A stretch of DNA of 64,000 nucleotides from Gammaproteobacteria bacterium (lineage in GTDB: Bacteria; Pseudomonadota; Gammaproteobacteria; Arenicellales; JAANXG01): positions 35,902-99,901 of the forward strand of contig JAHEKE010000006.1 in assembly GCA_024638505.1 (NCBI GenBank), written 5' to 3'. Shown one piece after another: positions 1-64,000 of this stretch; the stretch's first letter is position 1, and every line of letters begins with the position of its first letter. The notes beneath the pieces are model-generated. The model was not told the origin of the DNA. It was given only the letters and a program-made list of their open reading frames with translations, and ran no database searches. The translations under genes were made by a program, and so were the position numbers.

Positions 1-1
1 T

Positions 2-592
2 CAGGGCTATGGGCTCACTGAGTGCTCGCCGGCAATTAGCGTGCAAAGCGCCACTGACGAGGTCCTGGAGAGCGTCGGGGAGCCGCTGCCGGGTGTGGAG
101 GTCAAGATAAAGGATGCTGATGCGGATGGGGCCGGCATATTGATGATGCGCGGGCCAAACCTTATGCTCGGTTACGCAGACGAAAGGCAAACTGCGGAGG
201 TTATGGAAGATGGCTGGTTCAATACCGGGGATATTGCCAAACTGGTGGATCGCAAAAAAATCGTCCTCGCCGGGAGGGCCAAACGCCTGATCGTGACAGA
301 GGCGGGGCGGAACGTGTATCCGGAAGACTTAGAGATTGAACTTGAGCGTTATGAAGAAATAAAGGAAGTGGGGGTATTTGAGCTCGAAGCGCGACCGGCC
401 GCGGTGCTTGCCATAGACGTTACTGGCGCTGAGGCAGTAGCGAAATCCATCCTAAAACAGTTCAACGCGCGTGTCTCGAGCCACAATAGAATTACGCGCT
501 ATGCGGTAGTGGACGAGCTGCCCCGTACTCCGCTGGGGAAAGTGGCGCTGAAGGAGTTACCAAGAATTTTCCAAGACAACGAAGTGGAATAG
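2..592 (+). CDS. AMP-dependent acyl-CoA/acyl-ACP synthetase, C-terminal part (5' end lies outside the window)
   Basis: The frame of ORF 41..592 stays open back to position 2 (QGYGLTECSPAIS...). Adenylate-forming superfamily motifs GYGLTE, WFNTGD and PRTPLGKV are present. Stop TAG at 590-592. Confidence 0.8.
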   Translation, partial: QGYGLTECSPAISVQSATDEVLESVGEPLPGVEVKIKDADADGAGILMMRGPNLMLGYADERQTAEVMEDGWFNTGDIAKLVDRKKIVLAGRAKRLIVTEAGRNVYPEDLEIELERYEEIKEVGVFELEARPAAVLAIDVTGAEAVAKSILKQFNARVSSHNRITRYAVVDELPRTPLGKVALKELPRIFQDNEVE

Positions 593-601
593 CTTGGGGC
601 A

Positions 602-1306
602 GTGGTGATAAACGAAGTATGGATCGCGCTGGTTGCTGCATCGATCGCCCTGTTCCTATGGTTGTCATATAAAGGCAAACAGGCGCAGCGAGCGGATTGG
701 GGTAATCCTGTGCTAAATCGTTTGGACGGCCTGAATCGGTTGTTCTGCGAGAAATTTCATCATCTTAAACACGACTCGATTGAGGCGCCTACGAACGGAG
801 GAGCAATCGTGGCCGCTAATCATGTTTCCGGCTTAGACCCGCTGCTGATGAGTTGCGCCTGCACCAAGCCGCTGCGCTACATGATTGCGACGGAGCAGTA
901 CAACAGGCCCCTTTTACACTGGCTATACCAGATGATGGGGGCCATTCCCGTCGATCGTAAGGGAGCGCCGGACAGGGCTTTCTACGCCGCCCGCCAGGCG
1001 CTGAGTGACGGTCAGCTGGTCAGCATCTACCCGCAGGGCCGCATTGCCCACCCCGGCGAAAAGGTGGCACTGAAAAGAGGCGTGGTGCTCCTTGCCGATC
1101 TGGCCAACGCGCCGATTATCCCGGTGAGGATCACTGGCGTCTCCGGCGTAGGCCGGGTGATCACCGCGATTTTTATACGCAGCAGGGCACGGCTGGAGGT
1201 GGGCCCTCCGATCTATGTAAAGGGTCCGAAGGACTCAACCGCCCTGTCGACCCTGGCGGCCTTCATTACGGATACGACAGCGTGCGAACAGCCCGATCAG
1301 CGTTAG
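602..1306 (+). CDS. PlsC-type lysophospholipid/1-acylglycerol-3-phosphate acyltransferase
   Basis: GTG start 9 nt after the ligase stop. N-terminal TM helix, HX4D box NHVSGLDP and a YPQGR block typical of the PlsC/LPLAT family. Confidence 0.8.
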   Translation: MVINEVWIALVAASIALFLWLSYKGKQAQRADWGNPVLNRLDGLNRLFCEKFHHLKHDSIEAPTNGGAIVAANHVSGLDPLLMSCACTKPLRYMIATEQYNRPLLHWLYQMMGAIPVDRKGAPDRAFYAARQALSDGQLVSIYPQGRIAHPGEKVALKRGVVLLADLANAPIIPVRITGVSGVGRVITAIFIRSRARLEVGPPIYVKGPKDSTALSTLAAFITDTTACEQPDQR

Positions 1307-1317
1307 GGCTTTTTTTT

Positions 1318-1346
1318 CTTGAAAACTGGCGGGAAACCCCCACTTT
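1318..1346 (+). promoter_or_regulatory. Sigma-32 (heat-shock) type promoter for clpB
   Basis: CTTGAAA (1318-1324), a 13-nt spacer, then CCCCACTT(T) (1338-1346). This matches the E. coli RpoH consensus CTTGAAA-N13-15-CCCCATnT with one -10 mismatch. It lies about 36 nt upstream of the clpB ATG, with the SD AAGGGG at 1366-1371. Confidence 0.7.
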
Positions 1347-1381
1347 AGACTGAATAAAACGAATCAAGGGGTACCCTTTCT

Positions 1382-3982
1382 ATGCGGATGGATAAGCTCA
1401 CATCCAAATTTCAAATGGCGCTGGCTGATGCGCAAAGCCTGGCGGTTGGTCGTGACCATCAGTTCATTGAACCTGTTCATTTGATGGTTGCATTGTTGGA
1501 CCAGGAAGGTGGCAGCGTGCGGCACCTGCTGGCGCAGGCTGACGTGAACATCAATAAGTTGCGTTCACAGTTGGGAGATGCGCTTGACCATTTCCCGCAA
1601 GTGCAGGGGCAGGAGGGGGATGTCCATATTTCCAACGATCTGGGACGCCTGCTGAACGTGATGGACAAGCTCGCCCAGAAAAGAGGCGATGCATACATTT
1701 CCAGCGAACTGTTTGTTCTTGCCGCGCTTGATGATAAAGGTGTACTGGGACGATTGTTGAAAGAGGCGGGTGCAGTCAAAGGCGCGCTCGAACAATCCGT
1801 TGAGAACATGCGGGGCGGCCAGAGTGTGGACGATCCCAATTCGGAGGAACAGCGTCAAGCGCTGGAGAAGTACACCATCGACGTGACTGAACGAGCCGAG
1901 CAGGGCAAGCTAGATCCGGTAATTGGTCGGGACGATGAAATCCGGCGCACCATTCAGGTACTGCAGAGACGGACGAAGAACAACCCGGTTCTTATTGGAG
2001 AGCCAGGCGTGGGTAAAACCGCCATAGTGGAAGGGCTGGCCCAGCGCATTGTGAATAATGAGGTGCCGGAGGGTTTGTTCGGTAAGCGCCTGTTATCACT
2101 GGATATGGGTGCGCTGATTGCGGGTGCCAAATATCGCGGAGAGTTTGAGGAACGGCTGAAAGCGGTGTTGCATGACCTGGCGAAACAGGAAGGTCAAATT
2201 ATACTGTTCATCGACGAATTGCACACAATGGTGGGCGCTGGTAAAGCCGAGGGCGCTATGGATGCCGGGAATATGCTCAAACCGGCGTTGGCCAGGGGCG
2301 AACTGCACTGCGTTGGTGCGACCACGCTGGATGAATACCGCAAGTACGTGGAGAAAGACGCTGCATTAGAGCGCCGGTTCCAAAAGGTGCTGGTAGACGA
2401 ACCCAACGTGGAAGACACGATTGCGATCCTGCGCGGACTGAAAGAAAAGTATGAGGTGCATCACGGAGTTGATATCACCGACCCTGCCATCATCTCAGCG
2501 GCCACGCTATCCCATCGATATATTACCGATCGGCAATTACCGGATAAGGCGATCGACCTGATCGATGAGGCAGCGAGTCGCATACGCATGGAGATAGATT
2601 CAAAACCGGAGGAGATGGATCGTCTGGATCGGCGCTTGATTCAGCTTAAGATCGAACGCGAAGCATTGAAAAAAGAAACCGATGACGCTTCGAAAAAACG
2701 ACGAGAGGATCTTGAGCATCAAATTGAGGCGCTAGAGAAGGAATACTCGGAGTTAGAGGAAATCTGGAAGGCGGAGAAGGCCGCTGTGCACGGCACGCAA
2801 CACATTAAAGAAGAGCTGGATAAAGCCCGGTTGGAACTGGAGACTGCCCAGCGCGCTCAGGACCTGGTGCGCATGTCGGAACTGCAGTACGGACGTATAC
2901 CTGAGTTGGAAAAGCAGCTTGAGGCAGCGCAGAGCACTGAAAAATCAGAAACGCGGCTGCTGCGCAACAATGTGACAGAAGAAGAAATTGCCGAGGTGGT
3001 GTCTAAATGGACCGGCATACCCGTGTCAAAAATGCTGGAGGGGGAAAGAGAAAAATTACTGCGTATGGAAATCGAGTTGCATCATCGCGTAGTCGGTCAG
3101 GATGAAGCCATTACGGCAGTAGCTAACGCGATTCGCCGCTCCCGCGCCGGATTATCTGATCCGAGTCGGCCGTATGGATCGTTTTTGTTCCTCGGGCCAA
3201 CGGGCGTAGGAAAAACCGAGCTGTCCAAAGCGCTGGCGGAATTTCTGTTTGACAGCGTAGACGCAATGGTGCGCGTAGATATGTCGGAGTTCATGGAAAA
3301 GCATTCGGTTGCCCGTTTAATTGGCGCGCCGCCGGGATACGTCGGCTATGAGGAGGGCGGGCATCTGACGGAGTCGGTGCGTCGTAAACCGTATTCGGTA
3401 ATTCTGATGGACGAGGTTGAAAAAGCGCACCCCGACGTGTTCAACGTATTGCTGCAGGTGCTGGATGACGGACGGCTGACGGATGGACAGGGGCGGACCG
3501 TAGATTTCCGCAACACGGTTATCATCATGACCTCTAATCTGGGCTCGCAGGTAATACAGGACCTTGCCGGTGAAGAAAAGTACGAACAGATGAAATCCAC
3601 TTTGATGGAAATTGTGGGGCAACACTTCCGTCCCGAGTTTGTTAACCGAATCGATGATATCGTCGTATTTCACCCGCTGCAGCGAGGACAACTCCATGCC
3701 ATCGCCAAGATACAGATACAGTACCTGCGCCAAAGACTGCAGGCCAGGGACATGGATCTTGAATTAAGCGAGGCTGCCTTGGATAGAATCGCAGCGGTGG
3801 GGTTTGACCCGGTGTACGGTGCCCGACCGCTCAAACGGGCGATTCAGAGCCAAATTGAAAATCCGCTGGCACAGGAGATACTGGGCGGCAAGTTCTCATC
3901 AGGCGACGTGATAAAAGCGGTAGTGGAGGAAGACCGCTTTGTGTTCAAGAAAAAAGCCGAAGCGGAGGTAATGGTTGCTTAG
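1382..3982 (+). CDS. clpB: ClpB disaggregase (Hsp100 AAA+ chaperone)
   Basis: 866 aa, near-collinear with E. coli ClpB as recalled (MR.D.LT.KFQ N-terminus). Two Walker A boxes ([16 protein letters not shown]), a middle coiled-coil domain and GARPLKR near the C-terminus. Confidence 0.97.
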
Positions 3983-4000
3983 GGCTCGCGAACCGTTGCA

Positions 4001-5344
4001 CTAGGCCGTGGTGGCCCAGAGGTCGTGCGCATCTGTCCGCTGAACGATCCCTTGCACCAGATCGCCTGATCGCAGCTGCGTCGTGTCCAGAAAAACACTG
4101 CCGTCTATTTCTGGCGCGTCGGCAAAGCTGCGACCAGTGGCGCGGTGCTCGTCGACTTCATCAATCAGGATGTCAATGGATTGCCCTATTTTTCGCTTGA
4201 GACGCGCAGCGCTGATTTGCTCCTGCACCTGCATCAGCCGCACATAGCGCTCGTCTTTGATTTCTTCCGGCACTGCGTTAGGTAGCGCATTTGCCGTTGC
4301 GCCCGCTACCGGTGAGTATTTGAAGCAACCAACCCGATCGAGCTGCGCCGCCTGCAGAAAATCAAGCAGTTTACTGAAATCCGCATCCGTTTCACCCGGA
4401 AAACCAACAATAAATGTGCTCCTGATGCACAGATCAGGACAAATCTCTCGCCAGCTGTCGATTCTGCTTAACGTGTCTTCGGTTGCTGCCGGTCTTTTCA
4501 TCAGCTTTAGAATACGATGACTGCCATGCTGGAAGGGTATGTCCAGGTACGGCAGTATTCTGCCTTCAGCCATCAAAGGAAGTAGTTCATCGACGTGTGG
4601 ATAAGGATAGACATAGTGCAAACGGATCCATACCCCGAGCGAACCCAGAGCCTGGCACAAGTTGAACATGCGGGTTTTTACGGGCTGCCCTCGCCAGAAA
4701 CTCGTACGGTATTTAACGTCAACTCCATAAGCGCTGGTGTCCTGCGATACGATGAGTAACTCCTTAACCCCGGCTCTGACCAGGCCCTCCGCCTCCTGCA
4801 TAATCTCCCCGGCTGGCCGGCTGATTAGTTTGCCGCGCAGGGATGGGATAATGCAGAACGTACAGCGATGGTTACAACCCTCCGCGATCTTAATGTATGC
4901 GTAGTGCGGCGGAGTCAGCTTGATGCCGTGAGCAGGAATCAGGTGGGTAAATGGATCATACTCCTCCATCGGTGGAAGGTATTGGCGCACCATTTGCATC
5001 ACTTCAACGTAGGCATTGGGGCCGGTGATTCCAAGGACCTGAGGGAAATGGCGCTGAATTTCGTCGCGTTTAGCACCCAAGCATCCGGTGACAATGACTT
5101 TGCCATTTTCACTGAGCGCTGTGCCAATGGCCTGCAGCGACTCCGTCTTGGCGGCGTCGATAAATCCACAGGTATTGACGATGACCAGATCCGCCTGGTC
5201 GTACGTCGGAACCAGGTCGTAACCTTCGGTTCGCAGCTGGGTAACAATTCTCTCTGAATCGACCAGAGCTTTGGGGCACCCCAGACTGACGAAACCAACT
5301 CTATTGCTCATAGCTGGAGCTGTTCCAGTGATCGGTTGAAGCAT
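4001..5344 (-). CDS. rimO: Ribosomal protein S12 methylthiotransferase RimO
   Basis: [11 protein letters not shown]-terminal MTTase cluster, radical SAM box [15 protein letters not shown] and a C-terminal TRAM domain. Collinear with E. coli RimO. An alternative ATG at 5311 ([12 protein letters not shown]) may be the true start. Confidence 0.95.
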
Positions 5345-5478
5345 GATTGCGATAATGCGCTGTGCTTCGGATTGTACCTGCTTTTAGCATGTCGTACGCT
5401 GCTCTGGTGCGATCATGTGCGCATGTGATCAAGTTGGGTTAATATGACAAGATCTTTTTAACGCCATGATTCCACCTT

Positions 5479-6450
5479 ATGCTGGCTGAATTTGCTGCAC
5501 CGGTTTCTGATTCTCGATTCATAATCGAAAATTTCGAACCAGCTTACCTGCAGCTGCAGCGCAAGGATCTGTTACAGCAGCGCGTAAAAACGGCTCTACA
5601 CGAGCTCGAGGATTGCTGCGCTTGTCCGCGAAACTGTCACGTCAATCGGCTGAGAAATGAGCGCAAAGTTTGCCACACCGGTCGTCATGCTGTTGTCTCC
5701 AGCGCCTTCGCCCACTTCGGAGAGGAAGATTGTCTGCGCGGATGGCGCGGCTCGGGCACGATATTTTTTGGGCTATGTAATCTACGCTGCGTGTTTTGTC
5801 AGAATTGGGATATATCGCAGCAGCGCGACGGACAGGAATGTAATGCAGGAGAGATAGCTGATCTGATGCTTGCACTGCAGACACAGGGTTGTCACAACAT
5901 AAACTTTGTGACCCCCGAACACGTGGCCCCACAAGTCGTAGAAGCCGTCGCCGCCGCGGTCCCGCGCGGGCTGCGGTTGCCTATTGTCTATAACACCAGT
6001 GCGTATGATGCGCTGCCATCATTGCGATTGATGGACGGCATCGTCGATATATATATGCCTGACTTTAAGTTCTGGCGCAAGGAAACTGCACGGCAGCTGG
6101 GCAAAGCGAAGGATTACCCGGAGCGGGCGCGCAGCGCTATCGAGGAAATGTATAGACAGGTGGGCGTATTGCGTATGGGTAAAGACGGTTTGGCCAGGCG
6201 GGGCGTTCTCGTCAGGCATCTGGTTATGCCGGGCATGATTGATGAAACACGGGCGATATGTGAATGGTTGGCAAAGAATCTATCGGCAGACACTTATCTC
6301 AATCTTATGAATCAGTACAGGCCTCAGTTTCAAGTGGCGGAATTCGCAAAGTACGCAGCAATCAACCGACGCCCCAAGCGCCAGGAAATCGCGCAGTCTG
6401 TACAGGCTGCAAGAGAATCAGGCCTGTGGCGTCTTGACGCCAGACGTTGA
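5479..6450 (+). CDS. PflX-like radical SAM protein (COG1313-type putative activase)
   Basis: CNLRCVFCQNWDIS radical SAM cluster motif plus an upstream Cys-rich stretch (CCACPRNCHVNR). The size and layout fit PflX-like proteins. Confidence 0.8.
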   Translation: MLAEFAAPVSDSRFIIENFEPAYLQLQRKDLLQQRVKTALHELEDCCACPRNCHVNRLRNERKVCHTGRHAVVSSAFAHFGEEDCLRGWRGSGTIFFGLCNLRCVFCQNWDISQQRDGQECNAGEIADLMLALQTQGCHNINFVTPEHVAPQVVEAVAAAVPRGLRLPIVYNTSAYDALPSLRLMDGIVDIYMPDFKFWRKETARQLGKAKDYPERARSAIEEMYRQVGVLRMGKDGLARRGVLVRHLVMPGMIDETRAICEWLAKNLSADTYLNLMNQYRPQFQVAEFAKYAAINRRPKRQEIAQSVQAARESGLWRLDARR

Positions 6451-6644
6451 TTGAAAAATTATGTTGTGTTCTTCTTTAACTGGAGCACGGCGTCTCGCTT
6501 AATAAACAATAAAACAAATGCGTAGGTTTGATCACTGTTGAAAGCAATTAATAAATGCGAGTTCGGGCATGTATCGCTCGCTTGGAGCTCATGCTCCTGG
6601 TTATTGTTGTTGGCACTTAGGTATGCCGTGTCGGTGAAGAAAGC

Positions 6645-7544
6645 ATGACTTCCTTCGTCGAGTATTTCAGATCCGTGGCGGAAATCTCTGACCCAAAACA
6701 GTACCGTAATACACTGATGCAGCTTCCCGATGATCCAGCAGATATCTGCGATGCCATTCAAGGTTTGATTATTCATCCGTACTGGCTGGAAAAGTACGGG
6801 GCAGAGATTGAAGATGACCGGATTAAGCATGAACTCCAGGCAAGAAGCGTTTGCGATATACTCGATAATATCCACCAGCTGCAGAACATTCCGCTCGACA
6901 AGGCGCGTCCCCCGTCAATGCGAACGGTGGGCACCTGCAGGAATTTCGCCCTACTGCTGTGCAGTATCTTGCGAAGCAAAAACATAGCTGCGCGCTTGAG
7001 GTGCGGTTTTGCTACTTATTTCGAAAAGCAGCAATATGTGGACCACTGGATTTGCGAATATTGGTCCGATGCAGAAAAATATTGGGCGAGGGTTGATCCC
7101 CAGTTGGACGAGCTGCAGATCAATACACTGAACATAAAATTTGATCCATGCAACATCCCCATCGATGCTTATTTGTATGCCGGTGAAGCGTGGACGATGT
7201 GTCGGCGGGAAAGGGCGGACCCGCAGGCTTTCGGAATACGGGAAATCAGGGGGCTGGGTTTTATCAAAGGCAACATCGTGCGCGATATCCTCGCTTTGAA
7301 CAAGATTGAGACGCTGCCCTGGGACCTTGGTTGGGGGATACTGTATGAAAACTACCTCGACCAGATCGATCGGTCGGAGTTTGGCTATGTCGATCGACTA
7401 GCTAGGTGCAGTGCAAACTCGCTGGTCCACCTCGCACATAGTTTTTTTCTGGATGATGAAAAAATTCGATTCCCAGAAGACTGGAGTTGGGCCAGGGCGC
7501 CGACATTCGCTGAACTTGCAGAAGTGAGAGGCAGCAGTTCCTGA
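6645..7544 (+). CDS. Transglutaminase-like cysteine protease fold protein
   Basis: Candidate Cys-His-Asp triad in GTCRNFALLL, DHWICEYW and RVDP. No signal peptide. Confidence 0.6.
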   Translation: MTSFVEYFRSVAEISDPKQYRNTLMQLPDDPADICDAIQGLIIHPYWLEKYGAEIEDDRIKHELQARSVCDILDNIHQLQNIPLDKARPPSMRTVGTCRNFALLLCSILRSKNIAARLRCGFATYFEKQQYVDHWICEYWSDAEKYWARVDPQLDELQINTLNIKFDPCNIPIDAYLYAGEAWTMCRRERADPQAFGIREIRGLGFIKGNIVRDILALNKIETLPWDLGWGILYENYLDQIDRSEFGYVDRLARCSANSLVHLAHSFFLDDEKIRFPEDWSWARAPTFAELAEVRGSSS

Positions 7545-7583
7545 CAGCCCGCCAACACCGTTGCGCTGCCAGCCCCAATGATG

Positions 7584-8267
7584 TTATGCCAGGAGCTCTG
7601 CGATGTGCTGGATTTCAAAGTCCGCCTGCGCTCGCCTTTGAGATAGAACACCAACGCCATCAAGGAACTGCAGGGTGATCGCAGTATCGATACCAACCAT
7701 TTTGGCGCCGCTTAATTCGTCGTTACCACCGTCACCAATAAAAAGGCATTGATCAGGGCCCACTCTAAGCTGCTCCAGGCTATGCAGATATATCTCCTTT
7801 TCGGGTTTGACATATCCGGTATGGCAGGAGAAAACCGCGCTGTCGAAGTAGGTAGAGATTTCTGTCCGGAACCAACTGTCGATCTCGATGCTGTCCGCGT
7901 TACTGATAAGCCCGAGAGCTTTACCCTGTTGCTTTAATTTACGTATGGTGTCCATAACATCAGGGTCGACAGTGGACAGCACGGTTTCAAACTGCCGCAG
8001 TCTTAACTGCGCTGCGCGTTCGGTTTTTGCCTGAGCTACACTCGGCTCAATCTTGCAAACAATGTCCCTGATGACTTCATTTGGATGCTTCACATCACCC
8101 CTTAATCTGCCTTCGGCATCGCTGAACAATGCATGGCGCCATCGTTCCTCGGAGATACCCAGGTAGTCCCAGGCATTGCAGTCCTGGCCGGCTGTGTTTC
8201 CCAGGCTGACTAGTGTGTGAAACAGATCAAAAACAACCGCATCGTACTTTTTAATATCCGGTTTCAC
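7584..8267 (-). CDS. HAD-superfamily hydrolase (subfamily IA-like)
   Basis: Motif I is VVFDLFHTLV (D-x-F-x-T, closer to the 2-haloacid dehalogenase D-x-Y-x-T type than the phosphatase DxDxT type). ISNAD and a C-terminal GDGGNDE motif are present. Confidence 0.75.
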   Translation of the reverse strand: MKPDIKKYDAVVFDLFHTLVSLGNTAGQDCNAWDYLGISEERWRHALFSDAEGRLRGDVKHPNEVIRDIVCKIEPSVAQAKTERAAQLRLRQFETVLSTVDPDVMDTIRKLKQQGKALGLISNADSIEIDSWFRTEISTYFDSAVFSCHTGYVKPEKEIYLHSLEQLRVGPDQCLFIGDGGNDELSGAKMVGIDTAITLQFLDGVGVLSQRRAQADFEIQHIAELLA

Positions 8268-8347
8268 TTTTACTGACGGCGAAAGATTTCAGTTGCAAAG
8301 GCGGGGCGCCTGCCGGGCTTGCAGCTAAGACGCTATTGGTTGTCGAT

Positions 8348-8689
8348 TCAATCCGATCGAGGTGGGGTCATGGGAATGGGAAAAGGCGTGATTTTCCCGG
8401 TTTTCTCGTCACTGCTGGCGATGATTTTATTCTTGCCCTCTTTCTCCACTTCGTCAATTCTGACCACCGCGTGTAGCGGTAAATAGGTGCGCTTCACGCC
8501 GGAAAATTGAGACTTAAGCTGTTCCTCGGAAGGATCAACCACTAATTTAGAGCGCTCACCGAAAATAATGTCACCCACCTCAATGAATGCGTAAAAACTA
8601 TTTTGACTGACCTCGTGGGCATACAATTCAATGATACTACCCTGGTTATGAAAAATGACCCGATAGATACTCTTTTTCTGCTCGCTCAT
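8348..8689 (-). CDS. Small conserved protein, DUF1820-like
   Basis: 113 aa. The pattern IYRVIF.NQG...ELYA..V....YGFIEV...FGE...VVDPSEE.LK..F.GVKR...P.H...RIDEVEKEG matches my recollection of the gammaproteobacterial DUF1820 family. Confidence 0.5.
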   Translation of the reverse strand: MSEQKKSIYRVIFHNQGSIIELYAHEVSQNSFYAFIEVGDIIFGERSKLVVDPSEEQLKSQFSGVKRTYLPLHAVVRIDEVEKEGKNKIIASSDEKTGKITPFPIPMTPPRSD

Positions 8690-8977
8690 GCTGCCTATTA
8701 CATTAGTGAATCATAATCGATATGGTTACCCAGCCACGGTGAGGTATGTGACCTGCGTCGGGGCGAAAGATGCCTGAAACATCGCGCATATGCAACGTGA
8801 ATCTCCATTTTTACTGCGCTGCCACAAACACACGCTTTATCCTTTAAATCAATCATGTTAAACAGTAGTTCAAAAGACGCGGATGGCATTTTACGCACCG
8901 CACCGCTGCTCAATAATTTATAGGGTTAGAATGCAGCGCTTTCAAGGCATATCGTCAATAATCGTCCAGGCTTACCG

Positions 8978-10684
8978 TTGACTAACGCAAACAGGAATAC
9001 CGCTGCGGGTCATTTGCGCGTTTTTCTAGATCAGCTCAGACGAGTGTATCGAGCTGGAGCCGCATCAACGGTGGCGGATCAAAAAACGCTTTTATCCCTC
9101 GCTCTCAGTATCACGGGGCTAGATGATTGGATAATCGGGCAAGGGCGTTTGAGACCACTGCAAGTTGCCGTGATCGGACCTACCCAGGTCGGCAAGAGTA
9201 CGCTCGTGAATTTACTGCTGGGCGTGGAGCAGGCAGAGGCCAGCGCTCTCGCCGCCTACACGGAGCGGCTTTACGGATTCAGCCAGCCCAGCGTGCAAGG
9301 TGATGCTGACTGGATAACGGATATCTTGCACGACGCTGCCCTGACTCTACAACCGGTTAAGCGGCCGTTTCCCATTGATGCCATTGTATGGGATACGCCT
9401 GATTTTGACTCTCATCGTTCGCATCAATACAGGGAACTCATAGCACGTGTAGCGGCGTTGGCCGATGTGTTGGTTTTGGTAGTGAGTAAGGAGAAATACG
9501 CAGACCTGTCAGTATGGCAGACACTTCAGCTGCTGCAGCCATTACAGCGGACATTGATCATATGCCTGAACAAGGTCTCTGCGGATGAGCAGGTTATAAA
9601 AAATGCTTTAGTTGACCGTCTAAGTGAATCCGACTGGGGCAAGATGAATGTGCCAATATTGACTCTTCCATACATTGACAAAGACAGCGTATTTGGGGCA
9701 CTGGCGCGATCGGAGCAGATAGCCAGGCTGAAAACCCAGGTGCTTGACCCGCACAATTTCTGCAGCGAGGAGAACCGCCTGCGCGGTATACAGCGGGTGA
9801 TCGTGCAAAACTGGGACGGCTGGCTGTTGCCAGTAAGGCATGAAATCGGTGCCGCTGATAGTTGGCAAGCAAAAGTAGATCAATGCCTCAAAGGTGCGCT
9901 GATCGACTATCGGGCGCAGTATCTTGCTCATGATCATCACGATGATGCCTTCAACCAGACCATTTTACAGCTGCTTGAACTGCTGGAGATTCCCGCTCTC
10001 AGCGAGCCGTTGTCAAAAGTAAGGCGGGTGTTGACCTGGCCGGCGCGGAAAATGTTTGGGGTTTGGCAGCAGCAGACTGGTAGGCGGGCAAAGGAGCAAT
10101 CAGAGAACATTATATTGGCAGATATTATTGACCATGCCTTGCTGGTGCTGCGCATGTCAGTCACGCAAAATGTTACAGAGCAGGGCCAGGTTGGCCTGTG
10201 GTGGGGTGCCCTAAGTCGTGTGTATCACGACAAAGCGGAAAAAATTAGACACCAGTTTCCCGTTTCGGTTAATGATTATCAAAAAGAATTTGCTCCAGAA
10301 ATTGAAAAAGCGGCGCGCTTAATTTACGTTCGCTTGCAGCAGAATCCCGTAGTCCTGAATGCGCTGCGCGCCACTCGACTCAGCGCGGACTTAGCCGGTG
10401 TAGTAATCGCGGTAAAAACGGGCTCTATAGGGATAAGTGAGGCATTGTTGACTCCTGCCATGCTATCGGTGACGTCAGTGCTAACCGAGGGTGCGGTTGG
10501 TAAATACGTAGGCTCGGTGCGTGAACAGTTAAAGCAACAGCAGTACGAGCTGGTGCAGAGGCTGCTGCAAGAACAGTTTGCCGCACCCTTGCTGAATCTT
10601 GAGTTGGAACTGCCTGGTCTGTTCAACGTCAGTGAACGAAAACTCGGGCAGGCGGAAACCGCGTTACAGGAACTGCTTGCTTGA
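8978..10684 (+). CDS. P-loop GTPase-domain protein 1 (dynamin/Era-like, atypical G motifs)
   Basis: TTG start. G1 is VIGPTQVGKST, the G3-position motif is WDTPDFDS and the G4-position motif is CLNKVS. A helical extension of about 300 aa ends in a Gly/Ala/Val-rich hydrophobic segment (LAGVVIAVKTGSIGISEALLTPAMLSVTSVL). Confidence 0.7.
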   Translation: MTNANRNTAAGHLRVFLDQLRRVYRAGAASTVADQKTLLSLALSITGLDDWIIGQGRLRPLQVAVIGPTQVGKSTLVNLLLGVEQAEASALAAYTERLYGFSQPSVQGDADWITDILHDAALTLQPVKRPFPIDAIVWDTPDFDSHRSHQYRELIARVAALADVLVLVVSKEKYADLSVWQTLQLLQPLQRTLIICLNKVSADEQVIKNALVDRLSESDWGKMNVPILTLPYIDKDSVFGALARSEQIARLKTQVLDPHNFCSEENRLRGIQRVIVQNWDGWLLPVRHEIGAADSWQAKVDQCLKGALIDYRAQYLAHDHHDDAFNQTILQLLELLEIPALSEPLSKVRRVLTWPARKMFGVWQQQTGRRAKEQSENIILADIIDHALLVLRMSVTQNVTEQGQVGLWWGALSRVYHDKAEKIRHQFPVSVNDYQKEFAPEIEKAARLIYVRLQQNPVVLNALRATRLSADLAGVVIAVKTGSIGISEALLTPAMLSVTSVLTEGAVGKYVGSVREQLKQQQYELVQRLLQEQFAAPLLNLELELPGLFNVSERKLGQAETALQELLA

Positions 10685-12225
10685 ATAAGGATTTCACCAG
10701 CTGCTATGCGACCGTTAAGCGCTGGGCTTTATCCGCCCAGTCCGCCCAGTGGCTGGACGCGGCTGACATAGGGCTTCTCAACAGACTGGAGACCGAATCA
10801 GCAGATGATCTGTTCGCTGCGGAAAAAGTCAGGCCGCTGGTGGTTGGATTTTTTGGCGGCACCGGCGCAGGTAAAAGCAGCCTGTTGAATCGACTGGCTG
10901 GAGAGACGGTGGCCACGGTAGGCGTCAAACGTCCGACATCGATGCGGGCAACGCTTTATCTGCATCATTCACAGACCATAACCTCTCTACCTAAAGAAAG
11001 CCCTATTTTAGAGACCGACACTCACTATCATTCCATACCGGACAAAAGCCACATTGCCTGGTTGGATATGCCGGATATCGACAGCGTGGAGCAGGCCAAC
11101 AGAACCCTGGCTCTGGCCTGGTTGCCCTATATAGACTGGCTTATCTATGTCACCACCCCGGAACGGTACAGAGACGATGTCGGCTGGGAATTGATCAGGC
11201 AGCGACAGAACAAGCATCATTGGCTGTTTGTCATCAACCACTGGGATGAGGCTAAAGCTTCACAACTGGATGAGTTTTGCTCGGATCTTAAAAGCGCTGG
11301 ATTCAGTGACCCAAAGGTTCTCCGCACCAGCTGTATTGCAGAAACGGAGGATGACTTTGCGCAACTGGAGCGGATCATTAACCAGGCTATCGAGGAGCAC
11401 GGACTGGCTGAGCTGCAGCGCGTGGGCATCCTGGCCAAATTCGAAGAACTTGACGTTATTGTGTCTTCTTTCCTGAGCAGGATAGGCAGCGAAGAGCAGT
11501 GGCAGCGCGTGCAGACCGACATCGCGCGTAAAATTGCTCAGCGTCTACGACTGTTCAAAGATCGACTTAGCACGGAAATAGAGGCAGTTGTGCAGCATTA
11601 CCCCGAGGCGCCGCCGCTGTGGCGGACAGAACGCAGCGCGCACAGTTTTATCAAACCCGATGTAGAGCAATTGATCTGGTCAAGTTACTGCGACCACCTG
11701 CTTGCCAATATCACCCCAGATGCCGCTGTCAGCGTGGAAAACGAGGGTCTGGCAAGCCGGCCTCTTGTTTCGGTGTTAGACCAGAGCTTGTCTACGGCCA
11801 AAACGGTAGTATTGGATGAAATGAATGACGGTTTAAGACAGGCTTTGGCCAATCCTGAGACCGCTTTGCAACGGAGGTTACGCCAACTGATGCGGTTCAT
11901 GTCCTTCGCATTACCCGCGGGCACGGGCGTATGGGCTGCGTTCAACGTGCTGCGCCGGTATCAGCAGGGTCTGGCCGGAGATGAACCATTTCTTGGAATC
12001 AATTTTGCAGTGCACAGCTTGTTGCTAATCGGCCTGGCTTGGTTCATTCCTTTTCTATTAAACCGCTGGTTACGTCCATCGCTGAGGGACGCGGCCCGCC
12101 GCGGGCTGCGCGATGGGTTAGACCGGGCGGTCGATGCCCTGTCTTCTGGGTTGAATCAGGCCTGCGTCAGTCTGCAAAAAGACCGGCAGGACCAGGCGCT
12201 GGCTTTGCGCAAGGAGTACGGCTAG
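10681..12225 (+). CDS. P-loop GTPase-domain protein 2 (paralogous architecture, C-terminal membrane segments)
   Basis: The TTG start overlaps the upstream stop (TTGA, 10681-10684). G1 is GGTGAGKSSLLNRL, the G3-position motif is LDMPDIDS and the G4-position motif is VINHWD. C-terminal hydrophobic helices: FALPAGTGVWAAFNVL and INFAVHSLLLIGLAWFIPFLL. Confidence 0.7.
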   Translation: MNKDFTSCYATVKRWALSAQSAQWLDAADIGLLNRLETESADDLFAAEKVRPLVVGFFGGTGAGKSSLLNRLAGETVATVGVKRPTSMRATLYLHHSQTITSLPKESPILETDTHYHSIPDKSHIAWLDMPDIDSVEQANRTLALAWLPYIDWLIYVTTPERYRDDVGWELIRQRQNKHHWLFVINHWDEAKASQLDEFCSDLKSAGFSDPKVLRTSCIAETEDDFAQLERIINQAIEEHGLAELQRVGILAKFEELDVIVSSFLSRIGSEEQWQRVQTDIARKIAQRLRLFKDRLSTEIEAVVQHYPEAPPLWRTERSAHSFIKPDVEQLIWSSYCDHLLANITPDAAVSVENEGLASRPLVSVLDQSLSTAKTVVLDEMNDGLRQALANPETALQRRLRQLMRFMSFALPAGTGVWAAFNVLRRYQQGLAGDEPFLGINFAVHSLLLIGLAWFIPFLLNRWLRPSLRDAARRGLRDGLDRAVDALSSGLNQACVSLQKDRQDQALALRKEYG

Positions 12226-12439
12226 GGCGCAGCGCCGTACGAAGCACAGCCAAAGTAACCACGACGGGCAGTTTTTTCCAGGGCAAGCCGCCAGGCAGGC
12301 GGCTCATGCCGAAAATGGGCAACAGGCATTTTTTCACTTGCTGCTTAATACGCATTTGCAATATGTTCTCGTCGCGGGCGTGTTATTACGGCCACAAATC
12401 GTTGTTGCTATTGCGTACCTCACCGCAAGGAGTTAGATC

Positions 12440-12718
12440 ATGCTAAGTAATCAACGTTCGAAAAACGCGGCACTGCTACTGGTGATTATTCAGCTGTACC
12501 ACACGTTAATAGACAAAGGGGTCGTTTCTCACACTGATATCGCCAAGCCACTGGCTAAGGCCAGACATAATCTCAAGGGAGCAATGAATGACCCCGTGGT
12601 CGAGCAGCTGCTGGACAGCTTGTTGGACTATCTCGGTAACTATGATCCGCGTGACCCCGAGACACGCAGAAAGCAGTTCAAAATAATTGAGGGCGGGCTT
12701 TCAAGCGAAAAATGCTGA
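12440..12718 (+). CDS. Hypothetical small helical protein (92 aa)
   Basis: Strong SD (AAGGAG, 7 nt upstream of the ATG). No recognisable motif. Confidence 0.5.
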   Translation: MLSNQRSKNAALLLVIIQLYHTLIDKGVVSHTDIAKPLAKARHNLKGAMNDPVVEQLLDSLLDYLGNYDPRDPETRRKQFKIIEGGLSSEKC

Positions 12719-12801
12719 GCCTGTGCAAGACTCTTGTGGCGTCGAGCCGGGCCAAAGAAGTCGGTGATGCAAAGACTTGCCTGTCTGGCAGGTGCAAGAG
12801 A

Positions 12802-14628
12802 ATGACGTTGGGTCTCGCCGTAAGGCGCTGCGCCCGGATGCAGCTGCTGTTCGCCGCTTTAAGCATGCCCGGGACGGGTGCTTTCGCCAGCAGCGAATCC
12901 CCAGCGCTGCTGACCGATCCTTTTCTGCAGCTTCCCACTGAAAATGGTGTCCACGTAGTCTGGTTCACAGAGTGGCGTGGGAAGGATCACCGCGTCGTTT
13001 ACGGCACCGATTTCGCCCAAGTGGCCAGGGCGCATACGGTAAAGATGACTCGTCTGGCAGAGGATGGGCAATCCTGGGTCGGTAAGCAGAGCGCAGATGC
13101 AAGTGTTTATGACAGCTATGCGCCGCGAGATATATGGCGACATGAGGCTTACGCGGAGGGGCTGTCACCAGGGCAGCGTGTGCCTTATTTCGTCAGCAGC
13201 ACCGTCAAGCAGGGGGAGGTGGTAAACAGCGACCGCTTTACGCTTGCCCCGCTGCCGGCAAAAGGTCAAGCGCTTAAAATCTTGCTCACCAGTGACCACC
13301 AGTTAACCGCCATGACTACGGCTAATCTGCAGATGGTTGCGAGAGTCACTGGAGGCGTAGATGCCATTTTACTATCGGGTGACCTGCAAAACATGGCGGA
13401 CCGCGCTTCGGGTTGGTTCGATGACGCACGAGGTGGATCATTCTTTCCAGCGCTGCAGGGTAGGGCAAGCTTCGAACTTAAGGCAAAACGTATTGAGCAG
13501 GGTCAGACTGTGACATTGGCGCGGACGTACAACGGAGGTGAACTTATTCAGCACGCCCCACTCTTTCCAGTGATTGGGAATCATGACGTGATGGGCCGTT
13601 TTAATCCAGACGACAGCATCGCCACACAATTCGGCAATCCACAACCACGCGCTGTCGCGGAATCCCGCTATCAGCAGCTAGCCGAGCTGATTAATCCTTC
13701 CGGTAATCACGATCTGCGCCGCAGCTGGATTCAGGACAATTCATTCAATACCATAACTTACGAAGAAATCTTTACTCTACCCGCTGGCGCCCCCCAGGGT
13801 GAGCGCTACTATGCGCTAGAGTTTGGCGATTTGTATGTGATTGGTTTATTCACCACCCGTATCTGGCGACATCCGCACCTTAATCGGAAAAATCCGGGTA
13901 AGTACGATGAGCCCGCGGCGAGTATCGGCACCTCTGGCAGCTGGGGCTATGGTGACTTTATATTCGAAGATGTCGCTGTGGGTAGTGAGCAGCATGATTG
14001 GCTGCAGGGCATCCTGGCAAGCGAAAGATTCCAACGGGCGAAGCACCGCGTCGTTCTGATGCACCAGGGTCCGCATGGCTTGGGGCAGAATTACATTCCC
14101 GTATTCGCCCACCCCGTTCAGATTAAGGATAAAACGGATGCGGGTGATGTTGAATCAATACGTTACGAATATCCTTTGAAAAAAGATATCCTGGTCAATG
14201 ACGTGAGGCCCCTGCTGGAGCAATACCGCGTGCAGCTGGTGCTGCAGGGCCATAACCACGTCTGGTTTCGCTTGTATAAAGACGGCGTACACTACCTCGA
14301 AACTTCGAACGTAGGCAGCACCTTCGGCTGCTATGTGCCGGGCTATAAAACGCGGGCCTACTATCCCGACGATCCGCGTTTCGATGCGGGCAACTACGTG
14401 CTGGCGGGGGATCCCCATGGCCTGGCTGCAGATTATCCATCCGAGTTTTCACCACAAACCGATCAGGCGGGGAACGCACTGCCCTGCGTCAACAGCGACG
14501 AGATGACGGTTTTCAGCGTCCTGTACACGGATACGGGCTCGATAAAGAGCTACGTATTTGACACCCGCTACCCGGAATCGACGCCACGGATGTTCGATCA
14601 GTTTTTGCTTGGCAGCGGGTCTGATTGA
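12802..14628 (+). CDS. Secreted calcineurin-like metallophosphoesterase (purple-acid-phosphatase-like)
   Basis: Metallophosphoesterase blocks SDHQ, SGDLQN, GNHD, MHQGP and GHNH. An N-terminal signal-like sequence (MTLGLAVRRCARMQLLFAALSMPGTGAFA) precedes a PAP-type N-domain. I moved the start from 12712 to the ATG at 12802 because the longer ORF overlaps the upstream gene. Confidence 0.8.
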   Translation: MTLGLAVRRCARMQLLFAALSMPGTGAFASSESPALLTDPFLQLPTENGVHVVWFTEWRGKDHRVVYGTDFAQVARAHTVKMTRLAEDGQSWVGKQSADASVYDSYAPRDIWRHEAYAEGLSPGQRVPYFVSSTVKQGEVVNSDRFTLAPLPAKGQALKILLTSDHQLTAMTTANLQMVARVTGGVDAILLSGDLQNMADRASGWFDDARGGSFFPALQGRASFELKAKRIEQGQTVTLARTYNGGELIQHAPLFPVIGNHDVMGRFNPDDSIATQFGNPQPRAVAESRYQQLAELINPSGNHDLRRSWIQDNSFNTITYEEIFTLPAGAPQGERYYALEFGDLYVIGLFTTRIWRHPHLNRKNPGKYDEPAASIGTSGSWGYGDFIFEDVAVGSEQHDWLQGILASERFQRAKHRVVLMHQGPHGLGQNYIPVFAHPVQIKDKTDAGDVESIRYEYPLKKDILVNDVRPLLEQYRVQLVLQGHNHVWFRLYKDGVHYLETSNVGSTFGCYVPGYKTRAYYPDDPRFDAGNYVLAGDPHGLAADYPSEFSPQTDQAGNALPCVNSDEMTVFSVLYTDTGSIKSYVFDTRYPESTPRMFDQFLLGSGSD

Positions 14629-14661
14629 ATGCTGGACGTGAGGCGGGGTCAAGCACGGCGC

Positions 14662-15468
14662 TCAAGCCAGTGCCTCAACGCTGTCGCCGAGTCTGATCGT
14701 GCCTAGGCGCCGCGGAATCAGGTGGATGCCAAATGCCACGCCGCCGGCCGGGTGTCGGCGATAGGTAGATAACGTCCTTAGGGGTTCCTGACTTTTGTGT
14801 TTTATCTGCGTGTCCGGATCAATGGTGGTTAGCACGCATCGCTGGCAGCGTTGACCGACCTCGAATTCGCATTCACCAATCTGAACACTTTGCCAGTCAT
14901 CTTCGGCAAAAGCCTGGCTACCCTGGACTACCAGGTTTGGTCGAAAGTTTCGATAGGTGACGGGCTGCTCCAGGCGTGCGTTCAAATCCTCAAGCGAAGC
15001 TTCAGTCAGGAGCAGTATGGGACATTCGTCGGCGTAGGCAACAACATCCCCCTCCTTGCCGCCGTTTTCGAATAGAACATCACGATGGCAATGTGCGTCC
15101 ATATACACGAGTCGACAGGAAATGTGCAGGTAATCGGAAAACCACGTGTTGATCGCATCCGATAGAACGACCGCAGTGGCCGGGTTTTTAAACACCGTAA
15201 TACGAGTTACGTCAGTGTTGTCTGGGGAATAGGGAATATTGAGAACGGCTGCACCCTCGAACTCGAGGCTTAATCCATCGGAGGTAAACTCAGGTTTTAG
15301 CGCCAGGAGCTGAGGAAATTCCCTGGCGGTAATGACTTCATTGTCCGCGCCGATTAAAGCCCAGTGTCGGTCCTGCTCCAGGCCTTTTTGCGTCAACCGG
15401 CTGAAGCGCAGAGACACACCAGCCGCAGACTTCACGGGATAAGCGCATATATGACTGACTTTCATCAT
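14662..15468 (-). CDS. MOSC domain protein (YcbX-like)
   Basis: N-terminal MOSC_N beta-barrel pattern (YPVKSAAG) and a C-terminal MOSC domain with the conserved Cys (CQRCVLTTIDPDT). Confidence 0.85.
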   Translation of the reverse strand: MMKVSHICAYPVKSAAGVSLRFSRLTQKGLEQDRHWALIGADNEVITAREFPQLLALKPEFTSDGLSLEFEGAAVLNIPYSPDNTDVTRITVFKNPATAVVLSDAINTWFSDYLHISCRLVYMDAHCHRDVLFENGGKEGDVVAYADECPILLLTEASLEDLNARLEQPVTYRNFRPNLVVQGSQAFAEDDWQSVQIGECEFEVGQRCQRCVLTTIDPDTQIKHKSQEPLRTLSTYRRHPAGGVAFGIHLIPRRLGTIRLGDSVEALA

Positions 15469-15488
15469 GCAGGATCCAAACTCAATGA

Positions 15489-15797
15489 TTACAAAACAAT
15501 TTCATCTGGCGTGACCTCATTACGCATCTTAAGCGGAACGAATGTCTCCCAGGCAATTTCGAATATGAGCCATAACCCAGACAGTAAAAGAAAAACAATA
15601 GCATTGAATATTCCACTAAGCCATGCCAGTAAAAACAGGGCAGCCACCGCGGAAGTTGCGATATAGGGCAGGTTCTTATAGCGTGCGACTTCGTACTCAG
15701 TACCGCAGTAGGCGCACGCGGTTGGGCCGGTGATAACGATCTTACCGACCTTTATGCCCCTGTTATGACACTTGAGGCATCTACGCTTCATCTGCAC
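15489..15797 (-). CDS. Small zinc-ribbon membrane protein (hypothetical)
   Basis: CxxC...CxxC (CLKCH...CAYCG) followed by two predicted TM helices. Its start overlaps the 3' end of the upstream GNAT gene by 17 nt. Confidence 0.5.
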   Translation of the reverse strand: MQMKRRCLKCHNRGIKVGKIVITGPTACAYCGTEYEVARYKNLPYIATSAVAALFLLAWLSGIFNAIVFLLLSGLWLIFEIAWETFVPLKMRNEVTPDEIVL

Positions 15798-16500
15798 TGT
15801 TCTTTGGCATCAAGCTTGGCAGGGACTGCCGCTGCTGATCGCCCATGAAGTTATCGGATGCAAGCCATTTTTTATGGGCGTTTTTCACTGCCGGCCATTC
15901 AGCGTCGACTATTGAATACCACGCCGTGTCGCGATTGCGGCCTTTATACATGGTGGCTTGTCGAAATATCCCCTCGAAGGTAAATCCGAGTCTCAAAGCT
16001 GCTTTTCTGGAAGATGAGTTAAGTGCATCACACTTCCATTCGTATCGACGATATTTCAGGTCATCAAACACGTGGCGCATCATCAGATACATGGCCTCGG
16101 TTGACTTCGCTGTGTTTTGCATAAGCAGCGAATAGTTTATATTACCGACCTCGATGACGCCGTCTGATGCGCTGATGCGCAGGTAGCTGGCAACGCCCTC
16201 GGCGCGGCCTGAAACTTTGTCGAGCACAGCGTAAAACAGCGGATCGTCACCCTGGCAGCTGGCCCTGATCCATTGCCGGTACTCCTTGGCCGAATGAAAT
16301 GGGCCGTATGGCAGGTAAGTCCAGCCCCGGTTCTCAGTGTCCAGAGAGTAGGCGTTATATAAATCAGATGCGTGTACGCCTGGGTCAAGCCTTTCCAACC
16401 GACAACGTTCACCTGTTAGCGCGCTGCCGGTTGGGTAGGTGGCCGGCTTCCAGTTTTTAACCGGATACCCGATTGGCTGACCAAGCTCATTCTTCAACAT
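15781..16500 (-). CDS. GNAT family N-acetyltransferase (RimJ/RimL-like)
   Basis: 239 aa. An acetyl-CoA binding-like block (NSSSRKAALRLGF) and overall GNAT_3-like layout. Confidence 0.75.
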   Translation of the reverse strand: MLKNELGQPIGYPVKNWKPATYPTGSALTGERCRLERLDPGVHASDLYNAYSLDTENRGWTYLPYGPFHSAKEYRQWIRASCQGDDPLFYAVLDKVSGRAEGVASYLRISASDGVIEVGNINYSLLMQNTAKSTEAMYLMMRHVFDDLKYRRYEWKCDALNSSSRKAALRLGFTFEGIFRQATMYKGRNRDTAWYSIVDAEWPAVKNAHKKWLASDNFMGDQQRQSLPSLMPKNSADEA

Positions 16501-16521
16501 GTGCTGTGCGCGCGAGATCCA

Positions 16522-16932
16522 TTATTCAGCAGCATTGGGAATCGGACGAGGTCGCCCCACATCATCAATTGCCACATAAGTGAACTCAGCTTCCGTCACT
16601 TTAACCAGCTCTCGGGTAAACTCACCAATCATTCTGCGTTCAGCGAAAACTTCGAGGTAGACCGTGAGTGAAGTCTTGCCTACCCGGATAATGTTGCCGT
16701 AGACGCTGACCAGGTCACCGACGTACACCGGTTTTTTGAAAACAAAGCTGTCGACGGCCACGGTCGCCATGCGGCCCTTTATTCTCTGTACGGCAACCAC
16801 ACTACCGGCCAGGTCTACCTGCGACATGATCCATCCGCCAAAAATGTCGCCGTTCGGGTTCGTGTCCTGTGGCATCGGGATGATCCGTATAACCGGTTCC
16901 CGCGAGGGTAAGGTGGCGCGTTCGTCAGTCAT
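16522..16932 (-). CDS. Acyl-CoA thioesterase, hotdog fold (YciA-like)
   Basis: 136 aa. P.D.N..G.IFGG.IMS.D.A pattern typical of YciA/4HBT-type thioesterases. Confidence 0.85.
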   Translation of the reverse strand: MTDERATLPSREPVIRIIPMPQDTNPNGDIFGGWIMSQVDLAGSVVAVQRIKGRMATVAVDSFVFKKPVYVGDLVSVYGNIIRVGKTSLTVYLEVFAERRMIGEFTRELVKVTEAEFTYVAIDDVGRPRPIPNAAE

Positions 16933-16937
16933 GCCTG

Positions 16938-17642
16938 CTACCAGGTCTCGCCGTAAGGGCGGATATCCTGCTCAAAAGTCCACGCTGAGGACGGCTGCTG
17001 GCTTAACTGATAGACGGCAGATGCTATATGGTCGGGATTAAGAAAGAATTCATCCGGCTTGTCGGGCAGGCGCTGGCGGGTACGCGGAATGTTTATCACA
17101 CCATCGATTACTAAATAGGAAACGTGGATATTTTCCGGCCCCAGATATCGCGCAAGAGACTGTGCCAAATTGTATTGCGCGGCCTTGGCTGCTGCGAATG
17201 CGGCGAACTTGGCACCACCCCTCTTTGCTGCCGTCGCACCCATGACGATGATTTGCCCCCGGCCAGCGGCGCGCATATCGTCAACAACTGCTTTGACGCA
17301 GTGAAAAAAACCCATGGCATTAACTCGCCAGGTCTGTTCAAAAGACTGTGCGTCAATGTCATCAATTGTGCCAAAGACGCCGGAGCCGGCGTTGTATATC
17401 AATACGTCGATGCTACCTAATTCTGCACGAACGTTAGCAAAGGCGCGGTGGACAGAATCAACCTGGGTAACATCGCACTCCTGGGTGTGGGCTTGCGGTA
17501 GGGCGGCTTTCAGACTGTTCAGATTATCCGCGCTGCGCGCGAGGAGGGCGACATCATAGCCTTGTGCGGTGAATTTTCGACCGAGGGACAAGCCATTACC
17601 CGGACCCGCACCCACGACGACGCATGTTTTGCTTGCTGGCAT
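16938..17642 (-). CDS. Short-chain dehydrogenase/reductase (SDR)
   Basis: TGxxxGxG-like VVGAGPGNGLS, NAG motif (YNAGSG) and a catalytic YxxxK-like region (AAKAAQYNL). Confidence 0.85.
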   Translation of the reverse strand: MPASKTCVVVGAGPGNGLSLGRKFTAQGYDVALLARSADNLNSLKAALPQAHTQECDVTQVDSVHRAFANVRAELGSIDVLIYNAGSGVFGTIDDIDAQSFEQTWRVNAMGFFHCVKAVVDDMRAAGRGQIIVMGATAAKRGGAKFAAFAAAKAAQYNLAQSLARYLGPENIHVSYLVIDGVINIPRTRQRLPDKPDEFFLNPDHIASAVYQLSQQPSSAWTFEQDIRPYGETW

Positions 17643-17698
17643 AGGTATTCTCCCAGATACGCAACGTTGTAGTGCTGATTATGAAACAGAATAATAAC

Positions 17699-17715
17699 AG
17701 CTGAATTAATCAGCT
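17699..17715 (-). terminator. Possible weak intrinsic terminator of the channel operon
   Basis: Inverted repeat AGCTGA-attaa-TCAGCT spanning the channel stop codon. On the minus strand it is followed by a U-rich stretch (GUUAUUAUUCUGUUUC). Confidence 0.3.
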
Positions 17716-19377
17716 TACAGGAGAGGTATGGGCAGCGGGCTGGAATAAGCTGATGACACCGTCAAGGGCGTTGGCATTGCCGGTAACCCAGGTCAGGCGT
17801 TTTTCCGCTGACCTAGTGCCGGCGAAGAGTAAATGGTCGCCATGCTCGAGCTGCGTCGTTATCGCAGGGAGCATGGTTGTAACATGGTCCCGTTTCAGCA
17901 GCAGGGGCAGGCAGTTCTTGTTGGGGGCGTCCGGCGTGTGCTCCAGAATCATGCTCAGCGTAATGTGATCGCCTTTGAACAACGCTACGGCAAGGGCTGG
18001 AGCCTGTGATTTAGTTACAATCAGAGTCCACGTACGAGCCGTTTGTTCGGATACTGCGCTGATGCGGCTGGCTAAAACATTAGTCGATTCCTCGTCATTC
18101 TGTGGTAACTGCTGTAGGAACTCAGCCAGCAATGGTTTGGTAATGCGGGTGATAATCGTGCGCGCGATAATGTCACTGCGCTGCATAACCAGATTCACGT
18201 CAGCAGCCTGGAACAGCGCGTCATTCTCCTGGCGGTTCTGGCGGGCTACCACAAAAAGCTCAGCATTAAGTTCCCTCGCGGTCATGATGATAGACAGGTT
18301 ATTGGCATCATCGTCGGTACCGGCAATGATCCCCACAGCCTGTTCAACTCCTCCTTCGCGCAGTGTAACTGCCTCGGTGCCGCGTCCAAGTATCGTGTCT
18401 TCAGGAGCATGGGTTCGCTTTGGGTCTAGTTCGATAATTGTTGCCTCAACTCCCGCAAAGGCTAATATTTTTTGCACTGCTTTACCGAAGCGCCCATACC
18501 CGCAGAGAATCCAGCGCCCCTTGGGGGGGAAAAGAGGCTCGCTCATGGGTGTGTTGCTTGCACTGGTCAGCCACTGATGAATAACAAAGTTGGCCGGAGA
18601 GTGCAGCGCCATGGCCAGGCGGTCAGCAAAAATATCGAATGGATTGACGATTTCATCGGTGCCAAAAGATTCCATATTGATACCAACATCATGAATTTCT
18701 GACCGGCAGATTACGGGTAGGTGCGGCTGCAGAAGTTTGCTGCTGATCGCTACCTTTAAATTTACGTGATCAGAATTCGTCACCGCTATCACTCCCGCGC
18801 AGCGTGAATGATTGAGGCCGGCTGCTATCAGGTTGTTCGGATGGTTGACATTTGCACGCAACCCGGGAACGTACAGCGTAAGGTCGGCCAGTTCCAGATT
18901 GTTGATTTGTTCTTGATCATTGTCGATGACAACCGTGCGGGTGTTATGCTGGATGAATCCTCGCACCAGTAGGCGTCCGGTGTCACCGTATCCGCAGATA
19001 ATGTAAAACGGTCCGTCGATTCTACGTACGGCGTTTTCGAAAGTTCCATAGGTTACTGCTTGTCTGAATGCGGGTTCTTGCGCCAGGGTGATGGCGCGTC
19101 CGATAGTGTACAGCCAGGCCACAACCGAAAAGTAAATGCATACCAGTACCCATAGCCGCTGCCCCTCGGTAAAGGGGTAGGGTATTTCGCCAAAGCCTAT
19201 GGTTGAACCCATAAAACTGACGAAGTAAAACGCATGTAAAAAATCCATACGCCAGGGATTACCGTTGCTGTCTACACCCGGTATCAGAGTTAAACCGAAC
19301 ACTGCAATAGCGTATACGCTGATCAACGTGATTAGCGGCCCACGAAGCCGTCTGAGAGCGAGGAAAAAGACGGGCAT
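17710..19377 (-). CDS. 2-TM potassium channel with two RCK/TrkA-N domains
   Basis: Two TM helices flank a pore helix and filter (GSTIGFGE). Two Rossmann GxGxxG boxes (IICGYGDTGRLL, ILCGYGRFGKAV). Confidence 0.85.
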   Translation of the reverse strand: MPVFFLALRRLRGPLITLISVYAIAVFGLTLIPGVDSNGNPWRMDFLHAFYFVSFMGSTIGFGEIPYPFTEGQRLWVLVCIYFSVVAWLYTIGRAITLAQEPAFRQAVTYGTFENAVRRIDGPFYIICGYGDTGRLLVRGFIQHNTRTVVIDNDQEQINNLELADLTLYVPGLRANVNHPNNLIAAGLNHSRCAGVIAVTNSDHVNLKVAISSKLLQPHLPVICRSEIHDVGINMESFGTDEIVNPFDIFADRLAMALHSPANFVIHQWLTSASNTPMSEPLFPPKGRWILCGYGRFGKAVQKILAFAGVEATIIELDPKRTHAPEDTILGRGTEAVTLREGGVEQAVGIIAGTDDDANNLSIIMTARELNAELFVVARQNRQENDALFQAADVNLVMQRSDIIARTIITRITKPLLAEFLQQLPQNDEESTNVLASRISAVSEQTARTWTLIVTKSQAPALAVALFKGDHITLSMILEHTPDAPNKNCLPLLLKRDHVTTMLPAITTQLEHGDHLLFAGTRSAEKRLTWVTGNANALDGVISLFQPAAHTSPVS

Positions 19378-19760
19378 CAGCGGCGGGCCTGGACCGTCTC
19401 CGTTATCAACAGCACAACTGAAATGAGGTTGGCGATAAGAGCGCCGCCCGAGAAAGATACAATGGTAGCCATGATTGCACCCTGTAGATTTAATTCAAGC
19501 ACGTGTTCGGCCACGCCCCACAATACGGCTGCTGAGATTAACTGCAAATCTGCAACGAGGCTCGCTGCTAAAAGAACTGCGCCCAGGTGACTGCGGTCGC
19601 CAAACTTCATGATGGTTGCGATTAAGCTCACAACAATAGCGGTGAAGAGTTCATATACGTGGTGATGCTCAGGGTTATCAATCTCTCCGATAAAGAAGCT
19701 GAAATTCAGGGTCAGAGCGAGCATAATGAAAAAAGCGAACAACACTTTTTGCAAGTTCAT
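19377..19760 (-). CDS. Small 4-TM membrane protein, translationally coupled to the K+ channel
   Basis: Start set at the ATG at 19760 (SD AAGGAG 9 nt upstream) rather than the ORF-track start at 19799. Its TGA stop overlaps the channel ATG (ATGA at 19375-19379). Confidence 0.6.
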   Translation of the reverse strand: MNLQKVLFAFFIMLALTLNFSFFIGEIDNPEHHHVYELFTAIVVSLIATIMKFGDRSHLGAVLLAASLVADLQLISAAVLWGVAEHVLELNLQGAIMATIVSFSGGALIANLISVVLLITETVQARR

Positions 19761-19918
19761 TGTTAATAGTCTCCTTGCGTTAATGATCTCTTCTGCCAAG
19801 ATAAATTTTGCCAGTAATCAAGATCAGACTCCAAGCGGTATGTGCTTTCATGTAACAACGGTATGTGGGTTGGAACAAGCACTACGCAGTTGTCATCTCA
19901 TCTAACGTGCAATTGCAA

Positions 19919-20284
19919 ATGACTTATCGAGTTTTAGCAGACTTAGTTGTGGTAATTCATTTTGTTTTCATTGTGTATGCGATATTTGGTGGATTGCTGG
20001 TACTTAAATGGAAGTGGACCGTATTTTTACATATTCCGGTTGTTGTCTGGGGCATTCTGCTAGAAACGTTCGGCTGGATCTGTCCTTTGACCCCTCTGGA
20101 AAATGAGCTTCGCCAGGCCGCAAATGTTGCCGGCTACCAGGGCGGTTTCATAGATAACTATTTGTTACCCGTGGTTTACCCGGAAAATCTGACCCGGCTG
20201 ATACAATGGTTATTGGGTGCGGCGCTGCTGCTGTGCAATATCGTTGTTTACGCTCTGGTCATGCATCGGATAAAAGGCAGGTGA
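19919..20284 (+). CDS. DUF2784-like membrane protein
   Basis: Hydrophobic helices plus a W.CPLT.LE..LR motif, recalled from DUF2784. Start moved to the ATG at 19919 (MTYRVLADL...). Confidence 0.6.
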   Translation: MTYRVLADLVVVIHFVFIVYAIFGGLLVLKWKWTVFLHIPVVVWGILLETFGWICPLTPLENELRQAANVAGYQGGFIDNYLLPVVYPENLTRLIQWLLGAALLLCNIVVYALVMHRIKGR

Positions 20285-20457
20285 CAGAGTTGCTATTGAA
20301 AAAAAAGAATAAACCGTCTTTTATATAATCTGTAGAAGTATTGCTGCGCAGTCGTCAGGAAACAAAACAAGGCCTGAGTGGTCAAAAAATCAGGCGGGGC
20401 GTGAATTCCAAAATCGGCTTATTTTCAGTGGTTTTGGTCAAAAATGGTCGTAGCGAA

Positions 20458-20476
20458 GGGTGTAAAAATTACACCC
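20458..20476 (+). promoter_or_regulatory. Inverted repeat GGGTGTA-aaaat-TACACCC upstream of the 306-aa orphan gene
   Basis: Perfect 7-bp arms (8 bp if A20465:T20469 pairs), 44 nt upstream of the ATG at 20520. No U-tract follows. Confidence 0.4.
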
Positions 20477-20519
20477 TGAATACTACAATACGCGCCGAAT
20501 CAAATCGCAAATTGGGAAA

Positions 20520-21440
20520 ATGCAGCTGAAAGAATCACTGCCGGAGAATGCCAACGGGGATATTAAAGATATCAACGGGAAGGTATGCATTTTCTATGAC
20601 GGCTACTGGATACGCTACTACGCGCCGGTCGAAGATAATTTGGTAAATAAAAAAAACCTTATTGAGAGCTTAACACGGCGTACCTTTCACCATACCGAAC
20701 CCGGGATAAATACGCCGGGTGAAAAACTGGACATGGCGCGCGCCGCCTATGACAAGGAGACGGACTTAAAAAGAAAAAGGGTAAACGGCGCCATGCTGGC
20801 GGGCGCCCTGTTTAACCGGGCAACGGATATCTTCACGCTTGTGGTGGAACTTGCTGAGAAAGGAGTGCACATCAGTGATCAAAACGAGCTGATGCGCGAG
20901 TGCGGTGAGTGTTTTAAGGAAGCACTTAACCTAGGTAAGAGTGTCAGGCATTACAGCGGTGAAGAGGGAATCGATGAACTCTGGGGTGAACCGCTTAAAG
21001 CGTTCACTATGCCCATCGCGAAGTTTTATGAGAGCCGCTATATAAAAATCGCGCAAACGATGCGCGACATCGACCTGATATCCGAGCATATGATCAACAC
21101 GTTTCATCACGAGCCGCCGTTTGAGGGGTTGGGCAATTTGATCAGAGAGCTGGCGGAAGCGGCCAAGATGGAAGCGGAAACCATGCGCAGTGATCAGGTC
21201 ATCTTTTGCATTTGGCCCCGGTTTGTTGCGGCCGGTGAGGATGTGGAGGGATTTGTGCCGATCCTGCCGGACGTCGTGAATGAGGATCTGCGTCGTCATA
21301 TAGTAGATGGTGTGCGTCTTATCAAAGACGGGAAGGACTTGCTGACCTATCTCTCCGGCGTTCGCGTTCCCATGCCGAGAACCACGCAGGCATTTCTCCA
21401 ACGTTGCAAGGATTACGCTCAAACAAACATTAAACACTGA
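20520..21440 (+). CDS. Hypothetical protein (306 aa), no family recognised
   Basis: Long ORF with ordinary soluble-protein composition. The antisense ORF 20931..21470 has the Arg/His-rich composition typical of shadow ORFs. Confidence 0.6.
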   Translation: MQLKESLPENANGDIKDINGKVCIFYDGYWIRYYAPVEDNLVNKKNLIESLTRRTFHHTEPGINTPGEKLDMARAAYDKETDLKRKRVNGAMLAGALFNRATDIFTLVVELAEKGVHISDQNELMRECGECFKEALNLGKSVRHYSGEEGIDELWGEPLKAFTMPIAKFYESRYIKIAQTMRDIDLISEHMINTFHHEPPFEGLGNLIRELAEAAKMEAETMRSDQVIFCIWPRFVAAGEDVEGFVPILPDVVNEDLRRHIVDGVRLIKDGKDLLTYLSGVRVPMPRTTQAFLQRCKDYAQTNIKH

Positions 21441-21666
21441 CCGCTTTATAAATGGCCCTTCCTTGACCACGCGTTGCCTTAAAGTCTGTTACTGTTAAAC
21501 CAGATTATTGTCTAACACCTGAGTCGATCCTGTTAAGGGCGCAGCGTGTGAGCCCTGATTCCGCGCAGGCATTTTTTGAAACAAAAAAGGCAGTTAGGCT
21601 GTCTTATTATTCTGCAATAAGTGCGCCTTCAATCACAGCTGGCAGCAGCAATGCGCGAGTGCTAGC

Positions 21667-21702
21667 TTCAGGTTGCCGATATCTACACTATAATTAGTGT
21701 AG
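21667..21702 (+). promoter_or_regulatory. Putative sigma-70 promoter overlapped by a perfect 8-4-8 palindrome (operator candidate)
   Basis: TTCAGG (21667-21672), 16 nt, then TATAAT (21689-21694). The palindrome CTACACTA-taat-TAGTGTAG (21683-21702) is centred on the -10 box and lies 45 nt upstream of the GTG at 21747. Confidence 0.5.
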
Positions 21703-21746
21703 TACGTGAGGAACCTCAACACTGTCTGAATAGCGGGGACTGGTGC

Positions 21747-22367
21747 GTGATGAGAGTAAATGAGTTAGTCGAAACCCAAGATGTAAGGGGCTTCTTTCAT
21801 GAAGCGGTTACTGATTTAGTAGATGAACGCAAGATAAGCGTTGCCGATGAGACTATTGTTTATGTTGCGAACATGCTTGCTGTTTTCATTCGTACGGATC
21901 GATTGTACGAATGGACGCCGCAGGGACCCACGTTAACCCCCCTCGCTATGCTTTATGGTGAGGTTCTACAGGCGACATCGAATAAACAAAAACGACAAAT
22001 GCTGCAGCGACTGGGAGATGTGGCATTGTTCGTGTCCGGCATATTTGGCGAGAGCTTTAGCCGAAAAACTTACGATGTTGATTATTATATCGGCATGGGT
22101 GGAGCGGCTTATGGCTCATTGTCGGAGTGCCTGGGCAGTCAGGCGCAGGAACTAATGAGCGCCCGGATATTTGCCGAGTTATCGAAGTTCTTCTCGGATT
22201 TCGTGCAGGTATTGACCGACCTGTACGAGCATTCGGAGGTAAAAGATGACCGGGATATCTTGAAGTACTATGAGCTGTGGATGCGGACGAGGAGTCAGCG
22301 TGCTGCCAAGAAGTTGCGCTCGGTTGGAATCGATGTGATCAATTTACAAAGTCCCACTCGCCACTAA
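21747..22367 (+). CDS. Hypothetical protein (206 aa), no family recognised
   Basis: GTG at 21747 is immediately followed by an ATG at 21750, and either could be the start. Helical, with a basic C-terminus (RTRSQRAAKKLRS). Confidence 0.6.
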   Translation: MMRVNELVETQDVRGFFHEAVTDLVDERKISVADETIVYVANMLAVFIRTDRLYEWTPQGPTLTPLAMLYGEVLQATSNKQKRQMLQRLGDVALFVSGIFGESFSRKTYDVDYYIGMGGAAYGSLSECLGSQAQELMSARIFAELSKFFSDFVQVLTDLYEHSEVKDDRDILKYYELWMRTRSQRAAKKLRSVGIDVINLQSPTRH

Positions 22368-22371
22368 GACG

Positions 22372-23013
22372 ATGCAGTTGAAGGCACTCCAGGGCAGGCT
22401 TGAGTCAATATATGAGGTCGAGCTAGAACATTGTATTGATGATTTTTTGATCACCGACCAGGAGTTCGTCACAACGGTAACAGGTTCAGAGCGGACCATT
22501 CGCGAGCAGGTTCTGGTGCAGAAAGAGGGAATGGACGTCTGGTTAAGCCTGTACTTGGATTTCGATGTTTATTCTAGATTTAGGCAGTATGGCGCCAGCG
22601 ATTCAATCGGTGATAACCAGGCCATGGATTTTTGTCTGGCCGCTGAGGGGGTGAGTCACTTCCTGTATTTATGCTGGAACGCAAACTTTGAGCGTGAGGT
22701 CACCAAACTGGAACTGGAATTGCAGGCGGAGGTTGATAAGTATCTTTTGCTCCTGGACTATGTGGCAGAGGAATCGAGAACGCATCTGCATCCATGGCTT
22801 TTTCAATGTTGGGATTTTGATGAGGGGCTGAACGAGGAAGAGCAGAATCGCTATGAAAAAGCGAACCAGTATGCGAGCCGCTACTGCTTGGGATTGGAGC
22901 AGCGCTACCTGCGAATCGGAAAAACGCAAGAGATGGTCAGAGAGTTAAGGCGGTTCTACCGGAAGTCTCATGCCCAGAAGATACAGATGATTGAGGCTTT
23001 GCCTGCGCACTAA
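22372..23013 (+). CDS. Hypothetical acidic protein (213 aa), no family recognised
   Basis: The ATG lies 4 nt after the upstream TAA with no independent SD, suggesting translational coupling. Confidence 0.6.
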   Translation: MQLKALQGRLESIYEVELEHCIDDFLITDQEFVTTVTGSERTIREQVLVQKEGMDVWLSLYLDFDVYSRFRQYGASDSIGDNQAMDFCLAAEGVSHFLYLCWNANFEREVTKLELELQAEVDKYLLLLDYVAEESRTHLHPWLFQCWDFDEGLNEEEQNRYEKANQYASRYCLGLEQRYLRIGKTQEMVRELRRFYRKSHAQKIQMIEALPAH

Positions 23014-23223
23014 GTTGTTCCGCCGGCTGGGTTGATGCCAGCAATGCCCTTCCGCCCCGTGTATCTCTTCGCGACCAGCGCCATTCTTGCTTGCCCGCTA
23101 CAATCATTACACAGATTTAATCCTTCCGTCATACTCAGGTAATCGCATTCATAATACATTGTCTCCGCAAAACGGGGCGCCGCAGGTGGCGTCCAAGCTT
23201 ATAACTGATATCGGAGAATTGAC

Positions 23224-24729
23224 ATGGCTATTAACATCAAAACGTCACGGCTGCGTGAGCGTTTGATTGTGCTGACCGCAATTGTTGCCATCGTGGGCGG
23301 CATCGTCGGTACGATGACGTTCACCCCGGTTTTGGCAAAAACGGAGCCTGCGCACTCGAAAGCTGTTGCGGTCGAACGCGCCAGCTTCGCAGATCTTATC
23401 GAAGCGGTCAGCCCTGCTGTTGTCGCCGTTTCTACCAGCGGAAAGGCCCCATCGGGGCAACGACTCACGCCGGATTTCCAGCTGCCGCCCGGATCTCCTT
23501 TTGAAGAGTTTTTTGAACGGTTTTTTGGCGGACCGGATTTCCACGGAGGCCAAGGCAACATGCCGCCGAGGAAATTCAGAGCGCAAGGATCCGGATTTAT
23601 TATCGACCCTGCTGGCACGGTAATTACCAACCATCACGTCATTAAAGGCGCCGAGGAAATTACTGTCATTACTGATTCTGGAGAGGAGTATCAGGCAGAA
23701 CTGAAAGGTTACGATCAAAAGACTGATCTGGCCGTGCTGCAGATCGATACCGATGAACCATTGCCTTACGTCGAGTTCGGCGAGTCCGATTCAGCCCGGG
23801 TAGGTGACTGGGTAATCGCAATTGGTAATCCGTTTGGATTAGGTGGTACCGCAACAACCGGCATCATTTCTGCTCGTGGTCGCGATATCAATGCCGGCCC
23901 GCTTGATGACTTTCTACAGATTGACGCGCCCATCAACAGGGGTAACTCAGGAGGCCCGCTGTTTGATGCGAATGGCAAGGTGATAGGTGTAAACACCGCT
24001 ATCTTTACGCCAAACGGAGGTAACGTAGGCATAGGTTTTGCCATTCCATCCAGCATGGCCTCTAACGTAATAGATCAGCTTATGGCTAAAGGATACGTCG
24101 ATCGCGGCTGGCTGGGCGTGCAGATCCAGGGCCTTACACCTGATCTTGCCGAAAGTCTGGGCTTACCGGCGGAGAATGGCGCCCTGATTGCTAGCGTTGT
24201 CGCGGACAGCCCCGCTGAAAAAGCCGGGCTGCAGGCCGGCGACGTTATCTTGAAGTTTAACGGCATCAGTATCGACAAATTGCGCGACCTGCCGCGGGTG
24301 GTGGCCGAAACCCGCGCTGATAGTGAAGTTGAGGTTGAAATATGGCGTGATGGGCGAAGCCGCGACCTGGTGGTAACGGTTGGCGAGAGTCAGAGCGAAG
24401 AACCCTTACAGCTTGCAGCTGGCGATAAGCCATCGCAGAAGAGGTTGGGACTGGTGCTGGCAGAGCTCGATGAGAATACCCGAAGTCAATATCGGGTCGG
24501 CCAGAACACCGACGGCGTGCTCGTGATTCAGGTGGCGCCGAACAGCCCGGCCGCGGAGAAAGGTCTTCGCCCCGGTGACGTGATCAAGAAGGTCGGTAAC
24601 TCGGCCGTTTCTAAGCCAAGCGAGGTCATCGCTGAAGTTAAAAAGGCCAGCGCACAGGACCGGAAGTCGGTGCTGCTGTTGGTGGAAAGAAATGGAAGCG
24701 ATCGCTTCGTCGCGGTAGGGATCGCGTAA
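23224..24729 (+). CDS. degP: Periplasmic HtrA/Do-family serine endoprotease with two PDZ domains
   Basis: Signal/TM anchor. Triad contexts TNHHV, DLAVLQI and GNSGGPLF, followed by two PDZ-like repeats. SD GGAGAA 7 nt upstream. Confidence 0.93.
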   Translation: MAINIKTSRLRERLIVLTAIVAIVGGIVGTMTFTPVLAKTEPAHSKAVAVERASFADLIEAVSPAVVAVSTSGKAPSGQRLTPDFQLPPGSPFEEFFERFFGGPDFHGGQGNMPPRKFRAQGSGFIIDPAGTVITNHHVIKGAEEITVITDSGEEYQAELKGYDQKTDLAVLQIDTDEPLPYVEFGESDSARVGDWVIAIGNPFGLGGTATTGIISARGRDINAGPLDDFLQIDAPINRGNSGGPLFDANGKVIGVNTAIFTPNGGNVGIGFAIPSSMASNVIDQLMAKGYVDRGWLGVQIQGLTPDLAESLGLPAENGALIASVVADSPAEKAGLQAGDVILKFNGISIDKLRDLPRVVAETRADSEVEVEIWRDGRSRDLVVTVGESQSEEPLQLAAGDKPSQKRLGLVLAELDENTRSQYRVGQNTDGVLVIQVAPNSPAAEKGLRPGDVIKKVGNSAVSKPSEVIAEVKKASAQDRKSVLLLVERNGSDRFVAVGIA

Positions 24730-24739
24730 CATCGACAAA

Positions 24740-24766
24740 GGAGCAGGATCGCGCAGATCCTGCTCC
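24740..24766 (+). other. Perfect 11-bp stem-loop between degP and the response regulator gene
   Basis: GGAGCAGGATC-gcgca-GATCCTGCTCC, 11 nt after the degP stop. No following T-tract. Confidence 0.6.
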
Positions 24767-24843
24767 GCTGGCATTGACATTCAGTCAAGGGCGACAGCGG
24801 GCTGGGTTATAATCTGCGTCCCGCATAAATACCATACTCCACA

Positions 24844-25515
24844 ATGCGTATTCTCGTTGTAGAAGACGATCTAGAGACCGCGTCGTATATTAAGAAAGGA
24901 CTGGAGGAGGCCGGGCACGTGGTCGATCACGCTGATGATGGTAAGCAAGGCCTGCTACTGGCGACCACCGAGGAGTATGACGTTCTCATTATTGATCGGA
25001 TGCTGCCGTATGTTGACGGTCTCACTGTAGTGCAAACCATGCGGGCTTCCGATATCAATTCTCCAGTTTTAATCTTGAGTGCACTGGGTGAAGTGGATGA
25101 TCGTGTGCAGGGACTTAAATCCGGAGGCGATGATTACCTGGTCAAACCGTTCGCATTCTCTGAACTGTTGGCAAGGCTGGAAGCGTTGGTGCGGCGCGTC
25201 GAGATTGAAGCCCCGACGACGAAACTTCAGGTGGGTGACCTCGAAATGGATTTGCTGGGGCGTGAAGTGAGGCGTGCCGGCAAGGTGCTTGATCTTCAGC
25301 CGCGGGAATTTCGATTGCTTGAATATCTGATGCGGCATCATAATCAGGTGGTTACGCGAACTATGTTGCTGGAGAAAGTTTGGGATTATCATTTTGACCC
25401 GCAAACCAATATTATTGACGTTCACATCAGCCGGCTTCGGGGGAAAATAGACAAAGGCTTTGATAAAGCTCTTTTACACACGGTGCGTGGATCAGGTTAT
25501 GTTTTGCGGGGATGA
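24844..25515 (+). CDS. OmpR/PhoB-family response regulator
   Basis: Receiver domain (DVLIIDRMLP phospho-Asp context, KPF) plus a winged-helix C-terminus (LLHTVRGSGYVLR). Confidence 0.93.
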   Translation: MRILVVEDDLETASYIKKGLEEAGHVVDHADDGKQGLLLATTEEYDVLIIDRMLPYVDGLTVVQTMRASDINSPVLILSALGEVDDRVQGLKSGGDDYLVKPFAFSELLARLEALVRRVEIEAPTTKLQVGDLEMDLLGREVRRAGKVLDLQPREFRLLEYLMRHHNQVVTRTMLLEKVWDYHFDPQTNIIDVHISRLRGKIDKGFDKALLHTVRGSGYVLRG

Positions 25516-25575
25516 CCCATATCAAACTTTCTGCCGATACGTTGTAGCGAGTATCGCGCCGTAAACACGAAAGTT

Positions 25576-26961
25576 GTGGATGGTCTAACAAGGCTGCTGG
25601 CGAGCTCTACGTTTCGTCTTGCCCTGGTTTACATGGCTTTGTTCGTGGTGTCAGCGTTGGCTCTGCTGTTGTTTATCTACTGGTCAACCACAGCGTCAAT
25701 GCGCCAGCAGACCGACGAAACTATCGCGGCCGAAATCCGGGGTTTGGCGGAGCGCTATGATTCCGACGGATTGCCGGGGTTGACCGCGCAGATAGCAGAT
25801 CGATTGCAGCGACAGCAACCGGGAGACTCCTCGCTCTATCTGCTTGCAGACAGACGGTTGCAGCCCATAGTCGGCAACCTCAGCGGTTGGCCCAAGCAGC
25901 CGGCGGATGAGTCTGGTTGGCTGCACTTTAGGTTGGGTGATGATGCCGGCGGCAAGGTGCACATGGCGCGCGCGCGGCTGCTTAAAGTACGCGGCAGATT
26001 TAATTTGCTGGTGGGTAGAAATATGTCTGAGTTCGAACAGACCCGCCGGCGGATCGTGAATACGCTAGTCTGGGGCGGCCTGATCATGCTCGGATTTGCG
26101 TTGCTGGGCGGCGTAATGATGAATCGCAGCGTGACCGGGAAAATCGATACGATCAACCGAGCCAGTAAAGAGATTATGGCAGGGAATTTGACCAGGCGCA
26201 TTCCATCGAGACACAGCGGGGATGAGTTTGATCAGCTGTCCGACAATCTCAATCATATGTTGGACCAGATAGAACTGCTGATGGATGGTGTGCGCAGAGT
26301 ATCGGACAATATCGCCCATGATCTGCGCACGCCGCTTGCGCGGTTGCGCCATCGACTGGAGGCGGCAGCCCGGCAGTCTGCCGGCAATGAACAGCAGCGT
26401 ATGGATCTGATAGACAGGGCGATACAGGAAGCGGATGGTCTGTTAAAGACTTTCAATGCCTTGCTGCGAATCGCCCGCATCGAGTCGGATACTTTGCAGG
26501 CCAGCTTCGTTGAGGTAGATCTCGGCCAGCTGTTACGCGACGTCGCAGATTTGTATGAGCCCGTGGCGGAAGAAAAGAATCAAACTCTGGCGATTAGTGG
26601 AGACAGATCGGTGTTTATAAGGGGCGATCGCGATCTACTGTTCCAGGCTTTGGCAAACTTGTTTGATAACGCGATTAAGTTCAGCCCGAAGTCAAGTAGC
26701 ATTCGCGCCAGTTTGAGTCGGACGGAACTGGTGTTATGCGATTCCGGGCCGGGAATAAAAAGAACAGAGCGTGACCGGGTTTTTCACAGATTTTACCGCG
26801 CTGATGCAAGCCGAAGCACGGCGGGCAGCGGCCTGGGGTTGAGCTTAGTCAAGGCTGTGGCGACTCTGCATAAGGTAAACATAGAGTTGCTGGACAACAG
26901 TCCCGGCCTTTGCGTGGTATTAAAGTGGCGCGAGCAGAAAGCGGGGGGCGCTTCACGCTGA
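25576..26961 (+). CDS. Sensor histidine kinase (2 TM, HAMP, HisKA, HATPase_c)
   Basis: GTG start. H-box SDNIAHDLRTPLA, N-box LFDNAIKF, and G-boxes DSGPGI and GSGLGLSLV. Confidence 0.9.
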   Translation: MDGLTRLLASSTFRLALVYMALFVVSALALLLFIYWSTTASMRQQTDETIAAEIRGLAERYDSDGLPGLTAQIADRLQRQQPGDSSLYLLADRRLQPIVGNLSGWPKQPADESGWLHFRLGDDAGGKVHMARARLLKVRGRFNLLVGRNMSEFEQTRRRIVNTLVWGGLIMLGFALLGGVMMNRSVTGKIDTINRASKEIMAGNLTRRIPSRHSGDEFDQLSDNLNHMLDQIELLMDGVRRVSDNIAHDLRTPLARLRHRLEAAARQSAGNEQQRMDLIDRAIQEADGLLKTFNALLRIARIESDTLQASFVEVDLGQLLRDVADLYEPVAEEKNQTLAISGDRSVFIRGDRDLLFQALANLFDNAIKFSPKSSSIRASLSRTELVLCDSGPGIKRTERDRVFHRFYRADASRSTAGSGLGLSLVKAVATLHKVNIELLDNSPGLCVVLKWREQKAGGASR

Positions 26962-26979
26962 CTCCGTTGTGCGCTATCG

Positions 26980-29976
26980 CTAGGTCACGGCGCGCATTCT
27001 GGTTTGCTGTTTGGACTGGCTCATATAAGCGAGTTTCTGTGCCCGGCGCCCAAATGGTTTAGGAATGCCAATGAAACTACCCTGGGCGTAATCTATGCCG
27101 ACGGCCGCGACGATATCCATGATTTCCTGGTTCTCTACATGCTCGGCTACGGTATCTATGAGCATGACGTGTCCGACATCCTTGATCGCGTTGACTAAGG
27201 CCCGATCAACGTTGTCTTTTACAATATTCTGGATAAATGCGCCGTCTATTTTTAAATAGTCGACTGCCAGGTCTTTAAGATAAGCGAAGGAACTCAGTCC
27301 GCTGCCAAAGTCATCCAAAGCGAATGAGCAGCCCAGGGCTTTAAGTTCGCTGATAAATTCACGGGCATTCCTGAAGTGTGAGACCGCCGCAGTTTCGGTG
27401 ATCTCGAAGCATATCTGGGACCCTTTAACAGAATATGCCTCAAACTGAGATTCAATGTAGTTGAGGAAATCCGTCTGACTCAGAGAAGGCCCGGAAATGT
27501 TTATAGAGTAAATTGTATTGTTCGAAGCCTCACCACTGGCGATGATGCTGAAACACTCCCGCACTACCCAACGATCAATTGTGTTGCCCAGCCCGTATCT
27601 TTCCAGAGCGGGTAGAAACATGCTCGCCGGAACCAGCTGACCGTCCTCGTCGAACAATCTGAGTAGGATTTCGGCACGGCGCATGTCATCACTGTCGTTG
27701 CTTACACTCATTATCTCCTGTTGGAACAACGTCAAGCGATTTTGCTTCAGCGCCTGATGCAAATGGTTTACCCAGTGCATCTCCCTTCGCCTGGAATTCA
27801 TTTCAGCATCAGATTTCTCATAGACGTGAACCCGGTCCTTGCCCAGGTCTTTTGCCGTGTAACAGGCCATGTCGGCAGCACTCATAACAGCCGATACGCT
27901 CTCGCTGTCCTTATCGATCCCTACCGCACCAACGCTGATGCCGATATCAAAGACATGACTTTCCCACGCCAGGCGGGCGTTATGCGTCGCTCTTCTCAGC
28001 TTTTCTGCGATTACTTTAGCTTGATCAAGGCTGCAGCGGTGCAGCAAGATCGCAAATTCATCGCCTCCGAGTCGCGCTATGACATCGCCGCTGCGAATGT
28101 TTTGTGCAAGCAGATCGCTTATCAATTGCAGCAGATGGTCCCCAGCACGGTGTCCGCATGTATCGTTGACGATTTTGAACTGATCGAGGTCAATATAAAG
28201 CACAACGTGGGTTAGCTTATGCTGCACTGCGGATTTAAGCGCCAGATCCAGGCAGCGCTCAAATTCTCTCCGGTTGAGCGTGTCTGTCAGCGCATCGTGC
28301 GAAGCGTAATACGCCAGCTTTCTGGTCAATGCAAGAATACGGGTCGCGTCCCGCATGACTACGACCGAACCTATTGACCGATGCTGATCGTCTTTGATGG
28401 TCGCCATGCTGTAGGCCACATCTTTATTTGACCGCAGCCGCACTGAGTGCATTTCTTCGCTGCGCGTGTTCCAGTGTTTTTGTAGATTTTGAATCGAGCG
28501 CCCGGTATTTTGATCCAAGGCGCGAAACACATTTTCCAGGACCTTTCCCTTTGCTTGGCTAAGAGACAGCTCGGTCATGCGCTCGGCCACCGGATTCATA
28601 TAGGTTACGCAGTTTGCGTTGTCGGTAGTAATTACACCATCACCAATCGAATGCAGCGTTACCTGAGCCCGCTCCTTTTCTTCATAGAACAGCTGTTCCG
28701 CCCGCTTTCGGTCGTTAATATCCAGCAGATAACCATTGATACTGGTCAACTTGCCGGTATCGTCCCTGACCGGTATGGTGCGTTCGAATACCCATCGTTC
28801 TTCACCATCGGGGAGAATGATTCGGTAATCAAGTTCAACGAAATCTCGACCGGCATTGTCGCTGTTTTGATAGCCCAGTTTGGCTACTCTGGATTTGTCA
28901 TCGGGATGAACATACTGTGCGAAGTAAGTGCGATTCTGCATAAGCTCCTTCGCATTCAGACCCCATACGGATACGTTGGGTGAAGCGTATTCGACCGGCC
29001 AGCCCTCTACCGCTTTCCAGCGGAAGACGATAACCGGACCTTTGACAAACAGTTTCCGCTCCTGTTTGAGCCCGGCTTCGGCCTGACTGCGCTGCGCGAT
29101 TTCCTGATTGAGCTCAGTGTTTACTTGGGACAGGTTCTTGACCAGATCCTCGTTTACCAAGCGCAAACGCACGTTATCTACTACACTTTTGTGTGCTTTG
29201 ATTCCGGCCACATATATGCAGCCAAAAAAGGTCAGAATAGCAAGGACATAAAGTCTGGAGGTCGCTGAGTTTTCAAGCAAGAAACGGATTATCACGGGGC
29301 CGAACATGCTCACCATAAACAAGGTGTTCGCCCGCAGCGAGGAAGAATAGGATGCGGTGCTCACGCCTGCCAGGCCCCCCAGCAGCCCCAACACGAACAC
29401 CTGATAGAAAGGTGGCCAGGAAAAATCGTAGACCACGCCCAGCATCCCCCAGGACAATCCCGCCAGGACCGTACCAATGAGTCCGGCGACCTCCCAGCTA
29501 CCAAACTCATCGACGGAATCGACGATGTTCAGAAATCTTTTCATGTAAAGCCAGCGGATGATTACCAGCGTGACAAACCAAACTCCCCATGGAATCAACA
29601 GGGAGCGGTCGGTAACTGTCCACATGGCTATGATGGTCACCACCACCGCCACCAGCGTCAGATATTGGGTGGTTAATCCCTGCTGATAGAACATGGTCAG
29701 CAGCTGCCGCTGCATCGCGCTGGGGTCGACGCTCGCCGATGCGGCCAGCTGTTCAGTCTGAATTTCATCCGGTGTAAACGCTGGGTGCTGCTGCTCGTCG
29801 GTCTCCGCCCGCACTGGCGCGGACGGGGGCGGCATATCAACGCTGTGGGTTGGACCTGGAGACCGCTCCGCCGGTGCCGAGGTATCGTCCGACTCAGCCG
29901 CGACCGGCTCAGGCCGGGCGCGACGCCGGATAGTAATCTTTTTCGAAAGGAGATTGATCACCTTACCCCAACCCAC
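26980..29976 (-). CDS. Membrane-anchored PAS-GGDEF-EAL c-di-GMP turnover protein
   Basis: A multi-TM N-domain preceded by a Pro/Ala/Glu-rich tail, then PAS regions, RSGD I-site + RLGGDEF, and EAL-domain motifs EITET and DDFGSG. The start codon (GTG at 29976) is uncertain. Confidence 0.88.
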   Translation of the reverse strand: MGWGKVINLLSKKITIRRRARPEPVAAESDDTSAPAERSPGPTHSVDMPPPSAPVRAETDEQQHPAFTPDEIQTEQLAASASVDPSAMQRQLLTMFYQQGLTTQYLTLVAVVVTIIAMWTVTDRSLLIPWGVWFVTLVIIRWLYMKRFLNIVDSVDEFGSWEVAGLIGTVLAGLSWGMLGVVYDFSWPPFYQVFVLGLLGGLAGVSTASYSSSLRANTLFMVSMFGPVIIRFLLENSATSRLYVLAILTFFGCIYVAGIKAHKSVVDNVRLRLVNEDLVKNLSQVNTELNQEIAQRSQAEAGLKQERKLFVKGPVIVFRWKAVEGWPVEYASPNVSVWGLNAKELMQNRTYFAQYVHPDDKSRVAKLGYQNSDNAGRDFVELDYRIILPDGEERWVFERTIPVRDDTGKLTSINGYLLDINDRKRAEQLFYEEKERAQVTLHSIGDGVITTDNANCVTYMNPVAERMTELSLSQAKGKVLENVFRALDQNTGRSIQNLQKHWNTRSEEMHSVRLRSNKDVAYSMATIKDDQHRSIGSVVVMRDATRILALTRKLAYYASHDALTDTLNRREFERCLDLALKSAVQHKLTHVVLYIDLDQFKIVNDTCGHRAGDHLLQLISDLLAQNIRSGDVIARLGGDEFAILLHRCSLDQAKVIAEKLRRATHNARLAWESHVFDIGISVGAVGIDKDSESVSAVMSAADMACYTAKDLGKDRVHVYEKSDAEMNSRRREMHWVNHLHQALKQNRLTLFQQEIMSVSNDSDDMRRAEILLRLFDEDGQLVPASMFLPALERYGLGNTIDRWVVRECFSIIASGEASNNTIYSINISGPSLSQTDFLNYIESQFEAYSVKGSQICFEITETAAVSHFRNAREFISELKALGCSFALDDFGSGLSSFAYLKDLAVDYLKIDGAFIQNIVKDNVDRALVNAIKDVGHVMLIDTVAEHVENQEIMDIVAAVGIDYAQGSFIGIPKPFGRRAQKLAYMSQSKQQTRMRAVT

Positions 29977-30189
29977 GCAGAAACGATGAAATCAACTATT
30001 ATTCTAGTAGTTTATCGCTGTTTTGGGTACGTATGACCCGGTTTTACGGCTAATAATCGGGATCGCCGTGTCGTTGACGCAGGCGTTATGCTGCCTCGTC
30101 GATTGTTTAGGGCATGACGAGTAAGCCTGGTATCCCAAGTGCTGTCTGTCGATAAAACGGGGAGCGTGAAGAGGGTTGCGGCATCCAGC

Positions 30190-31557
30190 CTAGCTGTTGC
30201 GCAGATACCAGTCATACTCCAGAGGCGTCGTTTCCCGGTTGAACAGCTCGTATTCCTGTAGCTTTACCTGTGCATAGATTTGGCAGAAATCCCGACCTAG
30301 GTAGGCGCGGAGAGTTTTCGCGCTGGCAAAACTCTCGATTGCCTTTTGCCAGCTGTCGGGCAGCACGCGCTCCGCTGTGCTGTGGCTGGCGTCACCCGTG
30401 GTGATCGCCGGTGGTTCCAGTTTGTTGCAAAGACCATGATGTATGCCGGCCAGCACGCTGGCGGCAAGTAGATAGGGGTTGGCGTCGGCGCCGGCAACGC
30501 GGTGTTCAATGCGTCTGGCTGTAGAGTTTCCCGACGGTATGCGCACTGCAACGGTGCGATTGTTGTATCCCCAGTTGAGGTTGAGAGGTACAAACATTCC
30601 CTTACAAAAACGTCGGTATGAATTAGCACCAGGAGCATAAATCAACATCGACTCAGGCATGACGGCGAGAAGTCCGGCAACTGCATGCCGCAGTTGTTTA
30701 TTGTTCATACCATCTTGCGCGAAGATGTTCTGCGCTTCGCTGTTAATCAGGCTGACGTGTATGTGCATGCCGCTGCCAGCAAGGTCGTTAAAGGGCTTTG
30801 GCATAAAGGTCGCATGATAGCCGCTCTGCTCGGCGACGCCCTTGATGAGTCGTTTCAGCAGCATACCGTGGCCGCAGGCTGCTACCGCGTCGGTTTGATG
30901 CTGAAGGTTAATCTCATACTGACCGGGAGCGTACTCCGCCACAGCTACGTCTGCCGGCAGCTGTTGGGCTCTGGTCGCTGACATTATGCCGTCGATGAAA
31001 TCCGTATAGTCCTCAAGATCAGTGATGCTGTAAACCTGGGTTTTATGCTGTCGTTTACCCGTGACGGGGGATAGGGTGAGTTGCGGGGCGCTGTGTTCGT
31101 CCTGGTTCCGATCGATCAAGTAAAACTCCATTTCTATCGCCACTACCGGGGTCAGCCCAATGTCTGCAAATCGTTCTACCAGGCCGGCGACGACGGCCTG
31201 CGGGTCCCCGCTGAACGGCACACCCGGAGGCTCCTGCATCATCATCTGCACCTGGCCCGCCGCTTGCTTCCAGGGAATGCGGCAAATTGTGTTGGCTAAA
31301 GGCACACAGACAGAATCCTTGTCACCGGTGCGCAGGCCGATGTCTGAATACATAGAGGTGGCCCCGGTTACATCTGAGGCAAACAGCGATTTGGCCAGAC
31401 AGATTCCATCATCGTAAACATGAGCCAAAGCTTCTGGATACACACGTTTGCCGCGGTAGATGCCGTTCAAATCGGCAATCAGTAAGTCTATGTACTCTAT
31501 ATCTGGATTATCGCGGAGGAAGGATTCAGCTTCGTCTCGGTTTGCTCGCTCTAACAT
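30190..31557 (-). CDS. Glutamine synthetase family protein (gamma-glutamylpolyamine synthetase, PuuA/PauA-like)
   Basis: GS catalytic-domain pattern (NLNWGYNNRTVAVRIP, HRVAGADANPYL). Operon context with spuC and a PuuB-like oxidase. Confidence 0.85.
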   Translation of the reverse strand: MLERANRDEAESFLRDNPDIEYIDLLIADLNGIYRGKRVYPEALAHVYDDGICLAKSLFASDVTGATSMYSDIGLRTGDKDSVCVPLANTICRIPWKQAAGQVQMMMQEPPGVPFSGDPQAVVAGLVERFADIGLTPVVAIEMEFYLIDRNQDEHSAPQLTLSPVTGKRQHKTQVYSITDLEDYTDFIDGIMSATRAQQLPADVAVAEYAPGQYEINLQHQTDAVAACGHGMLLKRLIKGVAEQSGYHATFMPKPFNDLAGSGMHIHVSLINSEAQNIFAQDGMNNKQLRHAVAGLLAVMPESMLIYAPGANSYRRFCKGMFVPLNLNWGYNNRTVAVRIPSGNSTARRIEHRVAGADANPYLLAASVLAGIHHGLCNKLEPPAITTGDASHSTAERVLPDSWQKAIESFASAKTLRAYLGRDFCQIYAQVKLQEYELFNRETTPLEYDWYLRNS

Positions 31558-31592
31558 TTTATATGTTCATCGCGCCCATTGTTCATGCACTA

Positions 31593-32906
31593 TTACAGTT
31601 TGTCCAGCAGGCTGTAGTAAAGCATGCCGAGAACCAGCGCAGGCCAGCGCAGATAGCGACCGCCGGGAAAAGTCCTGGTCGGAATATCTTTCAAAAGATT
31701 AAATTTTTCCGAGTTACCGGTTATTGCCAGGGCAATGAGTTTTCCTGCTAGGCTGGCCATGGCCACGCCGTGACCGGAGTAACCCTGAGCGTAGAACACT
31801 TTGCCGTCCAGGTTGCCGAAATGAGGCATGCGATTTACCGTTACCGCAAGCGTACCGCCCCAGGCATAATCGATTCTAGTGTCTTTGAGCTGGGGATACA
31901 CTTTCAGCATGTATTTTCGGACGAAGGCTTTGATATCCCGCGGAAAGCTTCGCCTATAGTTCTCACCACCGCCGAACAGCAGACGTTTATCTGCGGAAAG
32001 CCGGAAGTAGTTGATTACGAACTTGGAATCGGCAACGGCCACGTCATCGCGGATGAGCGCCTTTGCCTCAGCAGCAGTAAGCGGTTCCGTCGCCAGAATA
32101 AAATTGTTGATGGGCATGATTTTACCTGCGATCCTCGGCTCCAATCGTTGCAGATAAGCATTGCAGGCAAGCACCATAAAGTCAGCCGTCACCGCAGCCG
32201 TTGCGCTGTGCACCTCGATCTTGCTGCTTGGGCGGTACCTGGTGACGCGTGAGTTTTCATATATACGCACACCGGCCTGGACGGCCGCCTGGGCCAGTCC
32301 CAGCGCATAGTTCAGCGGATGAAGGTGCGCCGCCCCGGTGTCGAGCCAGCCGCCAAAATACATCCGGGTTCCCAACATGTCACGCATTTCCTCATTGGAA
32401 ACTGCGCTTATGTGTTTATAGTCATACTCGGTTTTAAGCTTGTTGACATAAGCATGGGCAGGTTGAACGTAAGAGGCTTTGTGCATGGGGTGAAGCACGC
32501 CCGTTTTCAGGTCACACTGGATGTGATGCTTTTCGATCAAACTGTTAACGGTTTGTTTTGCTTCCTCCGCAAGATGCCAAAGGTGCTTGGCATGTTCCTT
32601 ACCCAGCAACGCTTCCAATTTATTCTGGTCCTGACGCTGTCCACTGCCGACTTGCCCACCGTTGCGGCCGGACGCGCCCCAGCCCACACGCTCAGCCTCT
32701 AGTAGTACCACGTCAAGTCCCAGCTCTGCCAGGTGCAGCGCGCAAGACAGACCAGTGAAACCGCCACCGACTACGCAGACGTCACAGCTGATCGCCTGTT
32801 CCAACCGGGGATAATCCGGCAGTGAATTAGCCGTCGCCGCGTAATAAGAATGTATATGCTCGGAACGCTTCAACCTAGCGGTCAACGGCTGAGGGCTGTC
32901 CAGCAC
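31593..32906 (-). CDS. FAD-dependent oxidoreductase (gamma-glutamylputrescine oxidase, PuuB/PauB-like)
   Basis: DAO-family dinucleotide fold DVCVVGGGFTGLSCALHLAE. Size and context fit PuuB/PauB. Confidence 0.85.
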   Translation of the reverse strand: MLDSPQPLTARLKRSEHIHSYYAATANSLPDYPRLEQAISCDVCVVGGGFTGLSCALHLAELGLDVVLLEAERVGWGASGRNGGQVGSGQRQDQNKLEALLGKEHAKHLWHLAEEAKQTVNSLIEKHHIQCDLKTGVLHPMHKASYVQPAHAYVNKLKTEYDYKHISAVSNEEMRDMLGTRMYFGGWLDTGAAHLHPLNYALGLAQAAVQAGVRIYENSRVTRYRPSSKIEVHSATAAVTADFMVLACNAYLQRLEPRIAGKIMPINNFILATEPLTAAEAKALIRDDVAVADSKFVINYFRLSADKRLLFGGGENYRRSFPRDIKAFVRKYMLKVYPQLKDTRIDYAWGGTLAVTVNRMPHFGNLDGKVFYAQGYSGHGVAMASLAGKLIALAITGNSEKFNLLKDIPTRTFPGGRYLRWPALVLGMLYYSLLDKL

Positions 32907-32912
32907 CGTGGC

Positions 32913-34286
32913 TCAGGCAAGCGTCTGTTGGGTCAGGTCCAGGCACTTGGCCGCCAGTTCAACGAGTTCATCGATCTGTTCTTTACTGATTATGAGCGGC
33001 GGGGATACCACCATCTTGTCTCCAACCGCACGCATCACCAGCCCGTTGTCAATACAGATGTCTCTGCATCGATTACCGACTTCGAGCTGCGCAGGATAGA
33101 ACTCACGCGAGGTTTTATCTTTTACCAGTTCCAAAGCGCCTAACAGCCCGAGGCTGCGCGCTTCACCCACCAGCGGATGGTCAGCAAGCTGACTCCATTT
33201 TCCCTTGAAATAGGGAGCGATTTCCTGATCCACCCGATCGACGATATTCTCGCGCTGCATAATGTTGATGTTTTCGGCAGCTACAGCGGCTGCCACGGGA
33301 TGTCCAGAGTAAGTAAATCCGTGCGCAAACTCGCCGCCCTTCTCAACGATCGTCTCGGCGACCTTGTCGCCGACCATCACCCCGCCGATAGGGAGGTAAC
33401 CGGATGATAATCCCTTGGCGATGGGCATCAGGTCCGGCCTGAGGTCGTAATAATCTGAGCCAAACCACTTTCCGGTTCGTCCAAACCCGCAAATAACTTC
33501 ATCCGCTATCAGCAGTATTTCATGCTGTGCGCAGATCTTTTTTATTTCCGGCCAGTAGGAACGGGGCGGAATAATCACACCACCAGCGCCTTGTATGGGT
33601 TCGGCGATGAACGCCGCCACCTTATGTGATCCAACCGCATCAATCCTTTCAGCCAGGGCGTGAGCGGCTTTGATGCCAAATTCTTCCGCGCTCAATTCAC
33701 CCCCGTCAGCGTACCAGTACGGTTGCATAATGTGCTCAACACCGGGCAGCAATACCACGCTTTGCTCATGCATGGGCTGCATGCCGCCAAGCGTGGCGGC
33801 GGCGATTGTACTGCCGTGGTAAGCGTTATGCCTGCTGATGATGACCTGTTTTTCGGGGTGGCCCAACAGTGCCCAGTAACGTCGCACCATGCGCACCACC
33901 GTGTCGTTAGCCTCAGAGCCGGAACAGGTGAAAAAAACATGATTCAGGTGTGGCTGAGTGATCGCGGCTAACTTCTGGCTAAGCGCGACTCCCGGCGGGT
34001 GTGTAGTCTGGAAGAAGTTATTGTAGTACGGCAGCTGCTGCATCTGTTCACTGGCCACTCGCGCTAACTCTACACGTCCATACCCGATATTGACGCACCA
34101 CAATCCAGCCATAGCGTCCAGTATTCGGTTACCATCAGAATCCCATAAATAGACCCCTTCGGCACGCACAATAATCCGGCTGCCTTTCTTTTTAAGCGCC
34201 TTATAATCAGTGAAAGGATGCAGATGGTGGCGACTGTCAAGGTGCTGCCACTGTGCGGTCGATAATTGTGTGTTTGTTTGGTTCAT
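32913..34286 (-). CDS. spuC: Putrescine/polyamine-pyruvate aminotransferase (class III)
   Basis: Collinear with P. aeruginosa SpuC as recalled (HHLHPFTDYK, GLWCVNIGYGR, DEVICGFGRTG, HGFTYSGHPVAAAVA). Confidence 0.85.
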   Translation of the reverse strand: MNQTNTQLSTAQWQHLDSRHHLHPFTDYKALKKKGSRIIVRAEGVYLWDSDGNRILDAMAGLWCVNIGYGRVELARVASEQMQQLPYYNNFFQTTHPPGVALSQKLAAITQPHLNHVFFTCSGSEANDTVVRMVRRYWALLGHPEKQVIISRHNAYHGSTIAAATLGGMQPMHEQSVVLLPGVEHIMQPYWYADGGELSAEEFGIKAAHALAERIDAVGSHKVAAFIAEPIQGAGGVIIPPRSYWPEIKKICAQHEILLIADEVICGFGRTGKWFGSDYYDLRPDLMPIAKGLSSGYLPIGGVMVGDKVAETIVEKGGEFAHGFTYSGHPVAAAVAAENINIMQRENIVDRVDQEIAPYFKGKWSQLADHPLVGEARSLGLLGALELVKDKTSREFYPAQLEVGNRCRDICIDNGLVMRAVGDKMVVSPPLIISKEQIDELVELAAKCLDLTQQTLA

Positions 34287-34313
34287 GGAATGATCTCGTT
34301 ATGGTGTCTGCTG

Positions 34314-35651
34314 CTAAACGTTCAACAATAGGTACTCCCGCTCCCACGGACTGATTACGCGCATAAACGTCTCAAACTCGGTTTCCTTTATGGCCGTGTA
34401 TACCTGGGTAAACTTGTTACCCAGCAGGTTCTGCAAAGGCTCGCTCTGATTGAGCAGGCCCAGGGCCTCGAATAGATCGTGTGGCAATTCTATAGGGAGT
34501 TCGTAAGCGCTGGTTGCTAAAGGCTCAGTAGGCGTTAGCCCTTCTTTCATGCCAAGATAGCCACAGGCCAGGGAGGCAGCGATTGCGATGTAGGGATTAG
34601 CATCAGCCGCAGCCACGCGGTTTTCCACGCGCCGGTCCTGCGCCTTGGAGTGCGGTACGCGCAGTCCCACGGTTCGGTTGTCGTAACCCCACTGCAGATT
34701 TATCGGCGCTGCACCGTAGCGGACGATGCGGCGGTAAGAGTTAACATAAGGCGATAGAAATGACATGGCTGCTGGTAGATACTTTTGCAGCCCAGCGATG
34801 TGGGCAAAGAAAACGTTATTGCTGTTGCCCGATTCATCGCTGAAAACGTTCTTCCCGGTATCTACATCCATCACGCTTTGATGGATATGCATAGCGCTGC
34901 CAGGTTGATCCTCCATTGGTTTAGCCATGAACGTCGCATACACGTCATGCTGCAGAGCAGCTTCGCGCATGGTGCGCTTGAATAGAAACGCCTGATCGGC
35001 AAGCACTAGTGGATCACCGTGCAGTAAATTGATCTCCATTTGCGCGGCACCCATCTCATGTATGAGATTATCAATTTTTATACCCTGCGCCTCGCAGTAG
35101 TCATAGACATCTTCGAACAGCAGATCAAACTCGTTTACCGCATCAATGCTATAGGCTTGGCTGCCGATTTCTGGACGACCAGAGCGGCCAGCGGGAGGCT
35201 GCAGAGGATAGTCCGGATCGATATTAGGTTTGACCAGATAAAACTCTAACTCGGGAGCGACGATGGGTTGCCACCCCTCCCGATGATACAAATCAATAAT
35301 GTTTCGCAGCACGTACCTCGGCGCAATTTCGACCGGTTTGCCATCCATGTAAAAGCTATCATGAATGACCTGGGCGGTTGGATCCTTCGCCCACGGCACT
35401 AAGCGAAGCGTATCGGGATCGGGACGCATGGCCATGTCGATGTCTGTGGGGTTGGCGATGGCATAGGCTCGTTCGGCATAGCTGCCGGTAACCGTCTGGG
35501 TAAAAATACTTTCCGGCAGGCGCATGTCGCCTTCATTGGACACTTTTTCCGCCGGCATGATTTTGCCTCGGCTCACCCCGGACATGTCCGGCACGATGCA
35601 TTCAACCTCAGAAATTTTATTGGCTTTTAGCCATTGTTGTATGTTTTTCAT
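34314..35651 (-). CDS. Glutamine synthetase family protein (second PuuA/PauA-like paralog)
   Basis: GS beta-grasp N-domain plus catalytic domain (NLQWGYDNRTVGLRVP, NRVAAADANPYI). First gene of a four-gene minus-strand operon with gaps of 27, 6 and 35 nt. Confidence 0.85.
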   Translation of the reverse strand: MKNIQQWLKANKISEVECIVPDMSGVSRGKIMPAEKVSNEGDMRLPESIFTQTVTGSYAERAYAIANPTDIDMAMRPDPDTLRLVPWAKDPTAQVIHDSFYMDGKPVEIAPRYVLRNIIDLYHREGWQPIVAPELEFYLVKPNIDPDYPLQPPAGRSGRPEIGSQAYSIDAVNEFDLLFEDVYDYCEAQGIKIDNLIHEMGAAQMEINLLHGDPLVLADQAFLFKRTMREAALQHDVYATFMAKPMEDQPGSAMHIHQSVMDVDTGKNVFSDESGNSNNVFFAHIAGLQKYLPAAMSFLSPYVNSYRRIVRYGAAPINLQWGYDNRTVGLRVPHSKAQDRRVENRVAAADANPYIAIAASLACGYLGMKEGLTPTEPLATSAYELPIELPHDLFEALGLLNQSEPLQNLLGNKFTQVYTAIKETEFETFMRVISPWEREYLLLNV

Positions 35652-36090
35652 TGGGTTATGTACTAAACTTAATACTGCTTATTGGGTAAATCTAGTCAGT
35701 ACCAACTAAACTGATGGTAGCGCAGCAACGGGCAGTCAGCGCTGGTGCCTGGGGGTTACGCATAACGCGAGCCAGTACCGGCCGACTCCTAATCAGGATC
35801 TATATGAAGGAAAAATGCATAGGCTGCAAGTAGCTTAGCACAGGTGGATGAAAGTTATCCTCATTCACTGCGTCCGCATTTCGGGCACAATAACACGAGC
35901 GAAGGAGCACCACGCATGACTAAAAACTATAGCGAATTCGGTTCACCCATTGTCTGGGAATCGTCCAAATTTTACAGCCTAAAAAAAGTCGGTGAGCTGC
36001 GACACGCCGGCCACGTTGTCAGCCGATCCAAGATCCGTTAGTGTCCATGGTTTTGTCGCATCACAGTTTACGGGCTTGACCAATCTCTCC

Positions 36091-38136
36091 ATGCTGCTGT
36101 CTGTTCGCGCTATAGCTCTTGTGTTTCTGGTTTTATTGCTGGTCATGCCAGTCGGCTCATGGGCGGTTCCAATTGTTGAAAAACATGATCTCAACTGCGG
36201 TGATACTTTTCCCTGCCCGCCGGAGATTCAGCGGCGGGTTGATTTCTGGGTCATGGTATTCAGAGAGTGGCACACCAATCAGGTTATTTTGCACGACTCG
36301 ACCCGGCCTGAAAGGGTTTATTCGGTAAAGCAGACGAAGTTTACCTGCAGTCGTAAAAAGCCTGCAAAATCGATTGAACGCGAGCGATCCCGCATTAAAA
36401 AAGGTCTGCTAGGCGTAGCCAAAAAATTAACTCAGGCAGCGCCAAAATACACTAAAGACGAGCAAGAGTTGCTCGCCCTGTTTCCCAGCAAGAATGCGAA
36501 AATGGTCCAGCGTGCGGCGCACAATATTCGTTGCCAGCAGGGTAATAGAGATCGATTTCTGCAAGCATTGAAACGGTACGAATTCTATAAGGATCACATC
36601 CTGCATACGCTGCGCGACGCCGGTCTGTCTGAAGATATACTGTATCTGCCGTTTGTAGAATCCGCCTACAACCCCGCAGCCTATTCCCGGGTCGGCGCAG
36701 CCGGATTGTGGCAGATTATGCCGCGGACGGCGCGTACTTTAGGATTGCAGCTGAGTGCAACCCTGGATGAGAGATTTGATCCGGTAGCAGCGACGCGTGC
36801 GGCGGCTCGATATTTGCGCCGAAGCACGGACAAATTAACCGCCAAAGCCAGAGAGAAGAATGCTGCCGTAACCGTTTCTCAGATCAATCCCTTTGTCATT
36901 ACTTCCTACAACTATGGGGTGGCGGGAATGTGGCGCGCCATTGATCAGTTGGGCCCGGACTTCATCGCCGTCCTTAATAAATACAAATCCCCGGGATTTA
37001 GAACCGCAGTGCGTAACTTTTATGCAAGTTTCTTGGCGGCGCGCTACGTTGCGCAAAACGCACATAAGTATTTCGGTGATTTCAGTATTGACAATGAGTT
37101 CAGATATTCAGTTGTGGTGTTGAAACGACCAACTTCCGCTGGTCGCGCTAGTAAGGTCTTCGGAGTATCCAAGGATAAGTTGCGCAAGTTAAATCCGGCT
37201 CTGACGAGAAACGTATGGAAGGGATGGCGGTTGATACCAGATGGTTACTCGCTGCATCTGCCCTATAAAAAGGACCACTGGCAAACGCAGGTGGCACGTT
37301 TAGACGCCCTCCAGCCTGAATCTCCCCTGCTCAGTGGTAACCAGTACGTTGTGGTAAGGGGCGATACTGCCTGTGAGATCGCGCGGGTACACCGCGTTGG
37401 CTGTCGTGATCTGATTCAGCTCAACAATTTAGGCAGGCGGGCATTGATCAGAGTAGGGCAGAAGCTGGAGATCCCGGAGAATGCTGCGAAAGCGACTGTG
37501 CTTGCCAGCAAGCCAGCAGAGAAAAAAGTTCAGGTTGCTGTTGCCGAAACCAAGTCCGTTGACGGTGCAAACAGCAGTCGAAGTTCCAGTGATTCATTGA
37601 ATGATACTGCGGCGCAGGTCATGCCCGACTCGAGCCGGGTTTTTCAGCAGCTCATCGACAACATATCTGTCGATGTCGTGGCCGGGAGGAAAGACGGGAA
37701 ATGGGTGTTCAGTATTTTTGTCGAACCTGAAGAAACCATGGGCCACTATGCAGACTGGTTGGGCATAGGCAGTACCAGAACAATTCGGAACCTAAACGGG
37801 ATTCGGAGCTCGCGTCAGATAATAGTAGGTAAACGAATTGAGTTACCGGTTAAAACGGACGAACAGATTAAGACGTTTGAGGCCAAGCGCAGCGAGTACC
37901 ACAGGACCCTGGTTGATGAGTTTCAGCAGCACTATCAGATACTGGAGGTGCAGCAGTATCGCGTGAGGAGCGGCGACAGTATGTGGGACATTGCAAAGAA
38001 TCACGAGCTGCCTTACTGGGTTTTAACCCGCATGAATCCGCACGCGAAGTCACCCGCTGTCGGTGACATCCTGGCTATTCCGCTGGCAAAAGCACGAACA
38101 CCTTCAAAGGAGCCCCCCAGCACGCAGGGCAGTTGA
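36091..38136 (+). CDS. MltD-like membrane-bound lytic murein transglycosylase with LysM repeats
   Basis: Signal-like N-terminus from the ATG at 36091 (MLLSVRAIALVFLVLLLVMPVGSWA). SLT catalytic block PFVESAYNP...GLWQIM, and at least three LysM-like repeats in the C-terminal half. Confidence 0.85.
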   Translation: MLLSVRAIALVFLVLLLVMPVGSWAVPIVEKHDLNCGDTFPCPPEIQRRVDFWVMVFREWHTNQVILHDSTRPERVYSVKQTKFTCSRKKPAKSIERERSRIKKGLLGVAKKLTQAAPKYTKDEQELLALFPSKNAKMVQRAAHNIRCQQGNRDRFLQALKRYEFYKDHILHTLRDAGLSEDILYLPFVESAYNPAAYSRVGAAGLWQIMPRTARTLGLQLSATLDERFDPVAATRAAARYLRRSTDKLTAKAREKNAAVTVSQINPFVITSYNYGVAGMWRAIDQLGPDFIAVLNKYKSPGFRTAVRNFYASFLAARYVAQNAHKYFGDFSIDNEFRYSVVVLKRPTSAGRASKVFGVSKDKLRKLNPALTRNVWKGWRLIPDGYSLHLPYKKDHWQTQVARLDALQPESPLLSGNQYVVVRGDTACEIARVHRVGCRDLIQLNNLGRRALIRVGQKLEIPENAAKATVLASKPAEKKVQVAVAETKSVDGANSSRSSSDSLNDTAAQVMPDSSRVFQQLIDNISVDVVAGRKDGKWVFSIFVEPEETMGHYADWLGIGSTRTIRNLNGIRSSRQIIVGKRIELPVKTDEQIKTFEAKRSEYHRTLVDEFQQHYQILEVQQYRVRSGDSMWDIAKNHELPYWVLTRMNPHAKSPAVGDILAIPLAKARTPSKEPPSTQGS

Positions 38137-38157
38137 ACGCTGCCAACTGAGCCGGCA

Positions 38158-39315
38158 TCAGCTGTTTTTTATTCCACGGTGCAGGGTACGCGAACCAAAT
38201 CGTTTGTTTATCTGGTCGGCAACATTATCCAGAGTTCTCTGTTTGCATCGCTCCTGTTCAAACAGGTCAGTCTGTTCGTGTGTGGTATCAAGCAGACCCG
38301 TTACGCCAACACCGAGCAGCCGCACCGGCTCCTTTCTTTGCTTTCGCACGCTGACTAACAAAGATTTCGCAGTTCGCCAGATCTCCTGTGAGATATTGGT
38401 GTGCGCATGCAGCGTCCGGGCCCGAGTAATGGTGTAGAAATCAGAAAACCTCACTTTGATCTGCACGGTTTGCGCAAAGCGTCTGTGCCGCCTCAGCCTC
38501 ATTCCAACTTGCTCGGTTAGGTCGAGCAAGACCGCTGATAAGATCTGCTGTTCACTAATATCCTTATCAAAGGTGGTCTCGTGAGAGATGGACTTGGCTT
38601 CACCGTCAGTCACAACCGGACGCTCATCACATCCGTTTGCCAGGTACCAGATGTGCCGGCCCCATTGGCCGAATCGATGTTCGAGCGCTTCGATGGGTAT
38701 CCGGCGTAAATTTTCAACCGTCGAGATGCCCAGGCGTTGCAGCTGTTTTTCACCTGCTCTGCCCACACCCCAAATTCTTGTTACGGGAAGCGGATCCAAT
38801 ACGCTCTGCATGGTTTGTGCTGTGACCTCTACGAATCCGTTGGGTTTTTTTAAGTCACTGGCCAGTTTTGCCATGAATTTGTTAGGCGCAATGCCAACCG
38901 AGGCGGTAAGCTGCAGCTCATTGTTGATATCTTCTTTAACACGGCCAGCGATATCCCTAGCCTGGCCCCAAAGCCTCTGACTTAACGTCACATCGAGAAA
39001 CGCTTCGTCCAGTGCGAGCGGTTCAATCAGCGGCGTGTAGCGTTCGAACACGTGTCTGATCTGTTTTGAGACCTGCGCATAGTGATCGTGCCTGGCTTTC
39101 ACCAACACTAATTCCGGACATAATCGCACGGCGGTTTTCGAAGGCATGGCGCTGTGCACTCCATATTGGCGAGCAGCATAGCTGGCTGCCGCAATGACGC
39201 CACGCTGCCCCGGGTCACCACCTACAGCGACCGGCAGATCCTTCAGTTCCGGGCGATCACGAATCTCTATTGATGCGTAGAAAGCATCCATGTCTACATG
39301 AATGATGGATCGCAT
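38158..39315 (-). CDS. dinB: DNA polymerase IV (Y-family translesion polymerase)
   Basis: MRSIIHVDMDAFYASIEIRDRPEL N-terminus identical in pattern to DinB. I prefer the ATG at 39315 over the ORF-track TTG at 39369. Confidence 0.92.
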   Translation of the reverse strand: MRSIIHVDMDAFYASIEIRDRPELKDLPVAVGGDPGQRGVIAAASYAARQYGVHSAMPSKTAVRLCPELVLVKARHDHYAQVSKQIRHVFERYTPLIEPLALDEAFLDVTLSQRLWGQARDIAGRVKEDINNELQLTASVGIAPNKFMAKLASDLKKPNGFVEVTAQTMQSVLDPLPVTRIWGVGRAGEKQLQRLGISTVENLRRIPIEALEHRFGQWGRHIWYLANGCDERPVVTDGEAKSISHETTFDKDISEQQILSAVLLDLTEQVGMRLRRHRRFAQTVQIKVRFSDFYTITRARTLHAHTNISQEIWRTAKSLLVSVRKQRKEPVRLLGVGVTGLLDTTHEQTDLFEQERCKQRTLDNVADQINKRFGSRTLHRGIKNS

Positions 39316-39383
39316 ATTCAGAGTTTGCGTCTTGTCGCCGGCTGTTCGCAGCGGGTTAGAGTCTATCAAGTCGGCACGGATTT

Positions 39384-41291
39384 TTACCAGCCACCGCCGC
39401 CGCCGCCGCCACCGCCGCCGCCAGAAAAACCGCCCCCCCCACTGCCAGAGCTGCTGCCGGGTGCGCTGGATGACGCTGCGACCGCTTTAGACAGGGATGC
39501 GCCCAAAGTAGTAGAGAAACTGGTGGGATTGAACCTATCCCAGTCTGCCCCACTGTACCAGCGGGGTCGGTACGTTTTTGCCTGCGGATCCTTTGCTTCC
39601 GTCTGCAGTTTGGCGGCAAAACGTTCGGACCAGGCCTGATCGACGCCGAGAGCCAGAGCATATGGCAGGTATTTTTCAAATAATTGGGGTGTTTGTTCGG
39701 GAGGGTTGAGCGTGTTCAAGCGCTCTTCTTCCGCAGTAGCTAGATACAATCTAAAACCTTCTATCTTGTCCAGCAGTTTGCGCCCGGCATCGGTTGGCGC
39801 CTTCATCAGATAATAAAAAACAATGTTGAGCACAATGAGGACTGCCAGTAGAAGGAACAGGGGCCAGCCTCCCATTTGCAGGAAAGCTGTAAGTGCGGCT
39901 ATTTCAAAAAAAGCAAATATGATGAACATTAAAAACTGCCGCTGTCTGACAAGCACAAACAGAGTGAATGACCAGCCGGCCAGCCAGATGCTCATCAGCA
40001 GTAACGAAATGACTGTCCCCTCCGAGCCGCGAAACCCACTGATTGCGAGTATTAAGATGGATAAGATCACACCTGGAACAAGGTACCCGCTGTTAGTCTT
40101 AAACTGCACCGAGTGATACTCTCTTTTCAACAGAGCCTTTAATGCTTTTATAGATTTGCCAATAGCGGCATGATGCTGACGCTTGAAGGACAGCGACTGC
40201 TTTTCGCGTAGCAAGGGTCTGAGGACTGATCGCTCCCCCGGGGATAAGGATGATTCATCGGCCCCCGCCACGCGGTTTATGACATAGGTATTCTCTTCAT
40301 TGTCGATAGTCAGGGCGCCTTTGACTGCCATGTTGATGATCGCAGCGGCGTAAGCCTTGTTGTCGAAGCCCATGCGGTAGATATAACGCATCGCCGCAGG
40401 GGAGAGGTTCGCCGGGGGGTAAAACAAAGGGATTATCGTGCCTGACGCAGGGTCGCGCCCCAGTTTCATCCATACCGTAAAGTAATAAAGGAGGAGGACT
40501 GACAAGCCGGTAACTGCAATAAATACGGTGCCGTTGTCGCGCACAAAGTAACCGATCTTTTCCCCGCTTGTAGGTTCTCGCACGTAGCCTTTGGGCCAGG
40601 TGACAACGATTGAAAATCCCTCCCGTGGCCGCAGCGGCCGGGTGGTGGCAAACTCGACCTTATCCGCATCGACCCGCACAGCTTGGAAATCTTTACCGTA
40701 TTCACCAAAATAACCGGTAAAGCCGTCGCTAGTGGTATTGTGGCTGACAACTTGAGGCGGCAGGTCTACCCTCGCGTAGACTTTGTCTATTGCAAAAGCC
40801 CAATCGTTGCCGGTAACGTTCCAGTAAAGCTCATCATGATCAGCAAAGAATCCTAGCTGTCGGTCTGTGCGGTAGGAAATCTTATAGCTGTATTCACCTG
40901 GGTCGAGGTAAACATCTTTCTGCCCCATGTAAACACGTACACCGTTGGGCAACGATTTGCTGTGATGCGGTTCTGCTTTGCCATCGCGGGAGACCTGGAT
41001 TAGCTCGAAATCCACGACATAATTATCACCGCTGTGGCTGCGATACTTCGTCGGGAAATCGCGGTATACGCCGCGTCTGATCTGTTTACCTTCTGCGCGG
41101 ACTCTAATCGTTTCCGTAACCACCATCGAGCCATCTTGAAGAATTTCGATGTCGCTGGAAAAGGAAAGAATTCGCTCTGCGGATTGGGCTGGGCTGGTGA
41201 ACAGCAGTACGCCGCACAGGAGGCACCCTATGCAAGATTTATAGATGGGCATGCCCGCTGACCGTTTTATCACCCTCAAACAACCAGTCAA
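39384..41291 (-). CDS. DUF2207 family membrane protein with a Gly-rich C-terminal tail
   Basis: Signal peptide, a DUF2207-type N-domain (I.SF.SDI.I..DGS..V.E.I.V), a central multi-TM block and a C-terminal SSSGSGGGGFSGGGGGGGGGGGW. Confidence 0.8.
   Translation of the reverse strand: MTGCLRVIKRSAGMPIYKSCIGCLLCGVLLFTSPAQSAERILSFSSDIEILQDGSMVVTETIRVRAEGKQIRRGVYRDFPTKYRSHSGDNYVVDFELIQVSRDGKAEPHHSKSLPNGVRVYMGQKDVYLDPGEYSYKISYRTDRQLGFFADHDELYWNVTGNDWAFAIDKVYARVDLPPQVVSHNTTSDGFTGYFGEYGKDFQAVRVDADKVEFATTRPLRPREGFSIVVTWPKGYVREPTSGEKIGYFVRDNGTVFIAVTGLSVLLLYYFTVWMKLGRDPASGTIIPLFYPPANLSPAAMRYIYRMGFDNKAYAAAIINMAVKGALTIDNEENTYVINRVAGADESSLSPGERSVLRPLLREKQSLSFKRQHHAAIGKSIKALKALLKREYHSVQFKTNSGYLVPGVILSILILAISGFRGSEGTVISLLLMSIWLAGWSFTLFVLVRQRQFLMFIIFAFFEIAALTAFLQMGGWPLFLLLAVLIVLNIVFYYLMKAPTDAGRKLLDKIEGFRLYLATAEEERLNTLNPPEQTPQLFEKYLPYALALGVDQAWSERFAAKLQTEAKDPQAKTYRPRWYSGADWDRFNPTSFSTTLGASLSKAVAASSSAPGSSSGSGGGGFSGGGGGGGGGGGW
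39390..39422 (-). repeat. Triplet (GCC/ACC)x11 tract encoding 11 consecutive Gly, next to a C8 homopolymer (39433-39440)
   Basis: Read directly: gccaccgccgccgccgccgccaccgccgccgcc, then agaaaaaccg + cccccccc. Both lie within the last ~20 codons of the DUF2207 gene. Confidence 0.9.
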
Positions 41292-41299
41292 CTTAGTTC

Positions 41300-41893
41300 T
41301 CAGAGTTCTATTTTAGGCACATCTCTCTGCCGGGCCAGCTCGATCTCAAAGAACTCCGCTGTTGTAAAGTTAAATATCCGCGCAATCAGATTGCTGGGAA
41401 ATGATTCGACTAGAACATTTAAATCACGGACCGAGCCGTTGTAGTAGCGCCGCGCCAGTTGAATGTGGTCTTCGATTTCATCCAGGTTATCCTGTAAATC
41501 AAGAAAATTCTGACTCGCCTTCAGGTCTGGATAAGCTTCCGCTACGGCAAATAGATTGGCCAGAGCCCGGGATATTTGCCCTTCCTCTGCCTCACGCTCG
41601 CTGACGTTCTGTGAGCCGACCCGCATCTGAGTTACGCGCTCCAGCGTACCGGCCTCATGTTTGGCGTAACCCTTAACCACTTCAACCAGATTGGGAACCA
41701 GGTTGAATCGCCGCTTGAGTTGTACGTCAATTCCGCTCCATGCCTCTTTTGCCAAATTGACCAGTTTGACGAATCGGTTATAAGTCAAGACTGCCCACAG
41801 TACGATGAGTCCGATCAATACAAGGGCGACTGACATGGTCGAAATATTCATGCTATCAAATTTGGCTAGGGTTCCCTGAACGAAGAATCGCAT
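41300..41893 (-). CDS. lemA: LemA family protein
   Basis: N-terminal TM helix followed by YNRFV and the conserved LemA helical body (AYPDLKA...F..LQ..L...E..I..AR..YN). 8 nt upstream of DUF2207, the usual partner. Confidence 0.9.
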   Translation of the reverse strand: MRFFVQGTLAKFDSMNISTMSVALVLIGLIVLWAVLTYNRFVKLVNLAKEAWSGIDVQLKRRFNLVPNLVEVVKGYAKHEAGTLERVTQMRVGSQNVSEREAEEGQISRALANLFAVAEAYPDLKASQNFLDLQDNLDEIEDHIQLARRYYNGSVRDLNVLVESFPSNLIARIFNFTTAEFFEIELARQRDVPKIEL

Positions 41894-42152
41894 GCATTAT
41901 ATATGTATAGACCCAAGCCTTGGTTCTTTAAAGTTCATGTTATGCAGCCAGCTGGAAATGTCCCCACGGGCGGGCGAATTGACGCTATGTAAAAAGTTAA
42001 AAGCTTGATTAAAACCATCGTGCCTGGACGGACCTCAGCCGCGTGCGCTGCACAACAAAGGTGGGATCACGGGTTAAAGATAGTTTATTATGGGGGTCGA
42101 TGCTTAAGGCGAAATATCATAACCGTCATCGCACAACGGTGGCCCGCAAATC

Positions 42153-45100
42153 ATGATTTTACCGTCATTTCATCCCGCTGTTTCTTCATGGTTTGAGGCC
42201 AGCTTTTCCGCCCCGACGCCGTGTCAGAAGCAGGCGTGGCCAGCGATCAGCAGTGGCAAACATACGCTGGTAGCGGCGCCCACCGGCTCAGGTAAAACTC
42301 TGGCGGCGTTTCTCTGTGCGATAAATGATCTGCTTTCACAGGGGCTCAAGCAGGGCGGTTTTCTGGAGCAGGGTGTGCAGGTGCTGTATGTATCTCCCCT
42401 AAAGGCTTTGTCTAATGACATTCAGAAGAATCTGCAGGCACCGCTGCAAGGCATACGCGATCAATTGCTGTCGACAGGGCAGGCAGATGTTGATGTTCAG
42501 GCGCTGGCCAGGACCGGCGACACTTCTCCGGCCGATCGAGAGCGTATGCGCCGCAATCCCCCGCACATACTGGTTACCACCCCAGAGTCGCTGTACTTAC
42601 TTCTGACCTCTGAATCCGGGCGGGCGTCACTGCGCACGGTACGTACCGTTATCATAGACGAAATTCATGCCCTGGCGGGCAACAAGCGGGGCGCTCATCT
42701 GAGCCTTTCCTTGCAGCGTTTATCGGCGCTGGTCGACGACCGATTAACGCGGATTGGGTTGTCCGCGACCCAGCGTCCAATTGCGCAAGTTGCTAATTTT
42801 TTAATAGGCAATGAGCACGAGCCGCGGATTGTGGTAGACATCGGGCATCATCGAGAGCGCGACCTTGAGCTCGCCCTCACCGGCTCGCCGCTGGAGACGG
42901 TCATGCCCGCTGAGGCATGGTCTGAGTTCTATGATCATCTGGCTGGTTTGATCGAGCAGCACAAAACTACGCTGGTTTTCGTCAATACTCGACGTTTGGC
43001 GGAGAGAATAGCGCGTCACCTGGTTGACAGACTGGGGGAGGAGGCGATTACCGCGCATCATGGCAGCTTAGCCAGAATGCACCGGCTGAAAGCAGAACAG
43101 AAGTTAAAACGCGGGGAATTACGGGCGTTGGTGGCGACGGCCTCGTTGGAGCTGGGGATCGATATTGGTGACGTGGATCTGGTATGTCAGATAGGCTCGC
43201 CCCGATCAATCGCGACCTTTTTACAAAGAGTAGGGCGCTCAGGGCATGCTGTTACAGCCACGCCCAAGGGACGTTTGTTTCCCACCAGCAGAGATGAATT
43301 GATTGAGTGTGCGGCACTGCTGGATGCAATCGAGCGTGATGAGTTGGAGTCGCTGCGGATTGCGCAAGGCCCATTGGATGTCATAGCACAGCAGATCACC
43401 GCTGAGATATCTGCAAAGGAATGGTCAATGCAAGCGCTGTATGAACTGTATGTCCAGGCGTGGCCATACCGGAAAATGACTCGTGCGCAGTTCGATGAAG
43501 TCGTCGATATGGTGGCCAATGGTTTTTCCACAAGACGCGGCCGTCGGGCAGCTTACCTGCATCGAGATATTGTCAATCAGCGTTTGCGGGCAAGGCGCTC
43601 CGCTCGTCTGGTTGCTTTAACCAATGGCGGGACAATCCCGGATCAGTTCGACTACGACGTGATCATGGAGCCGGAAGGACAGTTCGTGGGGACATTGAAC
43701 GAAGATTTTGCCTTTGAAAGTCTTCCCGGGGATATTTTTCAATTAGGTAACACTTCGTATCGAATTTTACGGGTCGAGCGCAGCACCGTTCGTGTACAGG
43801 ATGCCAAAGGGCAGCCGCCGAATATTCCTTTTTGGTTTGGCGAGGCGCCCGGGCGGAGCGATGAGCTATCCCAAGCAGTATCTAGATTCAGAGATGAATT
43901 CGCCCAGCGCTGGGAGAATGACCGCGAGGGGTTGAGCAAATGGTTAGCCGGCTTGTCCTTGCAGCCAGCCGCAGTCGCTCAGATCATTGACTATCTTGGC
44001 AGTGCACACGCCGCCTTGGGGTTGTTACCCACGCAGCAGGAAATTGTGTTCGAACGTTTTTTCGACGAGTCGGGTGATACCCATTTGGTGATCCATTCAC
44101 CTTTCGGTTCCAGAATCAACCGCGGCTGGGGTCTTGCGCTGCGTAAGCGTTTCTGTCGCCGCTTTAATTTTGAGCTGCAGGCAGCCGCCCTGGAAGACAG
44201 TATTGTGTTGTCCCTGGGTGCTACTCACAGCTTTCCTCTGGAGGAAGTTAAAACTTATCTCAAATCGCCTGCGATACAACAGATCCTTACTCAGGCGTTG
44301 TTGGATACGCCGATGTTCACGACGCGATGGCGCTGGGTAGCCACCACCGCACTGGCGCTTCAACGCAACCGTAACGGCCAACGGGTTCCACCCCAGATTC
44401 AGCGAATGAATGCGGAAGATCTGGTGGCCATTGTATTCCCCGACCAGCTGGCATGTGTGGAGAATCTTGCCGGGGAGAGAGAGGTACCTGATCATCCGCT
44501 GGTACAGCAGACGCTGTGGGACTGCCTGCATGAGGCGATGGACATTAGCGGACTGCAGCGCGTGATCGAAGCGATCGAAAACGGACAAATTAACATCATA
44601 ACGCGTGAACTGGCCTTACCATCCCCTCTAGCGCAGGAGATACTCACGGCGCGGCCTTATGCCTTTCTCGATGACGCCCCGGCAGAGGAGCGTAGGACGA
44701 GTGCGGTGCAGGCCCGCGCTTTCCTCGATCCGCAAACGGCGTCACGGCTGGGAAAGCTCGATGCCGAGGCAATTGCGCGGGTGCGCAATGAAGCCTGGCC
44801 GCAGCCGAGAGACGCCGATGAACTGCACGATGCCCTGGTTACGCTGGGAGCAGTTACCGGCGCCGAAGGCAAACAAAACAGATGGTGTTCGATGTTTGAA
44901 ACTCTGGCTGAGCAGCACAGAGCAACCCAGCTTAAGGTGGGTGAAAATCTGCAGCTATGGGTCGCCGCCGAGCGCCTGGGACAGTGGTGTTTGATTCATC
45001 CGCAGGCGAGTTGTGCACCGATGATATCCGCCGTCGATGCACCTGGATTAAACAGTCAGGATCGAACACATGCCATACAGGAGATCGTGCGCAGTCGTAT

Positions 45101-46379
45101 GGAGGGAACTGGGCCAACAGCGTTAGAACAATTAACCGCTGATATTGGATGCGATGCAACGGAGGTACAGCATGCATTGCTCATGCTCCAAGGTGAGGGA
45201 TTTGTTATGCAGGGTAGCTTCACCGGCGAACATGGCGAGTGGTGTGAGCGTCGCCTGCTGGCCCGCATCAATCGCTACACCGTGAAGCGTCTGCGTCAAG
45301 AGATCGAGCCCGTTTCGGCGGCAGATTACATGCGCTTTCTACTGAAGTGGCAGGGCGTGGCGCCAAATCATAGGCGTCAGGGTGAGGCGGCGTTAACGGA
45401 GGTTATGCAACAGCTCGTTGGTTACGTCGCACCCTTAAGTGCTTGGACTAAATCCATTCTACCAACGCGTCTGACCGGGTTTGAGCAGAGCATGCTGGAT
45501 CGTATTTGTTTGTCGGGTCGATTTCGCTGGCTGCGCCCAGCTGGCGGCTTATCTGTTTCAGTGGTGAAAAAAAACATGTCGATAAGCTTCGCCCCTAGAA
45601 CCGAAACCGCGGTATGGCAGCAGCAGCGCGGTGACGGCACGGAGTTGTCTGCCCTTGCTCAGCGGGTGTGGCGCATTCTGCAGAAAAATGGGGCACTCTA
45701 TGTTGATGAAATCGTCGCTGAAGACGAGATGACAGAGGCAAATGTGATCCAGGGGCTGAGGGAACTCGCTGGCTCTGGTGTAGCGGGGTGCGACGGATTT
45801 GACAGTTTGCACCTGCTGGTTAAAGGAGATGATAAGTTATTGCTTGACGGCGGGCGTTGGCACTTAAACCAGATTCCGGCCGCTACGGCGGAGTACAGTG
45901 GCGATGAACTGGAAACAGTAGCGAAAACAGTGTTGCGACGTTACGGCGTCGTATTTCGTAAAGTGCTGGAACGGGAATCTGCTGTCATACCAAGCTGGCG
46001 AGAGCTGTTGATGATGTATCGTCGTTTGGAAGCGCAGGGGCAGATTCGAGGGGGGCGTTTTGTTGCAGGATTTTCCGGTGAACAGTTTGCCCTGCCCGAG
46101 GCCGTCGGTTCTCTGCGCCAGGCACGTCGTCACAATGCGAGCATGGATATGGTTACTATTAGTGCAGCAGATCCGCTGAATCTGATCGGTATTGTTGTTC
46201 CGGGCGAGCGCATAGCAGTCAATGCTAACGAACGTATCCTGCTGCGCGGCGGTGTACCTATTGCGACGCAAAGTGGCAAAGATGTGCGCTACATTCAGGT
46301 GTTGGATGACGAAGAGCAGTGGCGGGCGCGCAACGCCCTGGTGCAGCATCCATACCCCGCCAGCCAGGAAGCGCACTGA
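42153..46379 (+). CDS. lhr: Lhr-like large ATP-dependent DEAH helicase
   Basis: 1408 aa. SF2 motifs AAPTGSGKT, DEIH, SATQRP, HHGSL and QRVGRSGH, followed by a long Lhr-type C-terminal extension. Confidence 0.9.
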   Translation: MILPSFHPAVSSWFEASFSAPTPCQKQAWPAISSGKHTLVAAPTGSGKTLAAFLCAINDLLSQGLKQGGFLEQGVQVLYVSPLKALSNDIQKNLQAPLQGIRDQLLSTGQADVDVQALARTGDTSPADRERMRRNPPHILVTTPESLYLLLTSESGRASLRTVRTVIIDEIHALAGNKRGAHLSLSLQRLSALVDDRLTRIGLSATQRPIAQVANFLIGNEHEPRIVVDIGHHRERDLELALTGSPLETVMPAEAWSEFYDHLAGLIEQHKTTLVFVNTRRLAERIARHLVDRLGEEAITAHHGSLARMHRLKAEQKLKRGELRALVATASLELGIDIGDVDLVCQIGSPRSIATFLQRVGRSGHAVTATPKGRLFPTSRDELIECAALLDAIERDELESLRIAQGPLDVIAQQITAEISAKEWSMQALYELYVQAWPYRKMTRAQFDEVVDMVANGFSTRRGRRAAYLHRDIVNQRLRARRSARLVALTNGGTIPDQFDYDVIMEPEGQFVGTLNEDFAFESLPGDIFQLGNTSYRILRVERSTVRVQDAKGQPPNIPFWFGEAPGRSDELSQAVSRFRDEFAQRWENDREGLSKWLAGLSLQPAAVAQIIDYLGSAHAALGLLPTQQEIVFERFFDESGDTHLVIHSPFGSRINRGWGLALRKRFCRRFNFELQAAALEDSIVLSLGATHSFPLEEVKTYLKSPAIQQILTQALLDTPMFTTRWRWVATTALALQRNRNGQRVPPQIQRMNAEDLVAIVFPDQLACVENLAGEREVPDHPLVQQTLWDCLHEAMDISGLQRVIEAIENGQINIITRELALPSPLAQEILTARPYAFLDDAPAEERRTSAVQARAFLDPQTASRLGKLDAEAIARVRNEAWPQPRDADELHDALVTLGAVTGAEGKQNRWCSMFETLAEQHRATQLKVGENLQLWVAAERLGQWCLIHPQASCAPMISAVDAPGLNSQDRTHAIQEIVRSRMEGTGPTALEQLTADIGCDATEVQHALLMLQGEGFVMQGSFTGEHGEWCERRLLARINRYTVKRLRQEIEPVSAADYMRFLLKWQGVAPNHRRQGEAALTEVMQQLVGYVAPLSAWTKSILPTRLTGFEQSMLDRICLSGRFRWLRPAGGLSVSVVKKNMSISFAPRTETAVWQQQRGDGTELSALAQRVWRILQKNGALYVDEIVAEDEMTEANVIQGLRELAGSGVAGCDGFDSLHLLVKGDDKLLLDGGRWHLNQIPAATAEYSGDELETVAKTVLRRYGVVFRKVLERESAVIPSWRELLMMYRRLEAQGQIRGGRFVAGFSGEQFALPEAVGSLRQARRHNASMDMVTISAADPLNLIGIVVPGERIAVNANERILLRGGVPIATQSGKDVRYIQVLDDEEQWRARNALVQHPYPASQEAH

Positions 46380-46461
46380 AGGCTGCCTGGTGTCGGCCGG
46401 GGCAGAACACAATCAGACAAGTGGGGTCGCTGTGTGACGGTGACTGCTCGGACTGGGACGA

Positions 46462-47685
46462 GTGGTGGGTGATACCAGCGAATCCGATCGCGCTTATCCG
46501 CTCATTGATTCCCTGGCCGACTGGCTGGTCAATCAAGCGCTGCGAGACGTTCCCTTGCGGGGAATATTTGAAGGCACCTGCAAGCAGCTCTATGCTGCCG
46601 GGATTCCAGTGGCACGTTGCCACATCACATATCGCGTATTACACCCACTGTTCCAAGCCCAGTCATTAACTTGGGAGCGGAATAAAGAAGTGGCAAACGA
46701 TAACTATCTGCATGGTGACAATGCGGAGCAGTGGGTCAAGAGTCCGCTGCACTACATGCTGCTGCATAATCTGACCTTTTTACGAAGGCACTTGGTCGGT
46801 GATTCCGCCATGTTGGATTTCGATTTCCTGCGTAATTTGCGAGACAGGGGATACACCGATTACTTAGCGTTCATGGTGCCATTCAACGAGTATGATGACA
46901 TGGAGCGAGCCAACGGGATAATTGGATCGTGGTCTACCGATCGCACCGGCGGCTTTAGCAACTCAGACATTCATTTCTTGAAACGAATAGAACAGCGGCT
47001 GGCTGTTGCGTTCAAAATGAATATTCAGTCGCAGGTAACGAAAAATATATTGTCCGCCTATCTCGGCCCAGGCGCCGGGGAGCGCGTGTTGAGCGGGCAG
47101 ATTAAACGTGGAGATGGTGAGGCAATCCATGCGGTAATCTGGTACAGCGATATGCGTAATTCAACCGGCCTGGCTGAAGCCATGTCCAGCCAGGCTTTTT
47201 TGCAAGTGCTCAACTTGTATTTCGAAACCACTGCTGGCGCAGTACTTGAATGCGGTGGAGAGGTATTGCGTTTTATTGGAGATGCCGTGCTGGCGATTTT
47301 TCCCATCGGTGAGATTGACGATGCTAACAGCGCGTGTGAGCGGGCGATGAAAGCAGCGGTGATGGCGCAGACAAAGCTTGCGGCGGTGAATGAGCAAAGA
47401 ATATCTCGCGCTGAGGAACCGCTTGATTTTGGTCTTGGTCTGCACATTGGTGAGGTGTTGTTCGGCAATATCGGTGTGCCGCAGCGAGTTGAGTTTAGCG
47501 TAATTGGGTCTGCCGCTAATGTCGTAGCTAGGCTGGAGGCATTGACGAAATCGTTGCAATGCAGAATTCTGGTAACCGAGCATTTCGCTAAGCAGCTGAG
47601 GCTTGACTGGGTGGATGCGGGACGACATGCGCTGCGCGGCGTGGGACGTAAGATAGCGATCTACGCACCGCCGGTGAAGGTTTAA
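46462..47685 (+). CDS. Class III adenylate/guanylate cyclase with an uncharacterised ~200-aa N-terminal domain
   Basis: GTG start. Cyclase homology domain motifs VIWYSDMRNST, RFIGDAVLAIF and GLHIGEVLFGNIG. Confidence 0.85.
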   Translation: MVGDTSESDRAYPLIDSLADWLVNQALRDVPLRGIFEGTCKQLYAAGIPVARCHITYRVLHPLFQAQSLTWERNKEVANDNYLHGDNAEQWVKSPLHYMLLHNLTFLRRHLVGDSAMLDFDFLRNLRDRGYTDYLAFMVPFNEYDDMERANGIIGSWSTDRTGGFSNSDIHFLKRIEQRLAVAFKMNIQSQVTKNILSAYLGPGAGERVLSGQIKRGDGEAIHAVIWYSDMRNSTGLAEAMSSQAFLQVLNLYFETTAGAVLECGGEVLRFIGDAVLAIFPIGEIDDANSACERAMKAAVMAQTKLAAVNEQRISRAEEPLDFGLGLHIGEVLFGNIGVPQRVEFSVIGSAANVVARLEALTKSLQCRILVTEHFAKQLRLDWVDAGRHALRGVGRKIAIYAPPVKV

Positions 47686-47701
47686 ACCATCGCGGCAACT
47701 G

Positions 47702-48163
47702 ATGCAGCATAAGGCTTATAAAGTTGTGCGGGCCGTGGCAAAGGATGCTGGAGCCATTGCCGTTCTGTTTGACCTGTATCGACAGTTTTACGATCAGAGG
47801 CCGGATCTTTTGAGATGCGAGCGCTTCATTCAAGATCGAATAATGCGCTCTGAATCAGTAATTTTCATGGCCACTGCGGGCGGGTTGAATGAGCCGTTGG
47901 GTTTCACCCAGATGTACCCGACTTTTTGCTCGGTGGCCGCCGATAGAATATTCGTGCTCTATGATTTGTTCGTGTGTGAAAAAGCGCGTGGCAAAGGCAT
48001 AGGTCGGCAGCTGATGCAGGCGGCGGAGAGGCATGCGCGGCAGGTGGGCGCGGTCAGAATCCAGCTCGAGACCCATCATAGCAACACCAATGCGCAGCGG
48101 TTATATGAGGGGCTGGGTTATCAGAAAGACGAGGAGTTTTTCAGTTATAGCCTGTCGCTTTAG
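47702..48163 (+). CDS. GNAT family N-acetyltransferase
   Basis: 153 aa. Acetyl-CoA binding motif ARGKGIGRQLM and the C-terminal NTNAQRLYEGLGY. Confidence 0.85.
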   Translation: MQHKAYKVVRAVAKDAGAIAVLFDLYRQFYDQRPDLLRCERFIQDRIMRSESVIFMATAGGLNEPLGFTQMYPTFCSVAADRIFVLYDLFVCEKARGKGIGRQLMQAAERHARQVGAVRIQLETHHSNTNAQRLYEGLGYQKDEEFFSYSLSL

Positions 48164-49712
48164 CCGTTGGTTTTGCCGGCGCGATTTCACAAGACTGTAC
48201 GAATCCGGGATCAACCGAAACGATTCCAAACCAGACAAAATAGCGGGTGGAAAGGATGACCTTGCCTGGCTCAAAGCAGGCATAACCTCCGGCGCGCTGC
48301 ACATAAATTCTTTCACCCGGTGTATAAAATCTGCGGTTGATAATCAGGGACGGGCCGCGTTCGTCACCTGTTTTTTGCATCAGCCAGATTGCAGGTATCG
48401 GAGAAAAACGACGCTCGTTTTTTTCATCAAAACTGATAGTGACGGGGTACGCTTCGTCTGTAAACTTGTGCACGCCGATAGTAAAACGATTGTCGATATC
48501 AGTCTGTCCCCAACGGATCATGCCAACACACCAGGCGTTCTCATGCTGACCCTTCATGGCAATCAATTCGCCGATGCGTACACGCGCTCCATTTTCTTGT
48601 TCAAGGCAGATGCGTGCGCCTGACGCACTCTCGTCGACCAGCTGCAGTCCCCGATGAACACGGAACTCGTGGTTGCGATTACGCTGCGCAGAACTTAACA
48701 AAGCAGTGATCGAGCTCAGGCTGGTGACCAGTTCGCACATAGCATTGAGGTGTCTCCGCTCCGCATGCCTGTCTGCATGGACGCCCCAACTGACAATGAG
48801 CGTCTTTAGCATCTCCCGGGTTTGCAGGTCCGCGTGCGGATGCAGTCTGCCGTTCCTGGCTTCAATATCAGCGTACGTGTTCAGATCCAGGTTGAGTACA
48901 TCAACCAGCTGAGAGGTGTCGAGATAGAGAGTGTCCACCCCCAGTGAAAGTTTGGGCAGGATTGGCACAGCTGGCCGGTCTGTCTGCGGATTGATCAGAA
49001 ACAAAAACTTATCGCCGGTGGGTTTGCCCTTACGCAGGTGGGCCAGCTTGGCCCAATCATCCAGGTCATCGAATACGCCGTTAATGACGCTGAACGGGAA
49101 TTGATAAGGATCACAGATACCGAATAGCAGCATTCGTTTATAAACATGCCTAATGTGGCGTTGTTTGGCGTCGTCACGTACTGGATTGCGGGTCAGTTCA
49201 TACGTCAGAGCATGCTGATAAATCTCATGGATCTGCAGCCAGATGTCCGCTGGTTCGCGCGTGTAAGCGCAGAAAGCGCACCTCACTCTGTCACCCATGA
49301 AGCGAATTGCCCAATAACATGCCTGAGTTATCAGCTTCAGGTCCTCCCAGTTTTGTTCGAATCCTTTCGGGGCTTGACGTATGATTCGCTGGCAGACGGC
49401 CGCTAAATCAGCATAAAGCTGGCCACACTGTAAATAAAATTGAGCATCTTCCGCATTAGGCGGCAGCAACAATCCCACCAGCCGTTTGTTCAGGCTTAAG
49501 CGCAGACGTTCGATCCGTCCGCGGTTCGCCAGCACACAGTCAAGCTGGGCAGCGTGACTCTTGGCGGCATGATTAATCTTTGCAACGGTTGCCGACAGCG
49601 TTTCCAACTGTTCCAGCGTGTGCGGTGAGGCAGCCTCCGACCCGGATGTCAACGCTTCTATCTGCTGCTTTGTTACTGCAGGTCCCCGCGGTCCCGCGTT
49701 CTTTAACGGCAA
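48141..49712 (-). CDS. Hypothetical protein with a possible PilZ-like C-terminal beta-barrel
   Basis: TTG start with a good SD (AGGGGGA, 7 nt upstream). DESASG fits the PilZ D/NxSxxG motif, but the upstream RxxxR element is not canonical (RNRNHEFRVHR). The 3' end overlaps the convergent GNAT gene by 23 nt. Confidence 0.5.
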   Translation of the reverse strand: MPLKNAGPRGPAVTKQQIEALTSGSEAASPHTLEQLETLSATVAKINHAAKSHAAQLDCVLANRGRIERLRLSLNKRLVGLLLPPNAEDAQFYLQCGQLYADLAAVCQRIIRQAPKGFEQNWEDLKLITQACYWAIRFMGDRVRCAFCAYTREPADIWLQIHEIYQHALTYELTRNPVRDDAKQRHIRHVYKRMLLFGICDPYQFPFSVINGVFDDLDDWAKLAHLRKGKPTGDKFLFLINPQTDRPAVPILPKLSLGVDTLYLDTSQLVDVLNLDLNTYADIEARNGRLHPHADLQTREMLKTLIVSWGVHADRHAERRHLNAMCELVTSLSSITALLSSAQRNRNHEFRVHRGLQLVDESASGARICLEQENGARVRIGELIAMKGQHENAWCVGMIRWGQTDIDNRFTIGVHKFTDEAYPVTISFDEKNERRFSPIPAIWLMQKTGDERGPSLIINRRFYTPGERIYVQRAGGYACFEPGKVILSTRYFVWFGIVSVDPGFVQSCEIAPAKPTAKATGYN

Positions 49713-50194
49713 GTATCATTCCCCCTTAGATCTTCCTCCGCTTCAAGATTACCTGGGTGGAAGACATTTGTCACTCGGCTTAGCTGAGGCACTACGAAAC
49801 TGCGGGCTTTTTCAACAGGCCTAGACGCTTGCTACAGGTCAGTTTTTTCGTCGAACAGTTAAAATGCGTTGGGATTAGCCGCGGCCTCTTTCGACTAAAT
49901 GCTTAACGCACGCGCATTACGTGCCAGACGGTACCCATAACCTCGTTTATGCGTTTACAATCTGCAGCAGAAACTGACCGCCAGCAAAACGCCATTTATG
50001 CAGACTGGGGTCGTCCACGGCGTGAACTTCCCGCTTTAAGTTGACGGCGCATAATCGCGATACGGGTAGGATCTATTGCTGGCATCACCCGAGCATTAAA
50101 AGAAAGCGCGCTTTAAGGATCAAGGTATGAATGATACATACGCGACCGTGACCCCTACTGCTGCAGCATCAGTGCCGCCTGCCTCGCTGACAAC

Positions 50195-50626
50195 ATGACG
50201 CAAACGATAATTGAAGGCGGTTGTTCCTGCGGAGCGGTTCGCTACCAGGCAAAATCCAATCCGATCAGAGGGGTAATATGTCACTGCTCTATGTGCAGAA
50301 AGCATTCTGGAGCACCACTGTTGTCTTTTTTTCATTTTCCGATCGACTCTTTTTCCTGGGTGCGGGGTGAGCCTGCGCGCTACCGAACCTCCAAATACGC
50401 TGAGCGTGGGTTCTGTGCGAAATGTGGCAGTACTCTAAGCATGCATGAAGAGGTACTGGCAGACCGGGTACAGATTACTGCAGGCAGCCTGGATCACCCA
50501 CAGCAGTTTTCTCCCGATGACCATGTCTGGGTGGAAGACCAGCTTCCATGGGTAAAAATATCTGACGATCTGCCCAAATTCAGGCAGAGCAGCCCAGCCG
50601 TTGCCACTAAGGCTGCAGAGGAATGA
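50195..50626 (+). CDS. GFA/CENP-V family Cys-rich zinc protein
   Basis: CSCG..RY...CHCS.CRK...C..CG pattern of the glutathione-dependent formaldehyde-activating (GFA) fold. Confidence 0.85.
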   Translation: MTQTIIEGGCSCGAVRYQAKSNPIRGVICHCSMCRKHSGAPLLSFFHFPIDSFSWVRGEPARYRTSKYAERGFCAKCGSTLSMHEEVLADRVQITAGSLDHPQQFSPDDHVWVEDQLPWVKISDDLPKFRQSSPAVATKAAEE

Positions 50627-50678
50627 GGATCATTTTTGCCGCCCCTGCTCAGTGCACACCCAGTGCGTTAAAGTCAAC

Positions 50679-52985
50679 ATGAGCCTGATGCCTGACATAT
50701 CCAGAGATGAACCAGCGCGGGAGCAGATCGTGCAACTGCTGCAGGAGGAGTATGGGGTGAGCGGCAGCCTCTCCCGGCTTGCGGGAGAGAACATTAATTA
50801 CCTAATCCACTCTGACAAGAACAGATATGTTCTCAAGCTCGCATCCCGCGAGCGGAGCAACCTGGTGCTCGACATGGAGCATAGGGCAGAAAAATTTGTG
50901 CTCGACTCGGATTTGGAATTGCAGGTGCCCCGGACCATCAAGACACGGACCGGAAAAATTTTCGCTGAATTGGCCATTTGTCCCGACACCACACTGCGAG
51001 CACGACTACTGCGTTTTCTTGCTGGCACGCCCTGGGATGAACTTGAGCAGACCAGTAATGAACTGCTTATGCACCTCGGCGAAACGCTGGCCAGACTAGA
51101 TCTTGAGCTATCGAACTTTACTCATCCCGCCATGCACCGCACGCATCAGTGGGATTTGACCGCGCTGTCGCAGCACAGATGCAAGGTAAGTTTAGTCGCC
51201 AATGACCGACAGCGCCGCATACTGGAGTGGATGCTTCATCGCTGCGCGGCGGAGCTGAAGCTGCGCTTACCTAGCTTGCCCAAGTCGTTTATCCATAACG
51301 ACGCAAACGACGAGAATCTGCTGGTCGAAGGCGATAGGGTAGTCGGGCTGCTCGATTTTGGTGACAGCCTGTATAGCCCTGTGGTCTGTGATCTGGCCAT
51401 CACCCTCGCCTATGTGATGTTGGGTCAGGATGAGCCGTTGGCGGCGGGCTCTGCAGTCGTTGCGGGCTATCATCGCTTGCGTGCTCTCACCGAAGATGAG
51501 CAATGGGCGCTGTTTCCGCTGGCCTGCGGCCGTTTAGCGAATACCCTTGCCGTGGCGGTGGACCGCCGCAAGCAGGACCCCGATCACCCAAACTGGTTTG
51601 TGACAGAACAGCGGGCGTGGGAACTGATTGACCGGCTGTACGAGATTGATCCAGTCGATGCTGCCATCCGTCTTAACGTCAATTTGAACCCGCCGGGCGG
51701 GGCATCGACGCAAGAACTGCTTGAACAACGTCGCAGGTATATCGGCCCATCGCTGTCTGTCGCCTACCGGGAGCCATTGAAAATGATTCGCGGCCGCGGA
51801 CAATATCTATTTGATCATCGCGGGCGAGCCTATCTTGACCTGGTCAACAACATTTGTCATGTGGGGCACTGCCATCCCCGCGTGGTTGAGGCGGGGCAAA
51901 AACAGATGGCGCGGCTGAATACCAATACGCGCTACCTGTACGACGAGTTAACGCAATATGCGGCCAGGATATGTTCAACGCTGCCGCGTCAATTGAACAC
52001 CTGTTTTTTTGTCAATTCCGGCAGTGAGGCCAATGAACTTGCTCTGCGTCTGGCGCGAATACATACAGGTCGCGAAAACTTTCTAGTGGTGGACGGCGCA
52101 TATCATGGTAATACCAGCGGGCTGGTAAGTATCAGTCCCTATAAGTTCATGGGACCCGGCGGATCGCATCGGGAGGAGCCATGGGTTCACATGGTGCCGA
52201 TGGCAGACGGTTATCGGGGCAGGTTTAAAGGTCAAACGGCGGAGACCGGCAGGGCCTATGCGCATGAAGTGAGCCGAGTTGCGCATCGTGTCGATGGCGG
52301 GATCGCGGCGTTTATCACCGAGCCTATCTGGTCCTGCGGCGGCCAGGTTGTGCCACCTGATGCTTACGTTAAAAATGCTTTCGAACACGTTAGAGAAGCC
52401 GGTGGTTTGTGCATCGTGGACGAAGTCCAGGTAGGGTTTGGCCGGGTTGGACGGTGTTTCTGGGGATTTCAGCTGCACAGAGTCGTCCCAGATATTGTCG
52501 TCATGGGCAAACCCATGGGTAACGGGCATCCCCTGGCAGCTGTCGTCACCAGCAGGGAAATCGCCGCATCTTTTGATACGGGTATGGAGTTTTTCAGCAG
52601 TTTCGGTGGCAATCCGGTCTCCTGCGCAATCGGCATAGCGGTGCTTGATGTTATCGAGAGTGAGTCGCTGCAGGATCATGCGCGCACATTGGGCGACTAT
52701 TTTTTAAACGGGCTGCGCACTCTCGCCGAATCTCATGACATTATTGGTGACGTGCGCGGTGCAGGATTGTTTATTGGGGCGGAACTGGTTAAGGATCGAC
52801 AGTCACTGATACCGGCGACAGAGGAGGCGTGCCTGATCGTAAACAGCATGAAAGATCGCGGCGTCTTGCTGAGCACAGACGGAGCGCAGGAGAATGTTTT
52901 GAAAATAAAACCGCCGATGGTAATTACCGAGGCGGACGTAGCCATGGTCCTGAGGTGCTTGGACGACGTGCTGCGCGGGCTGTAG
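50679..52985 (+). CDS. Fusion protein: APH/hydroxylysine-kinase-like phosphotransferase + class III aminotransferase-fold (phospho-lyase-like) domain
   Basis: The N-half has kinase motifs [10 protein letters not shown] (HxDxxxxN) and LLDFGDS. The C-half has [21 protein letters not shown] and [14 protein letters not shown], very close to the human ETNPPL/PHYKPL Lys-PLP region as recalled. Start moved to the ATG at 50679. Confidence 0.82.
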
Positions 52986-53130
52986 CTAGCGCTTGCGGAT
53001 TTCTGCAACAAATAGGCCGCTCCTCCCCGTGCTTGTGAAACATTTTGCCCCGGGTCAATCCGCATACTCAGTACCGCGTGCCCCGGCAGGTTGCGCGGCG
53101 CGCCCGCTGGGCCTGGTTCAGCCTCTTTGC

Positions 53131-54066
53131 TCAGTGTCGGCTGGTAATTGCGGCAGTGCCCGCTGCTGCAGACGCTTTCGTCCGGGGCTGATTGACCAGC
53201 GCTACCCCGCTAAGAATCAGAATCAGTGCTGCAGCCTCCCGTATCCCAGGTTGCTCCGCCAAAATGAGTGCGCCCCAACCGACACCCATCATCGGAATCA
53301 GATAGTTGATTTGGGCGAACGTGGTTGGGCCAAGTGTGCGTATTAATCTGAAATACATCAGGGTCGCTATGCCAGTCGAAAATACACCCAGCACCAAAAG
53401 CGATAACAGCGAGGGCCAGTCGGGACTGAGGTCTAGTGGTTGTTCTGCAACGAGCGCAAGCGGGAGGAGCATCATTGATCCGCACACCAGCGTCGCGACC
53501 GCCATGGGCCTTCCGGTCAGATGGGTGACACGGCGCACGAATATGGTGGTCACGCTGTAGCTTAATGCGGCCGACACTATGGCAATCTGAGCGAAAATTG
53601 TGGCTCCGATCCCATCCAGGGCTTCCCACCCTATCAGTACGATCAATCCGAAAAAACCAATGCTAATACCCAGTGTCCGCCGGCCTGTGAGGGGGTCCGA
53701 CTCAGTAATGAAGTGCGCCATGAGCGCCACCGCAACTGGCATCACACCCATGAGTATTGCCGTGAGGCTGCTGTCTACATATTGTTCTCCCCAGTGGATA
53801 AGGGAGAAAGGCAACGCATTGCCGACAAAGCCGACCACGCAAGCGGCCAACCAGGTTTTCCAGTCGCGAGGCAATAGGTTGCCGCGCAGGAGGCCATAAG
53901 CCGCTAACACCAGGGCAGCCAAGGCGACACGCCCAAACGATAATGTGATTGGCGTAATGGTTTTCACCGCTACCTTGATTAACATGAACGAAGAGCTCCA
54001 GATTGTCGCCAGCAGGAATAGCAGCGCGAGTTCACGTCGATAATTGATGTGCGGTACGGGATTCAA
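53131..54066 (-). CDS. EamA/DMT-superfamily transporter
   Basis: 311 aa, about 10 TM helices and a duplicated EamA-type pattern. Confidence 0.85.
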   Translation of the reverse strand: MNPVPHINYRRELALLFLLATIWSSSFMLIKVAVKTITPITLSFGRVALAALVLAAYGLLRGNLLPRDWKTWLAACVVGFVGNALPFSLIHWGEQYVDSSLTAILMGVMPVAVALMAHFITESDPLTGRRTLGISIGFFGLIVLIGWEALDGIGATIFAQIAIVSAALSYSVTTIFVRRVTHLTGRPMAVATLVCGSMMLLPLALVAEQPLDLSPDWPSLLSLLVLGVFSTGIATLMYFRLIRTLGPTTFAQINYLIPMMGVGWGALILAEQPGIREAAALILILSGVALVNQPRTKASAAAGTAAITSRH

Positions 54067-54204
54067 TTCAACCTAGCGTTGTCGGTGGTGCGCGGCTGGC
54101 CATGCTCCCACAAAGACCGGCTGTGGCGCAATCCATCGTTTTGCCATCGCTTGCGCTTTGGCCCTAAAATCCGCTTTCTGCCATCCATTGATTCCGGGAT
54201 TTGT

Positions 54205-55173
54205 ATGGGGCGAAGCCGAGAATTTACCGATCCGATGACCAGGCCACGCTACACCGGCTTGCCAACGTTCATGCGAGCGCCTTTCGTCAGCGACAGCTGG
54301 GTCGATATAGACATTGGGCTGATCGGCGTGCCGTTTGACGGCGGGGTTACCAACCGAAGCGGTGCGCGGCATGGTCCAAGGGAAATACGCAATCAATCGA
54401 GCCTCATGCGCCGAATGAACCAGGCCAGTAAAATTTCACCGCATGATTTATGCCGCATCGCTGATTTGGGAGACGCCTGGATAGAAAAACCGTTTACGTT
54501 GGAAGGCAGCCATAAAGAGATAGAGCAGTTTTATGATCGGATAGCGGCGGAGCATGTAGTCCCGCTGTCAGCGGGTGGTGATCATTCTATTACTTTGCCT
54601 ATATTCCGCGCCATTGCCCGCGACAAGCCCGTAGGTATGGTGCACTTTGATGCGCATTGCGACACTGGCGATGATTATCTGGGTTCCAAGTTCCACCACG
54701 GGGCACCATTCAGCCGCGCCGTAGAGGAGGGGCTGCTCGATCCGAAACGGACCATACAGATTGGGATTCGTGGTTCTTTGAATGACCCCGACGTTTGGAA
54801 ATTCAGCCACGACAGCGGTATGCGCGTCATATATATGGAAGAGTTCTACGAGCTGGGCCCGAAGAAGGTTGTGCAAGAAGCACGTAAGGTAGTTGGTGAT
54901 GGGCCTACTTACATAAGTTTTGACGTGGATGGGTTGGATCCGGTATACGCGCCGGGCACCGGAACCCCCGAGGTTGGCGGCTTTACAACTCTTGAGGCGC
55001 AGATGATGATCAGAGGACTGCAGGGATTGAATCTGGTTGGGGGTGACGTGGTGGAGGTTGCACCCCCTTTCGACCCGTCGGGTAATACCGCGCTGGTAGG
55101 CGCAACGATGATGTTTGAGATCTTGTGCGTGCTGGCAGACGCCATCGCTAAGCGCGCGGGTCACGGCGATTAG
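54205..55173 (+). CDS. Ureohydrolase (agmatinase / guanidino-acid hydrolase family)
   Basis: Mn-binding blocks GGDHSIT, VHFDAHCDT and SFDVDGLDP. Start moved to the ATG at 54205 because the longer ORF overlaps the DMT gene. Confidence 0.88.
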   Translation: MGRSREFTDPMTRPRYTGLPTFMRAPFVSDSWVDIDIGLIGVPFDGGVTNRSGARHGPREIRNQSSLMRRMNQASKISPHDLCRIADLGDAWIEKPFTLEGSHKEIEQFYDRIAAEHVVPLSAGGDHSITLPIFRAIARDKPVGMVHFDAHCDTGDDYLGSKFHHGAPFSRAVEEGLLDPKRTIQIGIRGSLNDPDVWKFSHDSGMRVIYMEEFYELGPKKVVQEARKVVGDGPTYISFDVDGLDPVYAPGTGTPEVGGFTTLEAQMMIRGLQGLNLVGGDVVEVAPPFDPSGNTALVGATMMFEILCVLADAIAKRAGHGD

Positions 55174-55269
55174 TGGTCGGTTAAGGTCCCGGGTAGTGGG
55201 CTGCGCTGGTGCAGTTGGAGACAATTGACACGCCTTTGCTTTAACAATCTTTATTAAAAGAGAGGCTCG

Positions 55270-55842
55270 ATGTCTGCAGTCATTGCATTTTCCGGAAGCA
55301 TTAGAAAAAACTCTTTTAACAAGAAGTTAATCAGCATTGCGGCCGCAGGGGCCCGTCGCGCAGGTGCGACGGTTTCGCTGATTGACCTCAGTGATTTTCC
55401 GATGCCGATATACAACGGTGATTTGGAGGCACGCGAGGGTATCCCTGAAAAAGGACGCGCTTTTAAGAAACTGCTGGTTGAGCATGACGGGATTTTAATT
55501 TCTTCTCCAGAATACAACGGAGCTTTCAGCCCGCTGCTAAAAAATGCCCTGGACTGGGCCTCCAGGTCGGAACCGGATGACAGTTCACCGCTCGCGGCGT
55601 ATCAAAACAAAGTCGCCGTAATCATGTCTGCCTCACCGGGCGGTTTAGGCGGATTGCGTGGATTAGCACATTTACGTATGTTACTGACTACTCTGGGAGT
55701 ATTGGTGCTGCCCAAGCAGCAAGCGGTAAGCCGGGCTAACCATGCTTTCGACGAGAACGGGGCGCTGATTGACGATAAAATGCAAAAACAAATCGAGCAG
55801 CTGGGGGCCCAGCTGGTGGCGACGCTTGATAAGCTCAGTTGA
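55270..55842 (+). CDS. NAD(P)H-dependent FMN reductase family protein
   Basis: GSIRKNSFNKKL N-terminal flavodoxin-like motif and ISSPEYNG. Confidence 0.85.
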   Translation: MSAVIAFSGSIRKNSFNKKLISIAAAGARRAGATVSLIDLSDFPMPIYNGDLEAREGIPEKGRAFKKLLVEHDGILISSPEYNGAFSPLLKNALDWASRSEPDDSSPLAAYQNKVAVIMSASPGGLGGLRGLAHLRMLLTTLGVLVLPKQQAVSRANHAFDENGALIDDKMQKQIEQLGAQLVATLDKLS

Positions 55843-55875
55843 AAAGATCAGGCGGTCGCGAACAATAGGGTCGGT

Positions 55876-56886
55876 ATGAGTGGACTTGATGACCGTCAAA
55901 TAGAGACGTTTTACAAGCAGGGCTATCTCGTCGTGGAGAATGTGCTGGACGAGAAACTGCTGCTGTCCATTGAGGCGGAGTATTCTGCCCTACTTGAGCG
56001 GGAAGCGGGGATACTATTTAGCTTAGGTAAAGTTCCCTCAACTTACGCCAATCTACCATTTGGTCAACGCTACACGACCCTGCTTGCGCAAGCCCCGGCC
56101 TTGTTTGAGCGGATAAACATATCTTTACCCCTGACCAGTCAGGGCATGCCACCCGACGCAAAAGTGCACACGGGCGCGGCGGTGTTTGCCATGCTTACCC
56201 ACCCTGCGCTACTCGACGTCATGGCGTCGCTGATTGGCCAGGAAATCGAGAGTAATCCAGTTCAGCACGTTCGTATTAAGCCGCCGGTGCGGGCGGTGCC
56301 CGAATCACTGGCAGGGCTTTCCTACGTGGGCAAAACAACCTGGCATCAGGACATGGGGGCTTTGATGGATGAGGCCAACGATACCGAGCTGGTAACAGCC
56401 TGGGTAGCCGTTACCGACGCGACGCCGAAAAATGGCTGCTTATGCGTTGTCCCGCAAAGTCATAGCAGCGGTAGATTGACTCTGCACTGCCCAGGGAAAG
56501 GGATTGCGGCTGAAAATTACATTCCCGCCAGCCTGCTGGCAGGAGGTGCCATGCGGCAGCGCGTGCAGGCGCTTCCCGTGCGCAGAGGCGGGGTGGTGCT
56601 GTTGAATCGATTTACCCAACACTGCGCGCTGCCAAATAAGTCGGACGATATTCGCTGGAGTTTTGACCTGCGCTATAACCCGGTGGGGCAACCTTCGGGC
56701 CGGCCTGCCTTTCCCAGCTTCGTAGCGCGCAGCCGGCAGCATCCCAAGCGGGTGACTACAAATGCGCGCGATTGGACTGCAATGTGGGAAAGAGCGCGGA
56801 ACAGCATTCTGAGCGGTGCGTACCGGGGGCCGATTTTCAACGCGGAAAGATGGCGTAAATATAGCGATTCACCTGTTTGCGCCTAA
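55876..56886 (+). CDS. Phytanoyl-CoA dioxygenase (PhyH) family Fe(II)/2-oxoglutarate oxygenase
   Basis: N-terminal F...GY..V..VL pattern, a WHQD facial-triad context and a distal His (FTQHCALPN). Confidence 0.78.
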   Translation: MSGLDDRQIETFYKQGYLVVENVLDEKLLLSIEAEYSALLEREAGILFSLGKVPSTYANLPFGQRYTTLLAQAPALFERINISLPLTSQGMPPDAKVHTGAAVFAMLTHPALLDVMASLIGQEIESNPVQHVRIKPPVRAVPESLAGLSYVGKTTWHQDMGALMDEANDTELVTAWVAVTDATPKNGCLCVVPQSHSSGRLTLHCPGKGIAAENYIPASLLAGGAMRQRVQALPVRRGGVVLLNRFTQHCALPNKSDDIRWSFDLRYNPVGQPSGRPAFPSFVARSRQHPKRVTTNARDWTAMWERARNSILSGAYRGPIFNAERWRKYSDSPVCA

Positions 56887-56947
56887 TGCGTATTTTTGCA
56901 TACGTCGGACGCGACGCTGCTGCAGGCGCTAGGTGAGCAAGGTAAAA

Positions 56948-57982
56948 ATGATGATTGTACGTACCGACGCACTGATTATCGGCGCTGGCCCGGTTGGACT
57001 TTTCCAGGTGTTCGAATTGGGCCTGCTTGATGTCAAAGCCCACATCGTTGACGCATTGCCGCAGGCGGGCGGGCAGTGTGCGGAGCTCTATCCGGATAAA
57101 CCGATCTACGATATCCCGGCATTGCCAGTGGTCAGTGCGCAGGAGCTGGTTGATCGGTTGCTGCAGCAGATACAACCGTTCAAGCCCACCTTTCATCTGG
57201 CGCAAGAGGTGACGCATCTGACGAAAAGATCAGATGGATCCTTTTTTCTCAAGACGACCAGGGGCACCGAGTTCGAGGCCAAAACGGTGATCATTGCAGG
57301 GGGGATAGGTGCGTTTCAGCCGCGCCGGCTTAAGCTAGATGGTATCGATGAGTTGGAAGGGAAAGCAGTGCATTATAAAGTTTCCGATCCAGCGCTGTTT
57401 AGCAATAAGAACATCGTGATTCTCGGTGGCGGCGATTCCGCGCTGGACTGGGCGCTGGAGCTACAGCCCAAAGCACGCCGCGTCACCCTGATTCACCGGT
57501 CACAGCGGTTCAGAGCAGCCCCGGCGACCGTCTCTCATTTTTTTCGGCTGCGCGACGCTGGGGCAGTCGATTTTCTGCAGGGTAATGTTGTTGATTTCGA
57601 ACTTGAGAACGGAGCGCTGACTGCGCTTAACGTGCTTACGACGGATGCGGGTACGCACCGGGTGCAGCTGGATCATCTGCTGGTATTCTTCGGCATGTCT
57701 CCCAAACTAGGTCCGATCGCACAATGGGGCCTGGACAGTGTGAAAAATCAAATCTCGGTGGATACCGAGAAGTTTGAGACCAGCGTGCCCGGCGTATTCG
57801 CGGTCGGTGATATCAACGTGTATCCGGGTAAGAAAAAACTGATACTGAGCGGTTTTCATGAGGCAGCCCTGGCTGCATTTGCAGTCAGGCAGCACCTTTA
57901 TCCTGACGAAAAGATACACCTGCAATATACAACCACCAGCTCTAAACTGCACGAGCGCTTGGGTGTGAAAGAGGTGGTGTAG
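56948..57982 (+). CDS. Thioredoxin-reductase-type ferredoxin-NADP+ reductase
   Basis: FAD box DALIIGAGPVGLF, NADPH box ILGGGDSALDWA and C-terminal YTTTS. I prefer the ATG at 56948 (AAGG SD) over the GTG at 56933. Confidence 0.85.
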   Translation: MMIVRTDALIIGAGPVGLFQVFELGLLDVKAHIVDALPQAGGQCAELYPDKPIYDIPALPVVSAQELVDRLLQQIQPFKPTFHLAQEVTHLTKRSDGSFFLKTTRGTEFEAKTVIIAGGIGAFQPRRLKLDGIDELEGKAVHYKVSDPALFSNKNIVILGGGDSALDWALELQPKARRVTLIHRSQRFRAAPATVSHFFRLRDAGAVDFLQGNVVDFELENGALTALNVLTTDAGTHRVQLDHLLVFFGMSPKLGPIAQWGLDSVKNQISVDTEKFETSVPGVFAVGDINVYPGKKKLILSGFHEAALAAFAVRQHLYPDEKIHLQYTTTSSKLHERLGVKEVV

Positions 57983-58057
57983 TCCACTCGCATCCGCAAC
58001 GGGTTCAATGCTGGACGCTGATCTGCGGGGCGAGGGGCTATGGTGGTGCGCGCTTAC

Positions 58058-59794
58058 TCAGCGGTTCCGCACCACTGAGAGGTTTTTACTCACATTGACA
58101 ACCCCGGTGTTATCAGCGCCCGGCTTACCGCGCCACCCAGGCACGTCCTTCGCTGCGATGGGGCCGCTGACGTGAAAACCCTGTATAGCGTCGCAGCCCA
58201 GAGAAGCGAGGATGTCTTTTATTTCTCCCGTCCATACCCCCTCGGCGGTAACGTTCAGCTCGAGGTTATGACCCAAATCAATGATTGCGCGCACAATTTT
58301 AGCGTGCTTCGGATTCTTGTTCATGTCTTCGACGAACGAGCGGTCGATCTTGATTTCGTGTATCGGCAATTCACTCAAATGGGCCAATGAGGAGTATCCG
58401 GTGCCGAAATCATCGATGGATAAACGGACGCCGGTATCGGCCAGCCGGCGCAACATGCTGGCGGCGTGCTCCTCATTGAGCATGATGCTGGTCTCGGTGA
58501 TTTCCAGGATGATCCGTTTTGGATCAATACCGTGAGAGGCCAGTAGCCCGGTAAGATGATCGAACAGGTCTTCGTTATTCAAGTCCTGAGCGGATATGTT
58601 AATCGAGACGCTGGGGAAGAAACCCTGCTTTCCCCATAGCGATAACTGCTCTAGCGCCTGGTTAACAACCCAGGAGGTGAGCGGTCTGATCAATCCGGTG
58701 CGTTCGGCCAGAGATATAAACTCGCCGGGTGAAACCTGAGTGTGGACCGGATGCGGCCACCTGGCCAGTGCTTCCACGCCCTGCAGTTGCATAGTCTTTA
58801 GAACCATCTTGGGCTGGTACAGCAGATACAGCACATCGGACTCCAGTGATTCGCGTAACTCCCCGGCCAGCGTAATTCTGTGCGGGCTGTTTTTTTCGTG
58901 TTTGCTGCTGTAAACGGCGAATCCAGTTTTATCCCGTTTTGCTGCGTACATGGCCGCCTCGGCGCGCTGTAACAAGGTGTCTCCGTCTATGCCATGAGTG
59001 GGATATAGGGTTATGCCCATACTGGCCTGAATGCCGACTTTGACGCCGTCTAATACAAAAGGAGCTTTTAGAGCCGTCGTTATGCTGGCCGCAATTCTGT
59101 GAGTGTCCAGCTCAGAGGATTCTCTAGCTACAAGAATCACAAACTCATCGGCCCCGACGCGACCGACGGTGTCGGTATCTCGCGCTAACCCGCGCAGCCG
59201 CCCGGCCACCTGGTTTAACGCCTGATCGCCCTGGTGCCGGCTAAGTGCGCTATTCAGCTCACTGAATCGATCAAGATCTAGAAGAATGATGGACAAAGTT
59301 TGTTTGTTACTGTGGGCCGCGGTAATTGCCTGGTTGATTCTATCCATGACCAGTGTGCGATTGGGTAGTCCAGTCAATGGGTCATGGGTTACACCGTGTG
59401 CAGCTTCCTTGCGCAGAGCGGTAGTCTGAGCGCGAAGCTCATTGGTTTGATCAATAACCAGGGCGCTGGCCTCATATGAAATCATCGATCCCACGTATTG
59501 ACCCCATAAGGCAAACACAAACGGCATCGAATCAAGAACCCACAGCGCGACGTTGCTTTTCTGTACCGCAATTACGCCACTTAATGAGATCGCCCCGTTC
59601 TCTATGTAAGCCAGTGCCAGGGTTGCGGTGATAATTGCGGAAAAGGCGATGAAAACGCCGTACACGGCGTACCGACTGACCTCGGATTTCAACGCTTTGG
59701 CGTTGCTCTGCAGGACATGTTTCGTTTCTTGAACCAGAGCCGGCCCCCTGCCGGTATTACTCTGGACCCCAGACAGCATCGGGTTTGTTCCCAT
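58058..59794 (-). CDS. Membrane-anchored GGDEF-EAL protein with a degenerate GGDEF (GADEF)
   Basis: TM helices, RDTD I-site + RVGADEF, and EAL motifs EITET and DDFGTG. I prefer the ATG at 59794 (GGGGG SD) over the ORF-track TTG at 59848. Confidence 0.85.
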   Translation of the reverse strand: MGTNPMLSGVQSNTGRGPALVQETKHVLQSNAKALKSEVSRYAVYGVFIAFSAIITATLALAYIENGAISLSGVIAVQKSNVALWVLDSMPFVFALWGQYVGSMISYEASALVIDQTNELRAQTTALRKEAAHGVTHDPLTGLPNRTLVMDRINQAITAAHSNKQTLSIILLDLDRFSELNSALSRHQGDQALNQVAGRLRGLARDTDTVGRVGADEFVILVARESSELDTHRIAASITTALKAPFVLDGVKVGIQASMGITLYPTHGIDGDTLLQRAEAAMYAAKRDKTGFAVYSSKHEKNSPHRITLAGELRESLESDVLYLLYQPKMVLKTMQLQGVEALARWPHPVHTQVSPGEFISLAERTGLIRPLTSWVVNQALEQLSLWGKQGFFPSVSINISAQDLNNEDLFDHLTGLLASHGIDPKRIILEITETSIMLNEEHAASMLRRLADTGVRLSIDDFGTGYSSLAHLSELPIHEIKIDRSFVEDMNKNPKHAKIVRAIIDLGHNLELNVTAEGVWTGEIKDILASLGCDAIQGFHVSGPIAAKDVPGWRGKPGADNTGVVNVSKNLSVVRNR

Positions 59795-60170
59795 TACGGA
59801 CCCCCATCGGACCTCTACACTCGCCGTGCTAACGTTGCACCGTAACAACCCATGCTTGCGGCGTGATTTCAGACACCTTTACTCAGTATAGATGCTTATT
59901 TACTGGGTATGAGTGGCTGCAGGCAGCCCTCTTTTGCAGCTTTGAGGGGAGGGCTAAAACGGGGGCGCGAGGGGTCAGATGTGGGGTGGGACGGGAACAG
60001 GCATGTTACCGATGATCGGTGAAAAGTGATGGTTTGTCAGTGAAAAAAGAATGTTTATAAGTGTTTGTTTTTGCTTGTATAATGCATTTTGTCTGTATTT
60101 TCCTACCATTTATCAAACGCTTCGTCTATAGTAATAACACGCCTGTCGGTAACCTACTCGGAGATGCAAC

Positions 60171-60545
60171 ATGACTTACCAGCACCACACTGACGCCCTC
60201 ATCCCAGTCGATGCCGTCATCCAGTTCCGTACCGACAACACAGAATTCAATCCGTGCCACGCCCTCAGCGTCTCCGCTAAGGCCGTGCACATCCTGTTGG
60301 ACCAACCCCTTCATAACCAGGCCGCCATGACGCTCATGATCCGGCCCGAGGGCGACGGCCAACAACCCTATTTTGTCTCGGGTGAGGTGAAAAAGCGGGG
60401 GCTACAAGACGGGGGATGGTTGCATGAGGTCGTCGCCTCATCCAACCGACCCTGGTCTCCCATGTTCCAGTATGACGTCGTGTGCTCCACCTTCGATAAC
60501 CATACTGACCCCATACAACATAACCTCAACCAGATCGCTGCTTAA
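60171..60545 (+). CDS. Hypothetical small protein (124 aa), weakly PilZ-like
   Basis: Preceded by a TATAAT box (gcttgTATAATgc, about 85 nt upstream) and followed by a strong terminator. Beta-rich N-half, with no canonical RxxxR or DxSxxG. Confidence 0.45.
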   Translation: MTYQHHTDALIPVDAVIQFRTDNTEFNPCHALSVSAKAVHILLDQPLHNQAAMTLMIRPEGDGQQPYFVSGEVKKRGLQDGGWLHEVVASSNRPWSPMFQYDVVCSTFDNHTDPIQHNLNQIAA

Positions 60546-60588
60546 CAGCAGGGCTCGAACGCATATCGGTTTTAAGCGGGGGTGTTGA

Positions 60589-60630
60589 CCCGGGTCAGAG
60601 AGATAAAAATCTCTGGCTCGGGTTTTTTTT
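60589..60630 (+). terminator. Rho-independent terminator
   Basis: Extended imperfect hairpin CCCGGGTCAGAGAGAT-aaaa-ATCTCTGGCTCGGG followed by T8 (60623-60630). The T-run overlaps the stop codon of the convergent DUF374 gene. Confidence 0.7.
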
Positions 60631-61282
60631 ATCTCTTTTTTGCCAGCTGCTCGGCCCTAATCACAAGTTCGTCGAGGACGCGCTTTAATCGTTGGCAAGC
60701 TGTCTTGTCCGATTCCAGCGCTTGCACGTACAGCGGGCGTCCAAAGATCAGAACTATTCTGCTGAAAGGGTAGGGTAGGTTAAACCTATCCCAGCTGGCG
60801 AATACCTTTTTCCTGTTCGCACCGAATGCCAGTGGTACGATAGGGCTGCCGATTGCCCGTGACATCTGAATAATGCCTGGCTGCACCTCATGTGGCGGGC
60901 CGAGCGGACCGTCCGGCGTTATCGCCACGATGCCCCGACGCCGTAGAATCCGCATCATTTGTTTCATCGCTTCAAACCCGCCGCGGGTAGTCGATCCCCT
61001 GATTGCTTCTTTGTTGAATAGTTTCGCCACTCGGGCGATGTATTCACCATCGCGACTGGAGGAGATCAAACAGTGAATGCAGTCGTTTCGTCGCAGTAAA
61101 GGCAGGACAATTTGTCGGTTGTGCCAAAAAGCATAGGTGAAACCGTTACCTTGATCTTGTAAACCGTCGGGATACTGCGATCCATGAACCTCTATTTTTG
61201 ACGTCGCTGCCAGAATCCATAAGTATGCCCAAATGATACGAGGCAGCAGCATAAGCAAGAATTGGTCAAGCGCCGAGGTCAC
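60629..61282 (-). CDS. DUF374-type lysophospholipid acyltransferase family protein
   Basis: Pattern FW.H.R......ISSSRDGE.IA......G...IRGST.RGG..A......L..G....ITPDGP.GP recalled from DUF374. Confidence 0.75.
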   Translation of the reverse strand: MTSALDQFLLMLLPRIIWAYLWILAATSKIEVHGSQYPDGLQDQGNGFTYAFWHNRQIVLPLLRRNDCIHCLISSSRDGEYIARVAKLFNKEAIRGSTTRGGFEAMKQMMRILRRRGIVAITPDGPLGPPHEVQPGIIQMSRAIGSPIVPLAFGANRKKVFASWDRFNLPYPFSRIVLIFGRPLYVQALESDKTACQRLKRVLDELVIRAEQLAKKR

Positions 61283-61534
61283 CTTCAGATATCCAATCCA
61301 GTTGATGGTAGTGCTATCGAGTTAATGGTTGGGTCAGTATATTAGGATATAATGCGCCGCGGCATAGCCCCGGCCTTGGGCCCAACCTTTCTATGGTTGC
61401 TTACGGCCGAGCGCGACGCGGCGTCATTTGCATTGTAGGCGATACTGTTAGCGCGGTTGTTGCCGGTTGGTAACGGGGCTGGTGGAGCGGCACAGATCAA
61501 ACAGACAAAAAGGGCTTAACGAAAGGAAGAGTGT

Positions 61535-61804
61535 ATGAGTGATTATCAAATGATAATCCAAGAGCTAGCAACGATTCTTGCAGAAAAAACTAGAATAAAA
61601 CCGGAAAATCTCAAGCCTGAACTGCATTTGGAAGAAAGCGGCCTGGACTCGTTCGCACGAATTGACCTCGTCCTGGCGATCGAAGAGCGATTCGGTTTCG
61701 AGCTGTCTGATAGTGAGGCGGCAAACCTATCTACAGTAGATGACCTGGTCAGGACTATCTTACAGAAACGGGAACAAACACCGCTCACTGGCCTAAGCGG
61801 ATAA
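61535..61804 (+). CDS. Acyl carrier protein (stand-alone)
   Basis: 89 aa. Phosphopantetheine attachment motif GLDSFARIDL, with SD AAGGAAG upstream. Confidence 0.85.
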   Translation: MSDYQMIIQELATILAEKTRIKPENLKPELHLEESGLDSFARIDLVLAIEERFGFELSDSEAANLSTVDDLVRTILQKREQTPLTGLSG

Positions 61805-61812
61805 ATACGCCC

Positions 61813-63591
61813 GTGGCCGCCGCACCTTCCAGTCTATTTGATGTGTTGCTGTGTCACGTCAGTGACGAGCATGATGATTTGCCGGGACTTAGTTTTTGGA
61901 ATCCTGCCGCGCGTAGCTATGACACCGTGCCATACAAGGAAATGGCGCAGCGGGCATTTGCATTCGGTAGCAGACTGGTGGGTAGTGATCGTGCCAATGG
62001 AAGCGTCTGCCTTATAGCTTGCCACTCTCCCTATGCTACGCTGGTCGCTTTTCTCGGGGCCATATCAGTGGCGTCTGTCCCCATGATACTTCCGATGCCC
62101 AGGGCGTTGGGCAGCCAGCAAGCCCTGGCAGAACGAATCGAACACTGGGCAGCTAAGTTCAACCGACCGTGCTCTTTAGTATTAGAGCAGGGGCTTGAGG
62201 AGAAATTTCACTCGGCCGTCCCGGCTGCGCTTACCATCTTTCGCGTCAGTGATTCGCCGCTCGCTGAATGCGACACCACGTCCCAACCCGCCTGGGACCG
62301 CGTGGGTGACGAAAAGGACATTGCTTTTTTCCAAACTACCAGTTCATCCACTGGCGAGCATAAGGCGGTGGCCATTTCGCACAACAACGTGCTCTCCAAT
62401 GTGCGTGGAATCAGGAACGCTGTTGGCATGGATGGAAATGAAAAAATGATCAGCTGGCTGCCGCTATTTCACGACATGGGGCTGGTCGGCGCTGTGCTGT
62501 TCAGTTTATGCAATGGCTATCCGCTCTATCTGATGACGCCAACTCAGTTTCTCAAGCGTCCCGCGCTGTGGCTCAGGGGGATTAGTGAAAAGCGATGCTC
62601 TATTACTACCGCGCCAAACTTCGGATACGATTACTGTTCTAGACTGGTGTCCGCCAAAGATGCACAGGCGCTAGACCTTTCCTGTGTGAAACATTTTTTC
62701 ATCGGAGCCGAACCGATCAGAGTGTCAACAATACGAGGCTTCTGCCAGAAGTTTGCAACAGCGGGCGTTCGCAGTCACATGATCAGGCCGGCCTATGGGC
62801 TAGCCGAGTCGACCATTATTACTACGATCTCGCGACCGAACGGCGAGGCAAGGTTTATTCGACTGGATGCGGCCAGCGTAGGACTGGGGCAAGAGGTCAG
62901 AGTCCTAAAGGACGCGGGCCTGCCGCCTAACTCAGCCGATCACGCCGACGCAGACACTTACGTGACGGTATGCACTGCCGGAAGCGCGATCGATGGCATG
63001 CGAATCTCTCTGGCAGATGAAGCGGGAGAGACAATCGAGCAGAATGGATGCGCTGGGGAAATTGTGATTCAAGGTGATTCCGTTGCGCTGGGTTACGTAA
63101 CGGGAGGGCCGAAACTGATTGATCGATTCAATCACAAGCAAACACGCACTGGCGACATGGGTGTGATCATTGATGGCGAGCTTTTCATTATAGAAAGAAT
63201 AAAAAACGTAATCATCCGTAGCGGAGAAAACTTCTTAGTTAGCGCCATGGAGCAAAGGCTGGCTGATGTGTTACAGATTTCACATGAAAACGTAGCGGTA
63301 TTTGAGTCGAATATTCATGATCCAGGCAGCGAGATTGTCGTGCTGATAGAAAAACATTCCAGCCTGGCACCCGATCAGATTGATTCCGTACTGCGCGCTC
63401 TGTCCGCGGAAAGTATTCCGGTAGATGTAATCCTGCTGCATCGGGCGCGGGTGATTCCGCGAACAACAAGCGGTAAGAAAAGACATTTTTTCTGCCGCCA
63501 GTTGTTTCTCAATGGCGCCCTTAGTTTTCAGCAAAAAATTGAAGTAAGCCCAGATAGGATTGCCAGTGCGTCCCTGCACGGCAGCGCTTAG
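61813..63591 (+). CDS. Fatty acyl-AMP ligase (FAAL)-type adenylating enzyme
   Basis: GTG start 9 nt after the ACP stop. Motifs TSSSTGEHK, YGLAEST, TGDMG and SGKKRH. The length and N-terminal pattern are typical of FAALs that load ACPs. Confidence 0.82.
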   Translation: MAAAPSSLFDVLLCHVSDEHDDLPGLSFWNPAARSYDTVPYKEMAQRAFAFGSRLVGSDRANGSVCLIACHSPYATLVAFLGAISVASVPMILPMPRALGSQQALAERIEHWAAKFNRPCSLVLEQGLEEKFHSAVPAALTIFRVSDSPLAECDTTSQPAWDRVGDEKDIAFFQTTSSSTGEHKAVAISHNNVLSNVRGIRNAVGMDGNEKMISWLPLFHDMGLVGAVLFSLCNGYPLYLMTPTQFLKRPALWLRGISEKRCSITTAPNFGYDYCSRLVSAKDAQALDLSCVKHFFIGAEPIRVSTIRGFCQKFATAGVRSHMIRPAYGLAESTIITTISRPNGEARFIRLDAASVGLGQEVRVLKDAGLPPNSADHADADTYVTVCTAGSAIDGMRISLADEAGETIEQNGCAGEIVIQGDSVALGYVTGGPKLIDRFNHKQTRTGDMGVIIDGELFIIERIKNVIIRSGENFLVSAMEQRLADVLQISHENVAVFESNIHDPGSEIVVLIEKHSSLAPDQIDSVLRALSAESIPVDVILLHRARVIPRTTSGKKRHFFCRQLFLNGALSFQQKIEVSPDRIASASLHGSA

Positions 63592-63642
63592 CTTGTAAAT
63601 TTGTGTGGGGCCAATCGGTCACTTTTGCTCTGTGACCCAACG

Positions 63643-64000
63643 CTATCTTGGGTGGTTGATCCTGCGCAGAGTGACGCGATGAAGGTCCAGTCCGCCGACT
63701 TCGAACATGTAGGCCATAAGGCGGAGATACTGCTCAAACTTTTTGATTTCCTGTTCGCCCTTCATTGCCATAGCGTCTGTACGCCGCGCTTTAAGGTTCG
63801 AAAACCAGGCGCGCAGTGTTCTCCTGTAGTCATCTCTGTCGTTGCGCAGACTGATTACTTCGAACAAGCGGTCAGCGCCCTGGACCAGTTCAGACAGCCG
63901 TGGGGTATCTGTTTCCGGGAAAATCTGCTCGGCTATAAACTGATCAAAATCTTTTTGCACAGAATTTCCATAGGCAACTGTTTGCAGAGATAACCAGCCG
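63643..64000 (-). CDS. Cyclopropane-fatty-acyl-phospholipid synthase-like SAM methyltransferase, C-terminal part (5' end outside the window)
   Basis: The minus-strand frame stays open to the window edge (...LVISLQTVAYGNSVQKDFDQFIAEQIFPE...RTLRAW...). This matches the CFA-synthase family C-terminal region. The overlapping plus-strand ORF 63601..63993 is its shadow. Confidence 0.78.
   Translation of the reverse strand, partial: GWLSLQTVAYGNSVQKDFDQFIAEQIFPETDTPRLSELVQGADRLFEVISLRNDRDDYRRTLRAWFSNLKARRTDAMAMKGEQEIKKFEQYLRLMAYMFEVGGLDLHRVTLRRINHPR

Follow-up and report, generated by a model that had tools for sequence, protein, structure and literature searches.

The G4 motif of mitofusins reads NRWD, and switch II of the IRG proteins reads DxPG. 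The DxxG (G3) glycine is among the most constant residues of P-loop GTPases; it senses the gamma-phosphate through its backbone amide and, being flexible, drives switch II. Substitution of this glycine in Ras, G-alpha and EF-Tu cripples the switch or hydrolysis. The third P-loop position sets whether catalysis relies on a cation, an arginine or a glycine, the latter being Gly79 in Irga6, and EHD proteins, which have altered G4 surroundings, use ATP (PMC5084822). In MFN2, Arg259-Trp260 lie at the G interface (PMC6820788). Most bacterial dynamin-like proteins (DLPs) are encoded side by side in operons, form heterotypic complexes and have a paddle or transmembrane helices at the trunk tip (PMC6104087).

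Here we describe a pair of adjacent genes, A and B, whose dynamin-like products both have aspartate in place of the G3 glycine. The pair lies in the window, which is the whole 64,000-nucleotide stretch of gammaproteobacterial DNA that was analysed.

The gene pair and its genomic context

A sequence-only reading of the window had reported adjacent open reading frames of 568 and 514 aa joined by a TTGA stop/start overlap. Both were recovered at the expected positions:

8978..10684, + strand: gene A (ORF A), 568 aa, TTG start; N-terminal helices, G domain (about residues 58-245), helical neck and trunk
10681..12225, + strand: gene B (ORF B), 514 aa, TTG start; dynamin-like protein, predicted membrane-anchored partner
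10681..10684, + strand: 4-nt overlap of A and B; A stop TGA at 10682-10684, B start TTG at 10681-10683

At the junction the sequence is CTT GCT TGA and B starts with the TTG at 10681; the 4-nt overlap implies, as far as gene layout can indicate, translational coupling. We identified at least 901 homologues of A (388 representatives at 50% identity and E<=1e-30) and at least 1173 of B, numbers which indicate that A and B are genuine genes and not chance open reading frames. The TTG start of A at 8978 agrees with the homologues better than does the start of the shorter, 537-aa public annotation.

At least 578 species genomes carry the pair; most are from Gammaproteobacteria and some from Planctomycetota. 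Methanotrophs, sulfur oxidisers and animal symbionts are among the hosts, and there are cultured members in Methylovulum and Methylomonas. B is directly downstream of A in 76 of 80 loci and the other four end at a contig edge, so the arrangement holds in all 76 that could be checked; in 70 of these 76 the two reading frames overlap. A and B thus belong to a family that is widespread and whose two members always occur together, and are not an isolated case. Synteny and overlap lengths differ by lineage, which is consistent with vertical descent. No conserved third gene was found beside the pair across the loci compared.

The genomic context bears on one possible function, anti-phage defence by an Eleos-type (LeoA/LeoBC) dynamin-like system, which the sequence-only reading had raised. 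Like the pair, LeoA/LeoBC of ETEC form a dynamin-like operon, and LeoA and LeoBC are the best PADLOC matches (33.0 and 21.7 bits for A, 28.8 and 19.9 bits for B). LeoA (4aur) is also among the top structural matches of A, and DynA-type DLPs are reported to aid phage defence (PMC12998192). However, the PADLOC matches are confined to the G domain (residues 58-203 of A on positions 55-176 of the 559-position LeoA model), so that the likeness holds weakly there and does not extend over the full length. The genes for LeoA/LeoBC lie in a pathogenicity or defence island, whereas the neighbours of A and B in the window are housekeeping genes, and no copies of the pair were found on plasmids or phages. 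This agrees with the core-like context without mobile elements that had been noted from the sequence. A stable two-gene unit with lineage-specific synteny in at least 578 species also argues against a defence system, and we consider this function very improbable.

Profile matches and predicted fold

None of the profile libraries searched (Pfam, NCBIfam, PADLOC) assigned A or B to a characterised family. Pfam MMR_HSR1 is the sole model over its gathering cutoff (21.9), with 33.0 bits for A and 22.2 bits for B. Membership of the dynamins is weak at the level of sequence: with Dynamin_N (PF00350), B reaches 25.1 bits and A 18.2 bits, both under the gathering cutoff of 27, although at E<1e-3 the model matches all 71 B-family members and 42 of 68 A-family members. 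PF05049 (IIGP) matches six of the 71 B-family members.

Some public annotations give "50S ribosome-binding GTPase", and Der and Era are the best PDB sequence matches, which, with the MMR_HSR1 result, would fit ribosome-associated GTPases of the Era/Der kind. We find this scarcely credible. The matches span only the P-loop to switch I or the generic G domain, and the NCBIfam Era and Der models reach only 25-30 bits, against cutoffs of 116-307, over the P-loop region. The Pfam search found neither a KH domain nor any other that binds RNA, the other 300+ residues are predicted to form a helical neck and trunk of dynamin type, and B has a predicted membrane hairpin.

AF2 models of A and B have pLDDT values of 87.6 and 85.0, respectively. 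The top Foldseek matches of both models belong only to the dynamin superfamily (Drp1, OPA1 and mitofusin included) at E values of 1e-8 to 1e-10. For A, BDLP (2j68) is first at 1.9e-8, and LeoA (fourth) and the Campylobacter DLP 5owv are also high. For B, the Campylobacter DLP pair (5oxf_C) is first at 5.6e-10, followed by BDLP and IniA; IRG structures are also among the matches. Against DLPs of known structure the global TM-scores are only 0.2-0.4; such low values can be expected when multidomain proteins are flexible, and are not decisive. The G domains align with each other at an hhalign probability of 99% (E 7e-18), with the G1, G3, post-beta4 and G4 motifs in register, and by this profile alignment they are paralogous. 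Both proteins are predicted to have the dynamin-superfamily fold, a G domain flanked by neck and trunk (BSE/stalk) helices. The models therefore bear out the description of the pair as dynamin-like and agree with the helical region of more than 300 aa noted in each protein.

Membrane elements

Each protein has a helical hairpin late in its sequence:

11884..12066, + strand: hydrophobic helical hairpin of B, residues 402-462; predicted N-in/C-in membrane anchor at the trunk tip
10346..10489, + strand: Gly/Ala-rich amphipathic helical hairpin of A, residues 457-504; candidate paddle or partner-contact region

The B hairpin (model helices 395-431 and 440-463) has a KD19 of 2.16 in the protein from the window, and the value exceeds 1.6 in 70 of 71 homologues. 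Its flanks are basic, with 2.3 and 3.6 K+R versus 0.9 K+R in the loop, as the positive-inside pattern predicts. The A hairpin (helices 457-481 and 486-504; pLDDT has block means of 57-58 at 471-490) is only moderately hydrophobic (median KD19 1.51). Its invariant residues include N461, R464, R467, D471, P493 and E504. A lipid-binding or transmembrane element at the trunk tip is thus predicted for B, and for A only a conserved amphipathic hairpin. The suggestion that both proteins end in hydrophobic or membrane segments holds for B as regards membrane-grade hydrophobicity, but not for A, and in neither case is the hairpin the C-terminal end, as each precedes 50-60 aa of further helix.

Substitution of the G3 glycine

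The G-domain motifs recognised in the sequence-only reading (GPTQVGKS/GGTGAGKS, DTPDFDS/DMPDIDS and NKVS/NHWD) are all present by translation. With the further conserved positions, they are located as follows:

9176..9199, + strand: A P-loop GPTQVGKS (G67-S74); Q70 is the third P-loop position, invariant
9260..9262, + strand: A switch-I threonine T95, invariant; motif LAxxT
9392..9412, + strand: A switch II / G3, D139-T-P-D142-F-D144-S145 (DTPDFDS); Asp for the DxxG glycine
9485..9505, + strand: A motif SKEKYAD, after beta4; K173, Y174 and D176 invariant, aligns with SPERYRD of B
9569..9580, + strand: A G4, N198-K199-V-S (NKVS); N invariant, K in 67 of 68
10855..10878, + strand: B P-loop GGTGAGKS (G59-S66); G62 is the third P-loop position, invariant, like Irga6-type GxTGxGKS
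10936..10938, + strand: B switch-I threonine T86; R84-P-T-S87 invariant
11065..11085, + strand: B switch II / G3, D129-M-P-D132-I-D134-S135 (DMPDIDS)
11158..11187, + strand: B motif PERYRDDVGW, after beta4; contains invariant D165-x-x-G168, not G3
11236..11247, + strand: B G4, N186-H-W-D189 (NHWD); N and D invariant

Motif statistics are based on 68 A and 71 B sequences, plus 137 extra A representatives. The P-loop GxxxxGK[ST] and the switch-I Thr are invariant (68/68 A, 71/71 B), as are the P-loop Lys/Ser and the Walker-B Asp. Neither protein has a canonical G3: the Asp and the next hydrophobic residue are kept (DTPDF, DMPDI), and Gly is replaced by Asp. DxPDxDS is invariant in all 68 aligned A sequences and is carried by 135 of the 137 further representatives. 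In B, D129, P131, D132, D134 and S135 are invariant in 71/71, and the motif also occurs in the Planctomycetota and Granulosicoccaceae copies.

The substitution in both paralogues had been proposed from the sequence, with mis-registration as a possible source of error. This error can be excluded. The motif directly follows strand beta3 in both AF2 models, and MMR_HSR1 aligns end to end over residues 62-199 of A. An hhalign comparison of the A family with E. coli RdcA (YjdA), at a probability of only 33%, places WDTPDFDS on LLDTPGPNE and CLNK on VNKFD. We found no conserved DxxG elsewhere in the G domain of A in the family alignment. The sequence-only reading had allowed for a canonical DxxG elsewhere or a known family recognisable by profiles; neither turned up.

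D165-x-x-G168 of B was considered as G3 and rejected on topology, because it follows beta4 and opens alpha3, which is not where G3 belongs. A has D176-x-x-V179 at the corresponding position.

With Asp at the site of the switch glycine, the binding or hydrolysis of nucleotide by A and B is probably unusual. From the effect of G3 substitutions in Ras, G-alpha and EF-Tu, they could also bind nucleotide without hydrolysing it.

G4 motifs and base specificity

G4 had been described as degenerate in both proteins, which, as regards base specificity, is correct only for A. There, NK is kept, in register with NKxD of Der and NKFD of RdcA, and the specificity-Asp position is variable (S21, G13, D9, T8, E5; n=68). 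In B, both N186 and D189 are invariant, and some family members have NRWD or NQWD. Since the G4 Asp of A is not conserved, we infer that its base specificity is relaxed or different. The invariant N186 and D189 suggest that B has kept guanine specificity and binds GTP.

The changes in G3 and G4 raise the question of whether A and B are hydrolysis-dead, nucleotide-binding pseudo-GTPase regulators. They would then act as a sensing scaffold or switch for a membrane enzyme, as RdcA does with RdcB on DgcE, and not in mechanochemical remodelling. The G3 glycine is gone in both proteins, A also is without the G4 Asp, and in neither is the catalytic third P-loop position occupied by Ser, Asn or Arg (PMC5084822). 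There is a precedent for DLPs as regulators in rdcA/rdcB, so annotated in E. coli K-12 and treated in the abstract of a 2026 mBio paper (PMC13463826). However, the replacing residues, the phosphate- and Mg-binding residues and the switch-I Thr are all invariant across Gammaproteobacteria and Planctomycetota, which points to selected chemistry and not decay. The lack of a conserved third gene near the pair also leaves it without an evident regulated target. Overall, a purely regulatory role seems unlikely to us.

Proposed function

We favour, at somewhat better than even chance, the interpretation of the pair as a two-gene operon of heterotypic, membrane-anchored DLPs of BDLP/mitofusin type with a derived acidic switch II. 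The hydrophobic hairpin would anchor B in the cytoplasmic membrane and leave both of its termini on the cytoplasmic side. A may be a soluble or peripheral partner that joins B, by analogy with Cj-DLP1/2 or long and short OPA1. The G domains of A and B may associate in a nucleotide-dependent way and thereby tether, remodel or repair the inner membrane. A could differ from B in base use, and the EHD ATPases offer a precedent for this. The third P-loop position is Gln in A and Gly in B. Speculatively, the two switch-II carboxylates (DxD) might hold a catalytic or charge-compensating cation that stands in for the P-loop Ser, Asn or Arg of other dynamins.

A stronger claim, which we regard as possible at clearly less than even chance, is that A and B are mechanistically distinct dynamin-like NTPases. 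The gamma-phosphate glycine would have given way to an acidic D-x-D-S loop that binds a metal or monovalent cation or acts as a general base, with catalysis and switching unlike those of every described TRAFAC GTPase. The pair would be asymmetric, with B (Gly-type P-loop) guanine-specific and A (Gln-type P-loop) base-promiscuous or ATP-using. Whichever mechanism applies, the whole family, in two phyla and at least 578 species, has Asp for this glycine in both subunits of an obligate pair while the other nucleotide and Mg residues are invariant, and is a natural experiment on how a dynamin engine can run without the G3 glycine. The pair adds a widespread, unnamed clade to the few bacterial dynamin pairs, and the cultured Methylovulum and Methylomonas members make it approachable by experiment.

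Comparison with known systems

E. coli RdcA (YjdA/CrfC) is, like A, a DLP with an overlapping downstream gene (locus L081: rdcA 5136-7364, rdcB 7361-8239, 4-nt overlap). Unlike A and B, RdcA has DTPG and NKFD, and RdcB, encoded by 879 nt, is far smaller than RdcA and has an annotation of its own. To our knowledge, RdcB is not a DLP paralogue.

The B P-loop GGTG(V/A)GKS resembles GETGSGKS of IRG/Irga6 (IIGP), with Gly in third position. IRG proteins, however, are eukaryotic and have another helical domain.

Mitofusins/Fzo1 (MFN1, MFN2) also have a hydrophobic hairpin that attaches them permanently to the membrane and after which a C-terminal helix returns, act as a heterotypic pair and have a G4 of the N-x-W-D type, which is NRWD in some B homologues. 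Local structural matches of B to mitofusin reach a TMt of 0.49 with an rmsd of 6-7 Å. However, mitofusins are eukaryotic outer-membrane proteins with canonical G3, and their third P-loop position is Ser/Asn (PMC5084822) versus Gln in A and Gly in B. We found no mitofusin homology past the P-loop: in the PDB profile search with the B family, MFN1/MFN2 were matched at E 0.2-0.3 over the P-loop only.

Nostoc punctiforme BDLP1 (2J68/2J69) shares with A and B the order of N-terminal helices, G domain, neck, trunk and lipid element at the tip. It differs in being one protein, already characterised, whose paddle binds transiently and whose DxxG is canonical, and PDB profile searches gave no sequence-level match to it.

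Cj-DLP1/Cj-DLP2 of C. jejuni (Cj0411/Cj0412; 5OWV/5OXF) have canonical G1-G4 motifs (figure in PMC6104087), whereas G3 of A and B is DxPDxDS. Sequence identity is only 11-14%, A and B (568 and 514 aa) are smaller than the C. jejuni proteins (84.5 and 71.2 kDa), and the B hairpin is strongly hydrophobic where the Cj-DLP1/2 tip is peripheral. Nevertheless, they are likewise a side-by-side operon pair of DLP paralogues, one that forms a heterotypic complex (PMC6104087), and they rank first among the structural matches of B (E 5.6e-10) and, by TM-score, among those of A (0.41).

Gene organization and start codons

A and B are obligate, translationally coupled, paralogous dynamin-fold NTPases. The ligands for nucleotide and Mg are preserved in both, and their switch II is a derived, invariant and acidic DxPDxDS. 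The ORF listing places the genes as follows:

8978-10684, + strand: gene A, 568 aa, TTG start
10681-12225, + strand: gene B, 514 aa, TTG start

At the junction, CTTGCTTGAATAAG, the A stop codon (TGA, 10682-10684) is overlapped by the B start codon (TTG, 10681-10683), an overlap of 4 nt. The two ORFs and the stop/start overlap described in the sequence-only reading are thus correct, and translation from the exact coordinates recovers all of its motif strings (GPTQVGKS, DTPDFDS and NKVS in A; GGTGAGKS, DMPDIDS and NHWD in B). We identified at least 901 homologues of A and at least 1173 of B in a search of 5.8 billion proteins, and therefore conclude that both are real genes. When 1.84 billion cluster representatives were searched with a profile, 388 A-type representatives matched at E<=1e-30. 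Among the matches listed, the nearest homologues share 69% and 56-57% identity, and the nearest relatives with a name belong to Arenicellales (about 54-56%). Relatives carry generic public names ("GTPase domain-containing protein", "50S ribosome-binding GTPase", "G domain-containing protein").

In public data, A (P0001) is a 537-aa protein that begins with GTG at V32. Homologues that are 564-569 aa long match from about residue 7, and the helix at residues 2-27 is modelled confidently (pLDDT 87-98). Thus, TTG 8978 is the better start. The deposited annotation, from which window 8978-9073 is missing, is probably 31 codons too short.

Profile searches, fold and paralogy

The pair had been described as atypical, and the profile libraries assigned it to no well-characterised family. 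Matches to Pfam MMR_HSR1 (33.0 bits for A, 22.2 for B) are generic to the G domain, and those to Dynamin_N (25.1 for B, 18.2 for A) fall under the cutoff of 27. Dynamin_N is touched at E<1e-3 by 71 of 71 members of the B family and 42 of 68 of the A family. The helical regions of both proteins are covered by no model in Pfam, NCBIfam or PADLOC. Pfam and NCBIfam hold no family covering A or B; the family itself is new.

A ribosome role of the Era or Der type is poorly supported: the NCBIfam models for these proteins score 25-30 bits over the P-loop, against cutoffs of 116-307, and profile and single-sequence searches of the PDB reach only the P-loop/switch I of Der, Era and YlqF. The suggested comparison with the Eleos anti-phage system held in that LeoA and LeoBC rank first in PADLOC, but these matches amount to 20-33 bits and involve the G domain alone. 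An Eleos-type defence role is likewise poorly supported.

AlphaFold2 models were built from the family alignments (A, pLDDT 87.6, pTM 0.84; B, pLDDT 85.0, pTM 0.69). Each opens with one or two helices and continues into a Ras-like G domain whose strands and helices come in the canonical order, followed by helices as long as about 50 residues. Dynamin-superfamily proteins head the Foldseek lists against the PDB for both proteins, which bears out the proposed dynamin-like resemblance. Matches to A include BDLP (2j68, 1.9e-8), Drp1, LeoA (4aur), the Campylobacter DLP pair (5owv_C, TMq 0.41), OPA1, Mgm1, IniA, mitofusin and Fzo1. B matches 5oxf_C (5.6e-10), BDLP (2j69) and IniA (6j72), followed by Drp1, MxB, OPA1, IRGs, EHD and mitofusin. 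Whole-protein TM-scores against solved structures stay at 0.2-0.4; such low values are to be expected of multidomain proteins with hinges, so the fold call rests on the consistency of the matches and on E-values.

The two families align by hhalign with a probability of 99% (E 7e-18) over the G domains (A 56-293 with B 50-265), pairing GPTQxGKS with GGTGxGKS, WDTPDFDS with LDMPDIDS, VVSKEKYAD with VVSPERYRDD, and CLNK with MNHWD. Judged from these alignments, A and B are paralogues; no similarity between their helical regions was detectable in the same comparison. A strongly conserved motif in A, LLELLEIPxL...R349..T353-W354-P355 (residues 331-355, window 9968-10042), adjoins the only disordered loop of the model (352-370, pLDDT <50) and could serve as a hinge or bind a partner.

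Switch II and other catalytic positions

Invariant or near-invariant residues in the family alignments
A (68 sequences), P-loop and switch I: G67, P68, T69, Q70, G72, K73, S74; T95
A, G3: W138, D139, P141, D142, F143, D144, S145
A, after beta4 and G4: K173, Y174, D176; N198; K199 (67 of 68)
B (71 sequences), P-loop and switch I: G59, G60, T61, G62, G64, K65, S66; R84, P85, T86, S87
B, G3: W127, D129, P131, D132, D134, S135
B, after beta4 and G4: P160, R162, Y163, D165, G168; N186, D189

The sequence-only reading proposed that Asp replaces the G3 glycine in both paralogues. This is confirmed: DxPD is conserved and there is no canonical DxxG at G3. WD[TS]PD[FIY]D[ST] and GPTQxGKS each occur in 135 of 137 additional A representatives. 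B copies from Planctomycetota and Granulosicoccaceae have WIDAPDIDS or WIDTPDVDS, with NRWD or NQWD.

Several lines of evidence make the G3 register secure. In the models, DxPD comes immediately after strand beta3 (A 135-139, B 125-129), with helix alpha2 next in order. The MMR_HSR1 alignment spans residues 62-199 end to end, and in the PDB sequence search the NKxD of Der pairs with LNKVS of A. An hhalign comparison of the A family with E. coli RdcA/YjdA, a genuine bacterial dynamin, is weak (E 4.5e-4, probability 33%); nonetheless, it places VWDTPDFDS on LLDTPGPNE and CLNK on VNKFD, in register. Mis-registration is excluded, as the sole conserved DxxG elsewhere, D165-x-x-G168 of B, comes after beta4, where alpha3 begins (the A counterpart is D176-x-x-V179). 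The hydrophobic residue found next after G3 in dynamin-superfamily proteins (PMC5084822) is retained here (F143 in A; I, F or M in B).

A second motif common to both proteins, S-x-E-[KR]-Y-x-D...W, follows beta4:

9485-9517, + strand: A residues 170-180, D176 invariant
11158-11187, + strand: B residues 160-169, D165-x-x-G168 invariant

By position, it resembles the trans-stabilising loop of dynamin at the G interface.

Among residues other than glycine, Asp and Asn best tolerate the left-handed backbone often taken by such glycines, and this tolerance could be why Asp replaces the glycine at G3. To our knowledge, no characterised dynamin-superfamily member lacks the G3 glycine. We found nothing relevant for the motif strings of A and B in 8 million full texts, and no literature match for "NRWD" together with mitofusin.

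In the dynamin superfamily, the catalytic strategy is set by the third variable P-loop position, which is Ser, binding a monovalent cation, in dynamin, mitofusin and many BDLPs, Arg in GBP and atlastin, Asn (resembling MnmE) in Fzo1, and Gly79 in Irga6 (PMC5084822). Neither A nor B has Ser, Asn or Arg there: Gln is invariant in A and Gly in B, whose P-loop is of the IRG type (GxTGxGKS). Speculatively, the DxD carboxylate pair beside the gamma-phosphate might hold a cation and so take over charge compensation.

The G4 motifs had been called degenerate in different ways. This holds for A, which keeps N-K and has S, G, D, T or E at the Asp position, but is overstated for B, where N-[HQR]-W-D retains both the N and the base-specifying D. 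B should be guanine-specific, as predicted from these two residues. EHD proteins, in which the G4 environment is altered, use ATP (PMC5084822); given this precedent and the lack of a conserved Asp, the base specificity of A may be relaxed or different.

Distribution and genomic context

One genome per species was scanned by pattern, which yielded at least 578 encoded relatives; the best 80 of these loci were analyzed. They belong to Arenicellales, Methylococcales (including cultured Methylovulum, Methylomonas and mussel methanotrophic symbionts), Chromatiales, Sedimenticolaceae, Granulosicoccaceae, Thiotrichales and several Planctomycetota. Protein matches add the tubeworm symbiont Endoriftia. 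B lies directly downstream of A in 76 of the 80 loci, and the other four break off at a contig end. The genes overlap in 70 of the 76, by 4 nt in 29, 20 nt in 22 (Methylococcales) and 8 nt in 13. The 20-nt overlap is common to the Methylococcales loci L021, L034, L046-L049, L054, L056, L059, L067-L069, L072, L075 and L078-L080 and others, at positions of about 6400-7900. Upstream ORFs for a lipoprotein-like protein of ~140 aa (22 loci) and a helical protein of ~234 aa (15 loci) were, within the 80 loci, not found outside Methylococcales. Two contigs of MAG MFD02923.bin.2.38 (L015 and L020) each carry an A-type gene, with the downstream B-type gene confirmed on L020 only, as L015 is cut off by its contig end. 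Either a second copy or a binning artefact could account for this.

No conserved third gene was identified by tblastn of the window neighbours against the 80 loci or by all-against-all clustering of flanking ORFs; flanking genes show lineage-specific synteny only. The window neighbours encode RimO, a radical-SAM protein, a transglutaminase-like protein, a HAD hydrolase, DUF1820, a metallophosphatase, MOSC and GNAT proteins. ORFs around the pair include:

8348-8689, - strand: DUF1820 gene (124 bits), upstream of A and divergently transcribed
12440-12718, + strand: ORF of 92 aa, no Pfam match and no tblastn match in the 80 loci
12712-14628, + strand: metallophosphoesterase, 638 aa, its start overlapped 7 nt by the 92-aa ORF

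DUF1820 precedes the pair in 7 of the 80 loci (Arenicellales-like), which looks like lineage synteny and not a functional link. In the 638-aa protein, the phosphoesterase domain does not start until residue 189, and the start of its gene is uncertain.

We found no copies by tblastn in 72,556 plasmids and 50,697 phage genomes; a mobile or defence origin was discarded on this basis. No Rfam element (riboswitch or other) was found around the operon and no tRNA within the window, and promoter and terminator matches near the operon are at chance level relative to shuffled sequence.

Membrane elements

The B model has helices at 395-431 and 440-463, with a Kyte-Doolittle 19-residue maximum of 2.16. 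This maximum exceeds 1.6 in 70 of 71 B homologues (median 1.97). The flanks of the hairpin are basic (2.3 and 3.6 K+R per 15 residues), and the 12-residue loop has 0.9 K+R and 1.2 D+E. The charge pattern is positive-inside and fits a predicted N-in/C-in hairpin. A 46-residue helix after the hairpin runs back along the trunk, as in mitofusin. In A, residues 457-504 form a very conserved, moderately hydrophobic helical hairpin (median 1.51), rich in Gly, Ala, Ser and Thr, in which two 10-residue blocks over 471-490 have mean pLDDT of 57-58. This hairpin may be a paddle or a contact for that of B.

Comparison with known systems

Bacterial DLPs are commonly operon pairs that form heterotypic complexes, with membrane attachment at the trunk tip, transient via a paddle or permanent via a TM segment; the long and short forms of OPA1 likewise combine an anchored with a soluble partner (PMC6104087). 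By these precedents, B would be the anchored subunit and A the subunit recruited to the complex, which may carry out nucleotide-dependent tethering, remodelling or repair of the cytoplasmic membrane. In the main rival reading, A and B bind nucleotide without hydrolysing it and act as a regulator, like RdcA/RdcB of E. coli K-12, where rdcA (yjdA) also overlaps the downstream rdcB by 4 nt (L081:5136-8239, the K-12 locus); RdcA has DTPG where A has DTPD. As a heterotypic, membrane-anchored dynamin-like pair, A and B would belong to an already known kind, the paired bacterial dynamin-like operon; what is new is the family and its putative switch chemistry.
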